A stretch of 64,000 bases of DNA from a virus (taxonomy: Duplodnaviria > Caudoviricetes): the IMG/VR virus record IMGVR_UViG_3300022602_000025. One strand, given 5' to 3'. This document shows positions 1 to 64,000 of this stretch, piece by piece. Both the position numbers and the translations under genes were made by a program. Each line of letters opens with the position of its first letter. Positions within the stretch are counted from its first letter, which is position 1. The notes under the pieces were generated by a model. The model saw only the letters and a program-made list of their open reading frames with translations, had not been told where the DNA came from and made no database searches.

Positions 1-1
1 A

Positions 2-373
2 TTAAACACGTTTAAGACAAAGACAGCTACTCTTACAACTACTACGAATACTAAAGTATATACTACTCCTGTAGGTGTAACAGCGATTATTTTGATGGCG
101 AACGTAGCAAACGTTGATCCAAATAACACACATGAAATTACGTTTAGTCATTACAGAAACTTGCCAGTTCTACCAGATACACAAGGTAACGGCGGTCAGG
201 TAGGCAACACAATTACTGAACAGGTTAAGGGATTTGCGATACCACCAAATAATGCCGCTTCATTATTATCAGGTAAACTGATTGTAGAAAGTTTAGATAG
301 CATTTACGCATCAGCAGATGCAGAGGGAGTCCTTAAATTAACATTGAGTATTCTAGAATCTGCAAATAGTTAA
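2..373 (+). CDS. Small virion structural protein, 5'-truncated by the window edge
   Basis: The frame of ORF 92..373 is open back to position 2 (LNTFKTKTATLTTTTNTKVYTTPVGVTAIILMAN...). It heads the co-oriented fibre gene cluster. Confidence 0.6.
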   Translation, partial: LNTFKTKTATLTTTTNTKVYTTPVGVTAIILMANVANVDPNNTHEITFSHYRNLPVLPDTQGNGGQVGNTITEQVKGFAIPPNNAASLLSGKLIVESLDSIYASADAEGVLKLTLSILESANS

Positions 374-385
374 TAGAGATATATA

Positions 386-2395
386 ATGCCACAATTATTA
401 AACCAGAACGTTGCCCTAACATACACCTCAGGAACTAATAAACAGTTCTTAGGGCTAGGTGGTGCTCAGCCTTATTTGGGATTAACCCCAAGTACTACTA
501 CTGGTTTTACATTAGTATCTAATCCGTTAACAGGACAACCATACTTTGTAAGCACATTAGGTGGTGCTTATTTTAATAATAGTGTTATTACAGCACAAAC
601 AACTAATACTGACCTTACTTTAACATCTACAGGTACTGGTAGATTAATATTAACAGGTAATGTTGTAATTAATGCTAACAATTTACAAGTTACTACAGCT
701 ACCTTCCAAGATTTAACGATCACTAACGCAGCAAACTTTGTATCAACTACTACTAATGTCAACATGAGTGCTAGTTTGTACATCAGCAAGAGTTTAGATG
801 TTGGTGTTAACGCATACATTCATGGTAGTTTAGAAGTTTATGATAACGTAACTTTTGAACCAAACAATGGTAATGTTAATATTCGTCCTACAGGACTAGG
901 ACAAGTTGTAATATATCCTGACTCAGTTGGTTATATTGACAACATGGACATTGGTCAATATGCTCCAGCTAACGGCCGATTCGTTACATTAACAGCTACA
1001 AACTTTGTTATTCAAAATACATCGTTTATTGACCTAACTGTATCAAATTTAACAGTTACAAATAACTTAGTTGTAACTAATTTCTTTGCGCCAAGTTTTT
1101 CTGCAAATACAGCAACTATTAACAATAGCCTTAGTGCTCCTGCAATTTATGAAAATGGTAATCAAGTATTAACGAATGTAGTAGTTAATACCGGACCAGG
1201 TCTTTCAAGCACAGTTAACATATCTGGTGTAACCGCTACTATTGCATTAACCAACACAGGTGTAACAAGTTTAATTGCAGGTAGTGATATTTATTTGTCT
1301 AGCGGTACTGGCAATATTACTATTGCAGATAGTAGCACATTACAATCAGTAACTAGTCGTGGTGCTACAACTACTAATGTTGTATATTTTAATAACGCTA
1401 CACCAGCAGGAAGCACAACTGGATCTATAGTTGTAACAGGTGGTGTGTACGCCAGCGCAGGTATTTTTGCAGATGGTCTAACAACTTTCCGTGGATCGGG
1501 CAATCAAGAATATACGATAAGAGTTGTAGGCGGCTCAACAGGCGCTCAATTAGCAATTGGTACTAGCGGAGTATCCACATACGGTATTGAAAGTGATGTT
1601 CTTAATGCTGCCGGATCAGGTTTTGCAAAATTAACTCAAACAGCTAGCGAGTTTCATTTTAATGTAGCAAATAGTAGCGGTATTCCTGTTCAAACAGATG
1701 CACTAGTAGTCAATGCGAACGGCTATGTAATTATTAATAGCAGTCAAAATGCAAGTAATCAAACTACTGGCGCCTTACAAGTAGTCGGCGGAGTGGGAGT
1801 AGGTGGTAATTTATATGCCGCTAATATTTTCTCAAATGGTTTCCAAGTAACTACATCAAGCTCGTTAACATTTGAATACCACGGAAGCATTTTAGGCACA
1901 GCAGGAACAGTTAATCTTGATAGAGGATTTACAGCAACCGTAGTTGGCGGTGTTATTACAATTGATACCGTTGCAGAAGTAGGTGTTACAAGTATTACAG
2001 CTGGCACAGATATTTCAATTACTACATCAACTGGCGCGGTAACAGTTAATGACACAAGTACACTACAAACTGTAACTAGTCGCGGAAGCACAACTAATAA
2101 TGCAGTAAATATAACAAATGGTACTAATGCAACTACATCAACAACTGGTGGCGCATTACATGTATCAGGTGGTGTTGGAATTGGTCAGGACTTATGGGTA
2201 GGCGGTAGCATTTATGATACTAATGCTGGATCACCTTACTATGGAGGATTATTATTCACTCCAAATGTAACCTTAAGTGTAACTCCTCCAGCAAATCCAC
2301 GTATTGGAGATTTTTGGTACGATAGTAACAGTTACTCATATCAGTTTATTCAAGACGGTACTAGTACATTCTGGATACAGATTGGTGCATTTTAA
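386..2395 (+). CDS. Tail/whisker fibre-like structural protein (669 aa)
   Basis: T/G/S/V/N-rich, with two STLQxVTxRG modules and GALxVxGGxG repeats. The C-terminal PPANPRIGDFWYD...WIQI module is typical of phage fibre proteins. Confidence 0.7.
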   Translation: MPQLLNQNVALTYTSGTNKQFLGLGGAQPYLGLTPSTTTGFTLVSNPLTGQPYFVSTLGGAYFNNSVITAQTTNTDLTLTSTGTGRLILTGNVVINANNLQVTTATFQDLTITNAANFVSTTTNVNMSASLYISKSLDVGVNAYIHGSLEVYDNVTFEPNNGNVNIRPTGLGQVVIYPDSVGYIDNMDIGQYAPANGRFVTLTATNFVIQNTSFIDLTVSNLTVTNNLVVTNFFAPSFSANTATINNSLSAPAIYENGNQVLTNVVVNTGPGLSSTVNISGVTATIALTNTGVTSLIAGSDIYLSSGTGNITIADSSTLQSVTSRGATTTNVVYFNNATPAGSTTGSIVVTGGVYASAGIFADGLTTFRGSGNQEYTIRVVGGSTGAQLAIGTSGVSTYGIESDVLNAAGSGFAKLTQTASEFHFNVANSSGIPVQTDALVVNANGYVIINSSQNASNQTTGALQVVGGVGVGGNLYAANIFSNGFQVTTSSSLTFEYHGSILGTAGTVNLDRGFTATVVGGVITIDTVAEVGVTSITAGTDISITTSTGAVTVNDTSTLQTVTSRGSTTNNAVNITNGTNATTSTTGGALHVSGGVGIGQDLWVGGSIYDTNAGSPYYGGLLFTPNVTLSVTPPANPRIGDFWYDSNSYSYQFIQDGTSTFWIQIGAF

Positions 2396-2411
2396 TTAAA
2401 GAGATATATAA

Positions 2412-5400
2412 ATGGCATTTTTTAACTTTCCACCGAATCCAAATATAGGCGATACCTACACAGTAGGATCGAAGACCTATGTGTGGAATGGTTACGCTTG
2501 GACTTTACAAGCAACGTTCCAAGCAACTAGCATTACTGTAGACACTATAACCGTAACAAGCTCTACAAATTCTACTGCTACAACCAATGGTGCGGCAGTT
2601 ATTGCAGGCGGTTTAGGTGTTGGCAGAGACATAACTGTCGGTGGATCAGCATATATCGCGGGTGACCTATACGTTGACGGTACACAAACTGTTGTTAATA
2701 CAGTACAAATACAAACAGGCGACAAGAATTTAGTTTTAAGCACTAGTGCAACTTCTGCATTAATGGCAATCAATAGCGGTATTGAAGTAGGTCCAGCAAG
2801 TTCTCCATATATCACATGGCTATACGACGGTGTCGGTAACTGGGTATCTAGCGGTGGTGTTATTGTTGACACTACAGCATCTATATTATCAAATTTAAAT
2901 GCTACAACTGTAACTAACGGTGCGTTAGTTGTTAAAGGTGGTGTTGGAATTGGTGGCGCATTATATGTTGGCGGCAACATGTATAGTGGTGGCTACCAAG
3001 TAATTACTACAGCAAACTTTTCTTCAACTGGCGTAACATCAGTTAATGCAGGTCCTGGAATTAGTGTTAACCATCCAACGGGTGATGTTATTGTTTCTAA
3101 TACAGGTGTTCTTGCAATCATTACAGGTAGCGACGTTACAATCAATCAACCAAATGGTTATGTAACACTAGGCGTAACTTCTACATTACAAACTGTAACT
3201 AAACGAGGTAACTCAACTGATCAGATCATCTACATTACCACTACGACTGACAGTTTTAATACTACTACAGGTGCATTAGTTGTAACAGGTGGTGCAGGGT
3301 TTGGCGGAACAGTTAATATTGGCGGAAGTTTAGGTGTTATTGGAATTGTTAACGCTTCACAATTATATGAAGGCGGGGTCAACCGTGTACTAACTTCAGC
3401 CACAATAGTTGCAGGTACAGGCTTAAGTGGTGGTGGTACAATTACAGGTCCTGGCGGAACAGTAACCTTAACTAACGCAGGTGTAACATCTCTTGTAGCC
3501 TCAACAGATCTTTCTGTAAGCGGATCAACTGGTGACATCACGATTTCAAATACCTCTACACTACAAAGTGTAACAGGTAGAGGTAACGTAACAACTAATG
3601 CGATTGGCATTACAAATCTAACTCAATCAAATACTCCAACTGGCGGCGCACTGGTTGTTGCTGGTGGTATTGGAGTTGGAAAAGATTTACGTGTTGCTGG
3701 TACAATGTATCAGCAGGGCAATTTAGTTATCGATGCTGTCAATATTTTCAGTCACGCTGTTACCTCATTAGTAGCAAGTCCTGGATTATATGTTGATCAA
3801 AATCAAGGCGACATTACAATCAGCAACTACGGTGTGCTCGATTTATCTAGTGATGGATATATTGGTCTAAGCAACAACACTGGTTCTATCTACATTACAA
3901 ACTTAGGTGTTCAAAGTGTAACAGCTGGTGTTGATATGAGTGTAAGTGCTAACACTGGCACAATTACAATAGATAACACAAGTACTTTACAGTCAGTAAC
4001 GTATCGTGGAGGCACAACTAATAACGCTATCGCAATTACTAACCAAACTTATAGTGCAAGCACATCGAACAGTCAAGCATTATTAGTATCTGGTGGTATT
4101 GGTGCATTGATGGTTACAGCAAGCGTTATATTTGATAACGGTAATCGCGTATTGACTAATGTTGTTCCAACAGCAGGATACGGAATTGATGTTACTAGCT
4201 ATACTGTTAATGGTACTACAGCATCATTCACAATTGATAACTTAGGTGTAACTAGTTTAACAGCAGGTACAGATACCGCTGTAACAGCAAATACAGGCGA
4301 TGTCGTTGTATTCACTACATCAACCCTACAATCAGTAACTAATAGAGGTAATGCAACTTCTAATGCAATAGAAATTGATAATATTTCATTCAGCAGTTCG
4401 ACTATCGCAGGCAACGCTTTAGTTGTTGCTGGTGGTATTGGTGCTCAAACATTATATGTTGCTGGTACAATTTACACGAACGGTCAGGCTGTAGCAACAA
4501 CAGAATCTATTTCAACTAATTCAGTATCTGCAATTTACACAGGTCCTGGTATTAGTGTTGATAATCATACAGGTACTGTAACAGTTTCTAACACAGGTGT
4601 TATTGCTATCGTAGCAGGTACTGATGTATCAATTGATTACACTGGCACATATCCAGGAAGCGGTGTCGTAACAATCAACGACACATCAACATTCCGCTCA
4701 GTAACATATAAAGGATCTACAACTCCTTACTCATTAAGCATCACAAGCTCAACAAATGCCACAAGCACAACAACAGGTGCTTTAGTAATCACAGGCGGTC
4801 TAGGTGTTGGACGCGATATTTGGGCTAGAAGCATGTGGTCTAATGGTGCTCAGGTTGTTACTACAGCAACATTAGGAAATTTAGGTGTAAGTTCAATCAC
4901 AGCAGGTTCTGGAATTAGCGTTTCTGCACCAACTGGCGACATAACAATTACCAATACAGGTGTTACACAGCTTAACGGTTCAACTTACATCGGAGTTAAC
5001 AATCAAACTGGTAATATTATCATCTATAACTTAGGTGTACAAACCTTAACAGCAGGTGATGATTTAGCAGTAAGTTCAAACACAGGTACTGTAACAGTTA
5101 GTTCAACAGCTACATTACAATCTGTGACCAACAGAGGATCTGTAACTAGTAACGCTATTAGCATTACCAACGTAACTCAGTCAACAACAATGACCAACGG
5201 TGCTCTAACCGTTGCAGGTGGTGCTGGTATCTCTAAGAATTTAAACGTTGGTGGCAATAGTACAATTTACGGTAACTTAACTGTTGTTGGCAATGCGTCA
5301 TTCATTGGTACATCAACTTATGTTTCGTCAACAAACACTTACTATACTGACAACTTAGTTGATCTCCACGTTCCACCTAGCGGTCCGATGGGCATGTGGA

Positions 5401-7535
5401 CTACTGATGACGGCTTAGACATTGGTTTCAAAATGCACTACTACAAGAGCGGTCTTAGCGATAACGCTGCCCTTGTACGTGATAATGCTAGCGGCGAATT
5501 ACATTGGTATGGAAGTGGTGCATCTTCTACAACAACATTCGCTGCATCTAACTTAGGTGCGTTCAGAGCAGGTACACTTTATGCTTCAGGCGGTGTAAAT
5601 GCTACAACTACCAACTCGGGTGACCTACAGGTAAGTGGTGGCGCAGGTATCGGACAAGATTTATATGTAGGCGGTAATGCTTACATTGGTGGCCAAGCTG
5701 TAATTACTACAGCAAGTATTAGTTCTTATGCGGCTACAAGTATCGCTGGTGGCAATTCTGGAATTTATGTAACAACTTCAAACGGAGTTGTATCAATATT
5801 CAATTACGGTGTAAACAGTATCCAAGGAACAACATACTTAGGTGTGAGTGCATCAACAGGATCAGTACTATTAACTAACTTAGGTGTTCAACAGATTACT
5901 ACAGGTAGTGGTATCGTTGTAAGCCAGTCAACAGGCACAGTTAATATTCAAAGTATTGACACACTACAACTTGTTACACAGCGCGGCCAAACAACTAATC
6001 AAGTTATTACACTAACTAATGGCGCAAATGATCCAGTAAGCACATCAAGCAATCAAACATTGATTGTACAAGGTGGTATTGGTGCATTAAGTGTTGCGGC
6101 TAGCGGATTATTTGATAACGGCAACCGTGTAATTACTAGCGTAACTGTTACAGCAGGCAACGGACTAGGCGGTGGCGGTACAATTACAGGACCAACAGGT
6201 GCTGTAACATTAACTAACATGGGTGTTACTAGCCTTGCTAGCGGTACAGATATCACCTTAAGTGCTACAACAGGATCTATAACAGTTAATGATGTTAGCA
6301 CATTACAATCAGTAACAGGCCGCGGTGCAACAACTAACAATGCACTTACAGTATCTAATAATTCATTAGGTACAACTACATCAACAGGCAATGCGTTAAC
6401 TATTGCAGGGTCAATTGGTGCATTACGTGTTAATGCAACTAACGTATTTGACAACGGTGTTCGTGTAATTACAAACGTAACTCCTGTTGCTGGTACAGCA
6501 ATTACTATTTCATCAGTAAGTACTTCAAACGGTACAATGTCATTCACTGTTAATAATGCAGGCGTAACAAGTATTTCTGCAGGAACTGACACAGCCGTAA
6601 CTGGATCAACTGGTGCTATCACAGTATTCAGCACAGCAACACTACAGTCAGTAACTAATCGCGGTGCTACAACTAATAACGTAACTTACTTTACTAATGC
6701 TTCTTCAAGCAGTAACAGTATTTCTGGCAACGCATTACAAGTACCTAATGGCGGTATTGGTGCTGGAACAATTTATGCTACAGGTAATGTGTATGCTCAA
6801 GGATTACAGGTTGCTACGATTTCTTATGTAACAACTAATACCGTTGCCAATATCCAACAAGGTCAAGGTATTGCTGTTACAGCAAACACTGGATCTGTAA
6901 CAGTCAGCAACACAGGTGTAATTGCTGTTCAAGCAGGTACAGATATTAGTATTTCCGGCACAGGATCTTATCCGGGTGCAGGTACTGTAACGGTAACTAA
7001 CACAGCAAACTTACAAACAGTAACACGCCGTGGCGCAACAACACCATATACTGTATCAATTACTAGCTCGTCAAATGCTGTAAGCACCAACTCTGGAGCT
7101 TTACAAGTAACAGGCGGTGTAGGGGTTGGACAAGACGTATGGGTAGGTGGCAATGTTTATGCTACACAATCAGTATTAATTGGTTCTGCGGCTGTTGCGG
7201 CATCGACACTCGGTGCAAGCACTAACTCTAATGCTGTAATTACAGTAGATAGTTACCCAGCATTGACTTATAGAACAGCCAAATATATTGTACAGGTGGT
7301 TGATAGCGGATTTACTCCAAGCAAAGTGCATGTTGAAGAAATTATGGTGTTCCATGATAACAACGGATTAATAACTATTCCGTATATCATCCAATACGGG
7401 TTAGGTTATAATACAACAGAACTAGGTACCTGGAACGCTGTGTACTCAGGAGGTAACATCTTGCTACAATTTACTCCAAGTTATACACCAACTAACATGG
7501 TTGTAAATGCTCAAAGGATAGCTCTAAGTACGTAA
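2412..7535 (+). CDS. Giant modular fibre protein (1707 aa)
   Basis: N-terminal FPPNPNIGDTYTVGSKTYVWNGYAW and ten TLQxVTxRG-type modules. The C-terminal DSYPALTYRTAKYIVQV...EEIMVFHD domain resembles the ends of T4-like virion structural proteins. Confidence 0.75.
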   Translation: MAFFNFPPNPNIGDTYTVGSKTYVWNGYAWTLQATFQATSITVDTITVTSSTNSTATTNGAAVIAGGLGVGRDITVGGSAYIAGDLYVDGTQTVVNTVQIQTGDKNLVLSTSATSALMAINSGIEVGPASSPYITWLYDGVGNWVSSGGVIVDTTASILSNLNATTVTNGALVVKGGVGIGGALYVGGNMYSGGYQVITTANFSSTGVTSVNAGPGISVNHPTGDVIVSNTGVLAIITGSDVTINQPNGYVTLGVTSTLQTVTKRGNSTDQIIYITTTTDSFNTTTGALVVTGGAGFGGTVNIGGSLGVIGIVNASQLYEGGVNRVLTSATIVAGTGLSGGGTITGPGGTVTLTNAGVTSLVASTDLSVSGSTGDITISNTSTLQSVTGRGNVTTNAIGITNLTQSNTPTGGALVVAGGIGVGKDLRVAGTMYQQGNLVIDAVNIFSHAVTSLVASPGLYVDQNQGDITISNYGVLDLSSDGYIGLSNNTGSIYITNLGVQSVTAGVDMSVSANTGTITIDNTSTLQSVTYRGGTTNNAIAITNQTYSASTSNSQALLVSGGIGALMVTASVIFDNGNRVLTNVVPTAGYGIDVTSYTVNGTTASFTIDNLGVTSLTAGTDTAVTANTGDVVVFTTSTLQSVTNRGNATSNAIEIDNISFSSSTIAGNALVVAGGIGAQTLYVAGTIYTNGQAVATTESISTNSVSAIYTGPGISVDNHTGTVTVSNTGVIAIVAGTDVSIDYTGTYPGSGVVTINDTSTFRSVTYKGSTTPYSLSITSSTNATSTTTGALVITGGLGVGRDIWARSMWSNGAQVVTTATLGNLGVSSITAGSGISVSAPTGDITITNTGVTQLNGSTYIGVNNQTGNIIIYNLGVQTLTAGDDLAVSSNTGTVTVSSTATLQSVTNRGSVTSNAISITNVTQSTTMTNGALTVAGGAGISKNLNVGGNSTIYGNLTVVGNASFIGTSTYVSSTNTYYTDNLVDLHVPPSGPMGMWTTDDGLDIGFKMHYYKSGLSDNAALVRDNASGELHWYGSGASSTTTFAASNLGAFRAGTLYASGGVNATTTNSGDLQVSGGAGIGQDLYVGGNAYIGGQAVITTASISSYAATSIAGGNSGIYVTTSNGVVSIFNYGVNSIQGTTYLGVSASTGSVLLTNLGVQQITTGSGIVVSQSTGTVNIQSIDTLQLVTQRGQTTNQVITLTNGANDPVSTSSNQTLIVQGGIGALSVAASGLFDNGNRVITSVTVTAGNGLGGGGTITGPTGAVTLTNMGVTSLASGTDITLSATTGSITVNDVSTLQSVTGRGATTNNALTVSNNSLGTTTSTGNALTIAGSIGALRVNATNVFDNGVRVITNVTPVAGTAITISSVSTSNGTMSFTVNNAGVTSISAGTDTAVTGSTGAITVFSTATLQSVTNRGATTNNVTYFTNASSSSNSISGNALQVPNGGIGAGTIYATGNVYAQGLQVATISYVTTNTVANIQQGQGIAVTANTGSVTVSNTGVIAVQAGTDISISGTGSYPGAGTVTVTNTANLQTVTRRGATTPYTVSITSSSNAVSTNSGALQVTGGVGVGQDVWVGGNVYATQSVLIGSAAVAASTLGASTNSNAVITVDSYPALTYRTAKYIVQVVDSGFTPSKVHVEEIMVFHDNNGLITIPYIIQYGLGYNTTELGTWNAVYSGGNILLQFTPSYTPTNMVVNAQRIALST

Positions 7536-7589
7536 TTATAAAATAGAATAAATACCGTGTAACCAGCCGTTACGTGGAAAGGGAAACTA

Positions 7590-10500
7590 ATGGCAAATAA
7601 AGATTTTATCGTCAAAAATGGAGTACAGGTCTTAGGATCTGGATCGGCTCCTTCAACTAGCACTCAAACAGGCGCTCTTGTCGTACAAGGCGGTGTCGGT
7701 ATAGCCAACGATGTTTGGGTAGGCGGAACTTTATATGCCAACGGTGCAAAAGTTTTAACAACATCTACACTAGGAAGTTCTGGTGTATTAAGCATCACAG
7801 CAGGCACAGATACCGCTGTAGTTAATACTTTAGGTGCTTATACAATATGGAACACTTCTACCCTAGCATCTATTACCGGCCGCGGTGCTAGTACTCCAAA
7901 CGCAATCAGTATTACAAATTCAACATCTGCTACATCAAGCAGTACAGGTGCGTTAACAGTAGCGGGCGGTGTTGGTATCCAAGGAACACTATATGTAGGT
8001 GGCACAACCTACATTAATGGCGACTTATGGGTTGACGGTTCTCAAACAATTTTCAACACAACACAAATTCAAACAGCAGATAAGACATTGGTATTATCTA
8101 GCTCTACAACACTTGCAGGCACAGCGGCAGGTAGTGGTATTATTATCGGTAGCACAAGTTCTCCTTTCGTTAGCATGTTATTTGACGGTAGTCAGACATG
8201 GAATATCAAAGGCAACATGGTTCCAACATCAAATTTTGTGTTGGGTACCCTAGCAAATCCGTGGAATACAGTTTACGGAAATCAGTTATACGACAATTCA
8301 AATCGTGTAGTAACAAATGTTACACCATATGCAGGTTCAGGTATAGGTGTTGTTGGATTAATCAGTGGTGGTCCAAGTCCAATCTTTACAATTACCAACA
8401 TGGGTGTTGTAAGTTTATCAGCAGGATCAGGCATCAGTGTATCAGCATCTACTGGTAGTGTTACTGTTTCAAGCACAGATACCTTACAGTCAGTAACTGG
8501 TCGTGGTGCAATTACTCCATATGCAATTAATATTACTAATGCAAGTAGCACAGCCTTCCAAGTAACAGGTACTATTACAGCAGGCGCACTATTTGTAAAC
8601 GGTGCGGCAGCATGGACAACAGCGACCTTAACTAATGTAAGTCAGTTAAACAACGATGCAGGATACTTAACAAGTTCAACTATTGGACTGTTTGGTGTTA
8701 GTGCTATTAATGCTGGAGCAGGTATTTCAGTAAGTGCAAGTACAGGATCTGTTGTAGTTACTAATACAGGTGTGTTGAGTCTATTTGCAGGTACTGACAC
8801 AGCAGTAAGCTCAACTAGCGGTAACATTACAATCTGGGATATTAGTACATTACAATCTGTAACTAATCGCGGATTTACTACAACTAATTTAATTAACATT
8901 ACCAATACCACAACAGGCGGTAGCACTTTAACAAACGCAGTTACTGGCGCATTAACAGTTGCAGGCGGCATTTCTACAAACGAAAGCCTGTGGGTTAACA
9001 GTTACGGAGTAGTAGGCAATCCTACTAATGCAGGATACGGTACATTACAAGTTGGCGGAAACAGTTTAGCTACAGGTACATCTGTTGCATATCAAGTTTC
9101 TTTACAAGGAAGAAACAACTTAGTAGCATCAAGTTTCAGTCCATTTATTAATTGTACCACAGCTACAACTAGCTCAGCAGGAACAATTTTCTCAAGCATT
9201 GGCCTACGACAAATTACAGGCCTAGCAGGAACTAACGTAGCATTTTTCCAACAGTCAATCGCTTATGGTACAAAATATGCACTGAGCATTTATGTAAAAT
9301 ATTCAAGCCTAGTTAACAGTTTCCAAATTGCTGCAGATATTTCAGCGGGTTCAAGTTATGCTAACGTAGTAGTTGATGGAATTTCTCTACAGGTTAGAAG
9401 CGACCTTGGCACAAATCCTGAAGCATATATCACTCGTGTAGGCGGTGGCTTATACAGACTAACAGGTATCATCACTAGTGGTGCTAGCGGCGCCGCTAAA
9501 AATGCTTACGTTTATGCCCTTGGTACATTTGTTGGCACTGAAGTCTTAGTTGCATCACACGTACAATTAGAATATGGCGCCGGTGCAAGTGCTTATACAC
9601 AAACTATTGGATCGGCTGTAGCTACACCAAATAATTTATTTGTTCCAACAGGGCAAGTAATTGTTAATCCAGGCACAAGTAGTTTACCAGGATACTCATT
9701 TACGGGTATAAGCCCCGCGGCTAGCGGATTATACCTAAATGGTGGTATCACTTGGACATTAGGCGGAACTCCGTCTGGAACATTAGCTGCCAGTGGTGTA
9801 CAAATTTTAAGTACTAGCTCGTTCAGTTGGGCAAGTTCAGCAATTAACGGTGCTTCAGATACATATATCTGGCGAGATGGTCCTGGTATTCTATCTGTAC
9901 GTAACGGAAACTCTGCACAAACACTACGAATTTATAATACATTTACAGATGGTCTTAACTACGAACGTGGTTTCGTTCAGTGGACCGGAAATAGATTTAA
10001 TATCGGTAATGAATACGCAGGTACGGGTGCTGCTAGAGGCATAACATTTAATACTCCGTCAGATTTATTATTCCAAACAAATAATACTATCGGTAATGGA
10101 TGGCAAATCGTTACTAGCGGTAGTTTAATTCCTTCAACAACTAATGCGTTTGACCTAGGTAGCACGGCAAACGTAGTCCGTACTGGCTATTTTGGTAATA
10201 CAGCTTCTACAAGTACTATTACTGGTGCTCTTGTTGTAGGTGGTGGTGCAGGTATCGGTGGTAACGTATACATTGGCGGTAACTTAACCGTAGGTGGCGC
10301 TGTTAACATTTACGGATCTATTAACACAGCAACTAACGTAGCTGGCGGAAATGCCGGTCAATTAATATATCAAACAGCACCTGGACTATCTGGATTTGTA
10401 ACAACAGGTACAAATGGTCAAATTTTAATTAGTCAAGGTACAAGCGGTCCGACATTCTTAAGTACATCAAGTGTGTATGTAGGTAATGCCGTAACTGCAA

Positions 10501-11147
10501 ATAACATAGCAGGCGGAACTGCAGGTCAGATCCATTATCAAAGTGCTCCAAACACTACTGCATTCTTTGGTCCAGGCACAGCAGGTCAGGTACACGTAAG
10601 CGGTGGTACTGGTGCACCAGTATATCAAAGTACATTAACACTTGCTGGTACAACATTAGCAACATCAACAACTACAGGTGCTCTTGTAGTAGCAGGCGGA
10701 GTAGGTATTGGCGGAGCATTATATGTTGGCGCAGGTATCGCAAGCACAGCAACTAACAATGGTTCTCTAGTTGTTAATGGTGGTGTTGGTATTAGTGGCG
10801 CCTTAAACGCCGCAACTAAGTCATTCATCATACCTCACCCAACTAAGCCAGGACAAAATTTACGTCACGGTAGCTTAGAAGGCCCTGAGTTTGGTGTTTA
10901 CATTCGCGGACGACTAAACAATGGCAACACAATCCAACTACCTGAATACTGGAGTAAGTTAGTAGATCCTAATACTATTACTGTAGATATAACCCCTGTT
11001 GGAAAATATCAAAAATTATTTGTTAAGACAATTTCTTCAACTGAAATTGTTATTGGTAATGATGCATTACTATCAAACGCTGTAGATTGTTTCTACACAG
11101 TTTACGCAGAACGTGCAGACGTAGACAAACTACAGGTAGAGGGATAA
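7590..11147 (+). CDS. Tail fibre protein with internal carbohydrate-binding-like insert and C-terminal chaperone-like domain (1185 aa)
   Basis: MANKDFIVKNG start and fibre modules, with a globular beta-rich insert at ~9090-9660. It ends in ATKSFIIPHPTKPG..LRHGSLEGPE.GVY.RG, a terminal domain I recognise from T4-like phage fibres. Confidence 0.75.
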   Translation: MANKDFIVKNGVQVLGSGSAPSTSTQTGALVVQGGVGIANDVWVGGTLYANGAKVLTTSTLGSSGVLSITAGTDTAVVNTLGAYTIWNTSTLASITGRGASTPNAISITNSTSATSSSTGALTVAGGVGIQGTLYVGGTTYINGDLWVDGSQTIFNTTQIQTADKTLVLSSSTTLAGTAAGSGIIIGSTSSPFVSMLFDGSQTWNIKGNMVPTSNFVLGTLANPWNTVYGNQLYDNSNRVVTNVTPYAGSGIGVVGLISGGPSPIFTITNMGVVSLSAGSGISVSASTGSVTVSSTDTLQSVTGRGAITPYAINITNASSTAFQVTGTITAGALFVNGAAAWTTATLTNVSQLNNDAGYLTSSTIGLFGVSAINAGAGISVSASTGSVVVTNTGVLSLFAGTDTAVSSTSGNITIWDISTLQSVTNRGFTTTNLINITNTTTGGSTLTNAVTGALTVAGGISTNESLWVNSYGVVGNPTNAGYGTLQVGGNSLATGTSVAYQVSLQGRNNLVASSFSPFINCTTATTSSAGTIFSSIGLRQITGLAGTNVAFFQQSIAYGTKYALSIYVKYSSLVNSFQIAADISAGSSYANVVVDGISLQVRSDLGTNPEAYITRVGGGLYRLTGIITSGASGAAKNAYVYALGTFVGTEVLVASHVQLEYGAGASAYTQTIGSAVATPNNLFVPTGQVIVNPGTSSLPGYSFTGISPAASGLYLNGGITWTLGGTPSGTLAASGVQILSTSSFSWASSAINGASDTYIWRDGPGILSVRNGNSAQTLRIYNTFTDGLNYERGFVQWTGNRFNIGNEYAGTGAARGITFNTPSDLLFQTNNTIGNGWQIVTSGSLIPSTTNAFDLGSTANVVRTGYFGNTASTSTITGALVVGGGAGIGGNVYIGGNLTVGGAVNIYGSINTATNVAGGNAGQLIYQTAPGLSGFVTTGTNGQILISQGTSGPTFLSTSSVYVGNAVTANNIAGGTAGQIHYQSAPNTTAFFGPGTAGQVHVSGGTGAPVYQSTLTLAGTTLATSTTTGALVVAGGVGIGGALYVGAGIASTATNNGSLVVNGGVGISGALNAATKSFIIPHPTKPGQNLRHGSLEGPEFGVYIRGRLNNGNTIQLPEYWSKLVDPNTITVDITPVGKYQKLFVKTISSTEIVIGNDALLSNAVDCFYTVYAERADVDKLQVEG

Positions 11148-11148
11148 A

Positions 11149-11910
11149 ATGGGAATTAATATAAACACATCTATCGTTACAAATGGATTAACTCTTTGTA
11201 TTGATCCTGCAAATGCTAAATCTTACAACTATTATGGTAATGCAAATACATCTACCTATTTAGATTTAGGTCCATTAGGACTTAATGCAAGTTTAGTTAA
11301 CGGTGCAAAGTACGATAATACATCAACAGGAATTCCAAGTTTTTATTTTAACGGAACAAATAACTACGTATCCATGAATGGTTCTGCTGATTCATTAGCA
11401 TGGACTCCGTTAGGATCAATTGGACAAAGCTCATTCACTTTAGAAGTTTGGGTTAAAACAACAGATGCTCTAGGATACATCATTAGTAAACCGTGGAACG
11501 CAACAGGAGGCTACAACTATTATGTTGCTGGTAATGGTATGACGGTAGCTCCAGTGAATCAATCATTTGAACTAGGTAGTTCTTTAACTATGGGATCAAC
11601 ATATTACAACGGATCTATACATCAGTTAGTAATTTGGATCAGCCCTACACAGTTTGGATATTATCTAGATGGCGGCTACGGTGAACAAGCTTCTGCAGCC
11701 CACGGGTTTACACAAGATAACCCACTAGGTAGAACTGATTCGCAGATTCCGCTAACAATAATGACAGAATATCCATATCCTGGTTTTGGTGGTAACTCAG
11801 CATTATCAATCCAAGGAAATGTATTTTCAATAAAAGCATACAACAGAGTATTAGCGCCAGCTGAAATACAGCAAAACTTTAATGCTCTTAGATCAAGGTT
11901 TGGTCTATGA
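11149..11910 (+). CDS. Concanavalin A-like lectin/glucanase (LamG) domain virion protein
   Basis: IVTNGLTLCID.AN..SY start, FYFNGTNNYV, FTLEVWVKT, and the IKAYNRVLAPAEIQQNFNA ending typical of phage LamG proteins. Confidence 0.8.
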   Translation: MGININTSIVTNGLTLCIDPANAKSYNYYGNANTSTYLDLGPLGLNASLVNGAKYDNTSTGIPSFYFNGTNNYVSMNGSADSLAWTPLGSIGQSSFTLEVWVKTTDALGYIISKPWNATGGYNYYVAGNGMTVAPVNQSFELGSSLTMGSTYYNGSIHQLVIWISPTQFGYYLDGGYGEQASAAHGFTQDNPLGRTDSQIPLTIMTEYPYPGFGGNSALSIQGNVFSIKAYNRVLAPAEIQQNFNALRSRFGL

Positions 11911-11984
11911 GAGTAATTAATGTTGGGCTACAAGCGGTTTTGCCCAGCGAATAAATATTGGTAATATTGTAGAAAAAGAAAACT

Positions 11985-14900
11985 ATGGCCTTAAACGACA
12001 AAAATATTTTAATAACTCCTAACTCAGGATCAAGCACAGTTGATCCAAGTATCCAGTTTGTGGGTGCAAATACAGCTACCAGCGCAACTGTTACAGTTAG
12101 AGTTTACCCTACCAACAGCGGTACCTTATCTGTTGAAGGAAGTTTAGGCCAGTTACTATCGCTTTCAAACAGCTTCACAGGAACATTCTTTAGTGTTAAC
12201 GACATTTCAGGTATTCCAAGTATTACTGTAGCAGATAGCGGGTTAGTACAACTTACTCCATACGGTGGACAAGTTACCGTAGGCGGCACAGCAAACTCTA
12301 CAAGCACAACTACAGGTGCTTTAACAGTAGCTGGCGGACTTGGCATCGGTCAAAACTTATGGGTAGGCGGAAATGCCACCGTTGTCGGTACATTGTTTGC
12401 TGCGATCAGCGGTAGTGTAACTACAGCAACTAATATCCAAAATGGTGGACAAGGTCAAATACCCTTCCAAGTTAATCCGGGTGTTACAAGTTTCTTTGGT
12501 CCAGGAGTAGCAGGACAACTATTAGTTTCAGCAGGGACAACTTCAACTGGTCCTGTGTTTACAACAACTTCTAGTATATTTGTTGGGTATGCGAATACTT
12601 CGAATATTGCAACAAATATCGCAGGTGGATTACCTAATCAAATTCATTACCAGTCATCAACTGGTACAACTTCATTCATTGTTGCTCCAACAATTTCTAG
12701 CACATACTTGTTCTGGAACGGAACTTCATTTAGCTGGACAAATAATCTTCCAGGAACAACTAGCACATTCGTAATTAACAACGCCACACAAAGCGTTGGA
12801 ACAAACTCGGGTGCTCTACAGATTGTTAATGGTGGTGCTGGCATTGGCGGCAACATCAATGTTGGTGGTAGTGGTCGTGTTACAGGTAACTTTACAGTTA
12901 CCAGCACATTAACAGCCGCTAGCGCATTTTCTGCAGCATTAACTGTAGGTGGTGGTATTGCTGTTGGCGACAACATGTATATCGCTAACGGATTGAATGT
13001 TGGTGGAAACGCATTAATCACAGGCAACTTAACTGTTAACGGAACAGCAACTTACGTATATTCAACAAATACATATTTTACTGATAACATAATTGAACTA
13101 CATGTTCCACCAGGTGGCGTAGGTAGTACATGGTCAGTAGATGATGGCAAAGACATCGGTCTTCGTTTCCATTATTACGGTAGTGGCGCAGATCAAAACG
13201 GTGCATTAGTATTAACTGACAGTAACAAATATCTAACATGGTTTTCAACTGGATATGAAAATACAGCCAGTGATTTTACAGGTGCAACATACGGATTCTT
13301 TAAAGCAGGCGCATTAATTGCTGCGAACCCAAGTAACGCAATTGGTACTACTGGTTCAGGTGCCCTACAAGTAGCAGGTGGTGCTGGCATTGGCCTAGAC
13401 CTATGGGTTGGTGGCACAATCTACGCAAATAATTCTGTTGTATTAACAGCGGCTACACTAGGTAACTATGGTATCGCACAAATTGTTGCAGGTACTGACA
13501 CAGCCGTAAGTACAGCCACTGGTGCTGTTACAATATGGAACACAAGTACATTACAGTCAATTACTAATCGTGGCGCAACAACTACTAACATAATCACTAT
13601 TGCAAATAACTCGCCGCTGAACGTTAATTCATCAGCATCTGGTGCGTTAGTAGTACAAGGCGGCCAAACTATTTTAGATAGTTTGTTAGTTGGTAACTCA
13701 GTATATGTTAAAAATACTGTAACATCTATTGCAGGGTTCTTTGGAAACTTAACAGGTATTGCTTCAACAGCAACAAATTTACAAGGCGGTACAGTTGGTC
13801 AAATACCTTATCAATCTTCAATCGGTGTTACTAACTTCTTTGGTCCTGGTACATTAGGACAAATATTAACCAGCGGTGGCGCAGGAACTCCTGTATATGT
13901 TAGCACAGGCAACATTTATGTAGGTTATGCAACATCAGCAACTACCATCATGGGTGGTACAGCTGGTGCATTATTGTATCAATCTACATTTAATCAAACT
14001 TCATTCTTAGGTATCGGTACTAACGGTACTATTTTAACATCAAATGGTTCAAATCCACAATGGACATCAATCAGTGGACTAAGTGCAGGTACAGCAAATA
14101 CCGCAACTAATATCGCTAATGGCGGTCCTGGACAGATACCATTCCAGCTTTCCGCAGGTTCAACTAGTTTCGTAGGTACAGGCACAGCGGGTCAACTGTT
14201 AATGAGCAGTGGCACAAGCGGTCCATCATTTGTTAACACCAGCGGAATTTATGTCGGTTATTCAAATAACTCAATCAATTCAGTAAACCTTGTTGGCGGA
14301 ACAGCAGGACAATTACCTTATCAAGTTACACCAGGTGTAACTAGTTTTACTGGCCCTGGTACATCGGGTCAATTATTATCTAGTAACGGAACATCAGCAC
14401 CGACTTATGTAACTACTACAACATTATATGTTGGTTCAGCACTATACGCTAACCAACTATACGGTGGACAAGCAGGTGCATTGGTATTACAAACAGCATC
14501 TAGCCAAACAGGATTCTTAGCTGCTGGATCAACCGGTTCAATACTAGTAAGTGTTGGACCTAACTCAAGTCCAGCTTATACAACTACAGCAAATATCTAT
14601 GTTAATAGTGCTGTAAACTCACAGAATTTAATTGGTGGCTCTACTGGCGCATTACCTTATCAGTCTGCTCCAAACACTACATCATTCCTAAGTATTGGTA
14701 CTAACGGATATGTACTAACATCGTCTGGAACTGGCCCAACATGGCAATCAGTTAGCGGATTATCAGCAGGTTCTGCAAGCACAGCAAGTAATATTGCGGG
14801 CGGTACAACAGGACAAATAGTATATCAAACAAACACTGGATCAACTAGCTTTGCTGGTCCAGGTACACTAGGTCAATTATTAGTTTCACAAGGCGCAAAC

Positions 14901-17900
14901 ATAGCAGGTCCATTGTTTGTTAACACTGGTTCAATTATGGTTGGTGCCGCTACAACTGCAACTAATATTGCAGGTGGTGGACTACAACAGATTGTATATC
15001 AATCAAGTGCAGGTCAAACTGGCTTTATTGGTCCAGCAACCGCAGGTAACATTTTAGTTTCAGCAGGTACATTAGGACCTCCTGTGTTTACAAACACAGG
15101 TACATTCCAGGTTGGTTACTCACAGTACACTAACTATGTACTAGGCGGAACAGCAGGTCAACTAATATATCAAAGTTCACCTAACGTAACAGCATTTATT
15201 GGCCCAGGAACATTAGGTCAACTATTAGTATCTGCTGGTACAAGCGCACCTAACTATCAAAATACAAATACATTCCGTGTAGGATTTGCTGATACATCAA
15301 CTAACCTTGCTGGCGGTGTAGGTGGTGCGATACCTTATCAATCAGCTGTTGGCGCAACAACATTCTTGAACATTGGTACTAACGGATATGTATTAACCAG
15401 CAATGGTTCAACTCCGACATGGCAAGCACTAAGTGGCTTAGCATCAGGTAGTGCAACTAGCGCAACAAATATTTCAGGCGGTTCAACTGGACAAGTTCCA
15501 TTCCAGACAGGCGCAGGTTCAACTAACTTCTTTGGCCCAGGCACAGCAGGACAGCTATTAATAAGCCAAGGTGCAAGCACATTAGGTCCAGTATTCACAA
15601 GCACATCAACAATTTTAGTTGGTGCAGCTGTAACAGCAACTAATATTTCTAGCGGTACTAATGGTCAACTAGTTTATCAAATCAGCACAGGTACTACAGG
15701 ATTTGTAGGCCCTGGCGCACAAGGACAACTACTAGTCAGCAATGGCGCACTAGGCCCAGTCTACACCAATACTTCAAGTATTATGGTGCAGAATGCTACA
15801 CTGGCAACAAACATCATCGGTGGTAATGCAGGTGCGATACTGTATCAAAATGCAACTAACGCAACTACATCATTACCATTAGGTACATTAAATTATGTGT
15901 TGACCGCAGGATCATCTGCACCACAATGGACAGCGATTGGTACATTAACAGCAGGTCAAGCAAGCACAGCGTCTAACATAGCAGGTGGCGGTAACAACCA
16001 ACTGATCTACCAAGTAAGTTCTGGTGTAACTAGTTTCGTAACTTCAGGTACAGCAGGACAGCTATTAATTTCAGCAGGCGGAGCAAGTTCTCCTACATGG
16101 GCAGGTCCTGGTACAACAGGACAACTACTGGTATCACAAGGTACAAGTGCTCCATTATATACAACAACATCTAGCATATTTGTTGGTTACGCAAATACAT
16201 CAAACGTTTCTACAAATATTGCAGGTGGTACAGCAGGTGCATTGGTTGTTCAAACAGGTACAGGTCAGACAACATTTGTTCCAATTGGTCTAGCAGGACA
16301 AGTTCTTGCTGTTAATCCAGGTGCAACAGCACCAATATGGCAATACCTAAGTGGTTTATCAGCAGGTTATGCTACAACAGCCACTAACTTAGCTAACGGT
16401 GCCGCTGGACAGATTCCATGGCAATCAGCCGTTGGTTTAACTAGCTTTACCTCAGCAGGTACCACAGGACAATTATTATACAGTAACGGTACGAGCGCAC
16501 CAAGTTGGGTTCCAACAAGCACAGCAGGTAACGTATTAACTAGCCAAGGTGCTGCGGCTCCTGCATATCAAAATACAATGACCTTATCAGGATCAGTAGT
16601 AAGTACTAGCCCATTAACTGGTGTACTAACTATTCCTAACGGTGGTTTAGGTGTTGGCGGTGCAATTACTCTTAACGGTAACTTACAGTTCTATACAGCA
16701 GGTGTGATCCAAACACAGGGCGCAACTGCTATCAATATTGACACAAGTCAACGTACAGGTTTTGGTACAGCAAGTCCGACAGAAAAAGTTGTAGTTACTG
16801 GATCAGGTAATAACCTATTAGTTGGTAGTAACTCTGCAGGTACACCAGGTGCATGGAGAGTAACAACTAGCAACTCAGGTGGCTCAGTAAGTCCAGTTTC
16901 AGTAAGAAATGAATTTGGTACTGATGGTACAGGTTGGCAATGGCGCTTGGCTAAAAACCAAGGCGGCACAATTACTGATTACATCACTGTACAAGATAAC
17001 GGTACTATTGGTTTATTCACAACTAGCCCTTCATACAACTTAGACCTTACAGGTAGTGCTCGTATTACAGGTAACTTAACTGTACAAGGTACGATTAACG
17101 CAAGTATTACTGGACAATCAACAACAGCTACTAACTTAGCAGGCGGTACAGCAGGACAGCTAGTATGGCAATCTGCAAGCGGCGTAACAGCATTTGCAGG
17201 CCCAGGTACAGCAGGTCAAGTATTATTAAGTAACGGTACTAGCGGTCCGGTTTATACAAATACAGCCAGCATCTATGTAAACTCTGCGGTAAACGCACAG
17301 ACAATTATTGGTGGCGCTGCAAACCAGATAAATTATCAAACAGGTGCAGGTGCAACATCATTTATCACAGCACCTACAGTAACAGGTACATACTTACAAT
17401 GGAACGGAAGTACATTTGTATGGAACTCTGTTGCAGGTGGATCAAGTACAGCAACTAACGTAGCTGGCGGTACAACTGGTCAGATTCTTTATCAAAGTGC
17501 CGCAGGTACAACAAACTTTGCAGGCCCAGGTACAGCAGGTCAAATACTAGTATCGCAGGGTGCAAGTGCTGCAGGTCCAATATACACTAACACATCAAGC
17601 ATCTATGTTGGTTACTCTGCTTATTCACAAAACGTGTTTGGCGGTACTTCAGGTAACTTAGTATATCAATCAGCAGCCAACACTACAGCATTTGTACCAA
17701 CTGGTGCAAGTGGTACATTATTAACAGGTAACACTGGTGCAGCTCCTAGCTTTGTGTCAACATCAAGCATTTATGTAGGTGCCGCACAGTATTCTAATAA
17801 CTTATTAGCAGGATCAGTAGGACAAGTTCCGTATCAAACATCTGGTAGCCAAACAGGATTCTTTGGTCCAGGTACAGCGGGCCAGTTATTGATGAGCCAA

Positions 17901-18290
17901 GGTGCTACAGCCCCTGCTTATGTAAGTACATCAAACATTTATGTAAACAGTTCTGTATTAGCTGAAACAATACGTAACGGTGCAACTAACCAGATTCTTT
18001 ACCAAAGTGCTGCGAATACCACAGCATTCATGACTGCCCCAACAAACGGCACATGGTTAGAGTACTTCTCAAGTGGTGGATTTACATGGAACACAATTGG
18101 CGCTAGTTTCCACGGGCTATATATTGATACAGACGGCAATTTACAGTACGACGTGTTTAATTCGGCCTCTGGTGCAGTGTCGATAAATATGAAGAACTAT
18201 GCAACTAGCTGGTTCTCACCATCTAATACATCAGCATATCAGATGGTACAAATTTCAAGTACACAGCAGTTACAGATGAACGTGGTTTAA
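11985..18290 (+). CDS. Giant repeat fibre protein (2101 aa)
   Basis: MALNDKNILITPN start and about 24 copies of a ~45-75-aa ATNIAGGTAGQIPYQ...GPGTxGQLL repeat. It shares a TDNxxxLHVPP..DDGxDIG domain with ORF 2412. Confidence 0.75.
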   Translation: MALNDKNILITPNSGSSTVDPSIQFVGANTATSATVTVRVYPTNSGTLSVEGSLGQLLSLSNSFTGTFFSVNDISGIPSITVADSGLVQLTPYGGQVTVGGTANSTSTTTGALTVAGGLGIGQNLWVGGNATVVGTLFAAISGSVTTATNIQNGGQGQIPFQVNPGVTSFFGPGVAGQLLVSAGTTSTGPVFTTTSSIFVGYANTSNIATNIAGGLPNQIHYQSSTGTTSFIVAPTISSTYLFWNGTSFSWTNNLPGTTSTFVINNATQSVGTNSGALQIVNGGAGIGGNINVGGSGRVTGNFTVTSTLTAASAFSAALTVGGGIAVGDNMYIANGLNVGGNALITGNLTVNGTATYVYSTNTYFTDNIIELHVPPGGVGSTWSVDDGKDIGLRFHYYGSGADQNGALVLTDSNKYLTWFSTGYENTASDFTGATYGFFKAGALIAANPSNAIGTTGSGALQVAGGAGIGLDLWVGGTIYANNSVVLTAATLGNYGIAQIVAGTDTAVSTATGAVTIWNTSTLQSITNRGATTTNIITIANNSPLNVNSSASGALVVQGGQTILDSLLVGNSVYVKNTVTSIAGFFGNLTGIASTATNLQGGTVGQIPYQSSIGVTNFFGPGTLGQILTSGGAGTPVYVSTGNIYVGYATSATTIMGGTAGALLYQSTFNQTSFLGIGTNGTILTSNGSNPQWTSISGLSAGTANTATNIANGGPGQIPFQLSAGSTSFVGTGTAGQLLMSSGTSGPSFVNTSGIYVGYSNNSINSVNLVGGTAGQLPYQVTPGVTSFTGPGTSGQLLSSNGTSAPTYVTTTTLYVGSALYANQLYGGQAGALVLQTASSQTGFLAAGSTGSILVSVGPNSSPAYTTTANIYVNSAVNSQNLIGGSTGALPYQSAPNTTSFLSIGTNGYVLTSSGTGPTWQSVSGLSAGSASTASNIAGGTTGQIVYQTNTGSTSFAGPGTLGQLLVSQGANIAGPLFVNTGSIMVGAATTATNIAGGGLQQIVYQSSAGQTGFIGPATAGNILVSAGTLGPPVFTNTGTFQVGYSQYTNYVLGGTAGQLIYQSSPNVTAFIGPGTLGQLLVSAGTSAPNYQNTNTFRVGFADTSTNLAGGVGGAIPYQSAVGATTFLNIGTNGYVLTSNGSTPTWQALSGLASGSATSATNISGGSTGQVPFQTGAGSTNFFGPGTAGQLLISQGASTLGPVFTSTSTILVGAAVTATNISSGTNGQLVYQISTGTTGFVGPGAQGQLLVSNGALGPVYTNTSSIMVQNATLATNIIGGNAGAILYQNATNATTSLPLGTLNYVLTAGSSAPQWTAIGTLTAGQASTASNIAGGGNNQLIYQVSSGVTSFVTSGTAGQLLISAGGASSPTWAGPGTTGQLLVSQGTSAPLYTTTSSIFVGYANTSNVSTNIAGGTAGALVVQTGTGQTTFVPIGLAGQVLAVNPGATAPIWQYLSGLSAGYATTATNLANGAAGQIPWQSAVGLTSFTSAGTTGQLLYSNGTSAPSWVPTSTAGNVLTSQGAAAPAYQNTMTLSGSVVSTSPLTGVLTIPNGGLGVGGAITLNGNLQFYTAGVIQTQGATAINIDTSQRTGFGTASPTEKVVVTGSGNNLLVGSNSAGTPGAWRVTTSNSGGSVSPVSVRNEFGTDGTGWQWRLAKNQGGTITDYITVQDNGTIGLFTTSPSYNLDLTGSARITGNLTVQGTINASITGQSTTATNLAGGTAGQLVWQSASGVTAFAGPGTAGQVLLSNGTSGPVYTNTASIYVNSAVNAQTIIGGAANQINYQTGAGATSFITAPTVTGTYLQWNGSTFVWNSVAGGSSTATNVAGGTTGQILYQSAAGTTNFAGPGTAGQILVSQGASAAGPIYTNTSSIYVGYSAYSQNVFGGTSGNLVYQSAANTTAFVPTGASGTLLTGNTGAAPSFVSTSSIYVGAAQYSNNLLAGSVGQVPYQTSGSQTGFFGPGTAGQLLMSQGATAPAYVSTSNIYVNSSVLAETIRNGATNQILYQSAANTTAFMTAPTNGTWLEYFSSGGFTWNTIGASFHGLYIDTDGNLQYDVFNSASGAVSINMKNYATSWFSPSNTSAYQMVQISSTQQLQMNVV
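12420..18090 (+). repeat. Protein-level tandem repeat array (~24 units, interrupted by non-repeat fibre segments)
   Basis: Counted by hand in the translation. Units begin xATNIxGG and contain [QA][IL]x[YFW]Q. The DNA copies are diverged, largely at synonymous sites. Confidence 0.85.
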
Positions 18291-18302
18291 TTAAGGTAAA
18301 AA

Positions 18303-20474
18303 ATGTCAACAAACTTAGGAAAAGTTCGATACAATTTTAAAGGTCAGTGGGTAAGTACAACAGCTTATTTGGTTAACGATATCGTCAACTACAAGCAACG
18401 TGTTTATCGTTGCATCACAGCAAATACAAACTTAGTTCCTTTATCTTACATTGGTTCTTATTGGGAGCTTAGCCTAGGCACATTTGAAGATCAGGGTTTA
18501 TATAACAATAGTACACAATATTATGTGGGTGATATCGTTACAGTTGATAACTCTCCTACAGTTAACGCAGGTGTCGGTGGTTATACCGGTTCGCCGAGAC
18601 AGTTTGTTTCAACGACTACAGACGGTGCGTACCTATCAAATCCTATCAACGTTTATATCTGTATTGCAAATACCTTAGGAAATGCACCAGCGAACCCTAG
18701 TTCAGGTGGTACAGCATATTGGCAACCAATGAGTATGAGCGGCCAATACGGTAGAAATAATAAAGCATTCGCATGGAACTCAAATAGAGGCTATGTACCT
18801 GCAGGAATTTATACTAACACAGCAAATCAAGGTTGGCCTCCAAACGGTGCTCGTCCGGGGGATAGTTATCAGGACGGCGGATTAGGTCATGCCAAAGATG
18901 GTCAGATCTGTTTCCATGCTAGTTTCATTACTCGTAACGGTGGAGTTATTAAGTGGGGTCGTTCAGATTCAGGAAGCCAAGGTAACGGACAGAACAACTA
19001 TCAGATGTCATTGAGTGAATTAAATTTTGCTTTCAATGAATGGTACGATAATACACTACCTACTCCAGACGGTCTTGCACCTAAGGCAGTACAGTACGAA
19101 GAAGGTTATCAAAACAATCTAGTGTTGTTTAACAACGGCGAAGTTTACGCTTGGGGTTACAATGGTCACGGACAGGGTGGATTTAACTCAACAGCGGCCA
19201 ACCAATATCCAATGCGTGTTGGTAACAATAACAACACAACAATTTTAAGAGGTGTTAAGGCGGTTCGTATCGCTTCAACACACGTCGGCGGCCAAACAGC
19301 TACCGCATGTTCACATTATATTTTAACTTCAAGCGGTACTATATATTCTTGGGGTTACAATGGCTACGGCCAGCTTGGTACAGGTAACACAACAAACTAT
19401 TATGTTCCTACCTTAATTTCAACAGGTGGCCTAAACGGTACTCCTACAGATATTTGGGCATGTGGCGGTGACTACGGCCACTTGTATGTATTAACTAGCA
19501 ACGGATACATGTATGCCTGCGGGTACAACGGTTACGGAGAATTAGGTGTTACCGGTACAACTAACCAATCATTACTAACGTATGTTAACAGAACATGGGG
19601 CACAGGCACTGGTAAGATTAGAAAATTCATAATAGCGGATCGTCAATCAGCCAGTTGGTGTGCTGTATTAGATGCATCAGGATCAATATGGACATGGGGT
19701 TGGAATGGTTATGGGCAATTAGGATTTGATAATACAACAAACTTATCTTCGCCAACACAGATCACATTCCCATTCTCAACAGGTTGGACAAATATTTGGG
19801 CTGGAGCAGGTGCATACCCTAACTTGTGGGCAACAAACTCAAATGCTGCCAATACGACATGGCCAGGATATTCTAACTCAACTAACGCACTTTACTCATG
19901 CGGATACAACGGTTACTATAACCTAGGTCGCTTAGTTACAGTTAACTCAAACTTAACACATGCTAACAACGGTGCATCTGGTTCAGGTGTGCAGTACGAT
20001 ACCTATCGTCTACAACAGGTAAACGTAGAACAACAAAGCGGAACTTCTCCTTACTATCAGATCGTTACTAACGTTTTTAACGTAACTAACTGGGGTAACG
20101 GAGATAATAGCCACCAAGGAACATTGATAGAAACTACTGCTGGCGTAAAATACTACCTAGGATATAACGGTTACGGACATGCGGCATTTGGTCACACTGA
20201 TTCATACCTAGCACGTACACGTGATAGTATTGGTAACGTAGCAAACAACCTAGGTAAACGTTTACGTTATACACCTCCTGGGTTGAACGAACAAGATTTC
20301 TTTATCGTTACTCCTGTAGGTTGGACAAACTATTTTGGTGCTCTATGGGCAGACAAATATGGTTATGTTTACTTTAGTGGTGGCGGAAGCACAGTAGCTT
20401 GGTCAAGTAGTATGGTTGACGTAACTAACCAAACAACTTGGCTAGGAACATTTGGAAAAATACCGGAGTCTTAA
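18303..20474 (+). CDS. RCC1/BLIP-II repeat protein with N-terminal CBM5/12-like modules (723 aa)
   Basis: Multiple WGYNGYGQLG-type RCC1 blades. N-terminal FKGQWVSTTAYLVNDIVNY..RVYRC module. Confidence 0.8.
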   Translation: MSTNLGKVRYNFKGQWVSTTAYLVNDIVNYKQRVYRCITANTNLVPLSYIGSYWELSLGTFEDQGLYNNSTQYYVGDIVTVDNSPTVNAGVGGYTGSPRQFVSTTTDGAYLSNPINVYICIANTLGNAPANPSSGGTAYWQPMSMSGQYGRNNKAFAWNSNRGYVPAGIYTNTANQGWPPNGARPGDSYQDGGLGHAKDGQICFHASFITRNGGVIKWGRSDSGSQGNGQNNYQMSLSELNFAFNEWYDNTLPTPDGLAPKAVQYEEGYQNNLVLFNNGEVYAWGYNGHGQGGFNSTAANQYPMRVGNNNNTTILRGVKAVRIASTHVGGQTATACSHYILTSSGTIYSWGYNGYGQLGTGNTTNYYVPTLISTGGLNGTPTDIWACGGDYGHLYVLTSNGYMYACGYNGYGELGVTGTTNQSLLTYVNRTWGTGTGKIRKFIIADRQSASWCAVLDASGSIWTWGWNGYGQLGFDNTTNLSSPTQITFPFSTGWTNIWAGAGAYPNLWATNSNAANTTWPGYSNSTNALYSCGYNGYYNLGRLVTVNSNLTHANNGASGSGVQYDTYRLQQVNVEQQSGTSPYYQIVTNVFNVTNWGNGDNSHQGTLIETTAGVKYYLGYNGYGHAAFGHTDSYLARTRDSIGNVANNLGKRLRYTPPGLNEQDFFIVTPVGWTNYFGALWADKYGYVYFSGGGSTVAWSSSMVDVTNQTTWLGTFGKIPES

Positions 20475-20479
20475 AATAA

Positions 20480-22732
20480 ATGGCACAGAATTTAATTAAC
20501 GTTGGGCAGATTATGTTTTACAATGCAGGTACTTATAGTGCCAGCACTGCTTACGCTCGTGATACCGTTGTACAGTACGCTAACCAGACATTTATTTGTG
20601 TGGCTGCGACAGGTACAACTATTACAGGTATCGCACCTTTAAATATTTCAGGTGCTACAGGATACATATTAGGTAACAACACAGGACAGATCAACAAATA
20701 TTATTGGGATCAATTCCAGCCTAACGGTTTAAACTGGAGAGGTGCATGGGCAACAGCAACTGCTTATTTGCCAGGTGACGTAGTAAACTATCGCAATAAT
20801 TCTTATATTTGTCGCCGTGCTCATACATCTAGTTTAAACAACCTAGATCCTTTTTATAACCCATACAATGAATGGGAAGAATTTAGTCACGGCGATGTAC
20901 AGCGTTCTACTAACCGTACAAAAATGTTAATGAAACGCGGTCCTATTGGTTGGAACGGGCATCCTTTTATTCCTAGACCTAACTGGGGCAATTCTGCATA
21001 CGTATGGAATGGAAATATTCCTCGTAATATTTCTTCTACCTTTCAACGTTGGGAATGGGCAAGTTCAGACGGACATTCTAAAACTTGTCGCGTAGCCAAT
21101 CAACTTAGTGTTGGTATGGACGGAAGACTACACGCATCTGGCACCAGCGGTAACTATTCGATGGGACCGAGCGATGTGGCAAGACCAAGTAATCAAGAAA
21201 TAGATCCGTCATGGATGCGTGATTATTGGAACGATCAAAACCCAACACCGGGCACATGGACAACTACATGGCGTAAAGATAATACCGCAGGCCATCCTAC
21301 AGTATTACAGACCTGTCCAGGTTATTACGATATGCTAGTATTGTACAATAACGGTACAGTAGTTAAACATGGTTATGGTGGTATTGGTCAAACATCAGAA
21401 GGTAACTCAAACAACTCAACACGTTATGGTTCTGTACAGATACCATTTCCTCCAGGAACATTCATTGTTAAAATTGCGGTAGGTAACGCAGCAGGGACTG
21501 ACGATAACACTCACTACCTTGCATTAGACTCTGAAGGATTTGTATGGTCGTGGGGACAAAACTATTACGGTCAATTAGGACTAGGTGATGAAGTAACTCA
21601 AGGTAAATCAATCGGTATGTTGAACAACGCAACCTCTGGTGCTACTACTGGTGGTTACTTAGACTATGAAAACGTTGCAAAACGTATTCCTAGATTTGCG
21701 TTTAACGGTTATCGTATTGTGGATATTTTCGCCATGGGACGTTATGCAGGTAGTTCATACGCATTAGACGAAACAGGTGTACTATGGTCATGGGGTTATA
21801 ACGGTTACGGACAGCTAGGTTATCCAACATCAAGCGGTTTCCGTTCTACAGGTAACTCAACAGTACCATTCCAGTTTGGTCGTAGTATTGGTCTAAACTG
21901 GACCTCATACGCAGGTATACAAAAAATACAATGCTGTACAGAAGACGATCCAAACAACGGACAAAGTTCAATATACATCCTAGACGGACAAGGTTACCTA
22001 TGGTGGTGCGGATATAACAACTCATACTCAGTAGGTGACGGTGCTACAACAGCATCAACAGGTACTGGTGGTAACCCGATACGTATTACCAGCTTTGGTA
22101 CAGCAGGCGGTGTAGCAAGTGCTACTATCGCAGGTTTGATTTATAATTTCTGGGTATTAGGTTGGGGTGCCCGTGGTAACACGATATTTGTTATGACAAA
22201 CACTGGTAACGTTTACGGTTGGGGTACTAACAACTATTACGATCTAGGACAAGCAGATACTACTTCAAGAAACTATCCAGTAGTAATTAATGGTATCAAC
22301 AACGTAGCCGTAATGGGTAACGGTGGCCATGGTAACTATAATAGTTCTGCAGCACTTTGCTATATAAACTTTGGCAGTGGTCAAAAGTGGCGTGTCATGA
22401 CAGCAGGATATAACGGATATGGATCACTAGGTATCGGCGAAAATACAAGTAACCAAGGTGCAGGCGGCAACTTAGGCGGTATGTTTATGCGCCCAAGTGG
22501 TTACGGACAGTATTGGTGGCAACCTATGTTATTGCCGGGCGGACTACATAGAGCTAACGAAATCCGTGATGTAATGATGGGCGGTTGGACAAACCAAGAA
22601 TTACTACAGGTATTGTATGAAGATGGTACTCTAATGTGTAATGGTAGTTCTGGTAGCGGTGGTAACTACTATAACATTACACCGCAAAGTATTGACCACC
22701 CAAGTCAAACACAAGTACATAATAGCTTTTAA
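20480..22732 (+). CDS. RCC1/BLIP-II repeat protein with N-terminal CBM5/12-like modules (750 aa)
   Basis: WSWGQNYYGQLGLG, WSWGYNGYGQLG and GYNGYGSLG blades. Also WRGAWATATAYLPGDVVNYRNNSYIC. Confidence 0.8.
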   Translation: MAQNLINVGQIMFYNAGTYSASTAYARDTVVQYANQTFICVAATGTTITGIAPLNISGATGYILGNNTGQINKYYWDQFQPNGLNWRGAWATATAYLPGDVVNYRNNSYICRRAHTSSLNNLDPFYNPYNEWEEFSHGDVQRSTNRTKMLMKRGPIGWNGHPFIPRPNWGNSAYVWNGNIPRNISSTFQRWEWASSDGHSKTCRVANQLSVGMDGRLHASGTSGNYSMGPSDVARPSNQEIDPSWMRDYWNDQNPTPGTWTTTWRKDNTAGHPTVLQTCPGYYDMLVLYNNGTVVKHGYGGIGQTSEGNSNNSTRYGSVQIPFPPGTFIVKIAVGNAAGTDDNTHYLALDSEGFVWSWGQNYYGQLGLGDEVTQGKSIGMLNNATSGATTGGYLDYENVAKRIPRFAFNGYRIVDIFAMGRYAGSSYALDETGVLWSWGYNGYGQLGYPTSSGFRSTGNSTVPFQFGRSIGLNWTSYAGIQKIQCCTEDDPNNGQSSIYILDGQGYLWWCGYNNSYSVGDGATTASTGTGGNPIRITSFGTAGGVASATIAGLIYNFWVLGWGARGNTIFVMTNTGNVYGWGTNNYYDLGQADTTSRNYPVVINGINNVAVMGNGGHGNYNSSAALCYINFGSGQKWRVMTAGYNGYGSLGIGENTSNQGAGGNLGGMFMRPSGYGQYWWQPMLLPGGLHRANEIRDVMMGGWTNQELLQVLYEDGTLMCNGSSGSGGNYYNITPQSIDHPSQTQVHNSF

Positions 22733-22749
22733 AGAACACAGGAGTAACA

Positions 22750-23352
22750 ATGAGACAAAAATTTACAAGTCCAAGAAAACTGTTTTCAACAGTTGATCAA
22801 GGACATTCGGAAGGATTTGATTTTCCAGGAAGACATTTGCCTGGACCAGAAGCCCCAAGACTAACAGAAGACAAAACATACGACGGTAGAAATTTCTATG
22901 CAGGAGATTTTGATCCAGAATGGCAATATCCAGACGAAGAAAATACATTCTTAGGATCATATAACGGCCGCATATATCACAGCATACGTGGAGATATTTC
23001 TACAGACTTAGCAGATTTAGGGTCCGATCCTACACCCATGGATCCACAAACACACGCTACAGTCGGTCAAGATGTTTATAACTATCTTTCTACATCACCA
23101 TTTTTAATAGATGTATTTGGAGTATATGGTTTGCAAGGAACAGCAGATTCTAGATTGCGTGATATGTTTCCTAATGCGGCTGCGTTAAAATCAGCTATTG
23201 ATAAAAATCCAAATGTTATCACAGAATTCTTTTCACAGGACGCAACTTCTGTAGATGAAGTAATGGCTGCATTAGGTGTGGTGTTAGATAATTCTGCAAC
23301 AACGTCAACTAACACATCAACAACATCAACAAGTGTATCAGGCACAGTATAA
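22750..23352 (+). CDS. Hypothetical protein within the RCC1 cluster (200 aa)
   Basis: Good SD (acaggag) and tight spacing between RCC1 paralogues 2 and 3. No family recognised. Confidence 0.6.
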   Translation: MRQKFTSPRKLFSTVDQGHSEGFDFPGRHLPGPEAPRLTEDKTYDGRNFYAGDFDPEWQYPDEENTFLGSYNGRIYHSIRGDISTDLADLGSDPTPMDPQTHATVGQDVYNYLSTSPFLIDVFGVYGLQGTADSRLRDMFPNAAALKSAIDKNPNVITEFFSQDATSVDEVMAALGVVLDNSATTSTNTSTTSTSVSGTV

Positions 23353-23365
23353 TAAGGGATAAGAT

Positions 23366-26200
23366 ATGCCATCAAATAGACAATCGGGCGTTTTAGATTT
23401 TACAGCTCTAAAGTACAATTGGAGAGGTGAATGGTCTACTGCCGGTATCTACAGTAAAAACGATATTGTTCGTTTTAACGGACGCACATATTTCTGTAAT
23501 ACAGATCTATTATTTGAACAAGGCCTTGCAGGTCCTGCATATGGCCCAGCAAACATTCTAATAACTGGCGACGGATATACCGCAGGTGAGGTAGCACCTA
23601 CTACATGGAACATGAGTCCAGTCGCTAACATAGAACCAACTAACATGTCGCCGTCTGCCCTAAACGGCAACTATGTTAACCCAAATACAAACCCATTTGG
23701 TACACAAAGTTATCCACGTCCACAACCTGGCGGATTCCAATACGGTTTTAGAAAAAGTTACGGTACTACAGCAGCTTGGGATACTTCAATTTATTCAGTA
23801 GAATATTATAACAACTCAGCTTACATCAGTGCTCAAGCACCGCAGACTAATGCTTATATCATGTTTGGATTTACTACTCAGCCAACTGTAAGTAACTCCT
23901 ATGCTAACATTAACTATGCTTGGTATTATTCAGCAGATACAACACTGCAAATTTACGAAAGCGGTTCCCCCATCGGTGCTTTTGGTAACTATACGCCAAG
24001 TACAAAATGTACTATCACTTACGACGGCAAGTACATACGCTACATCAGAGACGGTATCGTATGGCGCACGGTTGATCGTACGGTAAACACGATTACTCCG
24101 ACTCCGTTATATGCACAAGCGGCATTTTATACTCAAGGCGCAGGTACTAGCCAATATTCACAATTATCTAATATAACATACGGTTCAGGTAGACCAAACG
24201 CATACTGGACAGAGCATACTGATGGATTCTTATTCCGCGGCGGTTGGATGGCCATGAGAAAATACTATCCTGGCGATATTGTTAAATTACGCGGTGACGT
24301 TTATCTATGTAAAAATTACAACTATAACGGTCATCCATTATATAAAAACGGCTACTTCCCAAATACAACAGACGGTACATACGCTACTACTCCTAATCCC
24401 GATTGGAAAAGGATTGGTACAGGTATCCGTGCCATGGACGACAAATATGTAGAAATGTTGCCTAACATGAATCCGTTAGGTTGGACCAAATATCCAGACA
24501 GTTGGGGCGGAGAACCAGGCAAATCACCAGTTCAGCAACGTTACCACTTCTTCACAGCATCTGGAAAAGTCTATCTAATGGGCGAAGCAAATACCAATAA
24601 CAATAACGGTTCTGGAATCAGTTCAGAAAATGGAACACAATGGATCGCAACTCCGGCTGTTTCAATGGTGTTTGAATTAATGGATTACAAATACGGTCGT
24701 CTACCAGGATATCAAGGAAACCCGCCTAAATGTATACAGGTAGTAGGTAATGACTGGTGGGGTATGGCCCTGTTTGACAATGGCGAATTATATCACTGGG
24801 GTTATGGTGGTGCTGGAAACACAGGTGACGGTACAACTAGTGACTGGGCATACCCACGTCGAGTTGGTTATGTTAATGGTACACACTACTATCAGAACAG
24901 TGGTACAGGTGCAGGCTACTTAGCAACTACTCGTATTGTTAAGATTGGTACAGCACCTGGCGGTAGCAACGGCGATGCGCAGCACTCATGTATCGTGCTT
25001 GATTCTAACGGAAGTCTGTGGTCATGGGGTTACAACGGATACGGCCAATTAGGCTTAGGCAGTTATGCTAACTACTCTGTCCCTACTAAGATCAACCAAA
25101 ACTTCTTTGAAGGTGTGCAGATAGTCGACTGCTGGAACAACGGCGGTAACTCATATACAGCTACTTTTGCTCTAGATGCCAACGGTCAGCTATGGGCATG
25201 TGGTTATAACGGTTACGGTCAATTAGGTACAGGTAACACACGTAACGAACCTTCTTTCCGTCTAGTACAATATAACTGGAATAGATACGGTGGTATTAAG
25301 AAAGTACAGTTCTGTTCTAACCAACAGTATGGCGCCTCTTATGTATTAACCAATGATGGAACTTTCCATGCTTGCGGACGTATGAGTAACTCATCAGCAG
25401 CTGCGATTGGTACTACACAAAACCAAGGTTACATACAGGTATTCCGTCCTTATCCTAACATGATGACAGGTAACTTGTTACCTCCAGATGGAACAGCAAG
25501 TTCAACAAGACCAAACTATCAGACTAACGTGCTAAACAACTTAGACAACTTCTGGGTAGTTGGTATGTATTCAGGTGATAACAATACGTTTATCCTTAAA
25601 GAAAAAAATACAGGTGTTGTTTATGGTATGGGATATAACCCAAATAACTGCCTAGCATTTTTACCTCAATCGTACTTAAACGAAGCAGCTGATGGATACT
25701 ATACAGGTAGAAACTATTACCCAATCCCTATCAATATCAACATGCCCGATCTAGTATTTGTCGGAGGTAGCTTAACAGAAACTGGAACTAAGACTCTAGC
25801 GTTTGTTATGGATAATGGTAAAGTTTATACAGCAGGTGCTAATGATAGCGGATCTGCAGGTTGGGGCTGGGACGGACAAGGTCTAGTAGGTGACTTTGCT
25901 CTTTCAGGCATGAACGAATATGATACTACATTCCGTTCAGACTCTAATAAAACTTACTATGGTATGCGCCAAACAGAACGTATCGCTCTGTGCAATCACT
26001 GTTATAATGAATCTAGCGGTGCGATGTATTTGATTTCTGAAAATCAAATGCTGATGTACATCGGTTACAATGACGTGTACGCACTAGCAGGATATAACAA
26101 ATGGCCGGAAAGTAATAACCCACCGTCTGGTAAGAGCTCTTACTATCTAGGGCGCAGTAACAATCCAAATCAACGTAACACAGTACGTGTAATGTATTAA
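23366..26200 (+). CDS. RCC1/BLIP-II repeat protein with CBM5/12-like modules and an extra beta-sandwich insert (944 aa)
   Basis: WSWGYNGYGQLGLG and ACGYNGYGQLGTG blades, plus WRGEWSTAGIYSKNDIVRFNG and FRGGWMAMRKYYPGDIVKL modules. Insert at ~23620-24200. Confidence 0.8.
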   Translation: MPSNRQSGVLDFTALKYNWRGEWSTAGIYSKNDIVRFNGRTYFCNTDLLFEQGLAGPAYGPANILITGDGYTAGEVAPTTWNMSPVANIEPTNMSPSALNGNYVNPNTNPFGTQSYPRPQPGGFQYGFRKSYGTTAAWDTSIYSVEYYNNSAYISAQAPQTNAYIMFGFTTQPTVSNSYANINYAWYYSADTTLQIYESGSPIGAFGNYTPSTKCTITYDGKYIRYIRDGIVWRTVDRTVNTITPTPLYAQAAFYTQGAGTSQYSQLSNITYGSGRPNAYWTEHTDGFLFRGGWMAMRKYYPGDIVKLRGDVYLCKNYNYNGHPLYKNGYFPNTTDGTYATTPNPDWKRIGTGIRAMDDKYVEMLPNMNPLGWTKYPDSWGGEPGKSPVQQRYHFFTASGKVYLMGEANTNNNNGSGISSENGTQWIATPAVSMVFELMDYKYGRLPGYQGNPPKCIQVVGNDWWGMALFDNGELYHWGYGGAGNTGDGTTSDWAYPRRVGYVNGTHYYQNSGTGAGYLATTRIVKIGTAPGGSNGDAQHSCIVLDSNGSLWSWGYNGYGQLGLGSYANYSVPTKINQNFFEGVQIVDCWNNGGNSYTATFALDANGQLWACGYNGYGQLGTGNTRNEPSFRLVQYNWNRYGGIKKVQFCSNQQYGASYVLTNDGTFHACGRMSNSSAAAIGTTQNQGYIQVFRPYPNMMTGNLLPPDGTASSTRPNYQTNVLNNLDNFWVVGMYSGDNNTFILKEKNTGVVYGMGYNPNNCLAFLPQSYLNEAADGYYTGRNYYPIPININMPDLVFVGGSLTETGTKTLAFVMDNGKVYTAGANDSGSAGWGWDGQGLVGDFALSGMNEYDTTFRSDSNKTYYGMRQTERIALCNHCYNESSGAMYLISENQMLMYIGYNDVYALAGYNKWPESNNPPSGKSSYYLGRSNNPNQRNTVRVMY

Positions 26201-26213
26201 GAAAGGAATTTAA

Positions 26214-26651
26214 ATGGCTAGTCCACAAACAGCATTAAGTTGTGTTTCAAATATCTTTATTAAGATGATGGAATTTCAATCAGGTGACGTTGAAGAATTA
26301 CATCGTCATATTTTTGATCACACACAGGTCCTTGCATCAGGCACAGTTAAAATTACTGTGAATTCTGTAGAGTCTGTGTTTGAAGCACCTAAGTTATTGT
26401 TCATTGCTAAGAATACTCCTCATAGAGTAGAAGCGATCACTCCTGCGGTAGTACTATGTGTACACGGTCTTCGTGATGGTTACGGCGTTGACGATATTAT
26501 CGATCCAGCAGGCGTTCCAGAAGGTACAAAAGGATCAGTAATAGGTCGTGCAGATCTAACAGGTAAACATATACTACCATTAATCTATGGTAAAGATCCA
26601 AACGAGTGTTGCACTCAAATTGAGACTGTCTATATAAAGAATGAAAGTTAA
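26214..26651 (+). CDS. Cupin-domain protein
   Basis: HRHIFDHTQVLASGTVKI...LFIAKNTPHRVEA gives the two cupin motifs with His metal ligands. Confidence 0.75.
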   Translation: MASPQTALSCVSNIFIKMMEFQSGDVEELHRHIFDHTQVLASGTVKITVNSVESVFEAPKLLFIAKNTPHRVEAITPAVVLCVHGLRDGYGVDDIIDPAGVPEGTKGSVIGRADLTGKHILPLIYGKDPNECCTQIETVYIKNES

Positions 26652-27180
26652 GCTAGTACAGGATGTGATCACAGAAGAAGAAAGAATAGAACTTCGTGAT
26701 TATGTCCTGAATAACTTAGATCAGTTTCATCTAGGAATTGATAAACTACATTTTAGAGTTTCGTCTCGCCTTTCAAATAGACTTAGCGGAGATAAAATCG
26801 TTTATCCGCCCGCGGTATATGCGGTACAAGAAAGGCTTAGAAGGCTTATTCCACCAAATCACAAGATAGAACATCTGCACGGTAAAGACGGACTAGTAGT
26901 CTGTATTACTTACAACGGTGGAGATACTTATCTACATCGAGATCCTAGATCAGATCCTGTCTTAGAAACTTTAAGATGCAATATCTGTGTCAGTGCACCT
27001 GAAGACGGTGCTATAGTTTATGTTGAAGACAGGCCATTTCAGTTACGTGAACGAGAAATGATGCAATACATGGTAACAAAACATTACCATCAGGTAACTA
27101 AAACTATTGGCGACAAGCCAAGAATCTTATATCAATTTGGTTTTTTGGTTAAAGCGGAAGAGTGGGAATCAACTGATTAA
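26641..27180 (+). CDS. 2OG-Fe(II) oxygenase superfamily protein
   Basis: HxD (LHRD), a distal His (HYHQV) and a terminal Arg (KPRIL), all in a DSBH-like pattern. Confidence 0.7.
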   Translation: MKVKLVQDVITEEERIELRDYVLNNLDQFHLGIDKLHFRVSSRLSNRLSGDKIVYPPAVYAVQERLRRLIPPNHKIEHLHGKDGLVVCITYNGGDTYLHRDPRSDPVLETLRCNICVSAPEDGAIVYVEDRPFQLREREMMQYMVTKHYHQVTKTIGDKPRILYQFGFLVKAEEWESTD

Positions 27181-27597
27181 ATCTAATACAGTTTGTATTT
27201 TTGCTTTTGTAGTTCTGCTAGTAAGTGTATTTTTCAACCCAGTGTGTAACGGCTTAGGCCAGTTATCAATACTAACCCAACAGTAACCTCTGTGTTCGTC
27301 ATTAAGTTGCGGAATAAATTCTTGTTCAACTATCAACACGTATGTATGATAATAAAACAGTTCGTCTTTTGAACTGTAGTATTCAATAGGCACTGGCTTA
27401 GATATCGCAGGAACAAATCCTAGTTCTTCGTTAATTTCGCGTTGTAGTGCTTCGTAAGGTGTGGCATCAGAAGGTTCTTTTTTGCCTCCTGCAATACCCC
27501 AAGTTCCTGCTGTCTTACCCTGATTGCGTAGTAAAAATAAAAAACGCTTGGTATTACGAGCTAGGAATATTCCGCCACTACAAACTATATCTGTCAT
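27169..27597 (-). CDS. Nudix hydrolase
   Basis: Nudix box GGKKEPSDATPYEALQREINEELG. Start moved to the ATG at 27597, which overlaps the TGA of the upstream gp15-like gene. Confidence 0.9.
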   Translation of the reverse strand: MTDIVCSGGIFLARNTKRFLFLLRNQGKTAGTWGIAGGKKEPSDATPYEALQREINEELGFVPAISKPVPIEYYSSKDELFYYHTYVLIVEQEFIPQLNDEHRGYCWVSIDNWPKPLHTGLKNTLTSRTTKAKIQTVLDLIS

Positions 27598-29054
27598 AGA
27601 ACTAATCGCCATTGACCTGGATCGTATATGCCCTCAAAACTCTTGTTCCAGCTTTGACCATCCCACGCATATTGTATACCAGTACGTGCATTAGTTATGT
27701 AGGTTAGCTCAGTGATTTCCGCAGAATTGAATAAGATGTTCCACTGTGCGCCGTCCCATTGTACTATATCATTTGCATGAGCAACAAGATATGTTCCATT
27801 AGTATTTTGCCATGCTTTAGCAACATTACTAGAATCTATTCCATCCGCAGTATTGATATCTTCTAAAATCAAGTATCTGCTATCCGTAGCTGCCCAACCT
27901 AAAACGCCATACTGATCGTAAGGTCTTGGATTAAATGTTTCTGGATTTATGATAGCATCTATAGTACCGCGAGTGTACGCATTGTCTAGAGATGTTAATA
28001 ACGTATTCATCGGAATCGTATCATTATCAAAGTTAATAACTAGTATCGAATCATCAGTCGGGCTAACACTCAGATACCCTACTATTTCATTTCCATCTGG
28101 TTTCGCTAGTCTAATCTGACTTAGGCCAGCAATAAATTGTCCAGGGTATTGATCTAAAATAGTAAGCCAGTTTGCAGAACCTGCAATTGATTGTCCTTGA
28201 CCTTGGTCGATATCTTGATTATTAACTGTATTATTTTTAGCCTTAATTAATTTTGCTGTATTATCTAAAATTAAAACACTAAAGTTTCCTAGTGTAGTAA
28301 TATCTACGCTTACAGAATTGCGTCCACTAAAATAGTCAGTAGTTTCTGGGTCTACGTAATTAGTAGATTCATTTTGTCCAGATGCATCATCATACAAGCT
28401 GGTGATGATCTTCGTAATAACTCCTAACTTTTTAACTTTAGCAGGAGTAGTAAGCCATATAGGTGTTGTGAAATTTAAAGTAGCGATATCTATATCTTGT
28501 TCCATACCTTGAGGAATTGAACGGCTACTAAACACCATGTCTGTTAATTCTACTAGACTTAAACTAGTCCAGTCTAAAAAGTTGTTGTTAGTCTGTATTT
28601 CTAAAGACGGATTAAACAATACCAGCAACTGTTCTAGTATCTGTAATTTTTGATCTGTGTTAGTAGTCCAAATATCTGCCGTAAATTTTAGTGTAAAAGG
28701 AGTAGGCATTATACGCTCAACGGTATAATTTGCACCCTGTACATTTAGATATTCATTACCTTGTTCATCAAAGGCACGTTCACGAATATTGTATTTGTTT
28801 ACATACGTAGGATCTGCTAAACGTTCACGGGCAAAATCCATGCTCTTAATGTAACAAGCAATGAATGGAGCACTTTGTACAATGTTTTCGCTGTTCTTTT
28901 TCATCACCTGTGCAACTTGGCGATTCATATCTCCGTAGCGGACAGGGATCTGTGTAAGTTTACCCTTAGCATCCTTGTAGCTAAAGTTACTCATGATACG
29001 CATGAACTGTGTCAGGTATCGCTTGATCTGACCGTCATAAAAGAATTCACTCAT
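27594..29054 (-). CDS. gp15: Tail terminator / sheath stabiliser (T4 gp15-like) with C-terminal extension
   Basis: FFYDGQIKRYLTQF...IPVRYGD and MPTPFTLKF..IWT.NTDQKLQILEQLLVLFNP. Adjacent to gp14/gp13 homologues. Confidence 0.8.
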   Translation of the reverse strand: MSEFFYDGQIKRYLTQFMRIMSNFSYKDAKGKLTQIPVRYGDMNRQVAQVMKKNSENIVQSAPFIACYIKSMDFARERLADPTYVNKYNIRERAFDEQGNEYLNVQGANYTVERIMPTPFTLKFTADIWTTNTDQKLQILEQLLVLFNPSLEIQTNNNFLDWTSLSLVELTDMVFSSRSIPQGMEQDIDIATLNFTTPIWLTTPAKVKKLGVITKIITSLYDDASGQNESTNYVDPETTDYFSGRNSVSVDITTLGNFSVLILDNTAKLIKAKNNTVNNQDIDQGQGQSIAGSANWLTILDQYPGQFIAGLSQIRLAKPDGNEIVGYLSVSPTDDSILVINFDNDTIPMNTLLTSLDNAYTRGTIDAIINPETFNPRPYDQYGVLGWAATDSRYLILEDINTADGIDSSNVAKAWQNTNGTYLVAHANDIVQWDGAQWNILFNSAEITELTYITNARTGIQYAWDGQSWNKSFEGIYDPGQWRLVL

Positions 29055-30274
29055 TAATTATCTGCCTTTGGTTTTAATACTTGGCTCAGTGCCTGACGTT
29101 CTTGAACAACCTTGCCAGCAATAGTAGCTGTGTTGTTATTGTTAATAAAGCTGGTACGCTGTGTTTGACGTGTACCAATTGGGTTTACAGGTGCACCTGA
29201 CTTGTCAGGAGTACCATCTGCAGAGTTATAAGTGTTAGATAGATTCATACGGACTGCATCATCAAATTTAGTCCAACGCTGTCCGTCATAGCGGAATAAG
29301 CGATTAGGAAAATAGTCTGTTCTTAAATGGAACTGTCCTTTTTCTGCATTAGCAGGAAAGGTGATACCAAATGAATATGCTGCTCCGTTAGGTGGTTTAC
29401 CATTGCCTGTTAAGTAACCTACATAGTATTCTTTTGTTGGTGACTGTAACACCAAGCTAGCATCTAAACTGTCTGCACTAGCATCTTGATCAGTAATACT
29501 TGCATCTTCTAAAGCAAGTGTGCCGTCAGGATTCTGTGGCATTACATATAGTTGATGTGTGTCATAGCCGCTAGTAGGCGCATCTAATTCTGCTTGAGCA
29601 ACAATAGCATTGTTGATTTCAATACTAGTGTTGTAAGTACTTAGGAGATCTCCTAATGTCGTACCGTCACCTTGACCTGCATCAGCACCAAGTATTTCTG
29701 AGTATTCTTGGCTGTCAACTAACGGTACGCATTTTGCACGGATCAAGTGCGGATACCATGTTTGACTGAAGCCATTTGCAGCACGAGTTACATCTTGGAT
29801 AACATAAAATCTTTTTAATGCTGTCATTACATTAGGCTCATCTAAAGCGTATTCATCTTTTAAATGAGGTAATTCAATAACATCACCTGCCATTAATTTT
29901 CTATCTAGAGTATCTACACACCCACGCAAGTGGAAATGAATGTAGATATTATCGTTGTTTAAAAATATACCAAACTGACTTAGGTTGAAATCTAAGTCCT
30001 GCATTTGATATATTCCACGTAGAACGTAAATATCAGGATCGTAGTGACGATCACGATTTTCCATTAGAATTAGATCTTGTATTCCTAATTCTGGTGTAGG
30101 ATTAGTTTGTGTAGGAACTCCCGGAGTGGCTGTACCTTCTTCAGGGCTAACAGGACCTAAGTATTTGTGGACAAAGACGTCTGTTCCGCCTACTTGAAAC
30201 TGTTCAGCAATATTCCTATCAATAAATTTAAAATCGTTGCCTTTTTCAGGGCGGTAAAGAGAGAGTCTTGGCAT
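29054..30274 (-). CDS. gp14: Neck / head-closure protein (T4 gp14-like)
   Basis: FLNNDNIYIHFH...AGDVIELPHL...WYPHLIRAKC, located in the neck gene cluster. Confidence 0.75.
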   Translation of the reverse strand: MPRLSLYRPEKGNDFKFIDRNIAEQFQVGGTDVFVHKYLGPVSPEEGTATPGVPTQTNPTPELGIQDLILMENRDRHYDPDIYVLRGIYQMQDLDFNLSQFGIFLNNDNIYIHFHLRGCVDTLDRKLMAGDVIELPHLKDEYALDEPNVMTALKRFYVIQDVTRAANGFSQTWYPHLIRAKCVPLVDSQEYSEILGADAGQGDGTTLGDLLSTYNTSIEINNAIVAQAELDAPTSGYDTHQLYVMPQNPDGTLALEDASITDQDASADSLDASLVLQSPTKEYYVGYLTGNGKPPNGAAYSFGITFPANAEKGQFHLRTDYFPNRLFRYDGQRWTKFDDAVRMNLSNTYNSADGTPDKSGAPVNPIGTRQTQRTSFINNNNTATIAGKVVQERQALSQVLKPKADN

Positions 30275-30281
30275 AGTAGTG

Positions 30282-30298
30282 TATTTATAGGCTAAATA
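30282..30298. promoter_or_regulatory. Back-to-back T4-type late promoters for gp14 (-) and gp13 (+)
   Basis: TATAAATA on the - strand (30282-30289) ends 7 nt before the gp14 ATG. TAAATA on the + strand (30293-30298) ends 5 nt before the gp13 ATG. Confidence 0.75.
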
Positions 30299-30303
30299 TC
30301 GTT

Positions 30304-31062
30304 ATGAGCAACTTAGAACAAACCCGAAAAGAAGTAATAGATTATATCAAAACCCTATTAGGCGATGGTATAGTTGACGTTGAGCTGGATCCAATCCACT
30401 ACAACACAGCTATAGATCGTGCTCTAGCAAAATACCGCCAAAAATCAGCAAATTCTGTAGAAGAAAGTTTTGCGTTTTTGACCCTAGAACAAGACGTTAA
30501 CGAATACACACTAAGTTCAGAAGTTATTGAAGTTCGTGATGTGTTCCGCAGAAGTATTGGTTCTAGAACAGGTGGTGGTGACGGCGGATCATTATTTGAG
30601 CCATTTAACCTAGCGTATTCAAATACCTATTTGCTAAGTTCTAGCAACATGGGCGGTTTAGCAACTTACTATGCGTTTGCTTCATATCAAAAATTAGTAG
30701 GTAAAATGTTTGGTAGCTACATACAGTTTACATGGCAACCTACTACTAAAAAATTAACAATTCAACAACGACCACGTGGTGAAGAAACAGTTTTACTATG
30801 GTTATACAACCATCGTCCTGATTTTTCAATATTTGAAGATCCATACGCAGGTATTTGGATCAAAGATTATGCTCTTGCACAATGTAAAATAATCTTAGGC
30901 GAAGCACGTGAAAAGTTCCAAACTATTGCCAGCCCACAAGGTGGTACTAGCCTAAACGGTACAGCACTAAAACAAGAAGGCCTAGCAGCCATTGAAAAAT
31001 TAGAGCTTGATGTACAAAATTACCAAACAGGCGAAAAACCAATGTGGTTCGTGATTGGCTAA
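30304..31062 (+). CDS. gp13: Neck protein (T4 gp13-like)
   Basis: LGDGIVDVELD..H...AID.AL..YRQ and WIKDYALAQCK..LGEAREKF..I..PQGG..LNG..LK.E. Confidence 0.85.
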   Translation: MSNLEQTRKEVIDYIKTLLGDGIVDVELDPIHYNTAIDRALAKYRQKSANSVEESFAFLTLEQDVNEYTLSSEVIEVRDVFRRSIGSRTGGGDGGSLFEPFNLAYSNTYLLSSSNMGGLATYYAFASYQKLVGKMFGSYIQFTWQPTTKKLTIQQRPRGEETVLLWLYNHRPDFSIFEDPYAGIWIKDYALAQCKIILGEAREKFQTIASPQGGTSLNGTALKQEGLAAIEKLELDVQNYQTGEKPMWFVIG

Positions 31063-31071
31063 TCAAAATCA

Positions 31072-31100
31072 TTGACTTCGTAGTAAATCTGTAATAAAAT
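31072..31100 (+). promoter_or_regulatory. Sigma70-type promoter for dNMP kinase
   Basis: TTGACT-17 nt-TAAAAT, followed by an SD (aggggat) before the ATG at 31123. Confidence 0.75.
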
Positions 31101-31122
31101 ATAGTATCGATTAGGGGATACT

Positions 31123-31764
31123 ATGATTATTGGCGTATGCGGATTTATTGGCAGCGGTAAAGATACCGTTGCAGACTACTTACAAAATTTCCACGAATTT
31201 AGACGAGACAGTTTTGCATCTACATTAAAGGATGCCGTATCTGCGGTATTTGGTTGGGACCGCGAACTACTAGAAGGGCGAACTAAAGAAGCCCGTGAAT
31301 GGCGTGAGCAAGTAGATCCGTGGTGGGCAGAACGCCTAAACATGCCTACCCTAACACCGCGTTGGATCCTACAATATTGGGGTACTGAAGTATGCCGTAA
31401 AGGTTTTAATGATGATATCTGGATCGCTAGTTTAGAGAATAAAGTTCGCAAAAGTAAAGATAGTATTGTTATTAGCGACTGCCGTTTCCCTAATGAAATT
31501 AAAGCAATTAAACAACAAGGCGGACAAGTATTTTGGGTACAGCGTGGACCGTTGCCCGAATGGTACGATCTCGCACTACAAGAAAATCTCCATGGCTCAG
31601 AAGAAGCAAAGTGGGAATTAATTAGACGTAAAGTCCACGTTAGCGAAACCGCTTGGGTAGGCACAGAGTTTGATGCCATTATTGATAATAACGGAACTAT
31701 CCAAGATCTATACGATCAGGTTAAAAGTCTGGTGTTAGATCGCCCTGCCGCCAAGGCAGCTTGA
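31123..31764 (+). CDS. Deoxynucleoside monophosphate kinase (T4 gp1-like)
   Basis: MIIGVCGFIGSGKDTVA P-loop, TPRWILQYWGTEVCR, VISDCRFPNE, IDNNGT. Confidence 0.92.
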   Translation: MIIGVCGFIGSGKDTVADYLQNFHEFRRDSFASTLKDAVSAVFGWDRELLEGRTKEAREWREQVDPWWAERLNMPTLTPRWILQYWGTEVCRKGFNDDIWIASLENKVRKSKDSIVISDCRFPNEIKAIKQQGGQVFWVQRGPLPEWYDLALQENLHGSEEAKWELIRRKVHVSETAWVGTEFDAIIDNNGTIQDLYDQVKSLVLDRPAAKAA

Positions 31765-32056
31765 GTTTATGCAGTATGCGTTGACAGTTGGCGCATACTG
31801 TTTTTAAATTGTTTATCTGGCAATTTTTAGGTTCACCATCAATATAGAAAACATTAAACTGTTCAGCGTGTTGGCTTGTAAACCCGCAACGGTCACACTT
31901 AGTTTTCATCCTATATCCGGACAAATACCATAAAGGCATTCCACGTCCGCGACCGCTCGCACAATGATCACATTGTGAACGATAAAATACCCTTTCACCT
32001 TTCCTGTAGTTAATTGCTACTGGCCTAGAATCACAAGTTTTGCATAGAGGTCTCAT
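31721..32056 (-). CDS. Zinc-finger/HNH-like protein, probably catalytically degenerate
   Basis: Three CxxC pairs plus FYIDGEPKNCQINNLKTVCANCQR, an HNH scaffold with FY at the usual HH position. TAAATA lies upstream on the - strand. Confidence 0.65.
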   Translation of the reverse strand: MRPLCKTCDSRPVAINYRKGERVFYRSQCDHCASGRGRGMPLWYLSGYRMKTKCDRCGFTSQHAEQFNVFYIDGEPKNCQINNLKTVCANCQRILHKLKLPWRQGDLTPDF

Positions 32057-32157
32057 TTCCCGCCCTTTTTATCGCCTTTTCACACGTATTTAACAGAAGA
32101 AAAAACCATCATATTACTAAATACTTCAACAAAACCATATTTGGGGAGATGTCTTAA

Positions 32158-35100
32158 ATGGCCAACACATTACAATCACCAGGCGTACAAGTTTCGATTA
32201 TCGACGAAAGCTTCTACACACCTGCAGCACCAGGTACAGTACCTTTAATTTTTGTTGCTTCTGCAGCTAACAAAACGAATCCATCAGGAGTAACAGCACC
32301 AGGAACAGTTCCAAGTGCCGCTGGTACAGTATACACAATTACAAGTCAACGTGACTTGACAGATACTTTTGGTGTACCACAATTTATTACAGACGCTAGT
32401 GGAAATCCAGTTCACGGTAGCGAATTAAACGAATACGGTCTACAAGCTGCATATAGCTTGTTAGGCGTAAGCAGTCAAGCATACGTTGTACGTGCAGACT
32501 TAGATTTAGCAAGTTTAACAGCTGAAGCTAGTGCACCTACAGGCGCTCCTAAAGACGGTAGCTACTGGTTTGATACAGGTAGCACAACTTATGGTATTTT
32601 TGAATGGAACTCATCAACAGGTGCGTTTGCTAACAAAACTCCACTAGTAATCGATAATAACAATTATACAATTACTACTGTAAGCGGTGCTGGCACACAA
32701 CCAAAACCAAGTTTTGGTACTGTAGGTTCTTATGCTATTGTTACAGATACAATGGCAGACATGCAAAACGCTGTATGGTTTAAAAATTCAGACGGTAACT
32801 GGGTTGAAGTAGGTTCATTAGGCGAAGAAAACTTTGCAAGTAACTCATATCAAGATACATTTGTTTCTACAGTATGGTCTACAAGCTGGCCAGCTTTGAC
32901 TAGTGCTGTTACAACAGGCACACAAAGTGGTGGTAATATAACACTAAACGGTCGTCAAGTTACAATTCCATCAGGAACAGTTGCTACTCTTGTAAGCACA
33001 ATCAACGACAATTATCACACAGTAGGTATTGGTGCTAAACTTAACGGCAACACAGTTGAATTCTTTGTAGATGCAACAGCAAATCCAGGTACAGGTGGCG
33101 GTGCAGTAGGTCAAATGGTCCTATCAGCTGACTCATCAATTTTAACAGCATTAGGTATTAGCAATGGTACTTACTCATCACCTGCAGTGTTTGTTGGTCC
33201 ACATACACAATATCCTAATTTCTCAGACAATCCATCAGGTTCTGTTTATGTTAAAACAACAAGTCCAAATGGTGGTGCAAATTGGGCTGTTAAGAAATTT
33301 AATGCAACTACAGGCGCATTTGGTCTAGTACCTGCTCCAATTTATAGTAACAAAGCAAACGCTACTTACAATCTAGATAAGATTGGTGGCGGTGCAAACA
33401 TTCCAGTCGGCACATTGTTTATTGAAAGCAACTATGACCACGGTGATGGTTACAATTCAACACTAACAAATAAATGCCGTCCAATTTTAGCAGAATTTGC
33501 TATCCAACGCCGTGTAGCAGTTGCTCCAACAACTATTACTAGCACAGATAATTCAGGTACAGTTTCAAATTCAACTGTTACTGTCGCTGTAAGCGTTCCA
33601 GGACAAGCTGCATTCTCAACAGGCACAGCACTTACAATTACAGGTGGTACAGACGCATTAGTTCAAGCAATTAACGCTTCTTCAATACCTAACCTAAGTG
33701 CGGTAACTAACGCAGACGGTTCTATTAGCATTGTTCATGCAACTGGCGGCGATATTGCGTTTAAAGATCCATCAAACGTACTATACAGCCTAGGATTTAC
33801 AGCAGGCACAACAGCTAACTTCTATACAGCAGGTGACTTTGAGCCAAACAAATTTACACAGTTTGCTTCAAATTGGGCACCTCTAAGTTACACAGCAAGT
33901 TCTATTGCACCAAGCAATACACCTGCAGACGGTCAACTATGGTATGATGCTATCACTGATCAAATCGACATTCTTTATCATAACGGTCAAGAGTGGACAG
34001 GTTACGGTGTAGCGTTCCCAAGCACAGATCCAAATGGTCCAATCGTAAGTGCTACAGCACCTACAACACAAAGCGACGGTGTAACAGCAGTTGTTAACGG
34101 CGATATTTGGGTAAGCACAGCGGTTGCTAACTTAGAAGAATACGGTCAACAGATTTATGTTTACAATGGCAACACATTGTCATGGGTACTACAAGATCCT
34201 ACAGATCACACAAGTCCAAATGGTTGGATCTTTGCAGATGCACGTTGGGCTACAAGTGGCCAAGCTGTACTAGCATCAAGCATTAGCGATCTACGTGCAA
34301 GCAACTACGTAGACCCAGATGCACCTGATCCTGCAGAATATCCACGTGGTACACGCCTATGGAACTTACGCCGTTCAGGTTTCAACATCAAGAAATATGT
34401 TAAAGGTTATATCGATATTAATTCTAACAACGGATTTAATATTCGTGTACCTAATGATCCAATGAATGGTTCAAATGATACAACACCATATAACGCAGAC
34501 CGTTGGGTTTCAGTAAGCCCTAACGATGCTAAAGGTGTAGGTACATTTGGTCGTCATGCACAAAGAGCATTTGTTGTTAAATCATTAAAAGCTCTAATTG
34601 ACAGCAACCAAAGAGTTCGTGATACAGATACACTAGTGTTCAACTTAATTGCATGTCCTGGTTATCCAGAGACTATTGCAAATATGGTTGGCCTGAATGC
34701 TGATCGTGCTCAAACAGCGTTTGTTGTAGGCGATACACCATTCCGCTTACAGCCAACAGGCACAGCACTAAAAGCATACGGTACAAACAGTAACGGTTCT
34801 TTAGACAACGATGAAAACGGTCTATTAAGCCACGATGATTACATGGCTGTTTGGTATCCAAGTGGTTACACAAATGACTTGTCAGGCAACTACATTGTTG
34901 TTCCACCAAGCCATATGATGTTACGCACTATTGCTGAAAGCGATCAGAAGAGCTATCCATGGTTTGCACCAGCAGGTATCCGCCGTGGTGTAATTGATAA
35001 CGCTACTTCAGTTGGTTATATTGATGCAACAGGTGAATTCCAATCAACAGCATTACCACAAAGTATTCGTGATGTAATGGCACAAAACGGTGCTATTAAC

Positions 35101-35508
35101 CCAATCGCTAATATTACAGGTGCTGGTATCGTTGCGTTTGGTCAATATACTCGCGCAAGTGCAGCAAGCTCATTAGATCGTATTAACGTAGCACGTTTAG
35201 TAGCTTATCTACGTCGTCAACTAGATGTATTGGCTCGTCCATACTTGTTTGAACCAAATGATAAGATTACACGTAACGAGATCAAGAATGCAGTTCAAAG
35301 CCTATTGTTAGAATTAGTAGGACAACGTGCATTGTATGACTTCATCGTAGTTTGTGATGAGTCTAACAATACACCAGATCGTATTGATCGTTCAGAACTA
35401 TGGGTAGACGTTGCTATTGAGCCTGTTAAGGCTGTAGAGTTCATCTACATACCAGTGCGTTTAGTTAACACTGGCTCTATTGCAGCTGGAACTTACACTC
35501 TAGCGTAA
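32158..35508 (+). CDS. gp18: Tail sheath protein, expanded (1116 aa)
   Basis: N-terminal SPGVQVSIIDESFY. C-terminal PPSHMMLR..WFAPAG.RRG, INPI, RINVARL, FEPND..TR, AIEPVKAVEFIYIP. Confidence 0.95.
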   Translation: MANTLQSPGVQVSIIDESFYTPAAPGTVPLIFVASAANKTNPSGVTAPGTVPSAAGTVYTITSQRDLTDTFGVPQFITDASGNPVHGSELNEYGLQAAYSLLGVSSQAYVVRADLDLASLTAEASAPTGAPKDGSYWFDTGSTTYGIFEWNSSTGAFANKTPLVIDNNNYTITTVSGAGTQPKPSFGTVGSYAIVTDTMADMQNAVWFKNSDGNWVEVGSLGEENFASNSYQDTFVSTVWSTSWPALTSAVTTGTQSGGNITLNGRQVTIPSGTVATLVSTINDNYHTVGIGAKLNGNTVEFFVDATANPGTGGGAVGQMVLSADSSILTALGISNGTYSSPAVFVGPHTQYPNFSDNPSGSVYVKTTSPNGGANWAVKKFNATTGAFGLVPAPIYSNKANATYNLDKIGGGANIPVGTLFIESNYDHGDGYNSTLTNKCRPILAEFAIQRRVAVAPTTITSTDNSGTVSNSTVTVAVSVPGQAAFSTGTALTITGGTDALVQAINASSIPNLSAVTNADGSISIVHATGGDIAFKDPSNVLYSLGFTAGTTANFYTAGDFEPNKFTQFASNWAPLSYTASSIAPSNTPADGQLWYDAITDQIDILYHNGQEWTGYGVAFPSTDPNGPIVSATAPTTQSDGVTAVVNGDIWVSTAVANLEEYGQQIYVYNGNTLSWVLQDPTDHTSPNGWIFADARWATSGQAVLASSISDLRASNYVDPDAPDPAEYPRGTRLWNLRRSGFNIKKYVKGYIDINSNNGFNIRVPNDPMNGSNDTTPYNADRWVSVSPNDAKGVGTFGRHAQRAFVVKSLKALIDSNQRVRDTDTLVFNLIACPGYPETIANMVGLNADRAQTAFVVGDTPFRLQPTGTALKAYGTNSNGSLDNDENGLLSHDDYMAVWYPSGYTNDLSGNYIVVPPSHMMLRTIAESDQKSYPWFAPAGIRRGVIDNATSVGYIDATGEFQSTALPQSIRDVMAQNGAINPIANITGAGIVAFGQYTRASAASSLDRINVARLVAYLRRQLDVLARPYLFEPNDKITRNEIKNAVQSLLLELVGQRALYDFIVVCDESNNTPDRIDRSELWVDVAIEPVKAVEFIYIPVRLVNTGSIAAGTYTLA

Positions 35509-35539
35509 TTAGGTAAATATATAGGACAAGGAGCATAAT

Positions 35540-36166
35540 ATGCCAGTAGCAAGTTTAAGTAAATTGACAGTACCATTACCAGCAGGACAGAGCGCATCAA
35601 ACCAAGGTTTGTTGATGCCAAAACTGCAATATCGCTTTAGAGTGACACTTCAGAACTTTGGTGTAACATCACCAACAACTGAAATCACTAAGCAGGTAAT
35701 GAACGTAACTCGTCCAGAAGTTAGTTTTGAAGCCATGGAACTACATGTTTATAACAGCAAGATCAAATATGCTGGTAAACATAGCTGGGCTGACATTACT
35801 CTTACAGTACGTGATGATGTTACTGGTGCTGTTCAACAATTAGTAGGCGAACAAGTTCAGAAACAATTTGACTTCTTTGAACAAGCATCTGCAGCGTCTG
35901 GTGTTGATTACAAGTTTACAACTGTAATTGAAATCCTAGACGGTGGTAACGGTGCATTTGAACCAACAACATTAGAATCATTTGAATTAGAAGGTTGTTA
36001 CGTAAACAAAGTTGTTTATCAAGGTGCTGATTACAGTAAGAGCGATCCTTTAGATATCGCCCTAACTATTAGCTATGATAATGCAATCCAATTGAACGCA
36101 TCAGGCAACCCATTTGGTATTGGTGCAAACGTTGGTCGTTCACTACGTACATTAGCAACAGGTTAA
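35540..36166 (+). CDS. gp19: Tail tube protein
   Basis: Immediately follows the sheath gene. LLMPKLQYRFRV, YAGKHSWADITLTVRDD, ITLSYDNA-like ending. Strong SD (aggag). Confidence 0.9.
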   Translation: MPVASLSKLTVPLPAGQSASNQGLLMPKLQYRFRVTLQNFGVTSPTTEITKQVMNVTRPEVSFEAMELHVYNSKIKYAGKHSWADITLTVRDDVTGAVQQLVGEQVQKQFDFFEQASAASGVDYKFTTVIEILDGGNGAFEPTTLESFELEGCYVNKVVYQGADYSKSDPLDIALTISYDNAIQLNASGNPFGIGANVGRSLRTLATG

Positions 36167-36188
36167 TACGCATAGCGATTAAACTAAG

Positions 36189-36217
36189 AAGACCTGGTTT
36201 TTTCCAGGTCTTTTTTT
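36189..36217 (+). terminator. Rho-independent terminator after tail tube
   Basis: AAGACCTGG-tttttt-CCAGGTCTT, followed by a T tract. Confidence 0.85.
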
Positions 36218-36233
36218 ACGGCTAAATATTATC

Positions 36234-37580
36234 ATGCCATCACTAGGTTCCTATTTACAACCCGTCTTAGGCGGGGATACAAGTTTAAAAGATTACGCAC
36301 ACGCCAGTAATCTATACCGCACGGGTAAATCTAATATACCATTTGCACTTGCTCCTAAAGCAGGGTGGATATATTATGTGGTTTTTAATTTTAACCCAGA
36401 TGCGGTTGCAGCCGCTGAAGGACCTGCTGCCGCAGCGGCAGCGTCTGGTAGTTTATTAGGTAGTGTAGCATCAGCATTAGGTGGACCTATCGCTAGTTTA
36501 ATTGGTGGTAATACTACTTCAAAGGGACTGTATTCAGATCCACAGGCGAAGTCAATAGTAGGTATGTTAGTTAAAAATGTTGACTTACCTAAATTTCAAA
36601 TCCAGACGGAAGTTGTAAATCAATACAATAGAAAAACTGTTATACAAAAAGGTATAACATATAATCCAGTTAATTTTACATTCCATGATGATCAGTACAA
36701 TGTAATACACAACATGTGGACTGATTATTACAAATATTATTTTGCAGATTCAAACTACGGTGGAACTGGTCCTATTGGAACTAACCAAGACGGTACTCCC
36801 TTCCAATTTGCAAATAACAAATACACTCCAATTAATTCAAAGAATACTCCAACAGCATATGGTTTAAATTCTCCTAAATTAGTAAATGACAGCCGTAGTC
36901 CTTTTAAGAGATTTTCATTTTTTGAAAACATTATTGTTTATCAAATGAATCAAAAAATGTTTACCAGTTTCCAATTAGTCAATCCTGTTATCGCAGGTTG
37001 GGAACATGATAGAATGGATCAAACACAGGGCAACAAATTAGTTGAAAGCAAGATGACTATCAACTACGAAGCGGTTATCTATGGATCAGGTAAAGTTAAA
37101 AAAGATACTCCTGCAGGGTTCGCTACGTTTGATTACGATACAAGTCCAAGCCCATTAAGTATCGCAGGTGGCGGTAACTCAAGTATATTTGGCCCAGGCG
37201 GTATTGTTAGTGGAGCTGAAAGTGTGTTCGGTGATGTGTCAAATATCGCTAACGGAACAGCAAGTCCATTGAATGTATTAGGCGCCGCGATTAGCACAGC
37301 TAACTTAGTAAGAAATGTTGGTAATATTTCTAAAGACAGTTTAAGAGCAGAAGGTTACAGCATTTTAACAAGTACCCTACAGAACGTTGCTAGGGGTGGA
37401 CTAAATGGTCTGGGTCTAAATCTTGGACTACAAAAAGGTAAAAATACACTAGCAACTGGAGAATATGTTGGAACACCGGTAGCCGTAACACCGCCAGCAA
37501 CTCCAGCGACACCAGCAGGCGGAGCCGGACCAGCAGCCGCCGCAGCTAATGCAGCCGCAAATGCAGCCGCAGGCAAATAA
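36234..37580 (+). CDS. Tail-tube-fold baseplate protein (gp48/gp54-like)
   Basis: VKNVDLPKFQIQTEVVNQYNRK..IQ..ITYNPV.FTFHDD is a second tube-like domain. Carries Ala/Pro/Gly-rich inserts. Confidence 0.65.
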   Translation: MPSLGSYLQPVLGGDTSLKDYAHASNLYRTGKSNIPFALAPKAGWIYYVVFNFNPDAVAAAEGPAAAAAASGSLLGSVASALGGPIASLIGGNTTSKGLYSDPQAKSIVGMLVKNVDLPKFQIQTEVVNQYNRKTVIQKGITYNPVNFTFHDDQYNVIHNMWTDYYKYYFADSNYGGTGPIGTNQDGTPFQFANNKYTPINSKNTPTAYGLNSPKLVNDSRSPFKRFSFFENIIVYQMNQKMFTSFQLVNPVIAGWEHDRMDQTQGNKLVESKMTINYEAVIYGSGKVKKDTPAGFATFDYDTSPSPLSIAGGGNSSIFGPGGIVSGAESVFGDVSNIANGTASPLNVLGAAISTANLVRNVGNISKDSLRAEGYSILTSTLQNVARGGLNGLGLNLGLQKGKNTLATGEYVGTPVAVTPPATPATPAGGAGPAAAAANAAANAAAGK

Positions 37581-37589
37581 GGAACTGTT

Positions 37590-37991
37590 ATGTTTGATAG
37601 TAATACATATACAGCCAGTTTAGTTTACAATGCAAATAGCACATTGGTTCAATTACAGACTGCGCTGACCAATTTAACAATTTCAGAAAATGCAGACTTA
37701 GATTATGCTAGACAGTTTTTACCTTCATTAGTAAAATTTAAACAAAGCATTTTAGGTGCTACTACTGATGAAGAAGTTGCATACATTAAGTTAACTTACG
37801 AATCTAAAGTAACTGCATACGAAAATTTGATTTCAACGATTTCTAAAAAATATGCTGATCGAGATAGACTAACTCAATTGATCGCAAGTAAGACTAGTGG
37901 AATAACTGGCCCATCAACATTACAGACTTCAGCAGATCCTACATCAACAACACCTAGTCCAGAAAGCGTTTACATACCAACAATTTTATAA
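37590..37991 (+). CDS. Hypothetical protein (133 aa)
   Basis: ORF in the late operon with phage-like codon usage. SD-like aggaa. Confidence 0.55.
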   Translation: MFDSNTYTASLVYNANSTLVQLQTALTNLTISENADLDYARQFLPSLVKFKQSILGATTDEEVAYIKLTYESKVTAYENLISTISKKYADRDRLTQLIASKTSGITGPSTLQTSADPTSTTPSPESVYIPTIL

Positions 37992-37992
37992 T

Positions 37993-38370
37993 ATGACTTT
38001 TTATAATAATCTACCACAAATTACAGCTACACAGGATAGTTCTCAAGCTACTCTAAAAGTGTTTGATGCTTATGCCGCAGCACCGTTGAATATTAATGCT
38101 ACAACATATGATGCTATGGTAGGATTTTTTAATAGCAAAGGATTCGGCATCGACTCATCTAAAAGCATGGCTTACATTATTATCAAGCAAGCGATATTAG
38201 ATAACATAAATCCTTTTACGATAATTGATACACTACGCAATCAAGATTCTATTGAGCTTAGTGCGTTAGTTACACAGATCGTAAATTACAATAGATACAA
38301 AACAAGTAGTTTAGGAACAGCTAGTACATATCAGCCAGCAGACGAAATAGCAAGGAATATTGTTGCATGA
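37993..38370 (+). CDS. Hypothetical virion-associated protein (125 aa)
   Basis: Translationally coupled to its neighbours within the structural operon. Confidence 0.6.
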   Translation: MTFYNNLPQITATQDSSQATLKVFDAYAAAPLNINATTYDAMVGFFNSKGFGIDSSKSMAYIIIKQAILDNINPFTIIDTLRNQDSIELSALVTQIVNYNRYKTSSLGTASTYQPADEIARNIVA

Positions 38371-38810
38371 GTTTAAAGTTTGCTCAAGGTGTATATGAAG
38401 TTAAAAACCCTGAGAAATATGTAGGACTAGGAAATCCTAGATACCGTAGCTCTTGGGAACTTGCCGTGATGAAAATGCTAGACGAAAATGATGGCATACA
38501 AAACTGGGCAAGTGAATCTGTCAAGATACCCTACCGTGATCCACTGACAGGAAAGCAAACAGTTTATGTACCTGATTTCCTTGTGGTGTACATTGATAAA
38601 GCAAAAAAGAAACATGCTGAATTATGGGAAATAAAACCTCGTAATCAAACCACATTAGAATCTGTAGGTAAGAATCCTTATAATCAAGGACAGTATGTAC
38701 GCAACATGGCCAAGTGGGAAGTAGCACGTATTTGGTGTAAGAAAAACGGGCTTCAGTTTCGTGTTATAACTGAAGATCAGATATTCCATATGGGTGGTAA
38801 AAGACGTTAA
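38367..38810 (+). CDS. gp4: Head completion nuclease (T4 gp4-like, TnsA-type)
   Basis: KNPEKYVG...YRSSWE...WASE...IPY......Y.PDF...EIKP. Confidence 0.9.
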   Translation: MSLKFAQGVYEVKNPEKYVGLGNPRYRSSWELAVMKMLDENDGIQNWASESVKIPYRDPLTGKQTVYVPDFLVVYIDKAKKKHAELWEIKPRNQTTLESVGKNPYNQGQYVRNMAKWEVARIWCKKNGLQFRVITEDQIFHMGGKRR

Positions 38811-38818
38811 ATAATACT

Positions 38819-39301
38819 ATGACAAAAAAGCTAGAAGAACTGTTAAATTTACCAGAAAGCGTGCCTGAGCCGGAATTGATTCCTGTTCCTAAAGAAGACA
38901 CAAAAACAGCCATTGTAAACCTGCAACATACTCTTGAAGAATTTGACAAGATTAGTTCAGCATTACCGCAGGTAAAAGGATTAGGCGATATGAGCGATGC
39001 AGAGCTTGATAGCCTTGCTAAAAAAGCTGAAGATGCCTTTGATGATCTAATGGACTTAGGTATGAACGTAGAAGCTAGATACGGCAGCAGAATGTTTGAA
39101 GTTGCGGCCAACATGCTAAACGCCGCAGTAACCGCGAAAACCAACAAAATCGATAAGAAATTAAAGATGGTTGAGTTGCAGTTAAAGAAACTAGCTATAG
39201 ATAAAAAGAACAACGAAAACGAGGACCCTGTAGAGGGCAAAGGTTACATCATTACTGACCGTAATAGCCTCCTTGAAAAACTTAAAAATGTTAATAAATA
39301 A
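38819..39301 (+). CDS. Helical protein, possible terminase small subunit
   Basis: Predicted helical, 160 aa, three genes upstream of the large terminase, with its own late promoter. The call is positional inference. Confidence 0.4.
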   Translation: MTKKLEELLNLPESVPEPELIPVPKEDTKTAIVNLQHTLEEFDKISSALPQVKGLGDMSDAELDSLAKKAEDAFDDLMDLGMNVEARYGSRMFEVAANMLNAAVTAKTNKIDKKLKMVELQLKKLAIDKKNNENEDPVEGKGYIITDRNSLLEKLKNVNK

Positions 39302-39318
39302 TATACCAGGAAACTAAT

Positions 39319-39933
39319 ATGAAGTCATTTACAGAATACCTAACAGAAAGCAAAAGAACCTATACTTTTAAAGTTAAGGTTGCTGGCGAATTAACTACCG
39401 AACAAGAAGGTTCTATGAGAACTTTATTGGATAAATTTAAGGTTGTAGATTTCGTAAAAACTGGAGTAACTCCAGTCCAAGCATTACCTTTAGATTTTCC
39501 AAGAATCCAAAATTCACAAGTAAGTATCTATGAAGTCGCACTAGACTATCCTGTTACAAGTTCCGAACTAACAAACTATTTAGGCAACGGTTTACGAATC
39601 AACGAACAAAACATTGTTGTTCGCCGTCCAGGTGAACCATCAGAACAGTATCAAGAGCCAGGCGAGAAACGTGAAGGCGCACTACTAAATGACCCAGACT
39701 ACAAAGAAGCAGGTAGCCCTAAATTTGAAGATTACTATGGTGACAAATACAATGTTAGTCTTATAAAGACATTGAATGACGACCTTAAAGCACAAAATAA
39801 AGCACGTGGCGAACAAATTCCAGCAGCGAAAGCAGATGACATTTTAAAAAATCCAGGTGCTACATCAAACGATTTACCACAAAACAACAAGAGTCCAATT
39901 AAACAAACGGACTATGATCCAAGGAAAAAATAA
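39319..39933 (+). CDS. Putative internal head protein with T4-like capsid-targeting N-terminus
   Basis: MKSFTEYLTE resembles the T4 internal-protein leader MKTYQEFIAE, which ends at a Glu cleavage site. Confidence 0.55.
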   Translation: MKSFTEYLTESKRTYTFKVKVAGELTTEQEGSMRTLLDKFKVVDFVKTGVTPVQALPLDFPRIQNSQVSIYEVALDYPVTSSELTNYLGNGLRINEQNIVVRRPGEPSEQYQEPGEKREGALLNDPDYKEAGSPKFEDYYGDKYNVSLIKTLNDDLKAQNKARGEQIPAAKADDILKNPGATSNDLPQNNKSPIKQTDYDPRKK

Positions 39934-39935
39934 TT

Positions 39936-40691
39936 ATGCAAATGATTGACGTACTTAAAAGATTAGCTGAGTTAGACGAGTCTAACCCTCGTGTTGAAAC
40001 AACACAAATTGCTCAAGAGCAATCATTGGCAACATTAACTAATCTATCAGGCCAAACAAAAAAGATTAATGAATCTACAGTCGCTGAATGCGGACCGATG
40101 GGAATGATGGGCGGCATGGATCGTCCTAGCACTCCAGCAAGTTTTAGCATTAATGCTTCTGCTGAATCAGGCGACGAAGTTGCAGGTATGCTTAGCCAAA
40201 TTTTAAATTTAGCAGGCGTTAAGGAAGTTGGTCCACAAGATATTAATCCACACACTGAAATTGAACTTGAGCCAGCACATGATGTTCAAGTAGACAAAGG
40301 TGGTGATGACATGGCTAGCTTGATCGGTCTAGTTGACAAGATCAATGGTCCTGCAGATGGTGGCGATGATACTCCTGACGTAGGCGACATGGCTGACGAA
40401 GTTCGCGGCATGGCTGATGAAATGGGCGGTAGTCCAGATGTAGGCGCTATGGCAGATGAAGTTCGTGACATGACAGACGAATTAAAAGACGAAGGCGTAG
40501 GTGCAGGGTTTGATACAGCAACTACAACTCCAGATGAAAAAATACAATCACACGATTATGGCAACAAAGAAGTAAAACCAAAACCACAAGGCTTCCCACA
40601 ACGTCAAGGCGATAATCCATATACTCAAGTTGAATCTGTAGCATCGCAACTATTAAAAGACTATCAGAACTTTATTAACGAACAAAAATAA
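39936..40691 (+). CDS. Acidic prohead core/scaffold-like protein
   Basis: Very Asp/Glu-rich, with an ILNLAGV motif and a 2x ~20-aa repeat (DVGDMADEVRGMADE / DVGAMADEVRDMTDE). Confidence 0.5.
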   Translation: MQMIDVLKRLAELDESNPRVETTQIAQEQSLATLTNLSGQTKKINESTVAECGPMGMMGGMDRPSTPASFSINASAESGDEVAGMLSQILNLAGVKEVGPQDINPHTEIELEPAHDVQVDKGGDDMASLIGLVDKINGPADGGDDTPDVGDMADEVRGMADEMGGSPDVGAMADEVRDMTDELKDEGVGAGFDTATTTPDEKIQSHDYGNKEVKPKPQGFPQRQGDNPYTQVESVASQLLKDYQNFINEQK

Positions 40692-40708
40692 TAATAAAAA
40701 GTACTACC

Positions 40709-40736
40709 AAATAGGCTCTACGGAGCCTATTTTTTT
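40709..40736 (+). terminator. Rho-independent terminator with UACG tetraloop
   Basis: AAATAGGCTC-TACG-GAGCCTATTT plus T tract, immediately followed by TAAATA-5 nt-ATG of the terminase. Confidence 0.9.
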
Positions 40737-40750
40737 CATTAAATAAAAGT

Positions 40751-42328
40751 ATGGCAAAATCATTAGACGGCGTATTAGTAAAAACCGCCCATAAAAAAGA
40801 AAGATTTACAGAACAGGACGTCCTTGACATCCAAGGGTGTATGAGCGATCCTCATTATTTCCTAGATCGTTTCTTTCATATCCAACATCCAACAAAGGGT
40901 AAACTTCTTTACAAACCTTTTGAATATCAAAAACGATTAATTGACAGTTATCACGACCATCGTTTTAACGTAAACTTGTTACCACGTCAAACTGGTAAAA
41001 CTACAACAGCTGCAGGATATCTGCTGTGGTACGCTATGTTTGTTCCAGACAGCACGATTCTAATTGCCGCACACAAATACACAGGCGCACAGGAAATTAT
41101 GAACCGTATTCGTTATGCTTACGAATTGTGCCCTAATCATATACGTTGCGGAGTTACTAGCTATAACAAACAAAGTATAGAATTTGACAACGGCTCACGT
41201 ATTGTAGCGCAGACAACTACAGAAACAACAGGTCGTGGTATGTCATTATCACTACTATACTGTGACGAGTTTGCGTTCGTACCGCCCAACATCGCCACTG
41301 AATTCTGGACTTCAATTTCGCCTACATTAGCAACTGGTGGTAAGGCAATTATTACATCAACGCCAAACTCAGACGAAGACCAATTTGCTCTAATATGGAA
41401 CGAAGCTAACAAACGAGAAGATGAGTACGGAAATCTTCAAGAAGTAGGACGCAACGGATTCTTTCCGTTTAAGGCACATTGGAGAGAACATCCAGATCGT
41501 AACGATCAATGGGCCGCAGAAGAAAAAGGTCGTATTGGTGAAGAGCGGTTCCGTCGTGAACACGAGTGCGAATTCTTAATCTTTGACGAAACACTGATCA
41601 ACAGTATCAGCTTGTCAGATATGGAAGGAATAGAGCCTATAATGAAAATGGGCCAGGTCCGCTGGTACAAAAAAGTTAATCCTGATTGTACATACATCAT
41701 AAGTCTAGACCCTAGTTTAGGTACAGGTGGCGACTATGCAGGACTTGAAGTATTTGAATTACCCACATTTGAACAGGTAGCAGAGTGGCACCATAATACT
41801 ACCCGTGTACAAGAACAGGTGCGAATAATGCGAGATATCGCTAAGTTTATCGATGACGAATGTAATAAGGAAGATAAAAATTCTAACATATATTACTCCG
41901 TTGAAAACAACGCCCTAGGTGAAGGTGCTTTAGTTGCTATTAACGAATTAGGCGAAGAATCCTTTCCAGGTCTGTTTTTAAGTGAACCTATTAAGAAAGG
42001 GCATGTACGCAGATTCCGCAAAGGATTTAACACTACTAGCAAGAGCAAAATCGCTATTTGTGCAAAGCTAAAACAGTTAATTGAAAATCGAGTCTTAAAA
42101 ATCTATTCTAAGCCCTTAATAAGCCAGTTGAAAGCATACGTAGCCAAGGGGTTAGGTTTTGAGGCAAAAGTAGGCGAACATGACGACTTAGTGGCGTCAT
42201 TATTGCTGAATTTACGCATGATTATGCTGTTACAAGACTGGGATCCTAGTGTATACGAAAAAATGCACGAACACGTAACAGAAGACCTATTATTACCGAT
42301 GCCTATCTACATAGGCGCATCAATATAA
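40751..42328 (+). CDS. gp17: Terminase large subunit
   Basis: LLPRQTGKTT Walker A, LLYCDEFAF Walker B, IITSTPN, nuclease SLDPSLGTGGDY, HDDLV. Confidence 0.97.
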   Translation: MAKSLDGVLVKTAHKKERFTEQDVLDIQGCMSDPHYFLDRFFHIQHPTKGKLLYKPFEYQKRLIDSYHDHRFNVNLLPRQTGKTTTAAGYLLWYAMFVPDSTILIAAHKYTGAQEIMNRIRYAYELCPNHIRCGVTSYNKQSIEFDNGSRIVAQTTTETTGRGMSLSLLYCDEFAFVPPNIATEFWTSISPTLATGGKAIITSTPNSDEDQFALIWNEANKREDEYGNLQEVGRNGFFPFKAHWREHPDRNDQWAAEEKGRIGEERFRREHECEFLIFDETLINSISLSDMEGIEPIMKMGQVRWYKKVNPDCTYIISLDPSLGTGGDYAGLEVFELPTFEQVAEWHHNTTRVQEQVRIMRDIAKFIDDECNKEDKNSNIYYSVENNALGEGALVAINELGEESFPGLFLSEPIKKGHVRRFRKGFNTTSKSKIAICAKLKQLIENRVLKIYSKPLISQLKAYVAKGLGFEAKVGEHDDLVASLLLNLRMIMLLQDWDPSVYEKMHEHVTEDLLLPMPIYIGASI

Positions 42329-42336
42329 ATATACAA

Positions 42337-44994
42337 ATGAAACCAATTGAAATTATTGCCAGCGATTTATTCGACAAAGTACGCAGTCGTTTTACCAACT
42401 TACAAATGGGTGACGAGGGCGGTGCTGTTACAGTAACCCCTGAAGATGCTAGATTTTTTGACTTTGACTTCGTTATTGAGGGCAATAATTTAGGCCGCGT
42501 TAGTATCAGTATTAACGAAACAGGCAATTTAAAGATTTATTACAGTCAGGGCATTACAGAAGCATCTGACAGTATTTCACAATCAATGTGGTATGATTTC
42601 TTACGTGAAATGCGTTTCTTTGCTAAACGCAGACTGTTAAGATTTGATACTAGAGATATAACCAAAGGTAACTTGGACAAGACAGATTTCCAGTACCTTG
42701 CACAGAATGGAAACAAGGATCCCAATATGAACGAATCAGCCATGTACGGAAGTTCTAAAACTTCACATAGAAAACTAGAAGACACTGATCTTATTATACG
42801 CCACTCAGAAGCAATTGATCCAACAAAGCCAGGCGCCCGTAGCCGTAAAATTAAGAACTTGTTTATTCAAAATTCTGAAGGCGAGCGTTTTAAATTTCCA
42901 TTCATTTATTTGCCTGGTGCCCGTGCTATGCAACGTCATATTGCTAACGGTGGTGTTCCACACGATGATGCAGGTAAACACATTATTAAAACTTGTGAAG
43001 AAATTGCCAAGTTAGGCGAGTTCCACAAGAAAGTAAAATACAGTACACTAAACGATAATGCACATGCTATCATTGAACGTGCTATTGATAAACTAAAAAA
43101 ATTACGCCATCACTGTGAGTGCATGAGCAAGCAAGGTTATTACGAGCAATGGAAAGAAGCGTTCCATCCAGATGAAGATAGCATTACAGAATTAGATGAT
43201 GCTACTATGGAAAGCTATCGTGATACATTTACACAAGAAAAGTTTGACGAAGCATTACAAGACATGTTCCCACTGATCCATCGTATCATGCAAGAAGCAG
43301 GTATAGTTGATTTAGAAGATTATGTAGGTGAAGATGTTAGTGGTCCAGCAGATGAGGAAGATGATCACGATCGTGGTTACAACGCATTTGAAACTTTTGA
43401 AGGTTGGGCAGATGCTATTGTTGAAAATACATTAGAGCCAGAAACAGTTACTCAGTTAAGCGCATTAATGACACAAGGTCTACCAGAGGGTGGGCAAGGT
43501 GTTGATGCGTACATTCAATCATTAAATGCTATGGGCATCGATGATGATTCACTAATGGATGCGTTAGAAAAGATCAATCAAATGAATCCTAACGCTGATG
43601 ATCAAACAATTAGATCAGTTATTGCAACTTGGTTGGAAGGAGAAGATCCACAAGCGGCTCAATCTATCCTATCACAAGCTCAGCCACAACAACAAGCACA
43701 AGCTGAACCTGCAGAGTCATTTGATATCGGTATGGGACAAGCTAATATGGGCGAAGATGCAGATCAATATATTGCATGTGTTGTTGACTTTGATCGTAGC
43801 GGACAACCTAAAGTTGCCCGTACAAAACCAGTTAGCAAAGAACGTGCTGAAGAAATTATTGCAGGTGCAAAAACTAAAAACACATTTACAAATCCTCCGT
43901 TCATGACAATCTATCCAGCAAGCGAAGGCAAACTAGACGGAGAAACAATCATGAAAAAATTCCCAGACATGAGCAAAGAAGATTCAGCGGCTATGGAAGA
44001 AACAATGAAGAATAAAGATGTTGCTGATAAGAGCTACTTAAAAACAGCAGGCAAAAAACAAGGTGTAGTAGGTAAGACTATCGACACAATGAAGCAAGCT
44101 GGTAAGTGGTTAGCAGGCAAAGGTGGCCCAGGTAAAGAAGGCCCAACATATGAAGGTTACTACCTAGGTCCAGAAGATCTTCCAGATTGGACTAAGGATG
44201 CTGTACATCGTGTTGCCGCAGGTAAAGTAAAAGATTGGACAGAATTATATGCTGAACTAATCAGCGATTTAGGCATCGAAGGCGACAAAGCAGAACGCAT
44301 CGCTCGTAGAATATACGGCCATGATTCACTTGCAAAATACAAAGTAAAAGCACAAGGCGATATGGAAAAAGATATCCCAAGCGACTCTGATAGCAGTGAC
44401 GACGATGCAGAGTTTTTAAGCAAGATGCGTAGTCAAGCACGTTCTGGTAGTATCAAATCAAACGACTTTGGTGCTGAAAAAGATGAAGATAGCATTGATC
44501 CAGACACAAGTGATGATGAGAAATTAATTGAACCAGAGGGTCCAAAACAAGCTAGCAAGGAAGATATTGCTAAAGCTGTTATTGGTTTCTTTGATAAAGA
44601 ACACGGCACATGGACTAAAGGTCGTCCTGGTATCGTAGCATCAGTAACACGTGAGTTTGGTGAAGAAGCAGGCGAACTAGCTAAACACTTAATCATCGCA
44701 CTAAGTAAAAAATATCCAATGCGTGATGAGCCAGAAACAGATGAGCCAGAAGTAGAATCTCAAATGGAATCAATTCGCAAGTTAGCAGGACTACCTGCAC
44801 TAACAGAAGCAGAAAAGAAAAAATGGGTCAAGGATGCTGTTAAGGGCGTTAAGAAAGGCGCACTAAGCAAGCAAGAAGGTAAAAAGAAAGGCGAGAAGTT
44901 TTCCAAAAGCGAACTAAAAGGTTTGAAAAAATCAGGTACACCGTTGGAAAAGAAACGTGCTAACTTTGCACTAAACATCCAAAAGAAAAAATAA
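42337..44994 (+). CDS. Large acidic head-associated protein with basic C-terminal module (885 aa)
   Basis: Follows the terminase under its own TATAAATA. Acidic low-complexity middle, an ESIRKLAGL motif, and a Lys-rich last ~60 aa. Confidence 0.6.
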   Translation: MKPIEIIASDLFDKVRSRFTNLQMGDEGGAVTVTPEDARFFDFDFVIEGNNLGRVSISINETGNLKIYYSQGITEASDSISQSMWYDFLREMRFFAKRRLLRFDTRDITKGNLDKTDFQYLAQNGNKDPNMNESAMYGSSKTSHRKLEDTDLIIRHSEAIDPTKPGARSRKIKNLFIQNSEGERFKFPFIYLPGARAMQRHIANGGVPHDDAGKHIIKTCEEIAKLGEFHKKVKYSTLNDNAHAIIERAIDKLKKLRHHCECMSKQGYYEQWKEAFHPDEDSITELDDATMESYRDTFTQEKFDEALQDMFPLIHRIMQEAGIVDLEDYVGEDVSGPADEEDDHDRGYNAFETFEGWADAIVENTLEPETVTQLSALMTQGLPEGGQGVDAYIQSLNAMGIDDDSLMDALEKINQMNPNADDQTIRSVIATWLEGEDPQAAQSILSQAQPQQQAQAEPAESFDIGMGQANMGEDADQYIACVVDFDRSGQPKVARTKPVSKERAEEIIAGAKTKNTFTNPPFMTIYPASEGKLDGETIMKKFPDMSKEDSAAMEETMKNKDVADKSYLKTAGKKQGVVGKTIDTMKQAGKWLAGKGGPGKEGPTYEGYYLGPEDLPDWTKDAVHRVAAGKVKDWTELYAELISDLGIEGDKAERIARRIYGHDSLAKYKVKAQGDMEKDIPSDSDSSDDDAEFLSKMRSQARSGSIKSNDFGAEKDEDSIDPDTSDDEKLIEPEGPKQASKEDIAKAVIGFFDKEHGTWTKGRPGIVASVTREFGEEAGELAKHLIIALSKKYPMRDEPETDEPEVESQMESIRKLAGLPALTEAEKKKWVKDAVKGVKKGALSKQEGKKKGEKFSKSELKGLKKSGTPLEKKRANFALNIQKKK

Positions 44995-45005
44995 TCAAAT
45001 AAATC

Positions 45006-45052
45006 TTGACTAACTAAGAAAACTAGCATATAATAATGTATGCTAGTTTTTT
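45006..45052 (+). promoter_or_regulatory. Sigma70 promoter overlapping a hairpin/T tract (copy 1)
   Basis: TTGACT(45006)-17-TATAAT(45029), with the inverted repeat AAAACTAGCATA/TATGCTAGTTTT around the -10. Confidence 0.8.
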
Positions 45053-45070
45053 TATCTCTGAAGGTTTCTT

Positions 45071-45631
45071 ATGAATTATAATTGCCCTTGGTATTTCAAA
45101 ATACCAAATCACGTACCTCCAACAGTATGCGATGCTATTATTAGTCAAGCTCGAGAGCTGGAACTTAGACAAGCTAGAATTGGATTAAACCCAGATCAAT
45201 CTGTATTAGATGATCAAACTAGAAATAATAAAATTGCATTTATTAGCCGCGATAGTTGGTTAAGCGGAATCCTAACAAGTTTTGGTGCGATGGCAAATGA
45301 CAAAGCCCACTGGAATTTTCATATTGCAGAATCTGATGATATACAAATAGCATCTTACAAAGAAGGCGAAAAATACGACTGGCACACTGACGAAAGCATC
45401 CTATCTCGCATGGGTGCAGTACAACGTAAAATAACAGTGGTATTACAGCTAAACAACACTAGTGAATTTACAGGTGGCGGACTATTCCTAAAAGGAGTAG
45501 AAGGTAATTTATTAGCCAATCAAGGCGACATCGTTGCGTTTCCTTCTTATATGGAACACATCGCAGAAACAGTAACCTCAGGTGAACGGCTTTCTGCAGC
45601 AACTTGGATAATGGGAAATTATTTTTCATGA
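45071..45631 (+). CDS. 2OG-Fe(II) oxygenase (prolyl-4-hydroxylase/PKHD-like)
   Basis: Y..GEKYDWHTD, RKITVVLQL...FTGG, GDIVAFPSYMEH...VTSGER. Confidence 0.9.
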   Translation: MNYNCPWYFKIPNHVPPTVCDAIISQARELELRQARIGLNPDQSVLDDQTRNNKIAFISRDSWLSGILTSFGAMANDKAHWNFHIAESDDIQIASYKEGEKYDWHTDESILSRMGAVQRKITVVLQLNNTSEFTGGGLFLKGVEGNLLANQGDIVAFPSYMEHIAETVTSGERLSAATWIMGNYFS

Positions 45632-46248
45632 TTAAAGATAACGTAATTATAATTGACAACGCAATCAGCGAAGGTCAACAAGACATATTAGAACAACTGT
45701 GTACCAGTGTAGACTTTCCTTGGTACTATCAGCAATCTGCGGCCTATAGTCCAGAGATGTATAAGCTGATGGGAGACAACTTGTATTTCCCAGTTACTGA
45801 TCAATCTCGCGAAACTCCGTTTTTATGTCATGTAGTGTATAACTCAGTGGAAAAGGCTGTAACACACTTTTTACATTATTTTACACCATTGATTACAGCG
45901 GTACCTACTACAGTTGATCAACTGATTAGTATCAGAACTAATCTAACATATCCAGACCCTAGTGCAGGTCCTAATACTCACGGAATGCCACACGTAGATT
46001 GTGATCATCCAAGATTAATCACAGCGATCTATTATGTAAACGACAGCGATGGTGAAACTATTATTTTTAACCAACGCAGAGGATCACCCGATGAGCTCAC
46101 AATCAAACAACGAATCATGCCAAAGCGTGGCAGACTGGTTGTATTTGATGGCACATTCTTACACGCAGGCAACACTCCACGCAACGGTGGACCACGAATT
46201 GTTGTTAATTTGAATATGATTGGATATACCAATAATACGGCAAATTAA
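45628..46248 (+). CDS. 2OG-Fe(II) oxygenase
   Basis: PHVD, AIYYVNDSDGET, PKRGRLVVFDG..LHAG, RIVVN. Start moved to the ATG overlapping the upstream TGA. Confidence 0.85.
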   Translation: MIKDNVIIIDNAISEGQQDILEQLCTSVDFPWYYQQSAAYSPEMYKLMGDNLYFPVTDQSRETPFLCHVVYNSVEKAVTHFLHYFTPLITAVPTTVDQLISIRTNLTYPDPSAGPNTHGMPHVDCDHPRLITAIYYVNDSDGETIIFNQRRGSPDELTIKQRIMPKRGRLVVFDGTFLHAGNTPRNGGPRIVVNLNMIGYTNNTAN

Positions 46249-46272
46249 TATCAAAATTATTATGTTATTCTA

Positions 46273-46312
46273 TTGACATGATAAATAAACTAGCATACAA
46301 TGTAATGTATGC
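46273..46312 (+). promoter_or_regulatory. Dual sigma70/late promoter with hairpin upstream of gp32 (copy 2)
   Basis: TTGACA(46273)-17-TACAAT(46296), a TAAATA inside the spacer (46282), and a GCATACA/TGTATGC inverted repeat. Confidence 0.8.
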
Positions 46313-46384
46313 AAAGATTCTTAGATGTAGTTGCATTTAAGAAACAGGCATAAAACAAAGGCACATAATATAAGGAGAAATAAC

Positions 46385-47398
46385 ATGGCATCTTTGGCAG
46401 AAATTAGAGCAAAACTTCAGGCATCAAGCCAACAAAACACTGGCGGTTCCGCTGGTGGTGACAACGCAATTTTCGCACACTGGAACATCAAAGAAGGTAG
46501 TACTACAACAGTACGTTTCCTACCTGATGCAGACCCAAACAACACTTTCTTCTGGATTGAACGAGCAATGATCAAATTGCCATTCGCCGGAATCAAAGGT
46601 GAAACAAATTCCAAACCCGTAACAGTACAAGTACCTTGCATGGAAATGTGGGGAGAAACTTGTCCTATTCTTACTGAGGTTCGTCCTTGGTTTAAAGACA
46701 AGAGCTTGGAAGATATGGGTCGTAAGTATTGGAAAAAGCGTAGTTACTTGTTCCAAGGTTTTGTAACTAACACCGATTTACAAGAAGATAAAACACCAGA
46801 AAATCCAATCCGTCGTTTTATCATTGGTAGCCAAATTTTCAATCTTGTTAAGAATGCTCTTATGGATTCTGAGATTGAAGAACTACCAACAGACTATGTT
46901 CGTGGTTTAGATTTCAAAATCACAAAAACATCAAAGGGTGGTTATGCAGACTATTCAACATCAACTTGGGCTCGTCGTGAACGTACTTTGAGCGATGAAG
47001 AAAAAGCCGCTATTGACACTCATGGTTTGTTTGATTTAAAATCATTCTTACCTAAGAAACCAGGCGAAGTAGAACTCAAGGTTATCAAAGAAATGTTCGA
47101 AGCATCAGTAGATGGCGAAGCATTTGATATGGACCGTTGGGGACAATACTACAAGCCAGCAGGTATGGGTGGTAGTGGTCAAGCAACTGGTGCTCCAAAA
47201 GCATCAGCAGCTGTGTCAACAACCGCAGGAGAAGATGATGAGGCCCCTTTTGAGACAGCGGCGTCAGCACCCGCAGCTCAAGTTGCTGAAAAGGCTCCTG
47301 TGGCAGAGAAAACTGAATCAGCGTCAGCAGGTTCGGATGCAAGTGATAGAGCAAAAGATATCCTTGCAATGATTCGCAATCGCCAAGCAAAACAATAA
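46385..47398 (+). CDS. gp32: Single-stranded DNA-binding protein
   Basis: VRFLPD...FW.ER, CMEMWGETCPIL, LDFKITKTSKGGYADYSTS, acidic/Ala-rich tail. True start MASLAEIR follows the SD aaggag. Confidence 0.92.
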   Translation: MASLAEIRAKLQASSQQNTGGSAGGDNAIFAHWNIKEGSTTTVRFLPDADPNNTFFWIERAMIKLPFAGIKGETNSKPVTVQVPCMEMWGETCPILTEVRPWFKDKSLEDMGRKYWKKRSYLFQGFVTNTDLQEDKTPENPIRRFIIGSQIFNLVKNALMDSEIEELPTDYVRGLDFKITKTSKGGYADYSTSTWARRERTLSDEEKAAIDTHGLFDLKSFLPKKPGEVELKVIKEMFEASVDGEAFDMDRWGQYYKPAGMGGSGQATGAPKASAAVSTTAGEDDEAPFETAASAPAAQVAEKAPVAEKTESASAGSDASDRAKDILAMIRNRQAKQ

Positions 47399-47411
47399 TT
47401 AGGAGATAGGC

Positions 47412-48479
47412 ATGACAAAGAGCTTTGATATTTCGAAGTTCCGTAAGTCTATCACTAAATCTATTGATGGCTTAGGAATTGGTTTCAACGATCCAACAGA
47501 TTGGATCTCAACTGGCAACTATGCACTAAACTATCTTATCTCAGGGGACTTCTTTAAGGGAGTTCCCCTTGGTAAGGTTACAGTTTTTGCAGGAGAGTCG
47601 GGCGCAGGTAAATCATATATCTGTTCAGGTAACATTATTAAGTCCGCACAAGAACAGGGCATTTTTGTTGTCTTAATTGACACAGAAAACGCACTAGATC
47701 AAGCGTGGTTAGAAGCATTAGGTGTTGATATTTCAGAAGAAAAACTTTTGAAACTTAACATGGCGATGATTGATGATGTTGCAAAAACTATCAACGAGTT
47801 CATGAAAGAATACAAATCAATGCCAGACGAAGAACGTCCAAAGGTATTGTTTGTAATCGACTCACTTGGTATGTTGCTTACTCCAACTGACGTAAATCAG
47901 TTTGAAGCAGGCGACTTAAAAGGTGATATGGGCCGTAAACCTAAAGCACTTACAGCATTAGTTCGTAACTGTGTAAATCAGTTTGGTAACTATAATGTTG
48001 GACTTGTTTGTACAAATCACACATACGCTAGTCAAGATATGTTTGATCCAGATGATAAAATCTCAGGCGGACAAGGCTTCGTTTACGCAAGTTCTATCGT
48101 GGTTGCCATGAAGAAGTTGAAGTTGAAAGAAGACGAAGATGGTAATAAAGTAAGTGATGTATTGGGTATTCGTAGTGCTTGTAAGATTATGAAAACTCGT
48201 TACGCAAAACCGTTTGAAAGTGTACAAGTTAAGATTCCGTACTCAACAGGTATGGCTCCTACTTCCGGATTAGTTGACATGTTCGAGAAAATGGGTGTAT
48301 TATCTAAAGTCGGGAATAAATTAGCATACACTAGTAAGGAAACTGGTGAGATTGTTGCAGAGTTCCGTAAAAACTGGACTGAAGATAAGTTACATATCAT
48401 CATGAAAGAATGGGATGCTAACGCTCTCGCAACTACTACAACAACAACTACTACTGACGCAGAGGAAGAAGAAGCATAA
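47412..48479 (+). CDS. uvsX: RecA-like recombinase
   Basis: FAGESGAGKS Walker A, IDTENALD, VIDSLG, DMGRK, TNHTY, SGG.GF.YASSI. Confidence 0.95.
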   Translation: MTKSFDISKFRKSITKSIDGLGIGFNDPTDWISTGNYALNYLISGDFFKGVPLGKVTVFAGESGAGKSYICSGNIIKSAQEQGIFVVLIDTENALDQAWLEALGVDISEEKLLKLNMAMIDDVAKTINEFMKEYKSMPDEERPKVLFVIDSLGMLLTPTDVNQFEAGDLKGDMGRKPKALTALVRNCVNQFGNYNVGLVCTNHTYASQDMFDPDDKISGGQGFVYASSIVVAMKKLKLKEDEDGNKVSDVLGIRSACKIMKTRYAKPFESVQVKIPYSTGMAPTSGLVDMFEKMGVLSKVGNKLAYTSKETGEIVAEFRKNWTEDKLHIIMKEWDANALATTTTTTTTDAEEEEA

Positions 48480-48728
48480 ATGGATGAACATCTAATTATG
48501 ACAATTTGGGATATGTTCCGTGAATATATCCCTGAGAAAAATCGTGAAATGGCAGCAAATCAATATGTTGATTTTTTGTTGGGTAATGATATTGACGTGG
48601 ACACACTTCAATCTTACACAGGATATGATCCTCATCTTGATGAAGCTATAAAATCTGTAACCGATGAAGAAGAATCTTTTGAAGAAGAAGATGACGGCTA
48701 CGGGTACGACGAAGACGAGGATTATTAA
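48480..48728 (+). CDS. Hypothetical acidic protein (82 aa)
   Basis: Abuts uvsX and uvsY; acidic C-terminus. Confidence 0.65.
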   Translation: MDEHLIMTIWDMFREYIPEKNREMAANQYVDFLLGNDIDVDTLQSYTGYDPHLDEAIKSVTDEEESFEEEDDGYGYDEDEDY

Positions 48729-49183
48729 TGAGCTGGTACTCAAAAGTTAGTAAAGATATTAGTCATCTGCCTGACTGTATTGAGTACTATTACGGCGAAT
48801 TAACCACAGCACGGCAAGAGGTTAAGGTCTATGGAAACTTAGAAAAAACCTCTGCTGCGCTGCCCGGAATTGTTGAACACAGATTTAATCAATTGCAGGA
48901 AATCGAAGGTGTGTTGGAGTATCTGAACATCGAACTCCGACGCACTCGTTCGAAAGCATTTAAAAAATATTTGGAAAACTATCAACGTGCTTTGAGCAGT
49001 CGTGATTGCGAAAAGTATTGTGAAGGTGAGCCAGATGTTGTTGATCTAGAAAAGATCGTAAACGAATTTGCTCTATTAAGAAATCAATGGTTAGGCATTA
49101 TTAAGGCGTTAGATATCAAGCAATGGCAAGTATCTAATATTATTAAACTACGTACCGCAGGTATGGAAGACGTGCAAATTTAA
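48728..49183 (+). CDS. uvsY: Recombination mediator
   Basis: Helical; ALSSRDCEKYCEGEPDV...KALDIKQWQVSNIIKLRTAG. Sits between uvsX and uvsW. Confidence 0.8.
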   Translation: MSWYSKVSKDISHLPDCIEYYYGELTTARQEVKVYGNLEKTSAALPGIVEHRFNQLQEIEGVLEYLNIELRRTRSKAFKKYLENYQRALSSRDCEKYCEGEPDVVDLEKIVNEFALLRNQWLGIIKALDIKQWQVSNIIKLRTAGMEDVQI

Positions 49184-49184
49184 T

Positions 49185-50408
49185 ATGTTCATTGAAGACA
49201 TTATCTTAAAAGTTACCAACTTTAATTCGTGGGTAATTGGCGGCACATCAGTATCTATTAACTGGGCGCCTCAAGACGAGAAGTTTATCTACAGTATTGC
49301 TGAGCAGATTGCGTATTCTAAAAATTCGCTAACAGAAAAGCAAGCCATATACATAGTTAGACTATTGAATAGAAATAGAGATCAAATCATTCCTTACATT
49401 CCTCATCTTGATTCTTTTTTGATTAGTCCTAAATGGAAGGATCCGTTTAGAGTATTGCCTAGATCTAAGAAATTAGACATTGAAAAACTGAATGACGAAT
49501 TAGTCATTACAGCTGAGTTTCCATTTGACACAATTATCGTAGAAACCCTGCGTAAACAAAATTCAACAGCACGTATGTTTGAAAAAGGTGCGTGGAGTAA
49601 TGACGTTAGAAAGTGGGTATACCCGTTGAATGAAAACAATATTCTCAAACTTGGTGATATGCTATTGCCACGAGAATTTTCAGCATCAGACGAATTTCTA
49701 AATCTCTATCAAGAAGCAAAAGTCATTCGTGATGATATAGAAAAGCACTTACCGATGGTAGTGTTGGACGACAACAAATACCAAATTAAAAACGCACACC
49801 GTAATATACCTCAGCCAGAAACAGACAATGTTACTACGGCTCTGTTCCATGCTAGAAAATATGGAATACACATTTGGGATGACGAAATCCAAAAACAATT
49901 TGATGATCAAGTCAAGCCTATTACCAAAAAAATACTATTGCATCAGTCTGGTACTAATGAACAGCTATGGATTGACAGTCGTGTAATTCCACTTGATGCG
50001 TTTGACGACTTGATTAATAACAGCGAAAAAATATTGGTAATCATTCCTGGTGGAAGTGAACTAGAAATGATTAAACAATGGAATGAGCTTGCACTACGCA
50101 ACGGATTATCTCGTGAACGTTTGTCAGTATTGTTCCGCTTGCCTAACGAACAAGCAGACTTTAACAAATACGTGAAAGATAATCTTTTAAACAACCCAAT
50201 TGATGAAAATACCAAAATTGTTTTCATCAGTACTAAAATCACTAAACCATTAGTAAAAGCAGGTCTACAGTTTGACACAATTTTTAATCTAGGCTATTAT
50301 AGCTCGATGCATTTTAGTGTTTCCGCTGTGGTTGAAAATGTTTGTAATTTAGTGTATTATAGTATGAAGGAACCGAATCCACGCAGACAATGGCAACAGC
50401 TAAGATAA
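49185..50408 (+). CDS. Hypothetical protein coupled to UvsW (407 aa), possible HARP-like segment
   Basis: LTEKQ motif, then WSNDVRKWVYPL resembling HARP-type strands. Overlaps the uvsW start. Confidence 0.55.
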   Translation: MFIEDIILKVTNFNSWVIGGTSVSINWAPQDEKFIYSIAEQIAYSKNSLTEKQAIYIVRLLNRNRDQIIPYIPHLDSFLISPKWKDPFRVLPRSKKLDIEKLNDELVITAEFPFDTIIVETLRKQNSTARMFEKGAWSNDVRKWVYPLNENNILKLGDMLLPREFSASDEFLNLYQEAKVIRDDIEKHLPMVVLDDNKYQIKNAHRNIPQPETDNVTTALFHARKYGIHIWDDEIQKQFDDQVKPITKKILLHQSGTNEQLWIDSRVIPLDAFDDLINNSEKILVIIPGGSELEMIKQWNELALRNGLSRERLSVLFRLPNEQADFNKYVKDNLLNNPIDENTKIVFISTKITKPLVKAGLQFDTIFNLGYYSSMHFSVSAVVENVCNLVYYSMKEPNPRRQWQQLR

Positions 50409-51850
50409 CAATTAAAGACGAAGTCAATGTTAAAATTGAAGGATTAGATCTTGACACACGGAAAGATTTAGTTAAGAAATTTAAGTATTTTGACCAAAAG
50501 GCCCGCTATATGCCGGCCTACCGCCTTGGGCGTTGGGATGGATGTACTCCATTTTTTGGACTAGGTGGAACCACTTATGTTAGTCTATTAGACAGGGTGT
50601 TACCACTTTTAGACCAGTGGGGATACTACATTGAAGTAGAGGACCTAAGACGCCCAATTACCCTGGAATTTCCCAAAGTTCAGGCAGATTTTTGGGGTGA
50701 TGCGACATGGCCAGAAGGACACAGATTTGCTGGTGAGCCAATTCGTTTACGTGATGACCAAGTTGAGGTAGTCAACAAGTTCCTTGAGAATCCACAATGT
50801 ATCCAAGAAATTGCCACTGGCTTTGGTAAGACAATTACCACCGCAACTTTGGCGAAAATTTGTGAAAAATACGGTCGAACAGTGACTATTGTTCCAAACA
50901 AAAGTTTAGTTGAACAAACTGAAGAAGACTTTATCAACTGTGGTTTAGACGTTGGTGTGTACTACGGCGACAGAAAAGATTTAGATAAAACGCACACAAT
51001 CTGTACTTGGCAAAGTTTGAATATTTTGGACAAAAAAGGCAAAAATGCCTCAGAAAATGAGGAAATTTTGACCGTTGCAGAATTGCTGGATAATGTGAAA
51101 ACTGTCATGGTTGACGAAGTTCATATGGCCAAGGCAGAAGTTTTAAAAAACTTGCTAACTCGCAACCTTGCTTACACACCAATCCGTTGGGGTTTAACAG
51201 GAACCATTCCAAAAGAGGATATTGACTTCGAAAATATCCGTGCAAGCCTGGGAGAAGTGGTTCATCGTGTCAAGGCACATGAATTGCAAGAAGCAGGTGT
51301 GTTAAGCGATTGTCATGTGAATATTGTACAGACGCAAGAGTGGAAAGAGTTTGGAAGTTACCCAGAAGAATTAAAATATCTTGTCACAGATGATAACAGA
51401 ATGGCATGGGTAGCCAAGCTAATTAACAAAATTTCTGATTCAGGAAACACTCTAGTACTAGTAGATAGAATTGAATCAGGAAAGTTTTTAGTAAATGAAT
51501 TACCTGACTCAGTTTTTATCAGCGGTGCTGTAAAAACAAAAGATAGAAAAGAAGAATATGATGAAGTTAAAACTGCTGATAACAAGATTATTGTGGCGAC
51601 TTACGGTGTGGCCGCTGTGGGTATTAATATTCCTCGGATTTTCAATATGGTGCTTCTGGAGCCCGGAAAGAGCTTTGTCCGCGTTATCCAATCTATTGGA
51701 CGAGGCATTCGCAAAGCAGACGATAAAGACTTCGTCCAAATCTGGGACATAACAGCAAATTCAAAATATGCGAAACGACACTTGACAGAGCGAAAAAAAT
51801 ACTACAAAGAAGCCAAGTACCCGTTTACAATTGAAAAGGTTAAAATATAA
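50390..51850 (+). CDS. uvsW: SF2 DNA helicase
   Basis: LRDDQ, IATGFGKT, MVDEVH, GLTGT, ATYGVAAVGINIP, QSIGRGIR. Confidence 0.95.
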   Translation: MATAKITIKDEVNVKIEGLDLDTRKDLVKKFKYFDQKARYMPAYRLGRWDGCTPFFGLGGTTYVSLLDRVLPLLDQWGYYIEVEDLRRPITLEFPKVQADFWGDATWPEGHRFAGEPIRLRDDQVEVVNKFLENPQCIQEIATGFGKTITTATLAKICEKYGRTVTIVPNKSLVEQTEEDFINCGLDVGVYYGDRKDLDKTHTICTWQSLNILDKKGKNASENEEILTVAELLDNVKTVMVDEVHMAKAEVLKNLLTRNLAYTPIRWGLTGTIPKEDIDFENIRASLGEVVHRVKAHELQEAGVLSDCHVNIVQTQEWKEFGSYPEELKYLVTDDNRMAWVAKLINKISDSGNTLVLVDRIESGKFLVNELPDSVFISGAVKTKDRKEEYDEVKTADNKIIVATYGVAAVGINIPRIFNMVLLEPGKSFVRVIQSIGRGIRKADDKDFVQIWDITANSKYAKRHLTERKKYYKEAKYPFTIEKVKI

Positions 51851-52353
51851 TGCAAATACTAACGTTAGATAACAAGACATTCTATCTGAATGATCTTCCA
51901 GAAGAAATAGATGAGGATCTTAGATATGCTGTCATGGATAACAGTGACCCGCATAATCCAGATTATTTTTATCTACCCTTAATCTTTTTAGAATCATTTA
52001 GTGGTCCTGCCGCTGTATTGAGAATAGGAAAACATGAAGTAACCATGCCGTTAGACTGGTGTACGATCGTAGGAGATCCTACAGGACCAGAGATGGAAGT
52101 GCTTCCGTTAACCAGTTTGAATGATCGTGGGTTTAAGACTTTCTGTTTTAATCCGCTGAAGAGCTTTAGACCAGAGTTCCATGAAATTGACATCATTAAT
52201 GTGTACCCAGAAGTTAAATGGTACTTCCCTAAAATGAAACCAGGACAGCTATTATGTACACCGTTGCATAGTGGAGGAAATCCGTTGTGCGCCTACTTTG
52301 TTAAAGAAGTCAGCAGACAAAGCGAAGTAGTATATTATACTAAGTGTTGGTAA
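51850..52353 (+). CDS. Hypothetical protein, possibly a degenerate Hint-fold domain (167 aa)
   Basis: Beta-rich pattern (ILTLDNKTFYLNDL; VLRIGKHEVTMPLDW) reminiscent of Hint blocks, but the catalytic residues are absent. Confidence 0.55.
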   Translation: MQILTLDNKTFYLNDLPEEIDEDLRYAVMDNSDPHNPDYFYLPLIFLESFSGPAAVLRIGKHEVTMPLDWCTIVGDPTGPEMEVLPLTSLNDRGFKTFCFNPLKSFRPEFHEIDIINVYPEVKWYFPKMKPGQLLCTPLHSGGNPLCAYFVKEVSRQSEVVYYTKCW

Positions 52354-52354
52354 T

Positions 52355-52639
52355 ATGGGCAGTCTTAAACCAGGTGCAACATACATTTATGAACGTCAAG
52401 GCGGGACAATATATGCTCGCGAATTTGGCGCACCTCATGAAGAGAGATTCGCTATAGGTTGGGATTGGGAACCAGAAAACAATCCAGCAAGAGTTAGAGG
52501 AGCGAGCGTGGACGATATTAGAGAATCACACCTTTGGCACGAAATTAAAAAAGCATCACTAACCAATCCTGCTTTACATGAAGCAATTGAACGTGTTAAA
52601 ATATTATATTACTTGAGCCAAGAAAAAGATGCCACTTGA
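52355..52639 (+). CDS. Hypothetical protein (94 aa)
   Basis: Coupled ORF in the replication operon. Confidence 0.65.
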   Translation: MGSLKPGATYIYERQGGTIYAREFGAPHEERFAIGWDWEPENNPARVRGASVDDIRESHLWHEIKKASLTNPALHEAIERVKILYYLSQEKDAT

Positions 52640-53084
52640 TATTAAACGTGAACTAGCAGGTGTAGATCTTAGAAATTACGATTTCTATGATAAGTTACCT
52701 CCAGAAGAGCAAAAAGAATTCTCACCATATGTGTTGATGCGATACGTATCAAATGTTGATGGCGATAGAGATGCTCAGGAATATTTTATTGAAATGACTA
52801 ATGAGCTAGTCAATAAAAATCACTGGGTGTTGAGTAAAAATCATAAGGCATTGTTGTGGAAACTGTTTGCAGGATGTGGTGCAGGTGTTAAGATGTATCA
52901 CCCATATCTTAAAGCAAATTCAAAAGAAAAAGCAAACAAGATTGAAAAGTTGCTTGTAGAATTGTACCCAGCGGCCAAACTATCAGACATCAAATTACGA
53001 GCTAAGATGATGACTAAAGCAGACAAAGAAGAACTGTTTGATAAGATGGGTTTTGATAAGAAACAACGAAAAGAATACGAATGA
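52629..53084 (+). CDS. Clamp-loader small subunit-like (T4 gp62-like)
   Basis: FSPYVLMRYVS...MTNELVN...HPYLK...LYP pattern and size resemble gp62 of T4-like phages. Confidence 0.55.
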   Translation: MPLDIKRELAGVDLRNYDFYDKLPPEEQKEFSPYVLMRYVSNVDGDRDAQEYFIEMTNELVNKNHWVLSKNHKALLWKLFAGCGAGVKMYHPYLKANSKEKANKIEKLLVELYPAAKLSDIKLRAKMMTKADKEELFDKMGFDKKQRKEYE

Positions 53085-53776
53085 TGCAATTAGCAGACCA
53101 ACCGTTTAGCTGTACACATTGTGGCAAGGCTTTCATGAAAGAAAAGACCTTGTTTGCCCACATGTGTGAGCCAAAGCGCCGTGCTATGCAACAAAGTGAA
53201 AAGCGTGTACAAGCAGGCTTCATGGCATTCAATCGTTGGTTTAGACTCGCACAAGGCAGTAAGAAAGATAAGACATACGAAGATTTTTGTAAGTCAGCAT
53301 ACTACAATGCCTTTGTAAAATTTGGCAGTTTCGTTAATAACGTAATGCCATTGTATCCAGAAAAGTTTGTAGACTTTGTGATCAAAAGCGGAGTTAAACT
53401 AGACCATTGGTGTCGTGACGAACTGTACGAAACATATCTGTATGAGATGTTAAAAGTTGAACCAGTTGAAGCTGCCGTACAACGTACTATCACAACAATG
53501 ATGGAGTGGAGTGATTCTAGCGGAGCCCAGTGGTATCATTATTTTAACTATGCAAACTTTAATCGTGTAGTGCATGATATTCGCAACGGTAAGATCAGTG
53601 CGTGGGTGATTTTAAACTGTGCCACTGGCAAAAGTATGTTAGAAAATTTCAATGACGAACAACTTGAACTTATCCAGCCAGCACTTGATATTGCCTATTG
53701 GGTCAAACACTTTAAATCAAATCCAGCTGATGTTGCCTTGGTTAAGGAAATATGCAAGGAGAGCGGAATTGACTAA
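53081..53776 (+). CDS. C2H2-like zinc-finger protein of the replication operon (231 aa)
   Basis: FSCTHCGKAFMKEKTLFAHMC at the N-terminus, followed by a helical body. Confidence 0.7.
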   Translation: MMQLADQPFSCTHCGKAFMKEKTLFAHMCEPKRRAMQQSEKRVQAGFMAFNRWFRLAQGSKKDKTYEDFCKSAYYNAFVKFGSFVNNVMPLYPEKFVDFVIKSGVKLDHWCRDELYETYLYEMLKVEPVEAAVQRTITTMMEWSDSSGAQWYHYFNYANFNRVVHDIRNGKISAWVILNCATGKSMLENFNDEQLELIQPALDIAYWVKHFKSNPADVALVKEICKESGID

Positions 53777-54131
53777 ACCATTAGCTACTTCTCAAGAGTT
53801 GCAAGACTTTTGCCAAACATTTGAAGCTCATGCAGAAAAAAGTCCACGAGTATTTAGACGTGCAGTTAAACACGAATACAATTGGTATTGTGATCCGGAC
53901 GCTCTATCAACCGATGATTTTGGTTCTTATCAGATGAAGATAGAAAATATTGAAGCATTAGCAATACATATTCCTTATCATAGACTTGATGATTTTTATC
54001 AGGTAGTAAGTGATAAAAGAAAATATAAAGAGATGGAAATTAGGAATAGAGTGCCTGCCGTTAAGCTAGCATACGAACGTTATCAGATGTTGTTAAAGAT
54101 GTGTGGCGGAGATTACGATGCCGGATATTGA
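53769..54131 (+). CDS. Hypothetical protein (120 aa)
   Basis: TTG start overlapping the previous stop, with GGAG ~7 nt upstream. The longer start in the ORF track is unlikely. Confidence 0.6.
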   Translation: MTKPLATSQELQDFCQTFEAHAEKSPRVFRRAVKHEYNWYCDPDALSTDDFGSYQMKIENIEALAIHIPYHRLDDFYQVVSDKRKYKEMEIRNRVPAVKLAYERYQMLLKMCGGDYDAGY

Positions 54132-54684
54132 TATCGACTTTGCTGACAGAACTAAAGTGCTCGATGTTATTGAGCATATTCCTGCACGTATAGACACTCA
54201 CAAAAAACATAACACAGGTGTATTTTGTCAAAAGATACCTGTTGATCCGATGACAGGGTTAGCTAGTATAAACTACAAAGAAGCAGAAGAAAGAGGCTAT
54301 TTTAAAATAGACTTTTTAAATGTCAGTATCTATGAAAAAGTTAAAGATGAAGAACATCTCATCAATTTAATGAATAAGGAGCCACTATGGGATCTAATGG
54401 AACAGGACGACTTCACGAATCTTCTCTTTCACGTGAATGGGCACGGGCACGTATTGAGGCTGATGAAACCGAGAAGTATAGAACAGCTCGCGGCTTGTCT
54501 GGCAATCATACGCCCCGCAAAGAAACATCTCTTAGGGAAATCGTGGAAGGAAGTTATGCAAGACGTGTGGACGAAACCAACGACTGACGAGTACTACTTT
54601 AAGAAGGCTCACGCAATGGCGTATGCTATAGCGGTAGTAGTACAGATGAATTTAATTTGCGAAGAACTTAACGAACACGTCTAG
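54118..54684 (+). CDS. Miniature DNA polymerase III alpha (DnaE/family C) catalytic core (188 aa)
   Basis: Ordered DnaE motifs MPDIDIDF, KHNTGV, GYFKIDFL, LAIIRP, YFKKAHAMAYA. SD ggag 6 nt upstream of the ATG at 54118. Confidence 0.8.
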   Translation: MPDIDIDFADRTKVLDVIEHIPARIDTHKKHNTGVFCQKIPVDPMTGLASINYKEAEERGYFKIDFLNVSIYEKVKDEEHLINLMNKEPLWDLMEQDDFTNLLFHVNGHGHVLRLMKPRSIEQLAACLAIIRPAKKHLLGKSWKEVMQDVWTKPTTDEYYFKKAHAMAYAIAVVVQMNLICEELNEHV

Positions 54685-55054
54685 GGTTTTTAACTAGCTG
54701 TATTGATTTACGTTTGATACGTTTTTCAGCTATGTCGCTAAGATTAACTGTAGGACCAAAGACTATTGTAACGTCTTTGCTGTTGAATGTTTTTATTGTA
54801 GGGCGGAATTGTAGCATGTCCGCTTTTAAGAATATGTTGATGGGTATTTTACGATTAGATTCCCACCACCAAACTTCGCCTAGTTCTAGAAATCGCTGTT
54901 TCTCTAGATCTGTACGAATAACCCCGAGATCATATATGCTGGTAACATTCATATCGTAATTTATAATGATACCGACGTATTCCTCATCACAGGATCTTAT
55001 ACAAGTAATAAATGGAAAATTTTGTTGAAATTGGTCAGTTTTTTGTGCTGTCAT
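54668..55054 (-). CDS. Hypothetical protein (128 aa)
   Basis: Compact ORF with a WWWESNRKIPINIFL motif, convergent with mini-DnaE and divergent from 55074. Confidence 0.7.
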   Translation of the reverse strand: MTAQKTDQFQQNFPFITCIRSCDEEYVGIIINYDMNVTSIYDLGVIRTDLEKQRFLELGEVWWWESNRKIPINIFLKADMLQFRPTIKTFNSKDVTIVFGPTVNLSDIAEKRIKRKSIQLVKNPRRVR

Positions 55055-55073
55055 TATCTAATAAATACGTATT

Positions 55074-56174
55074 ATGAACAAGTTACCAGTCTATTTATAT
55101 CCCAATACTTTAACGGTACTGCTAGATTTGGACGAAAATAGGAGCACGAATAACGTTATGTATCAACGCAAACTAACCATCCAAAAAGGTTACAGAGATA
55201 GTATCCAAATCCAGTTTAAGAACTCGGATCAAAAGCCTTTACCTCTTTCTTCAACTACTTATGTATTTGATATGATAGACCCTGACGGAAGAGAATTAGT
55301 ATTAAGCAAACCGTTAGTAATGATAGACGATACTGTGGTCTATACATTAAATCAAGCTCAGACTGGAACTAATGGCACACTAACATTTGATAACACTACA
55401 GGTATTATTCCTGGACAGGCTGTAACAGGGTTTGGCCTACAAGCCAACACTATAGTAACCAATGTTCAAAGCGGTACAGTCAGCATCAGTGCACCTACTA
55501 TCTATCAATTAACAACTTCAACAACGATTACATTCAGTACTGTGGCTAAACGTGGTCTAGCTCTAGCACAGTTTGAACCAATTGAAACTATTAACCTATC
55601 ATCAGGTGACTACAAGTTCATAGTTAAACAAGACAACGGTGATGGTACATTTACTCCTGCGTATGCTAACACTTACTATGGCATCACAGGCGAAGTTAGT
55701 GTTGTAGATGACGGATTCCCAATTGGATTCCCAGTACAAACAATCGCACGTAATCAACTTACTACCAGCGGTAGCCAATTCAATAGAACATTTGGCACAC
55801 AAGGCTATAATTTCTATTCAGGTTGGTTCCGTCCAATATCACATTCTGTAACTACATCAACAGCGCAGAGCGTTTTAATTGCTCTAAGCAATTTTGCTGG
55901 AACAGTTACAGTTGAAGGTACATTAGATAACGTACCTAGCGGAATTGGTGCCGCTAATGCTCAAGCATTCACCATAACCAACTATGTTTCTACATTACCT
56001 ACACAAGGAAATGTCCAATTAAGTTGGAACACAGCAGCCGTAGCCATTCGTGTAGTGGTTGTACCTGCTAGTGATGCATTTGGTAATAATTATTATCCAA
56101 GTGGCAATCCGCCCGGAAGCAATATCAATCAATTCCCAAGCGGTTTCGTTGACTCTATCCAATATTTCAGTTAA
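55074..56174 (+). CDS. Late-expressed beta-rich structural protein (366 aa)
   Basis: TAAATA-6 nt-ATG. Thr/Ser/Gly-rich Ig-like composition; KLTIQKGYRDSIQIQFKNSDQKP. Confidence 0.55.
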   Translation: MNKLPVYLYPNTLTVLLDLDENRSTNNVMYQRKLTIQKGYRDSIQIQFKNSDQKPLPLSSTTYVFDMIDPDGRELVLSKPLVMIDDTVVYTLNQAQTGTNGTLTFDNTTGIIPGQAVTGFGLQANTIVTNVQSGTVSISAPTIYQLTTSTTITFSTVAKRGLALAQFEPIETINLSSGDYKFIVKQDNGDGTFTPAYANTYYGITGEVSVVDDGFPIGFPVQTIARNQLTTSGSQFNRTFGTQGYNFYSGWFRPISHSVTTSTAQSVLIALSNFAGTVTVEGTLDNVPSGIGAANAQAFTITNYVSTLPTQGNVQLSWNTAAVAIRVVVVPASDAFGNNYYPSGNPPGSNINQFPSGFVDSIQYFS

Positions 56175-56177
56175 AAT
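56149..56177 (+). promoter_or_regulatory. Sigma70 promoter for primase, -35 embedded in the upstream gene
   Basis: TTGACT(56149)-17-TAAAAT(56172), then only 6 nt to the primase ATG. Confidence 0.7.
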
Positions 56178-56183
56178 AGCAGT

Positions 56184-57176
56184 ATGAATCTCATACTCGC
56201 AACTGTACAAGCAGCCTTGCCACCTAAACGTAAAATTACGCCTAGTGGCTGGACCAGCTTCAATGCGGTTTGCTGTACACACAATGGCGAAAGGCCAGAT
56301 AATCGTAAGAGAGGTGGATTTTTACTCAGTGGCGATGGCTTCCAATACCACTGTTTCAACTGTAACTTCAAAGCAGGGTGGACTCCTGGTAAAACACTAA
56401 GTAAAAACACTAAAAATCTCTTGAAGTGGTTAAACATATCAGACGAAGAAATCAACAAGTGTGTCATTGAAGCACTAAAAAGCAAAGATGAGATCCAAGC
56501 AACACCTGTGCCTAAGAATTTTGTCATTGAGCCAAGACAATTACCAGATAATGCTCTTCCAATAGAAGCATGGATGGACGCAGGTTGCGAAGAACCAGAA
56601 TTTTTAGAAGTGGTTGCGTACATTTTAGACAGAGGCATGGAACTTGATTGGTACAACTGGCACTGGACTCCAGAAGCAGGTTATCGTGATCGTGTGATAG
56701 TGCCATTTTACCTAGAAAAGAAGGTTGTAGGCTATACAGCACGAAAAATACGACCAGGCAATCCAAAATATTTGACTCACATTAGTCCAGGTTATGTTTT
56801 TAACATCGACGCACAGGACTGGGATAGAAAATATGTGATAGTGGTTGAAGGGCAGTTTGACGCTATCGCGGTAGATGGTGTTGCTATTGGTCATAATGAC
56901 CCAAATGAAGCCCAAATTTCCAGAATTAACGCATTGGGCAAGGAAGTCATAATCGTGCCTGACAACGACCGTCCTGGGGCTAAATTAATATCCGCGGCAC
57001 TTGAAAATAATTGGTCAGTGAGTTTACCTGACTGGGGCGACGATGTAAAAGACGTTGCAGATGCGGTTAAAAAATATGGCAGAATTTACACACTTTTCAC
57101 GATTTTACAGTATCGCGAACAAAATCAAATAAAAATACAATTACTAAAGAAGAAACTAGAACATGGCGCAGAATAA
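56184..57176 (+). CDS. gp61: DNA primase
   Basis: Zn-binding CCTH...YHCFNC and TOPRIM VVEGQFDA...IVPDND...DWGDDVKDVAD. Confidence 0.92.
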   Translation: MNLILATVQAALPPKRKITPSGWTSFNAVCCTHNGERPDNRKRGGFLLSGDGFQYHCFNCNFKAGWTPGKTLSKNTKNLLKWLNISDEEINKCVIEALKSKDEIQATPVPKNFVIEPRQLPDNALPIEAWMDAGCEEPEFLEVVAYILDRGMELDWYNWHWTPEAGYRDRVIVPFYLEKKVVGYTARKIRPGNPKYLTHISPGYVFNIDAQDWDRKYVIVVEGQFDAIAVDGVAIGHNDPNEAQISRINALGKEVIIVPDNDRPGAKLISAALENNWSVSLPDWGDDVKDVADAVKKYGRIYTLFTILQYREQNQIKIQLLKKKLEHGAE

Positions 57177-58605
57177 TAAAGACACAGTGGTTCCAAATTA
57201 CAGTTACGAGATACAAAAACTGTATCTTGAAATGTTTATGAGTGATGCAGTTACGTTTGTACGCTGTCAAAACATTTTTGATCCTGAAAATTTTGACAGA
57301 AAATTGCATGACACAGCCAAATTTATTACTGAGTATGTAAACGAATATAAAGTGATGCCAGAAGCATCAATCGTTAACGCTAGCTGTAACGTAGACCTTA
57401 ATCCAGTTGAATTACCCGAAGAAAATTACTCTTGGTTGATGAACGAATTTGAGCAATTTTCACGTCACAAAGGGCTTGAACGTGCGATTTTAAAATCAGC
57501 TGATCTGTTGGAAAAAGGCGACTACGGTCCTGTTGAAAAGATGATCAAAGACGCTGTACAAATCAGTCTGCAGAAGGATATGGGTACAGATTACTTTGAA
57601 GATCCTAGGGCACGTCTTGAAGCATTGAAGAACTCAAATGGTCAAATTTCAACAGGTTGGCCCACTGTCGACAAGAAATTGTATGGTGGATTTAATCGCG
57701 GCGAATTGAACATTTGGTGTGCGGCATCAGGTGGCGGTAAATCATTATTCTTAGCAAACTTAGGCTGTAACTGGGCACTAGCAGGATTAAATGTGCTTTA
57801 TCTAACCTTTGAGTTGAGTGAAAATCTAGTGGCTATGCGTATGGATAGTATGCTGACTAATATACCAACTCGTGAAGTTTTTAAGAACTTAGATGACGTT
57901 GAACTTAAGGTTAAAATGATGGGCAAGAGTGCAGGATCAGTACAGATCAAGTATATGCCATCAGGTAAAACTTGTAATGACCTGCGAGCTTATCTCAAAG
58001 AATATCAGGTCAAAAAAGGGCATAAACCAGACATTCTATTAATTGACTATTTGGACTTGATGATGCCAATGTCAGTCAAAGTTAGCCCAAGCGACCTGTT
58101 TGTCAAAGACAAATATGTGTCAGAAGAACTGCGTAACTTGGCCATGGAAACACAAGCTATCGTAGTAACAGCGAGTCAGTTAAATCGTGCGGCAGTTGAA
58201 GAAATTGAGTTTGATCACTCACACATTTCAGGTGGCTTATCCAAGATCCAAACAGCGGATAACGTGATTGGTATCTTTACATCAAGGGCTATGAAAGAGC
58301 GTGGACGCTATCAAATCCAGTTTATGAAAACTCGTAGTTCAAGCGGTGTGGGTCAAAAGGTAGACTTAGAATTTGACCTAGATAGCCTGCGTATCCGTGA
58401 CTTGGGTGAAGAAGATGAAGGCAGTTTTGCCAAACCTAAACAGAGCATCTATGATGGCCTAAAGAAAACTAGCACAGTAGTAGACACAGAAACTGGGGAG
58501 ATTAAAGATCCTACTCAGGGTATTGCTGTGAACAAGATCAAGAACGTAGCAGCAACTTCAAAAGTGCGAGAATTGCTGGCTAATTTAAATTCGGAAAAAG
58601 ACTAA
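57163..58605 (+). CDS. gp41: Replicative DnaB-type helicase
   Basis: GFNRGELNIWCAASGGGKS, LTFELSE, IDYLDLM, TASQLNR, KTRSSSG. Confidence 0.95.
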   Translation: MAQNNKDTVVPNYSYEIQKLYLEMFMSDAVTFVRCQNIFDPENFDRKLHDTAKFITEYVNEYKVMPEASIVNASCNVDLNPVELPEENYSWLMNEFEQFSRHKGLERAILKSADLLEKGDYGPVEKMIKDAVQISLQKDMGTDYFEDPRARLEALKNSNGQISTGWPTVDKKLYGGFNRGELNIWCAASGGGKSLFLANLGCNWALAGLNVLYLTFELSENLVAMRMDSMLTNIPTREVFKNLDDVELKVKMMGKSAGSVQIKYMPSGKTCNDLRAYLKEYQVKKGHKPDILLIDYLDLMMPMSVKVSPSDLFVKDKYVSEELRNLAMETQAIVVTASQLNRAAVEEIEFDHSHISGGLSKIQTADNVIGIFTSRAMKERGRYQIQFMKTRSSSGVGQKVDLEFDLDSLRIRDLGEEDEGSFAKPKQSIYDGLKKTSTVVDTETGEIKDPTQGIAVNKIKNVAATSKVRELLANLNSEKD

Positions 58606-59162
58606 AACAGTTCAGAGATACGGGTAGTAACACATTGGTCTATGGCAAAAGCCCACTGTGATTCGCCCGTTTCGTTTAAGCAGATGTCTGCACTAGCGGG
58701 TGCAGTCAACCATTGATGTTTAGGCGTCCAGGGTGCTTCTCCGCTCATTTCACCATCCAACTGCCCAGCTGACCAAACAGCTAGCCCTATACCAGCTCTC
58801 CACAGTCTAGGGCCTTCACCCCCTGCGATAGCGGCCAATATTGAACGATCACCTGTGATACCCAATTCGTCATTGATGCGTAGGGTACTGGTGCTGAACC
58901 AATCTAGCGTATGCACTACCTGTACCCTATTAGATTCTACAGGACCCCCAATGTACACAGGCTCATCTAGATCGCTGTCAATACCAGCAGCAGTCATGAT
59001 AGCGGCCATGTTGACCGTGATACTGCGTTTGTTAACTACAACACCCCAAGCACCCTGAGCTCCATGCTGGGCAACTAGTATGACACTTTTAGCAAAGTGC
59101 CCATCAGTATTTTGTGGCTGTGCTACCAGCACTTGACCCATTAAATTTTGTTTGTCCGTCAT
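58602..59162 (-). CDS. yqgE: YqgE/AlgH (DUF179) family protein
   Basis: VLVAQP...FAKSVILVAQHG..GAWGVVVNK, YIGGPV, WSAGQLDGE...W. Start moved to the second ATG (59162), 5 nt after TAAATA. Confidence 0.85.
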   Translation of the reverse strand: MTDKQNLMGQVLVAQPQNTDGHFAKSVILVAQHGAQGAWGVVVNKRSITVNMAAIMTAAGIDSDLDEPVYIGGPVESNRVQVVHTLDWFSTSTLRINDELGITGDRSILAAIAGGEGPRLWRAGIGLAVWSAGQLDGEMSGEAPWTPKHQWLTAPASADICLNETGESQWAFAIDQCVTTRISELF

Positions 59163-59188
59163 AGCCATATTTAATCAATAAATACACC
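59163..59188. promoter_or_regulatory. Divergent pair of late promoters (yqgE / nucleotidyltransferase)
   Basis: TAAATA on - (59168-59173) and on + (59179-59184), 5 nt and 4 nt from the respective ATGs. Confidence 0.7.
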
Positions 59189-59884
59189 ATGACTAACCAT
59201 TTTGAAGTTCCGGCCCAACAGCATGATCAACTGAACCCTGCTATATGGGACGGCCAAGATCTAAAACCCCAAGTACAGCTGACTCTACTGCGTATAGCAC
59301 GTGAGTACTATCGTTTTCTAGATCTAGACATCAAAATAGACGACATAGTCATATCAGGAAGTCAAGCCAACTATAACTATTCACCGCACTCAGATCTAGA
59401 TCTGCATCTTATAGTAGACTACAGTCAAGTTGAGTGTGATTTGCCAGTAGACGAACTGTTCAAGACCAAACGTGATCTATGGCGTGAAGAGCATCAGATA
59501 CACATATACGGTATACCTGTAGAGCTGTACGCAGAAGATCGCGCTAAACCAGCTACCAGCAGTGTATACAGTATCATGGACAATCGTTGGATCAAACGGC
59601 CTGAAAAGATTGACAATCTTGATTTAGATATTGCTCACATAGAGTCTGTATGCACCGCTTGGATACGTGTGATCACACACAGTCTACGCACTCGTGATAT
59701 AGACGCTATTGAGCGAACCAAAAATCTACTATGGGCTTATCGTCGCCAGGGACTTCGAGTCCACGGTGAAATGGGTGAGCCAAATGTAGTTTTTAAAGCT
59801 CTTAGGAACGCAGGAGTAACAGATCAACTGTTAACAGCTCTACGCGGTCTTAAGGATCATAAACTTAGTTTAGAAGGACTATAA
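59189..59884 (+). CDS. Pol-beta superfamily nucleotidyltransferase
   Basis: DIVISGSQANYNYSPHSDLDLHL (hhGS..DhD) plus a third acidic residue in PVELYAED. Confidence 0.85.
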   Translation: MTNHFEVPAQQHDQLNPAIWDGQDLKPQVQLTLLRIAREYYRFLDLDIKIDDIVISGSQANYNYSPHSDLDLHLIVDYSQVECDLPVDELFKTKRDLWREEHQIHIYGIPVELYAEDRAKPATSSVYSIMDNRWIKRPEKIDNLDLDIAHIESVCTAWIRVITHSLRTRDIDAIERTKNLLWAYRRQGLRVHGEMGEPNVVFKALRNAGVTDQLLTALRGLKDHKLSLEGL

Positions 59885-59885
59885 A

Positions 59886-60059
59886 ATGAAAAAGTTATTA
59901 GCTATCCTCGTATTAGCAGCAGTCGCAGCAACACCAGCCGTAGCAGCAGAAAAAACCAAAGCTAAAGCCACAAAAGCACCAGCTGTAGAGCAAAAGAAAC
60001 ATCCGCACTACGAACACAAAAAGGCACCTGCTCCTACTACTGCAAAAAAGAAAAAGTAA
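59886..60059 (+). CDS. Small secreted Lys/Ala-rich protein (57 aa), absent from the ORF track
   Basis: MKKLLAILVLAAVAATPAVA-AEKTKAKATKAPAVEQKKHPHYEHKKAPAPTTAKKKK has a Sec-type signal peptide ending AVA. It is followed by a terminator. Confidence 0.75.
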   Translation: MKKLLAILVLAAVAATPAVAAEKTKAKATKAPAVEQKKHPHYEHKKAPAPTTAKKKK

Positions 60060-60085
60060 TAGAAACAGTCAACATAAGCAAAATT

Positions 60086-60110
60086 AGGTCTATATACTAG
60101 ACCTTTTTTT
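60086..60110 (+). terminator. Rho-independent terminator ending the + strand block
   Basis: AGGTCTA-tatac-TAGACCT plus T tract. Confidence 0.8.
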
Positions 60111-60361
60111 GTGGAGTCAAACAGGCAAAAACAGAACCGTTTAGGTTCAAAAATGCACCAAATTTGAGCCAGAATCAGGCCGAATCAAGCAAAAGAGAGC
60201 GCGAAGCGCCGAGCGAAGCGACAAGCGGTTAAAGAGATTTTTAGTGGCTATTATGTATACGGATAATGATTCCGGTCTATACGTAGCCCAAAAAACTGCT
60301 AGCGTAAAATTTTCAATGCACCAAATCTATTTTGACTGAAAGTCTACAGCTTATTGTAGCT

Positions 60362-60466
60362 TTACAGCGCAAGTGTCCAAATCCATCCTATACACAAGCC
60401 CGTGCCAAATGACCATATCGCAGCTAGCACAAGATAGCCAATGTATAGCCATTCTTCTTGACGCAT
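60362..60466 (-). CDS. Possible small membrane peptide (34 aa)
   Basis: MRQEEWLYIGYLVLAAIWSFGTGLCIGWIWTLAL has one hydrophobic segment. Confidence 0.4.
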   Translation of the reverse strand: MRQEEWLYIGYLVLAAIWSFGTGLCIGWIWTLAL

Positions 60467-60501
60467 GTGATAATTGCGCTGATATAATGCGTTAAAGTAC
60501 T

Positions 60502-60717
60502 TCAATCGTGTAGACCTCCAAGTTCGTAGTTAGTGGACTCTACCGGTGGACATGTGTCTGCAAAGCGTAGTGCAAACTCCGTATACGCTAGTGAGTGAGG
60601 ATCAATCCAAAAGCGAGTACGATTAGCGTGTATTTCACACGTAAGCCCGTAAGACTTAATAAAGCCAAATACATCGGCTAAGTGGGGATCACGATTTAAT
60701 ATGTAGTACTGCAGCAT
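60502..60717 (-). CDS. Hypothetical protein (71 aa)
   Basis: ORF track entry with globular composition (HANRTRFWI motif). Confidence 0.55.
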   Translation of the reverse strand: MLQYYILNRDPHLADVFGFIKSYGLTCEIHANRTRFWIDPHSLAYTEFALRFADTCPPVESTNYELGGLHD

Positions 60718-60729
60718 ATAGTGAGAAGG

Positions 60730-60807
60730 CTATTGCGCCAGTAGATACTGTATATAAGCTAGATATTCTTCTAGCGTGTAGTCAGGGTGGGGAATGGGAA
60801 CATACAT
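60730..60807 (-). CDS. Possible micro-ORF (25 aa)
   Basis: MYVPIPHPDYTLEEYLAYIQYLLAQ, preceded by TAAATA 8 nt upstream. Confidence 0.35.
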   Translation of the reverse strand: MYVPIPHPDYTLEEYLAYIQYLLAQ

Positions 60808-61017
60808 AAGGCTTGTATTTACAGACCGGTCTATAGTGCGGGTAAAAATTTGGGCTACAGTAAAAAAAGGGAGTGGAGAACCTAACCCCTGGTGATTTTA
60901 ATCTAACTGGTGGTGTTTTTAAGGAATAATTTGCATGCCAACTTTTGCAAGCGCAAGCAAGCGGGCGGGAGCACCCCCTGGTGCCCCCATCTGACCACCA
61001 CCACCTCTATGGTCAAC

Positions 61018-61335
61018 CTACGCTAGAGCCTCATCAATAGGTTTCAGATCAAAGTCGTAACCTTCACCTTCTAGCTCTGAGACTGCTTCGTTGAACAGGC
61101 TTTCCCACTCACGCACAGTCGCGGCCCGCTTGATATCCTTGGCTCGCTTGCGCAGTGCTGTGCCCTTTTGATACATCTTAGGATAATGCTCTGCACAGTA
61201 TACACTGCTTCCCACTAAGCTCTTACAGCCACAGTAGGGTGTAGGCTGTGTACGACTGTGTAGATCGCGTGGGTCATAGTCTGGGCCTAGGTATTGACAG
61301 CCTAGGCTGCGTACTATGTATAAGTCCTTGTCCAT
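61018..61335 (-). CDS. Zinc-binding protein resembling the GcrA C-terminal domain
   Basis: CQY...YCG.......YCAEH....YQ matches the GcrA-type CRW..FCG..YC..H....YQ pattern. SD aggag. Confidence 0.55.
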   Translation of the reverse strand: MDKDLYIVRSLGCQYLGPDYDPRDLHSRTQPTPYCGCKSLVGSSVYCAEHYPKMYQKGTALRKRAKDIKRAATVREWESLFNEAVSELEGEGYDFDLKPIDEALA

Positions 61336-61345
61336 AAGTATCTCC

Positions 61346-62212
61346 TTAAGTGCGACGCATACAAGTTGTCTTGGCCATAGCTTGCCAGTTAAGCGGAAAG
61401 CTCTTACGCAAGTCTGCTACCTTGAGTACCATACGCAGGGATAGCTCACGCAGCTTGCTCTTGTTACTATCAATGAATGCGATCAGCTCATCCTTGACCA
61501 CAGGTTCAAACTCATAGTGATCCAGCATGCCACCATCGTTGACTACCTGCTTGATACGCAAGATCTTCTCGCGATCAGTATCCATCTGTAGATCGATATA
61601 GTGACAGCGTGACTCTAGTGCGTCCAAGTGATCACGCAAGCGTTTGCTCTTCACGTGCTCAAACTTGATGTTAGTGATAAAGATCGCTGCGCCCTTGAAC
61701 TCGAATGAGTTAGGCACTCCTTCTGAACGTAGTAGACGGCTGTCAGTGTTCCAAGCGATAGTACGCTTCTTGCTAGAGTCTAGTGCGCCCTTTAGGATGT
61801 TCAGGGAGAGGTCTTCCATAAGGATCGAGTCACAGTCATCAAACACCAGCACGTGGTTTTTGTCTGAGAACTCGTAGAGCTTTGAGTAGAGTCCAATAGC
61901 TGACATAGCACCCTTGACGATCTCATACTTGGGCTTACGCTCGCCTAGTGTATCAAACAGGCCGTCTTTAGATAGCACAGCTTCAACACCGTGTGATTTA
62001 CCTACACCTGGAGGACCTGATACGATCATAGCACGGACATCACCTGACTTCACAGCGCGGGTCATGTCAGTGAGGATATCAAAACGCTCTTTGAGACGAG
62101 CAAGGATCTCTTCGTCTGACTCTTTGGCTACTTCACGCTCTCTGAGTGCGATAGCTTCTTTGTCAAATTCCAGCACAGTTACTGCTTTTGATGCTTTTGC
62201 TTTAGTTGCCAT
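61346..62212 (-). CDS. AAA+ ATPase (early gene)
   Basis: GPPGVGKS Walker A, LVFDDCD Walker B, IFITN sensor-1, ALESRC arginine finger. Confidence 0.9.
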   Translation of the reverse strand: MATKAKASKAVTVLEFDKEAIALREREVAKESDEEILARLKERFDILTDMTRAVKSGDVRAMIVSGPPGVGKSHGVEAVLSKDGLFDTLGERKPKYEIVKGAMSAIGLYSKLYEFSDKNHVLVFDDCDSILMEDLSLNILKGALDSSKKRTIAWNTDSRLLRSEGVPNSFEFKGAAIFITNIKFEHVKSKRLRDHLDALESRCHYIDLQMDTDREKILRIKQVVNDGGMLDHYEFEPVVKDELIAFIDSNKSKLRELSLRMVLKVADLRKSFPLNWQAMAKTTCMRRT

Positions 62213-62242
62213 TTAGTTGCTTCCTGTAGTGTTTAAATGTGT

Positions 62243-62271
62243 ATTATACTATCGTTTTCGTATGTTGTCAA
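62243..62271 (-). promoter_or_regulatory. Early sigma70 promoter P1
   Basis: TTGACA(62271-62266)-17-TATAAT(62248-62243). Confidence 0.9.
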
Positions 62272-62473
62272 TCAGTTCTAGGGTTGATTCTTCCACATGA
62301 TCGCAACCGTCTAGGGTCACAGCTACCATCATGTTGAGCACCACACGGGCATCAGCACGTGATCCCTCGTTGAGGGTTTCAACGAATCTCAAGACCTGAT
62401 CACGGCCTTCCATCATCCACAGAACGTCTGCGATCGCACGTTGCCTGCGGGTGAGTCCTTCAATCTTGATCAT
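62249..62473 (-). CDS. Hypothetical early protein (74 aa)
   Basis: Start moved to MIKIEG, 1 nt after the upstream stop. Ends IDNIRKR. Confidence 0.65.
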   Translation of the reverse strand: MIKIEGLTRRQRAIADVLWMMEGRDQVLRFVETLNEGSRADARVVLNMMVAVTLDGCDHVEESTLELIDNIRKR

Positions 62474-62474
62474 A

Positions 62475-62861
62475 TTATGCCCCATAGTATACAGCGTCCT
62501 GATCAGCAGCTGAGTCTGCGTAGGTGTTCAGTTCAATCATACGCAGATCCAAGTAGTCAAACTCGGGTTCTGCGTAGGTGATCTCACCCTCATACTCCTG
62601 CTGTGATCTTTCAAACTCTGAGAGCCATCCATTGTCTTCCACGTGGACTCCTAGGATGTATTCGCGGCAGTAGTCGTTTGATCTTTCGATATCACCGCGG
62701 ACCATATCAACGATCACTTCAGTGTCCACGTTGCGAGGAACATTGGTGATCTTGTAACAGGAGCCGCCCTTCATCTTCCAGTGCTGAGGGCACTCACCCT
62801 CGCCATCCCACGCATGGGCGCCATAGTTCTCCATGTACTGCGTGTCAATTACTAGAATCAT
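62475..62861 (-). CDS. Hypothetical early protein (128 aa)
   Basis: SD caggag. Carries the QYMENYGAHAWDGEGECPQHWKMKGG motif. Confidence 0.75.
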   Translation of the reverse strand: MILVIDTQYMENYGAHAWDGEGECPQHWKMKGGSCYKITNVPRNVDTEVIVDMVRGDIERSNDYCREYILGVHVEDNGWLSEFERSQQEYEGEITYAEPEFDYLDLRMIELNTYADSAADQDAVYYGA

Positions 62862-62893
62862 TCGAGCTCCTGTTTTGTTAGTGTATGTGTAGT

Positions 62894-62922
62894 ATTATAC
62901 TACAGGTTTTACCGTTTGTCAA
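62894..62922 (-). promoter_or_regulatory. Early sigma70 promoter P2
   Basis: TTGACA(62922-62917)-17-TATAAT(62899-62894). Confidence 0.9.
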
Positions 62923-63229
62923 TACGGATGATTACACCCTGTGGCGTAGAAACAACACCATACCCGTTAGCCTCAAACAAGCAGATCACCTGTTTAGCCA
63001 TAGCATCCTTAGCACGAGCTCCCTCTGCTTTGATAGCGATGAACTTCTTGCGGTAGTTGATGTAGAGTTTTGAGTAAGAGAACGCTGTGTCTAACAGATC
63101 GCGGGCTGTGATAGCCTTACGCTGTTGTTCAATTGAATATGTGCTGCGATTGTTTGAGTTGCGACGCTGTGCATCCATAGCTGCTGCAAATGCAAATCCG
63201 CCTGCTTCTTTAGTGTCTAGTTCTTTCAT
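62909..63229 (-). CDS. Hypothetical early protein (106 aa)
   Basis: SD caggag. Ends IRIDKR. Confidence 0.75.
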   Translation of the reverse strand: MKELDTKEAGGFAFAAAMDAQRRNSNNRSTYSIEQQRKAITARDLLDTAFSYSKLYINYRKKFIAIKAEGARAKDAMAKQVICLFEANGYGVVSTPQGVIIRIDKR

Positions 63230-63259
63230 TTCTCGCTCCTGTAGTGTTAGTGTATGTGT

Positions 63260-63288
63260 AGTATAGCATCAATCTATCTGTATGTCAA
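63260..63288 (-). promoter_or_regulatory. Early sigma70 promoter P3
   Basis: TTGACA(63288-63283)-17-TATACT(63265-63260). Confidence 0.88.
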
Positions 63289-63454
63289 CGATTTTACCAT
63301 CTCTAAAGATGAAATATTCGTTGATAGCACCGTAGTAGGCCCAGATACAGTCGTTGCCCTGGGAGAGTGTGTAATGCTCTACTCCCCGCTCTTCGTAGTG
63401 AGCTGCTACCAGCATGACCTCTAAGGGGTTCAACGTGGGTGCTATCCTGATCAT
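63269..63454 (-). CDS. Hypothetical early protein (61 aa)
   Basis: The ATG overlaps the upstream TGA. Ends IVDIQID. Confidence 0.6.
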   Translation of the reverse strand: MIRIAPTLNPLEVMLVAAHYEERGVEHYTLSQGNDCIWAYYGAINEYFIFRDGKIVDIQID

Positions 63455-63708
63455 CCCCAATCCTTCTTATCACCGTACTGTTCATTGTAACGGTAACCAG
63501 CCATGTACTCAGCCACTGATTCTTCGTCAGTAACCGCTACACGATCCCCTGAATCGCCACCAACACCGCCATAGTGTGGGTTAGGGCTGCGATCATAGTA
63601 ACTGTCTGCTGAGCCACGATCATACAAGCTGCCGTGACGATCGCGTACGAACTGGGGTCCCTTCAGGGCGCGGATGATCCGCTCTTGTTTTGTGAGTTGT
63701 GGATACAT
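63451..63708 (-). CDS. Hypothetical early protein (85 aa)
   Basis: Start moved to MYPQL after the SD ggagg. Carries RHGSLYDRGSADSYY and EYMAGY motifs. Confidence 0.7.
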   Translation of the reverse strand: MYPQLTKQERIIRALKGPQFVRDRHGSLYDRGSADSYYDRSPNPHYGGVGGDSGDRVAVTDEESVAEYMAGYRYNEQYGDKKDWG

Positions 63709-63709
63709 A

Positions 63710-63850
63710 TTAACCTCCAAATGCCAACATACCAACGATAAAACCCAACGCAAAGATGCAGGTGTAGCCTACTAGCTTGTCGCCCTGTTCAGGGGTTGGG
63801 ACCGGGATTGCTTCAATTAGTTGCTCTAGTTTACGACCGATTAATTCCAT
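63710..63850 (-). CDS. Small early membrane protein (46 aa), absent from the ORF track
   Basis: MELIGRKLEQLIEAIPVPTPEQGDKLVGYTCIFALGFIVGMLAFGG. SD taggag, directly downstream of P4. Confidence 0.7.
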   Translation of the reverse strand: MELIGRKLEQLIEAIPVPTPEQGDKLVGYTCIFALGFIVGMLAFGG

Positions 63851-63879
63851 TTCTGCTCCTAGTGTTTCAGTGTATGTGT

Positions 63880-63908
63880 AGTATAGCACAGGTTTTACCG
63901 TTTGTCAA
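63880..63908 (-). promoter_or_regulatory. Early sigma70 promoter P4
   Basis: TTGACA(63908-63903)-17-TATACT(63885-63880). Shares TTGACAAACGGTAAAACCTGT exactly with P2. Confidence 0.9.
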
Positions 63909-63910
63909 CC

Positions 63911-64000
63911 TAAATTAGCATGAAGGGCTGGATCTCTGGGATACCTTCCATGCTTTCGCCCATCTCTTCCGGTGTGTTGAATGAAGTACTGAACACTGGC
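63911..64000 (-). CDS. 3' end of an early gene entering from beyond the window
   Basis: Open frame ...PVFSTSFNTPEEMGESMEGIPEIQPFMLI*, whose TAG lies 1 nt before the P4 -35 box. Confidence 0.45.

Follow-up and report, generated by a model that had tools for sequence, protein, structure and literature searches.

The open reading frame at 54118-54684, in the 64,000-nucleotide stretch of phage DNA analyzed here (the window), very probably codes for one subunit, the C-terminal one, of a minimal C-family (DnaE-type) nucleotidyltransferase that T4-related group 2.2 (Rak2-like) jumbo phages specify with two genes. Its active site would be shared between an N-terminal and a C-terminal polypeptide (N-unit and C-unit), with templated DNA synthesis in an auxiliary role as the most likely activity. 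The ‘mini-DnaE’ is one subunit of a published split enzyme and not a new stand-alone system. The gene and its surroundings read as follows:

54118-54684, plus strand: probable C-unit of the split minimal Pol III alpha, 188 aa, with D3/D5/D7 and K63/D65 on palm strands, reduced fingers carrying R132-P133 and K162-K163-x-H165, and no thumb
54106-54117, plus strand: ribosome-binding site, GGAG with a 6-nt spacer, read from the sequence within the 3' end of the upstream ORF
53081-53776, plus strand: phrog_11058 protein of 231 aa (E = 7e-56), not a DnaE part
54668-55054, minus strand: convergent phrog_11637 protein of 128 aa (E = 2e-34), its 3' end sharing 17 nt with the C-unit gene, not a DnaE part
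46331-51850, plus strand: upstream recombination genes for a gp32-like SSB, UvsX, UvsY, a 407-aa ORF without assignment and a UvsW-like helicase (phrog_1192, phrog_97, phrog_231, phrog_16)
56184-57176, plus strand: DnaG-type primase (phrog_47, E = 1e-34), a downstream replication gene
57163-58605, plus strand: DnaB-like helicase (phrog_19, E = 2e-73), a downstream replication gene

The C-unit gene runs over 188 codons from an ATG to a TAG and shares 14 nt with the upstream ORF, an overlap that suggests co-transcription and translational coupling. All 81 orthologues from viral contigs open with MPDIDID, followed by F or L; the ATG at 54118, and not the GTG at 54103, is therefore the true start, so that the first catalytic strand opens the chain. 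The motifs PDIDID (residues 2-7), KHNTGV (30-35), GYFKIDFL (60-67), LAIIRP (128-133) and FKKAHAMAYA (161-170) follow one another in the order typical of C-family polymerases, which, judged from the sequence, is far beyond chance. A first-pass annotation of the window had listed these five motifs in this order behind a clean Shine-Dalgarno sequence, start and stop, and all of these features were located where it had placed them.

Profile searches tie the ORF to DnaE. The C-unit matches phrog_11778 (197 positions) with an E-value of 1.1e-68, residues 3-183 aligning with profile positions 8-194, and it matches the full-length Pol III alpha family phrog_405 (1190 positions) at E = 8e-9. On the contig, the phrog_405 match consists of three collinear pieces (profile 441-454, 579-678 and 773-809), all of them in the C-unit ORF alone. 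Pfam by itself is nearly blind to the family, its sole match to the C-unit being DNA_pol3_finger at E = 0.023. When a profile of 83 diverse homologues was compared with PDB chains, only DnaE-type chains were matched, with E. coli alpha covered at 399-406 (MPDFDVDF), 539-641 (...GLVKFDFL...ALFRPG) and 740-769 (...FNKSHSAAYA). By profile alignment, D3, D5 and D7 are equivalent to D401, D403 and D405, K63 and D65 to K553 and D555, R132-P133 to the RP of ALFRPG, and K163 and H165 to K758 and H760.

The predicted fold agrees with these assignments. An AF2 model computed from the alignment of the 83 homologues (pLDDT 96.7, pTM 0.89) retrieved C-family polymerases as all of its best 16 PDB matches in Foldseek, and it superposes with 181-185 of its 188 residues onto E. 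coli alpha 400-781. About 382 DnaE residues are thereby compressed to 187, with the chain ending at the equivalent of residue 781. A beta-hairpin (residues 21-36) takes the place of the thumb, D7 and H31 being separated by 24 residues in the C-unit versus about 105 in E. coli, and the modeled fingers form a reduced helical bundle that retains the RP and KKxH motifs. The GRGS (R-G-S) triphosphate-binding loop is not part of the chain, which begins at the PDxDxD strand. The kinship with DnaE, the catalytic triad (D3, D5 and D65 for D401, D403 and D555), the deleted thumb and the trimmed fingers had all been proposed in the first-pass annotation, together with a structural superposition as a check, and they are borne out by both the profiles and the model.

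Conservation within the family indicates a working protein. Across 83 representatives sharing 30-60% identity with the C-unit, D3, D5, K63, D65, R132 and P133 never vary, and D7, H31, G34, K162 and H165 are conserved at 90% or more. The Nei-Gojobori dN/dS, calculated for pairs with a dS of 0.05-1.5, has a median of 0.13 and ranges from 0.03 to 0.26 over 374 orthologue pairs. The family is large: a word-indexed search with the C-unit found at least 8000 clusters, formed at 90% identity, with E <= 0.001, the 120 matches listed being 187-202 aa long, and an exhaustive search of 50%-identity representatives gave 432 matches, 280 of them at E <= 1e-10. The first-pass annotation had suggested examining dN/dS and the Asp residues, and had named loss of the latter or neutral evolution among orthologues as the case against it; what we find is purifying selection on a protein with an invariant triad. 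Its view that the gene was streamlined rather than truncated is likewise supported. The C-unit thus appears to be a selected, presumably catalytic protein and not a relic.

These data also speak to the idea that the ORF is what is left of a host dnaE that was captured and is now decaying, or one part of a split-intein DnaE like the cyanobacterial one. The C-unit is indeed short and DnaE-derived, as either origin would have it, but the number of clusters, the narrow length range among the matches listed, the low dN/dS and the fixed N-terminus all speak against decay. As for an intein, N-units end in ...EFL(K/R)-stop and C-units begin with M-P-D, with no Cys, Ser or Thr at the C-unit start, and lengths of 168-188 aa leave no room for an intein half. 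Junction sequences, sizes and dN/dS contradict both the intein and the pseudogene readings, whose combined probability we put close to zero.

Where is the rest of the palm? The paper on phage Atu_ph07 lists gp316 as ‘Pol III alpha’, which we took, going by its place in the gene order behind the clamp-loader gene (gp312), to be a 177-aa Atu_ph07 protein. This protein matches phrog_11127 (E = 2e-70), PF07733 (positions 18-94, E = 5e-9) and phrog_405 (positions 361-435). As it stops at phrog_405 position 435 and the window ORF starts at 441, the N-unit ends where the C-unit begins; the N-unit chains, of about 170 aa, end 5-10 residues before the PDxDxD strand. The closest long relative of the source phage is a 270-kb genome (G001) whose C-unit is 70% identical to that of the window, and its N-unit of 168 aa contains the sequence GVGRGSS and ends in ...DWREFLR-stop. 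GVGRGSS is invariant in 41 of 41 N-units and corresponds to the E. coli R362-G363-S364 region, a loop that we take, following the DnaE structural literature, to bind the triphosphate. Nothing in DnaE corresponds to the N-terminal ~75 residues of the N-unit, a module represented by the N-unit at L090:1498-2004 (minus strand) and by residues 1-80 of the fused protein P0227 described below. Its fold is predicted with low confidence (pLDDT <55), yet it includes conserved positions, W73 and P76 being invariant and D4 and Y21 conserved at 90% or more.

The two units occur together. An N-unit of the phrog_11127 family was found in all five long relatives (G001, Phosso, PAC2, PBECO4 and Atu_ph07), and N-unit and C-unit each occur in 96 phage records, whose distribution over genera is nearly the same for both; the difference identified between the two distributions is four short Clostridium-phage matches to the N-unit only. 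The C-unit records come from a tblastn search in which the matches listed (40) were almost all from jumbo phages. In the records examined, the two genes lie between 31 kb (PBECO4) and 224 kb (Phosso) apart.

With the GRGS loop and the first helices of the Pol-beta fold residing on the N-unit, the C-unit of the window alone is an incomplete palm. This weighs heavily on the preferred proposal of the first-pass annotation, a miniature palm enzyme whose 188 aa suffice alone for priming, tagging or hand-off. Such an enzyme would fit the presence and invariance of the three Asp residues and K63, the confident monomer model and the lack of a partner gene on the contig. However, the missing loop and helices lie on a co-occurring protein that ends, in DnaE coordinates, just before the first residue of the ORF, natural fusions of the two proteins exist, and an early contig end explains why no partner is seen, which makes self-sufficiency very improbable. 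The annotation had also considered completion by the neighbors at 53081, 53769 and 54668, which is at odds with a partner gene that lies 31-224 kb away in relatives. We rejected these three neighbors as the missing palm half: no DnaE profile matches any of them, and the first belongs to phrog_11058, the second to no family and the third to phrog_11637.

The source contig, a 151-kb virus fragment from IMG/VR, is estimated by CheckV to be 43% complete; on it, PF07733, PF00136 and phrog_11127 gave no match and no family-B polymerase was found. A tblastn comparison of its ORFs with G001 aligns contig positions 12.9-24 kb with G001 1.8-20 kb and 86-150 kb with G001 99-157 kb, the contig ending at about G001 position 157 kb. 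In G001, the family-B polymerase is encoded at 165-167 kb, about 8 kb past that end point, and the N-unit at 191.4-191.9 kb, about 34 kb past it. Because the contig is collinear with G001 and ends early, the missing N-unit and family-B polymerase do not mean that the phage lacks them; both are extrapolated from G001, and the partner N-unit gene is expected just beyond the contig end. The search for a family-B polymerase that the first-pass annotation had called for therefore has a divided outcome, negative on the contig and positive in G001. The G001 enzyme is a single open frame of 890 aa (L092/L093). The Atu_ph07 annotation divides the family-B polymerase between neighboring ORFs of 565 and 417 aa (L007:16878-19847), which by this annotation makes it a second split polymerase in the same phage group.

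In three lineages, N-unit and C-unit are found as one polypeptide of 375-376 aa, encoded on independent metagenomic contigs from ENA and Logan:

L091:1066-2193 and L095:519-1649: fused N+C genes (proteins P0227, P0271 and P0272)

The fused proteins match phrog_11127 at residues 8-180 and phrog_11778 at 190-374, and the phrog_405 match runs unbroken across the junction. The convergent gene downstream of the fused gene is a homologue of 54668-55054 (27% identity, E = 6e-9, in L095), so the fusion occupies the C-unit locus. A model of the fused protein reached a moderate mean pLDDT of 74.7, with residues 1-80 below 55; it was computed from a smaller alignment (A6), since larger mixed MAFFT alignments forced the halves together and were discarded. 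On both halves, the closest relatives of the fused proteins are split forms (59-66% identity), suggesting that the fused forms arose by secondary re-fusion. No PF07733 gene was found beside the C-unit of P0277, the closest split relative of the fusions, which therefore gives no support to a fusion by simple loss of the stop codon between adjacent genes.

Beyond these two units, little of DnaE is left. No PHP or C-terminal DnaE fragment adjoins the ORF, as the first-pass annotation had stated, and none lies elsewhere on the 151-kb contig, where phrog_405 matches the C-unit ORF only. PHP (PF02811) gave no match in four complete isolate genomes and G001. In the five relatives, phrog_405 is matched only by the N-unit (359-437) and the C-unit (578-679 and 778-809), there is no match to positions 810-1190, and the thumb, distal fingers, clamp-binding/HhH and OB modules were not found in their genomes. 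As only these two pieces are present, we are dealing with a minimal enzyme and not with an ordinary Pol III in pieces. The objection raised in the first-pass annotation, that missing DnaE parts might be encoded elsewhere and restore a common split Pol III, applies to one piece, the N-unit of relatives; PHP, thumb, clamp-binding and OB modules turned up nowhere in the relatives searched.

The C-unit contributes the palm strands with the metal-binding D3, D5 and D65, together with K63 (E. coli K553) and a cut-down finger module, and in relatives the N-unit contributes the preceding palm helices and the GVGRGSS loop. We propose that the two would assemble non-covalently into one Pol-beta-fold active site, in which D3, D5 and D65 would catalyze two-metal nucleotidyl transfer while K63 and the GRGSS loop hold the triphosphate, with templated DNA synthesis as the most likely reaction. 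Lacking a PHP or proofreading domain, thumb, clamp-binding and OB modules, the enzyme is expected to be a distributive, auxiliary polymerase beside the family-B replicase, with candidate roles in short-patch synthesis during recombination-dependent replication, in repair or in primer processing. Since the main DNA-gripping modules are gone, non-templated transferase activity is also possible, and many small Pol-beta-fold enzymes are indeed non-templated nucleotidyltransferases. An active two-part enzyme that tails DNA or RNA ends, makes a nucleotide signal or modifies protein or DNA nevertheless strikes us as quite unlikely.

The gene neighborhood places the putative polymerase subunit among replication and recombination functions. 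Isolate homologues, at 33-53% identity, come almost entirely from T4-related jumbo phages (Phosso, PA5oct/PAC2/MIJ3, Atu_ph07, GAP32, CBB, 121Q, PBECO4, K64-1/Rak2, XacN1, SCTP-2 and RsoM2USA); a megablast of 52000-56500 against phage records gave no match, so relatives exist at the protein level only. The T4-type replisome setting recognized in the first-pass annotation is confirmed by the SSB, UvsX, UvsY and UvsW genes upstream and the primase and DnaB-like helicase genes downstream. Common to the isolates is the order helicase (UvsW or DEAD-box), mini-DnaE, small convergent gene, one or two genes, primase, helicase, and UvsY also lies upstream of the mini-DnaE gene in PAC2 and PBECO4. A small reverse-strand gene occupies the same convergent position in Phosso, PAC2 and PBECO4, and the phrog_11637 protein is a conserved neighbor and a candidate functional partner of the C-unit. 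The upstream 53081-53776 product resembles zf-C2H2 weakly (E = 0.002, 18.8 bits, under the 25.2-bit cut-off); the gene immediately preceding the C-unit gene of PAC2 is annotated as coding for a C2H2-domain protein.

Other genes of this region deserve mention in their own right. The 407-aa ORF between UvsY and UvsW (49185-50408, plus strand) has no Pfam or PHROG match, and the matching slot of PBECO4 holds a 272-aa protein annotated as ‘DNA polymerase exonuclease subunit’. The gp32-like SSB gene is closely preceded by a pair of 2OG-Fe(II) oxygenase genes arranged in tandem with a slight overlap (45071-46248, plus strand; PF13640, E = 1e-13 and 2e-9). The gene that follows the DnaB-like helicase gene, 58602-59168 on the minus strand, encodes an AlgH-like host-type protein (DUF179, PF02622, E = 3e-32).

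The small size of the proposed two-part polymerase makes speculation about its place in replication enticing. It might be the smallest natural templated C-family polymerase, with a core of ~290 residues (N-unit ~75-170 plus the C-unit) and phage partners in place of the thumb and clamp modules, dedicated to one step of recombination-dependent replication; or it might mark, as a reduced or even ancestral form, the least that a bacterial replicase needs for catalysis. We consider this larger picture doubtful, though worth stating. The convergent 128-aa phrog_11637 protein, whose gene always overlaps the C-unit gene at its 3' end, and the upstream 231-aa protein with its weak C2H2 similarity are candidates for recruited partners, which, if the picture is true, would let the mini Pol III perform a step closed to the family-B replicase.

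C-family polymerases replicate bacterial chromosomes and normally comprise 1000-1400 residues. Here, the catalytic core appears compressed to ~290 conserved residues over two small proteins, in a form that, going by the cluster count for its C-unit half, is very common in environmental jumbo phages. The system is tractable for asking which parts are indispensable to a bacterial-type replicase core, and what benefit T4-like jumbo phages draw from a second polymerase outside family B.

Finally, we would like to place the C-unit into the context of known systems. The first-pass annotation had ranked it as an undescribed system, but the mini-DnaE family is already known: Iyer, Anantharaman, Krishnan, Burroughs and Aravind (Viruses 2021, PMC7824862) gave a comparative-genomics description of a two-gene ‘minimal, split DNA polymerase III alpha’ in group 2.2 jumbo phages. 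They suggest an auxiliary role beside the family-B replicase, for example in repair, recombination-dependent replication or primer processing, and their paper describes split forms only. The window ORF corresponds to what they call the ‘C-terminal Mg2+- and DNA-template-binding’ unit, sharing with the split enzyme the family phrog_11778 (C-unit), the partner family phrog_11127 (N-unit), the phage group and the gene neighborhood. Group 2.2 phages with a homologue include Rak2, 121Q, PBECO4, GAP32, CBB, PA5oct/PAC2, Atu_ph07, XacN1 and SCTP-2. Database labels point the same way: phrog_11778 is labeled ‘DNA polymerase’ in PHROGs, ‘DNA polymerase III alpha subunit’ is the JGI name for many homologues, and the C-unit homologue carries the annotation DNA polymerase or Pol III alpha in several isolate records. 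Our literature search found no paper with a biochemical test of any family member, and the main text of the PA5oct omics paper does not mention the N-unit and C-unit genes.

Bacterial DnaE (E. coli 2HNH, Taq 3E0D, M. tuberculosis 7PU7) and PolC (3F2B) share with the mini Pol III the Pol-beta-fold palm, the three Asp residues and the Lys of the KxD motif, as well as the RP and KSH finger motifs. In contrast to these enzymes, the mini Pol III has its palm spread over two chains, and PHP, distal fingers, beta-clamp/HhH and OB/tau-binding modules are absent from every relative searched. Relative to E. coli alpha 400-781, the C-unit lacks ~195 of 382 residues, namely the entire thumb together with portions of the fingers. 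The C-unit is 23-25% identical to Taq and M. tuberculosis DnaE and 13-14% identical to PolC; this higher identity to DnaE, along with the DnaE-only sequence matches, weakly favors an origin by reduction of a DnaE-type ancestor over a primordial form, the ancestral state put forward by Iyer and colleagues.

In cyanobacteria, DnaE is split and its parts are joined by inteins. The alpha subunit is likewise encoded there by two distant genes, but the phage proteins have no intein halves, they are split inside the palm before the PDxDxD strand, and their pieces must associate non-covalently. The small Pol-beta-fold nucleotidyltransferases (Cid1, poly(A) polymerases and CCA-adding enzymes), in turn, have the GS loop, the DxD motif and the third acidic residue in common with the proposed two-part enzyme, and likewise rely on a small alpha/beta core of comparable size.

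Follow-up and report, generated by a model that had tools for sequence, protein, structure and literature searches.

How does a phage come to carry a row of near-identical promoters whose -35 boxes lie within the last codons of the genes before them? The first-pass annotation of this locus had proposed an integron-like gene-capture array, in which incoming genes recombine at the promoter repeat and borrow their last codons and stop from it. Here, we analysed a stretch of 64 kb (the window), which is part of a 151-kb IMG/VR contig; the completeness of this record is estimated at 43%, and the genome-level negatives given below cover the 151 kb. The phage is an uncultured freshwater jumbo myovirus that is distantly related to Pseudomonas phage PA5oct. 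PA5oct (Arenbergviridae) was its nearest cultured relative, with 54% identity in the terminase and 50% in the ATPase, and T4-like phages were more distant than the PA5oct-group jumbo phages that gave the best cultured matches, indicating that it is not a T4-like myovirus. A search for near-identical DNA among GenBank phages gave no match. The clade comparison set consisted of 63 non-redundant related loci anchored on the ATPase gene. Since the best of these loci reach no more than about 80% nucleotide identity to the genome, no recent recombination event can be read for the genome itself or for the four cassettes, and the breakpoint and chimera evidence comes from relatives within the clade, not from these four cassettes.

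Exact matches to TTGACA-N17-TATAMT were found at four places in the window, all on the minus strand (P4, 63908-63880; P3, 63288-63260; P2, 62922-62894; P1, 62271-62243), while the mean of shuffles was 0.06 and 0/100 shuffles reached four. All four promoters thus stand exactly where the first-pass annotation had placed them. Cassette P4 (63851..63908) carries the -35 TTGACA at 63908-63903, the element GGTAAAACC in the spacer at 63899-63891, TGn and the -10 TATACT at 63885-63880, followed by a CA-rich leader and AGGAG, and it ends before the ATG at 63850. In P3 (63230..63288), the -35 at 63288-63283 forms codons V-D of the upstream gene, whose stop TGA (63271-63269) lies within the spacer; the -10 TATACT (63265-63260), the leader and AGGAG follow, up to the ATG at 63229. 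The -35 of P2 (62862..62922) at 62922-62917 forms codons I-D-K, the stop TAA lies within GGTAAAACC at 62913-62905, and the -10 TATAAT (62899-62894), leader and AGGAG precede the ATG at 62861. P1 (62213..62271) has its -35 at 62271-62266, a stop TAG (62251-62249) that abuts the -10 TATAAT (62248-62243), a diverged leader and AGGAAG, and ends before the ATG at 62212. The leader common to P4, P3 and P2 reads ACACATACACT(A/G)A...AGGAG and then ATG, while that of P1 is more diverged (ACACATTTAAACAC...AGGAAG); the first 21 nt of P2 and P4 are identical (TTGACAAACGGTAAAACCTGT), and AGGAG (AGGAAG in P1) stands 5-8 nt 5' of the ATG in 4/4 cassettes. Re-reading the sequence bore out both the likeness of the leaders and the shared 21 nt. 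It also confirmed the reading frames: ATT GAC AAC ATA CGA AAA CGA TAG (IDNIRKR and stop) at P1, ATT GAC AAA CGG TAA (IDKR and stop) at P2, and GTT GAC ATA CAG ATA GAT TGA (VDIQID and stop) at P3, while at P4 the upstream ORF stops at TAG, followed by one G and then TTGACA.

All genes of the array in the window run on the minus strand. The ORF upstream of P4, of which the 3' end lies in the window (63910..64000; stop TAG at 63912-63910, start beyond the window edge), ends in FMLI and had no homologue in the related loci. P4 is followed by a 46-aa ORF (63710..63850) whose C-terminal half is hydrophobic and which matched neither Pfam nor PHROG nor any of the related loci, an 85-aa ORF (family 18, 63451..63708) present in 20 related loci and likewise without Pfam or PHROG match, and a 61-aa ORF (family 27, 63269..63454; 15 loci), which overlaps the preceding gene by an ATGA start/stop and whose conserved C-terminus D[IV]QID holds the P3 -35 and spacer. 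Downstream of P3 lies a 106-aa ORF (family 102, 62909..63229) that ends in RIDKR, with orthologues in 3 related loci; its 359 database homologues are mostly 105 aa long and end in RIDK, RIAK or RIAR. P2 precedes a 128-aa ORF (family 16, 62475..62861; 21 loci, no Pfam or PHROG match) and a 74-aa ORF (family 5, 62249..62473; 33 loci) that ends in LIDNIRKR, its last 8 codons covering the P1 -35 and spacer. P1 leads into a 288-aa AAA-type ATPase (61346..62212; PHROG 1250, T4 NrdC.10-like), which is 50% identical to its counterparts in PA5oct-group phages and closes the array downstream, as its conserved anchor, in the 63 related loci. Apart from this ATPase, the proteins downstream of the cassettes had no Pfam or PHROG family. 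With orthologues in 33, 3 (plus the 359 database homologues) and 15 loci, the ORFs upstream of P1, P2 and P3, respectively, are real genes.

The window holds the edge of a longer array, so the first-pass annotation had seen only part of it. A genome-wide scan found at least 14 cassettes at contig positions 241-9233, in the first 9.3 kb, of which P1-P4 are the last four. Across the clade, such promoters number 693 in the 63 loci, at a density of about one per 500 bp and nearly all on the gene strand, with the consensus GG-TTGACA-17-TGn-TATAAT-ACACATAC, in which the upstream GG, the TGn and the ACACATAC leader are conserved. Each cassette consists of a near-consensus extended sigma-70 promoter (GG-TTGACA-17-TGn-TATAAT), a CA-rich, unstructured leader of about 25-30 nt and a strong AGGAG ribosome site, and would drive one to three small ORFan genes. 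With a copy of this cassette of about 60 nt roughly every 500 bp, all pointing the same way, the array provides short stretches of homology. Parts of the region are covered by RNA-library contigs, a coverage that may stem from DNA carry-over and hence is not proof of transcription. Rfam gave no match at E<=1 in the entire early region and none at the gathering score in the window, and the 151 kb contain no stretch that is antisense to the leader. Searches for T4 RegA and RegB, which act on early mRNA leaders and GGAG sites, returned no match, as did their controls.

Gene order in the array region is mosaic among relatives, and the successor genes of one family vary widely between loci; the order is thus highly variable rather than invariant. 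Among relatives that are 90-97% identical, 38/75 homology-block edges fell within cassettes against 12.6% expected (p=2e-15), a 4-fold enrichment relative to the cassette footprint. A homology-block edge was found at 22% of promoter junctions versus 9.7% of promoter-less gene junctions, a 2.3-fold enrichment (odds ratio 2.7, p=0.007). BLAST edges drawn into conserved promoters may inflate such enrichment. The promoter of related locus L037 is a chimera, joining the -35 and spacer of promoter A of locus L026 to the leader of its promoter B; the crossover lies in 12 common nucleotides, TATAATACACAC, at the -10/leader, and a 280-bp one-gene cassette was gained or lost. These results support recombination at the promoter repeat in the clade, as had been proposed. 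A strict model in which modules move only at promoters was rejected: gene-level adjacency conservation was 0.29 at promoter-less and 0.25 at promoter junctions. Given these near-equal values, and given that 28/75 edges lay in neither promoter-junction nor promoter-less gene-junction windows, recombination at cassettes is a preference and not a rule. The similarity of -35 and spacer was 0.386 for promoters with the same upstream gene versus 0.339 with the same downstream gene; the -35/spacer thus tends to move together with the gene before it, and a module often ships with its neighbour's promoter, in agreement with the first-pass annotation.

We consider it probable, at roughly 80%, that the cassettes are strong host-type early promoters whose patches of homology serve as preferred crossover points, and that their overlap with the upstream genes is overprinting. 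The stretch would then be the downstream end of an early region that depends on the host RNA polymerase. Crossovers would be the work of recombination functions of the phage itself, which has a RecA/UvsX-like gene, or of co-infecting relatives; they would favour the cassettes, notably the -10/leader, without being confined to them, and single genes or small modules would be inserted, deleted, replaced or reordered, in the way reported for the promoter-early stem-loop (PeSL) cassettes of T4-type phages. As genome compaction, the -35 and in many cases the entire spacer would be written into the native last codons, at the cost of at most a residue change (e.g. A/V/K to D) or 1-3 extra residues; alternatively, a natural TGA stop would be re-used within TTGACA. 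From these patterns we infer that the promoters are active, that they act early and that exchange proceeds by homologous recombination.

If genes were instead captured in the manner of an integron, spliced at the -35 with last codons and stop taken from the promoter repeat, one would account for the 42% of clade upstream ORFs that stop inside the promoter, 116/643 stopping on the TGA of TTGACA, for the greater -35/spacer similarity with a common upstream gene, and for the few tails that look added, by 1-3 residues at most (VVDKR versus VA in the genome's own family 43, and its own RIDKR, with one extra residue). However, orthologues without an overlapping promoter keep their C-terminus and length. 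Family 27 ends in D[IV]QID both with and without the promoter; orthologue pairs without and with it end in HDIQID/VDIQID, RIAK/RIDK(R) and LLKQFTL/LLDKFRL; the family upstream of P2 ends in RIAK or RIAR at equal length with the promoter 3-4 nt past the stop; and family 5 orthologues end at an equal position, with K-Q or Q-S replacing D-K. Over 31 families, the median difference in tail length was 0 aa, although about 6 codons lie in the promoter. The tail-encoding spacers also vary at third-codon positions, like coding sequence, and the one crossover that can be seen fell in the -10/leader rather than at the -35. The array does resemble integron arrays as a row of small, mostly unknown genes with a repeated element where single genes come and go. 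Integron cassettes, however, are promoterless and read from one Pc, whereas here each has its own promoter; tyrosine and serine recombinases (PF00589, PF00239) gave no match in the 151 kb of this record, no attC- or attI-like site was found, the promoter-leader being the sole repeat, and exchange apparently proceeds by homology rather than by site-specific recombination. We therefore regard capture as highly improbable. By the criterion that the first-pass annotation had itself set, the claim that genes borrow their last codons or stop from the promoter is mostly refuted; as for the [IV]D tails, C-terminus and length are native, and what remains of the idea is the 1-3 residues added in a few cases. 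The promoter is thus overprinted on the native C-terminus of the upstream gene, and such tails are not acquired sequence, which is a warning for annotation.

Selection for a maximal sigma-70 promoter and leader, with gene shuffling by general recombination unrelated to the cassettes, would explain why the conserved positions are largely those of promoter strength (-35, TGn, -10, A-rich start), and it fits the near-equal adjacency and the many breakpoints elsewhere. It is nevertheless improbable in view of the 4-fold and 2.3-fold breakpoint enrichments, the crossover of the chimeric promoter in shared cassette sequence, and two features of similarity within genomes: spacers and leaders are more alike within a genome than the clade baseline (0.371/0.505 versus 0.321/0.438), including non-hexamer parts that are needless for sigma-70 binding, and in our genome one 54-aa ORFan stands between two copies of a 67-nt repeat that are 99% identical (2377-2443 and 2599-2665 of its locus L089). 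The cassettes might also be kept alike by an operator, the spacer element GGT-AAA-ACC (once inverted) binding a dimeric protein, of the phage or of the host, by which all early promoters are turned on or off together. In the 151 kb, GGTAAAACC occurs nine times and once inverted, always within a promoter spacer and mostly at the same position, against 0.5 expected per strand, and is found in 95/649 clade promoters. But P1 and P3 lack it, their spacers encoding protein tails instead, and no candidate binding protein was found. Moreover, the hairpin spacers elsewhere in the clade have very different sequences with compensating changes and RNA-type tetraloops, as if structure were kept and not one set binding sequence. 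An operator is thus unlikely, if less so than the purely regulatory account, and it is compatible with, not exclusive of, overprinted promoters with preferred crossovers.

The closest known counterparts are the PeSL cassettes of RB49/phi1, T4/PST and KVP40/nt-1, for which definition and shuffling mechanism have been described (Arbiol et al. 2010, PMC2839356; Comeau et al. 2014, PMC4122927). In both systems, near-perfect sigma-70 promoters recur (TTGACA-N17-TATAAT, as in RB49/phi1), each running into the SD and ATG of a small ORFan behind it; the arrays are dense, point one way and lie in a hyperplastic early region, and indels, replacements and displacements between relatives (here, clade relatives) end in cassettes. 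In part of the clade, a GC-rich stem-loop separates the -35 from the -10, which is the layout most often seen in PeSLs: 22% of clade promoters fold at -5 kcal/mol or lower versus 8% of spacer shuffles, and 28 have at least 7 nested pairs against 4.8 expected. Fixed-register covariation over 589 unique spacers was weak, the stem-loop being a minority class of variable register. In contrast, the stem-loop is absent from the four cassettes (-0.4 to -1.9 kcal/mol) and from nearly all 14 in the genome, whose best promoter reaches -5.3, and so they have no terminator half. Further differences are that the phage is nearest to PA5oct and the Arenbergviridae rather than T4-like, that PeSLs begin past the upstream stop in an AT-rich stretch while about 42% of the upstream stops in this clade fall within the promoter, that GG and not an AT-rich tract stands 5' of the -35, and that a conserved CA-rich leader belongs to the repeat. 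Mini-circles and promoter/terminator activity have been demonstrated for PeSLs, whereas the promoters of the present cassettes are predicted ones. PA5oct itself depends on the host RNA polymerase, and TTGAC/TATAATA promoters stand at its mapped transcript starts, 32 promoters being reported in the entire 287-kb genome (Lood et al. 2020, PMC7318152); it is alike in motifs and presumably in polymerase use, but the region round its homologous ATPase is arranged differently, with CDS annotated on both strands and, by that annotation, no cassette row.

These findings extend PeSL-type shuffling beyond the T4-like phages in which it was described, to a large freshwater clade of jumbo phages that are uncultured and related to PA5oct, and provide hundreds of cases of promoters overprinted on gene ends, by re-use of a TGA or by switching single residues to Asp for the -35. 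The consensus GG-TTGACA-17-TGn-TATAAT-ACACATAC can serve as a marker of early regions and of ORFan genes, probably of host takeover or anti-defence, in metagenomic jumbo-phage contigs. More tentatively, the unit of exchange may be leader, ORF, and the -35 plus spacer in the ORF 3' end, with crossovers on about 12-35 nt of the -10/leader, as a stem-loop-less, coding-embedded PeSL variant that is active in present-day lakes. If so, the coding sequence of each early gene would hold half the promoter of whatever lands behind it, and transcription would cover the entire array whatever the order of its genes. Joints at which lake metagenome contigs "go back" were considered as circle junctions and set aside, other gene orders in relatives being simpler in contigs of mixed populations. 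In these contigs, assembled from public runs, modules of our phage are joined to other modules with the joints in leaders, which, given short sides and mixed populations, lends indirect support to recombination at cassettes in its own genome.

Exact matches to TTGACA-N17-TATA(A/C)T occurred only four times in the 64 kb (0.06 in shuffled sequences), all on the minus strand in the last 1.8 kb of the window, with -35 starts at 63908 (P4), 63288 (P3), 62922 (P2) and 62271 (P1). This confirmed the four promoters with leaders described in the first-pass annotation. Behind each promoter come a leader of ~29-32 nt and then ATG; the leader reads ACACATACACT(A/G)A...AGGAG in P4, P3 and P2, with that of P1 more diverged. 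Counted from the -35, the first 21 nt of the P2 and P4 cassettes are identical. The reading frames were also as claimed, with upstream ORFs running through the -35 and spacer to end in IDNIRKR (P1), IDKR (P2) and VDIQID (P3), and the ORF before P4 stopping 1 base ahead of the -35. The window corresponds to the reverse strand of 7504-71503 in a 151-kb IMG/VR virus record (L089, estimated 43% complete). When the whole record was scanned for the cassette, a check proposed with the annotation, 14 such promoters were found on its plus strand at 241-9233, together with a 15th carrying two mismatches, and almost none elsewhere. Therefore, P1-P4 are the last members, on the downstream side, of a longer array that the contig end truncates.

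Genes for a tail sheath, a tail tube, a large terminase, a DnaB-type helicase and a RecA/UvsX-like protein are present in the genome, and among cultured phages it is closest to the Pseudomonas jumbo phages of the PA5oct group (Arenbergviridae), with 54% identity in the terminase and 50% in the ATPase. Transcription in PA5oct depends on the RNA polymerase of its host, and TTGAC/TATAATA promoters lie where its transcripts begin (PMC7318152). P1 is followed by a 288-aa gene for an AAA-type ATPase (PHROG 1250, T4 NrdC.10-like), and the six small proteins of the stretch matched no Pfam or PHROG family. The RecA/UvsX-like recombinase gene (PF00154, 60.7 bits; window 47412-48479, plus strand) adjoins a second ORF of equal length, 355 aa, at 46331-47398 on the same strand.

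The promoter array is a feature of the clade. We retrieved 80 related loci with the ATPase from IMG/VR (protein identity 64-85%, contigs up to 355 kb), and in 63 non-redundant loci, allowing no more than one mismatch across both hexamers, we counted 693 promoters, a density of about one per 500 bp, with nearly all on the gene strand. The clade consensus extends past the hexamers, with TGn ahead of the -10 in about 60% and a transcript start of A-c-A-c-A-C-A-T-A, followed by an A-rich stretch and then the ribosome site. GG stands right before TTGACA (positions -2, -1) in ~70% of 646 promoters; it is conserved also behind genes that stop before reaching it, so the GG seems to belong to the promoter itself. 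Spacer similarity was 0.386 for promoters with a common upstream gene and 0.339 for those with a common downstream gene, against a baseline of 0.321, and promoters of the same genome also exceeded baseline in both spacer (0.371 vs 0.321) and leader (0.505 vs 0.438).

A strong hairpin lies between the -35 and -10 in about one-fifth of the relatives' promoters, pairing TGACAGG... of the -35 with ...CCTGTTA ahead of the -10 (for example L073:178-206, L062:5025-5053, L079:6051-6079 and L068:9857-9885). Its compensating changes and RNA-type tetraloops (GNRA or UUCG type: GCAA, GAAA, TTCG) suggest that it may act in read-through RNA, for example as a terminator or stabiliser. Another spacer element, GGTAAAACC, with the dyad GGT-AAA-ACC, was observed on the minus strand of the window at 63899-63891 and 62913-62905. 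The 151-kb record holds nine copies (L089 250, 485, 1220, 1738, 2388, 2610, 3976, 7605 and 8591) and one inverted copy (7176), where 0.5 per strand is expected, all confined to promoter spacers and mostly 3 nt past the -35. Among clade promoters, 95 of 649 carry the element, which is most frequent in this genome; it could serve as an operator bound by a dimeric protein, or be the vestige of a spacer hairpin.

Overlap of gene ends with the promoter is real and common, as about 42% of the upstream stops in the clade fall within the promoter. The TGA within TTGACA is the upstream stop in 116 of 643 (T-TGA frame) and the xTT-GAC frame with a stop in the spacer accounts for 110, each about three times as frequent as the TTG-ACA frame (~35), while almost no upstream ORF passes the -10. 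It had been proposed that the genes borrow their last codons and stop from the promoter repeat. However, homologues without an overlapping promoter were found to end alike. Family 27, before P3, ends in D[IV]QID in 15/15 members, including four in which no promoter overlaps the end of the gene: in L024, L045 and L046 the ending is HDIQID, followed by unrelated sequence and no promoter, and L009 ends in IDVQID with the promoter 31 nt past the stop. Its tail codons vary at third positions, as in coding sequence. Family 5, before P1, has the same terminal protein position in all members, ending in L[IL]DKFR[LI] with an overprinted -35 and in LLKQFTL, ILQSFRK or VLKPYML without one; other members place the -35 in two more registers (RLTK, G-TGA). 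The gene before P2 has 359 database homologues, and among the best-scoring 120 of them, 99 are 105 aa long and the endings are RIDK (48), RIAK (33), RIAR (14) and RIVK (7). At two RIAK/RIAR loci the promoter begins 3-4 nt beyond the stop and not within the gene, and the RIDKR ending in our genome is unique and longer by one residue. Across 31 families, the median length difference between orthologues with the last ~6 codons within the promoter and non-overlapped ones was 0 aa (mean +1.7). Family 3 always ends in SR[LM]D, its promoter lying anywhere from 148 nt past the stop to sharing the stop's TGA; family 14 ends with G-TGA within TTGACA in 18/22 members; and family 43 carries a real small extension in our genome (VVDKR vs VA). 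The promoter is thus overprinted on a native C-terminus, where it dictates at most one residue, typically Asp from GAC, or adds 1-3 residues. Shared C-termini of this kind are what the first-pass annotation had itself named as refuting its model.

Upstream of the ATPase the loci are mosaic in gene order, with one family followed by 5-10 different successor families across loci. The successor of a common gene was conserved in only 25-29% of locus-pair comparisons, barely differing between junctions with (0.25) and without (0.29) a promoter. In a breakpoint census of locus pairs 90-97% identical, with the cassette taken as -15 to +60 of the -35 start, 38 of 75 homology-block ends fell within cassettes (footprint expectation 12.6%, p=2e-15), and block ends were present at 22% of junctions with a promoter, compared with 9.7% of gene junctions lacking one (odds ratio 2.7, p=0.007). 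The promoter L037:7255 is a clean chimera, combining the -35 and spacer of L026:6697 with the leader of L026:6977; the switch point lies within TATAATACACAC, common to both L026 promoters, and a 280-bp one-gene unit of L026 is absent from L037. Among the other events were a 1.7-kb insertion with a promoter on either side and a swapped order of modules between L065 and L066. No close relative of our genome was found, so these events were read in other clade loci and none for P1-P4 themselves. In our genome, outside the window, 67-nt promoter-leader cassettes, 99% identical (L089:2377-2443 and L089:2599-2665), lie either side of one 54-aa ORFan and repeat with a period of 222 bp, an arrangement that would be expected to undergo deletion or excision by homologous recombination. 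Lake metagenome contigs join modules of this phage to other modules, with joints in leaders (for example, the gene at 5213 joined to the P3 leader, that at 2875 to the P1 leader and that at 532 to the leader at 7214); coming from mixed populations and with short sides, these are only consistent with cassette shuffling.

The cassettes match the promoter-early stem-loop (PeSL) cassettes of T4-type phages, which comprise a strong sigma-70 promoter and a stem-loop, span the interval between the stop codon of one gene and the start codon of the next, and cluster in hyperplastic regions where recombination among them yields indels, replacements and mini-circles (PMC2839356, PMC4122927). In contrast to PeSLs, our phage is not T4-like, P1-P4 and nearly all promoters of its genome have no stem-loop, the upstream stop often lies within the promoter, the leader belongs to the repeat, and GG in the clade promoters replaces the AT-rich UP-like tract upstream. 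As for the integron-like mechanism of the first-pass annotation, no tyrosine or serine recombinase was found in the 151-kb record (estimated 43% complete), nor any attC-like site, and each cassette has its own promoter, unlike an integron; integron identity was thus rejected. The interpretation given in the first-pass annotation is partly supported, as the mosaic order, block ends and chimeric promoter speak for shuffling at the promoter repeats, whereas borrowed gene ends and the integron-like mechanism do not hold. Promoter activity, early timing and the mechanism of recombination are what we infer here.

The same DNA is present in lake-water and freshwater metagenomes and metatranscriptomes. 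For L089:1-10400, up to 91% of sampled words were recovered in public metagenomes (2012-2018) and up to 43% in metatranscriptome libraries, and the public contigs of this region break at promoter repeats. Just outside the window, a conserved non-coding stretch of ~110 nt lies 3' of the family-10 gene (L089:7059-7169), starting with TCGCTCCAAGTCC and holding the hairpin CCTGGG-GGTAGTGT-CCCAGG. It matched nothing in an Rfam search and is kept behind the family-10 genes of over 20 related loci despite strong divergence; it may function as a terminator or processing site, or encode a small RNA.
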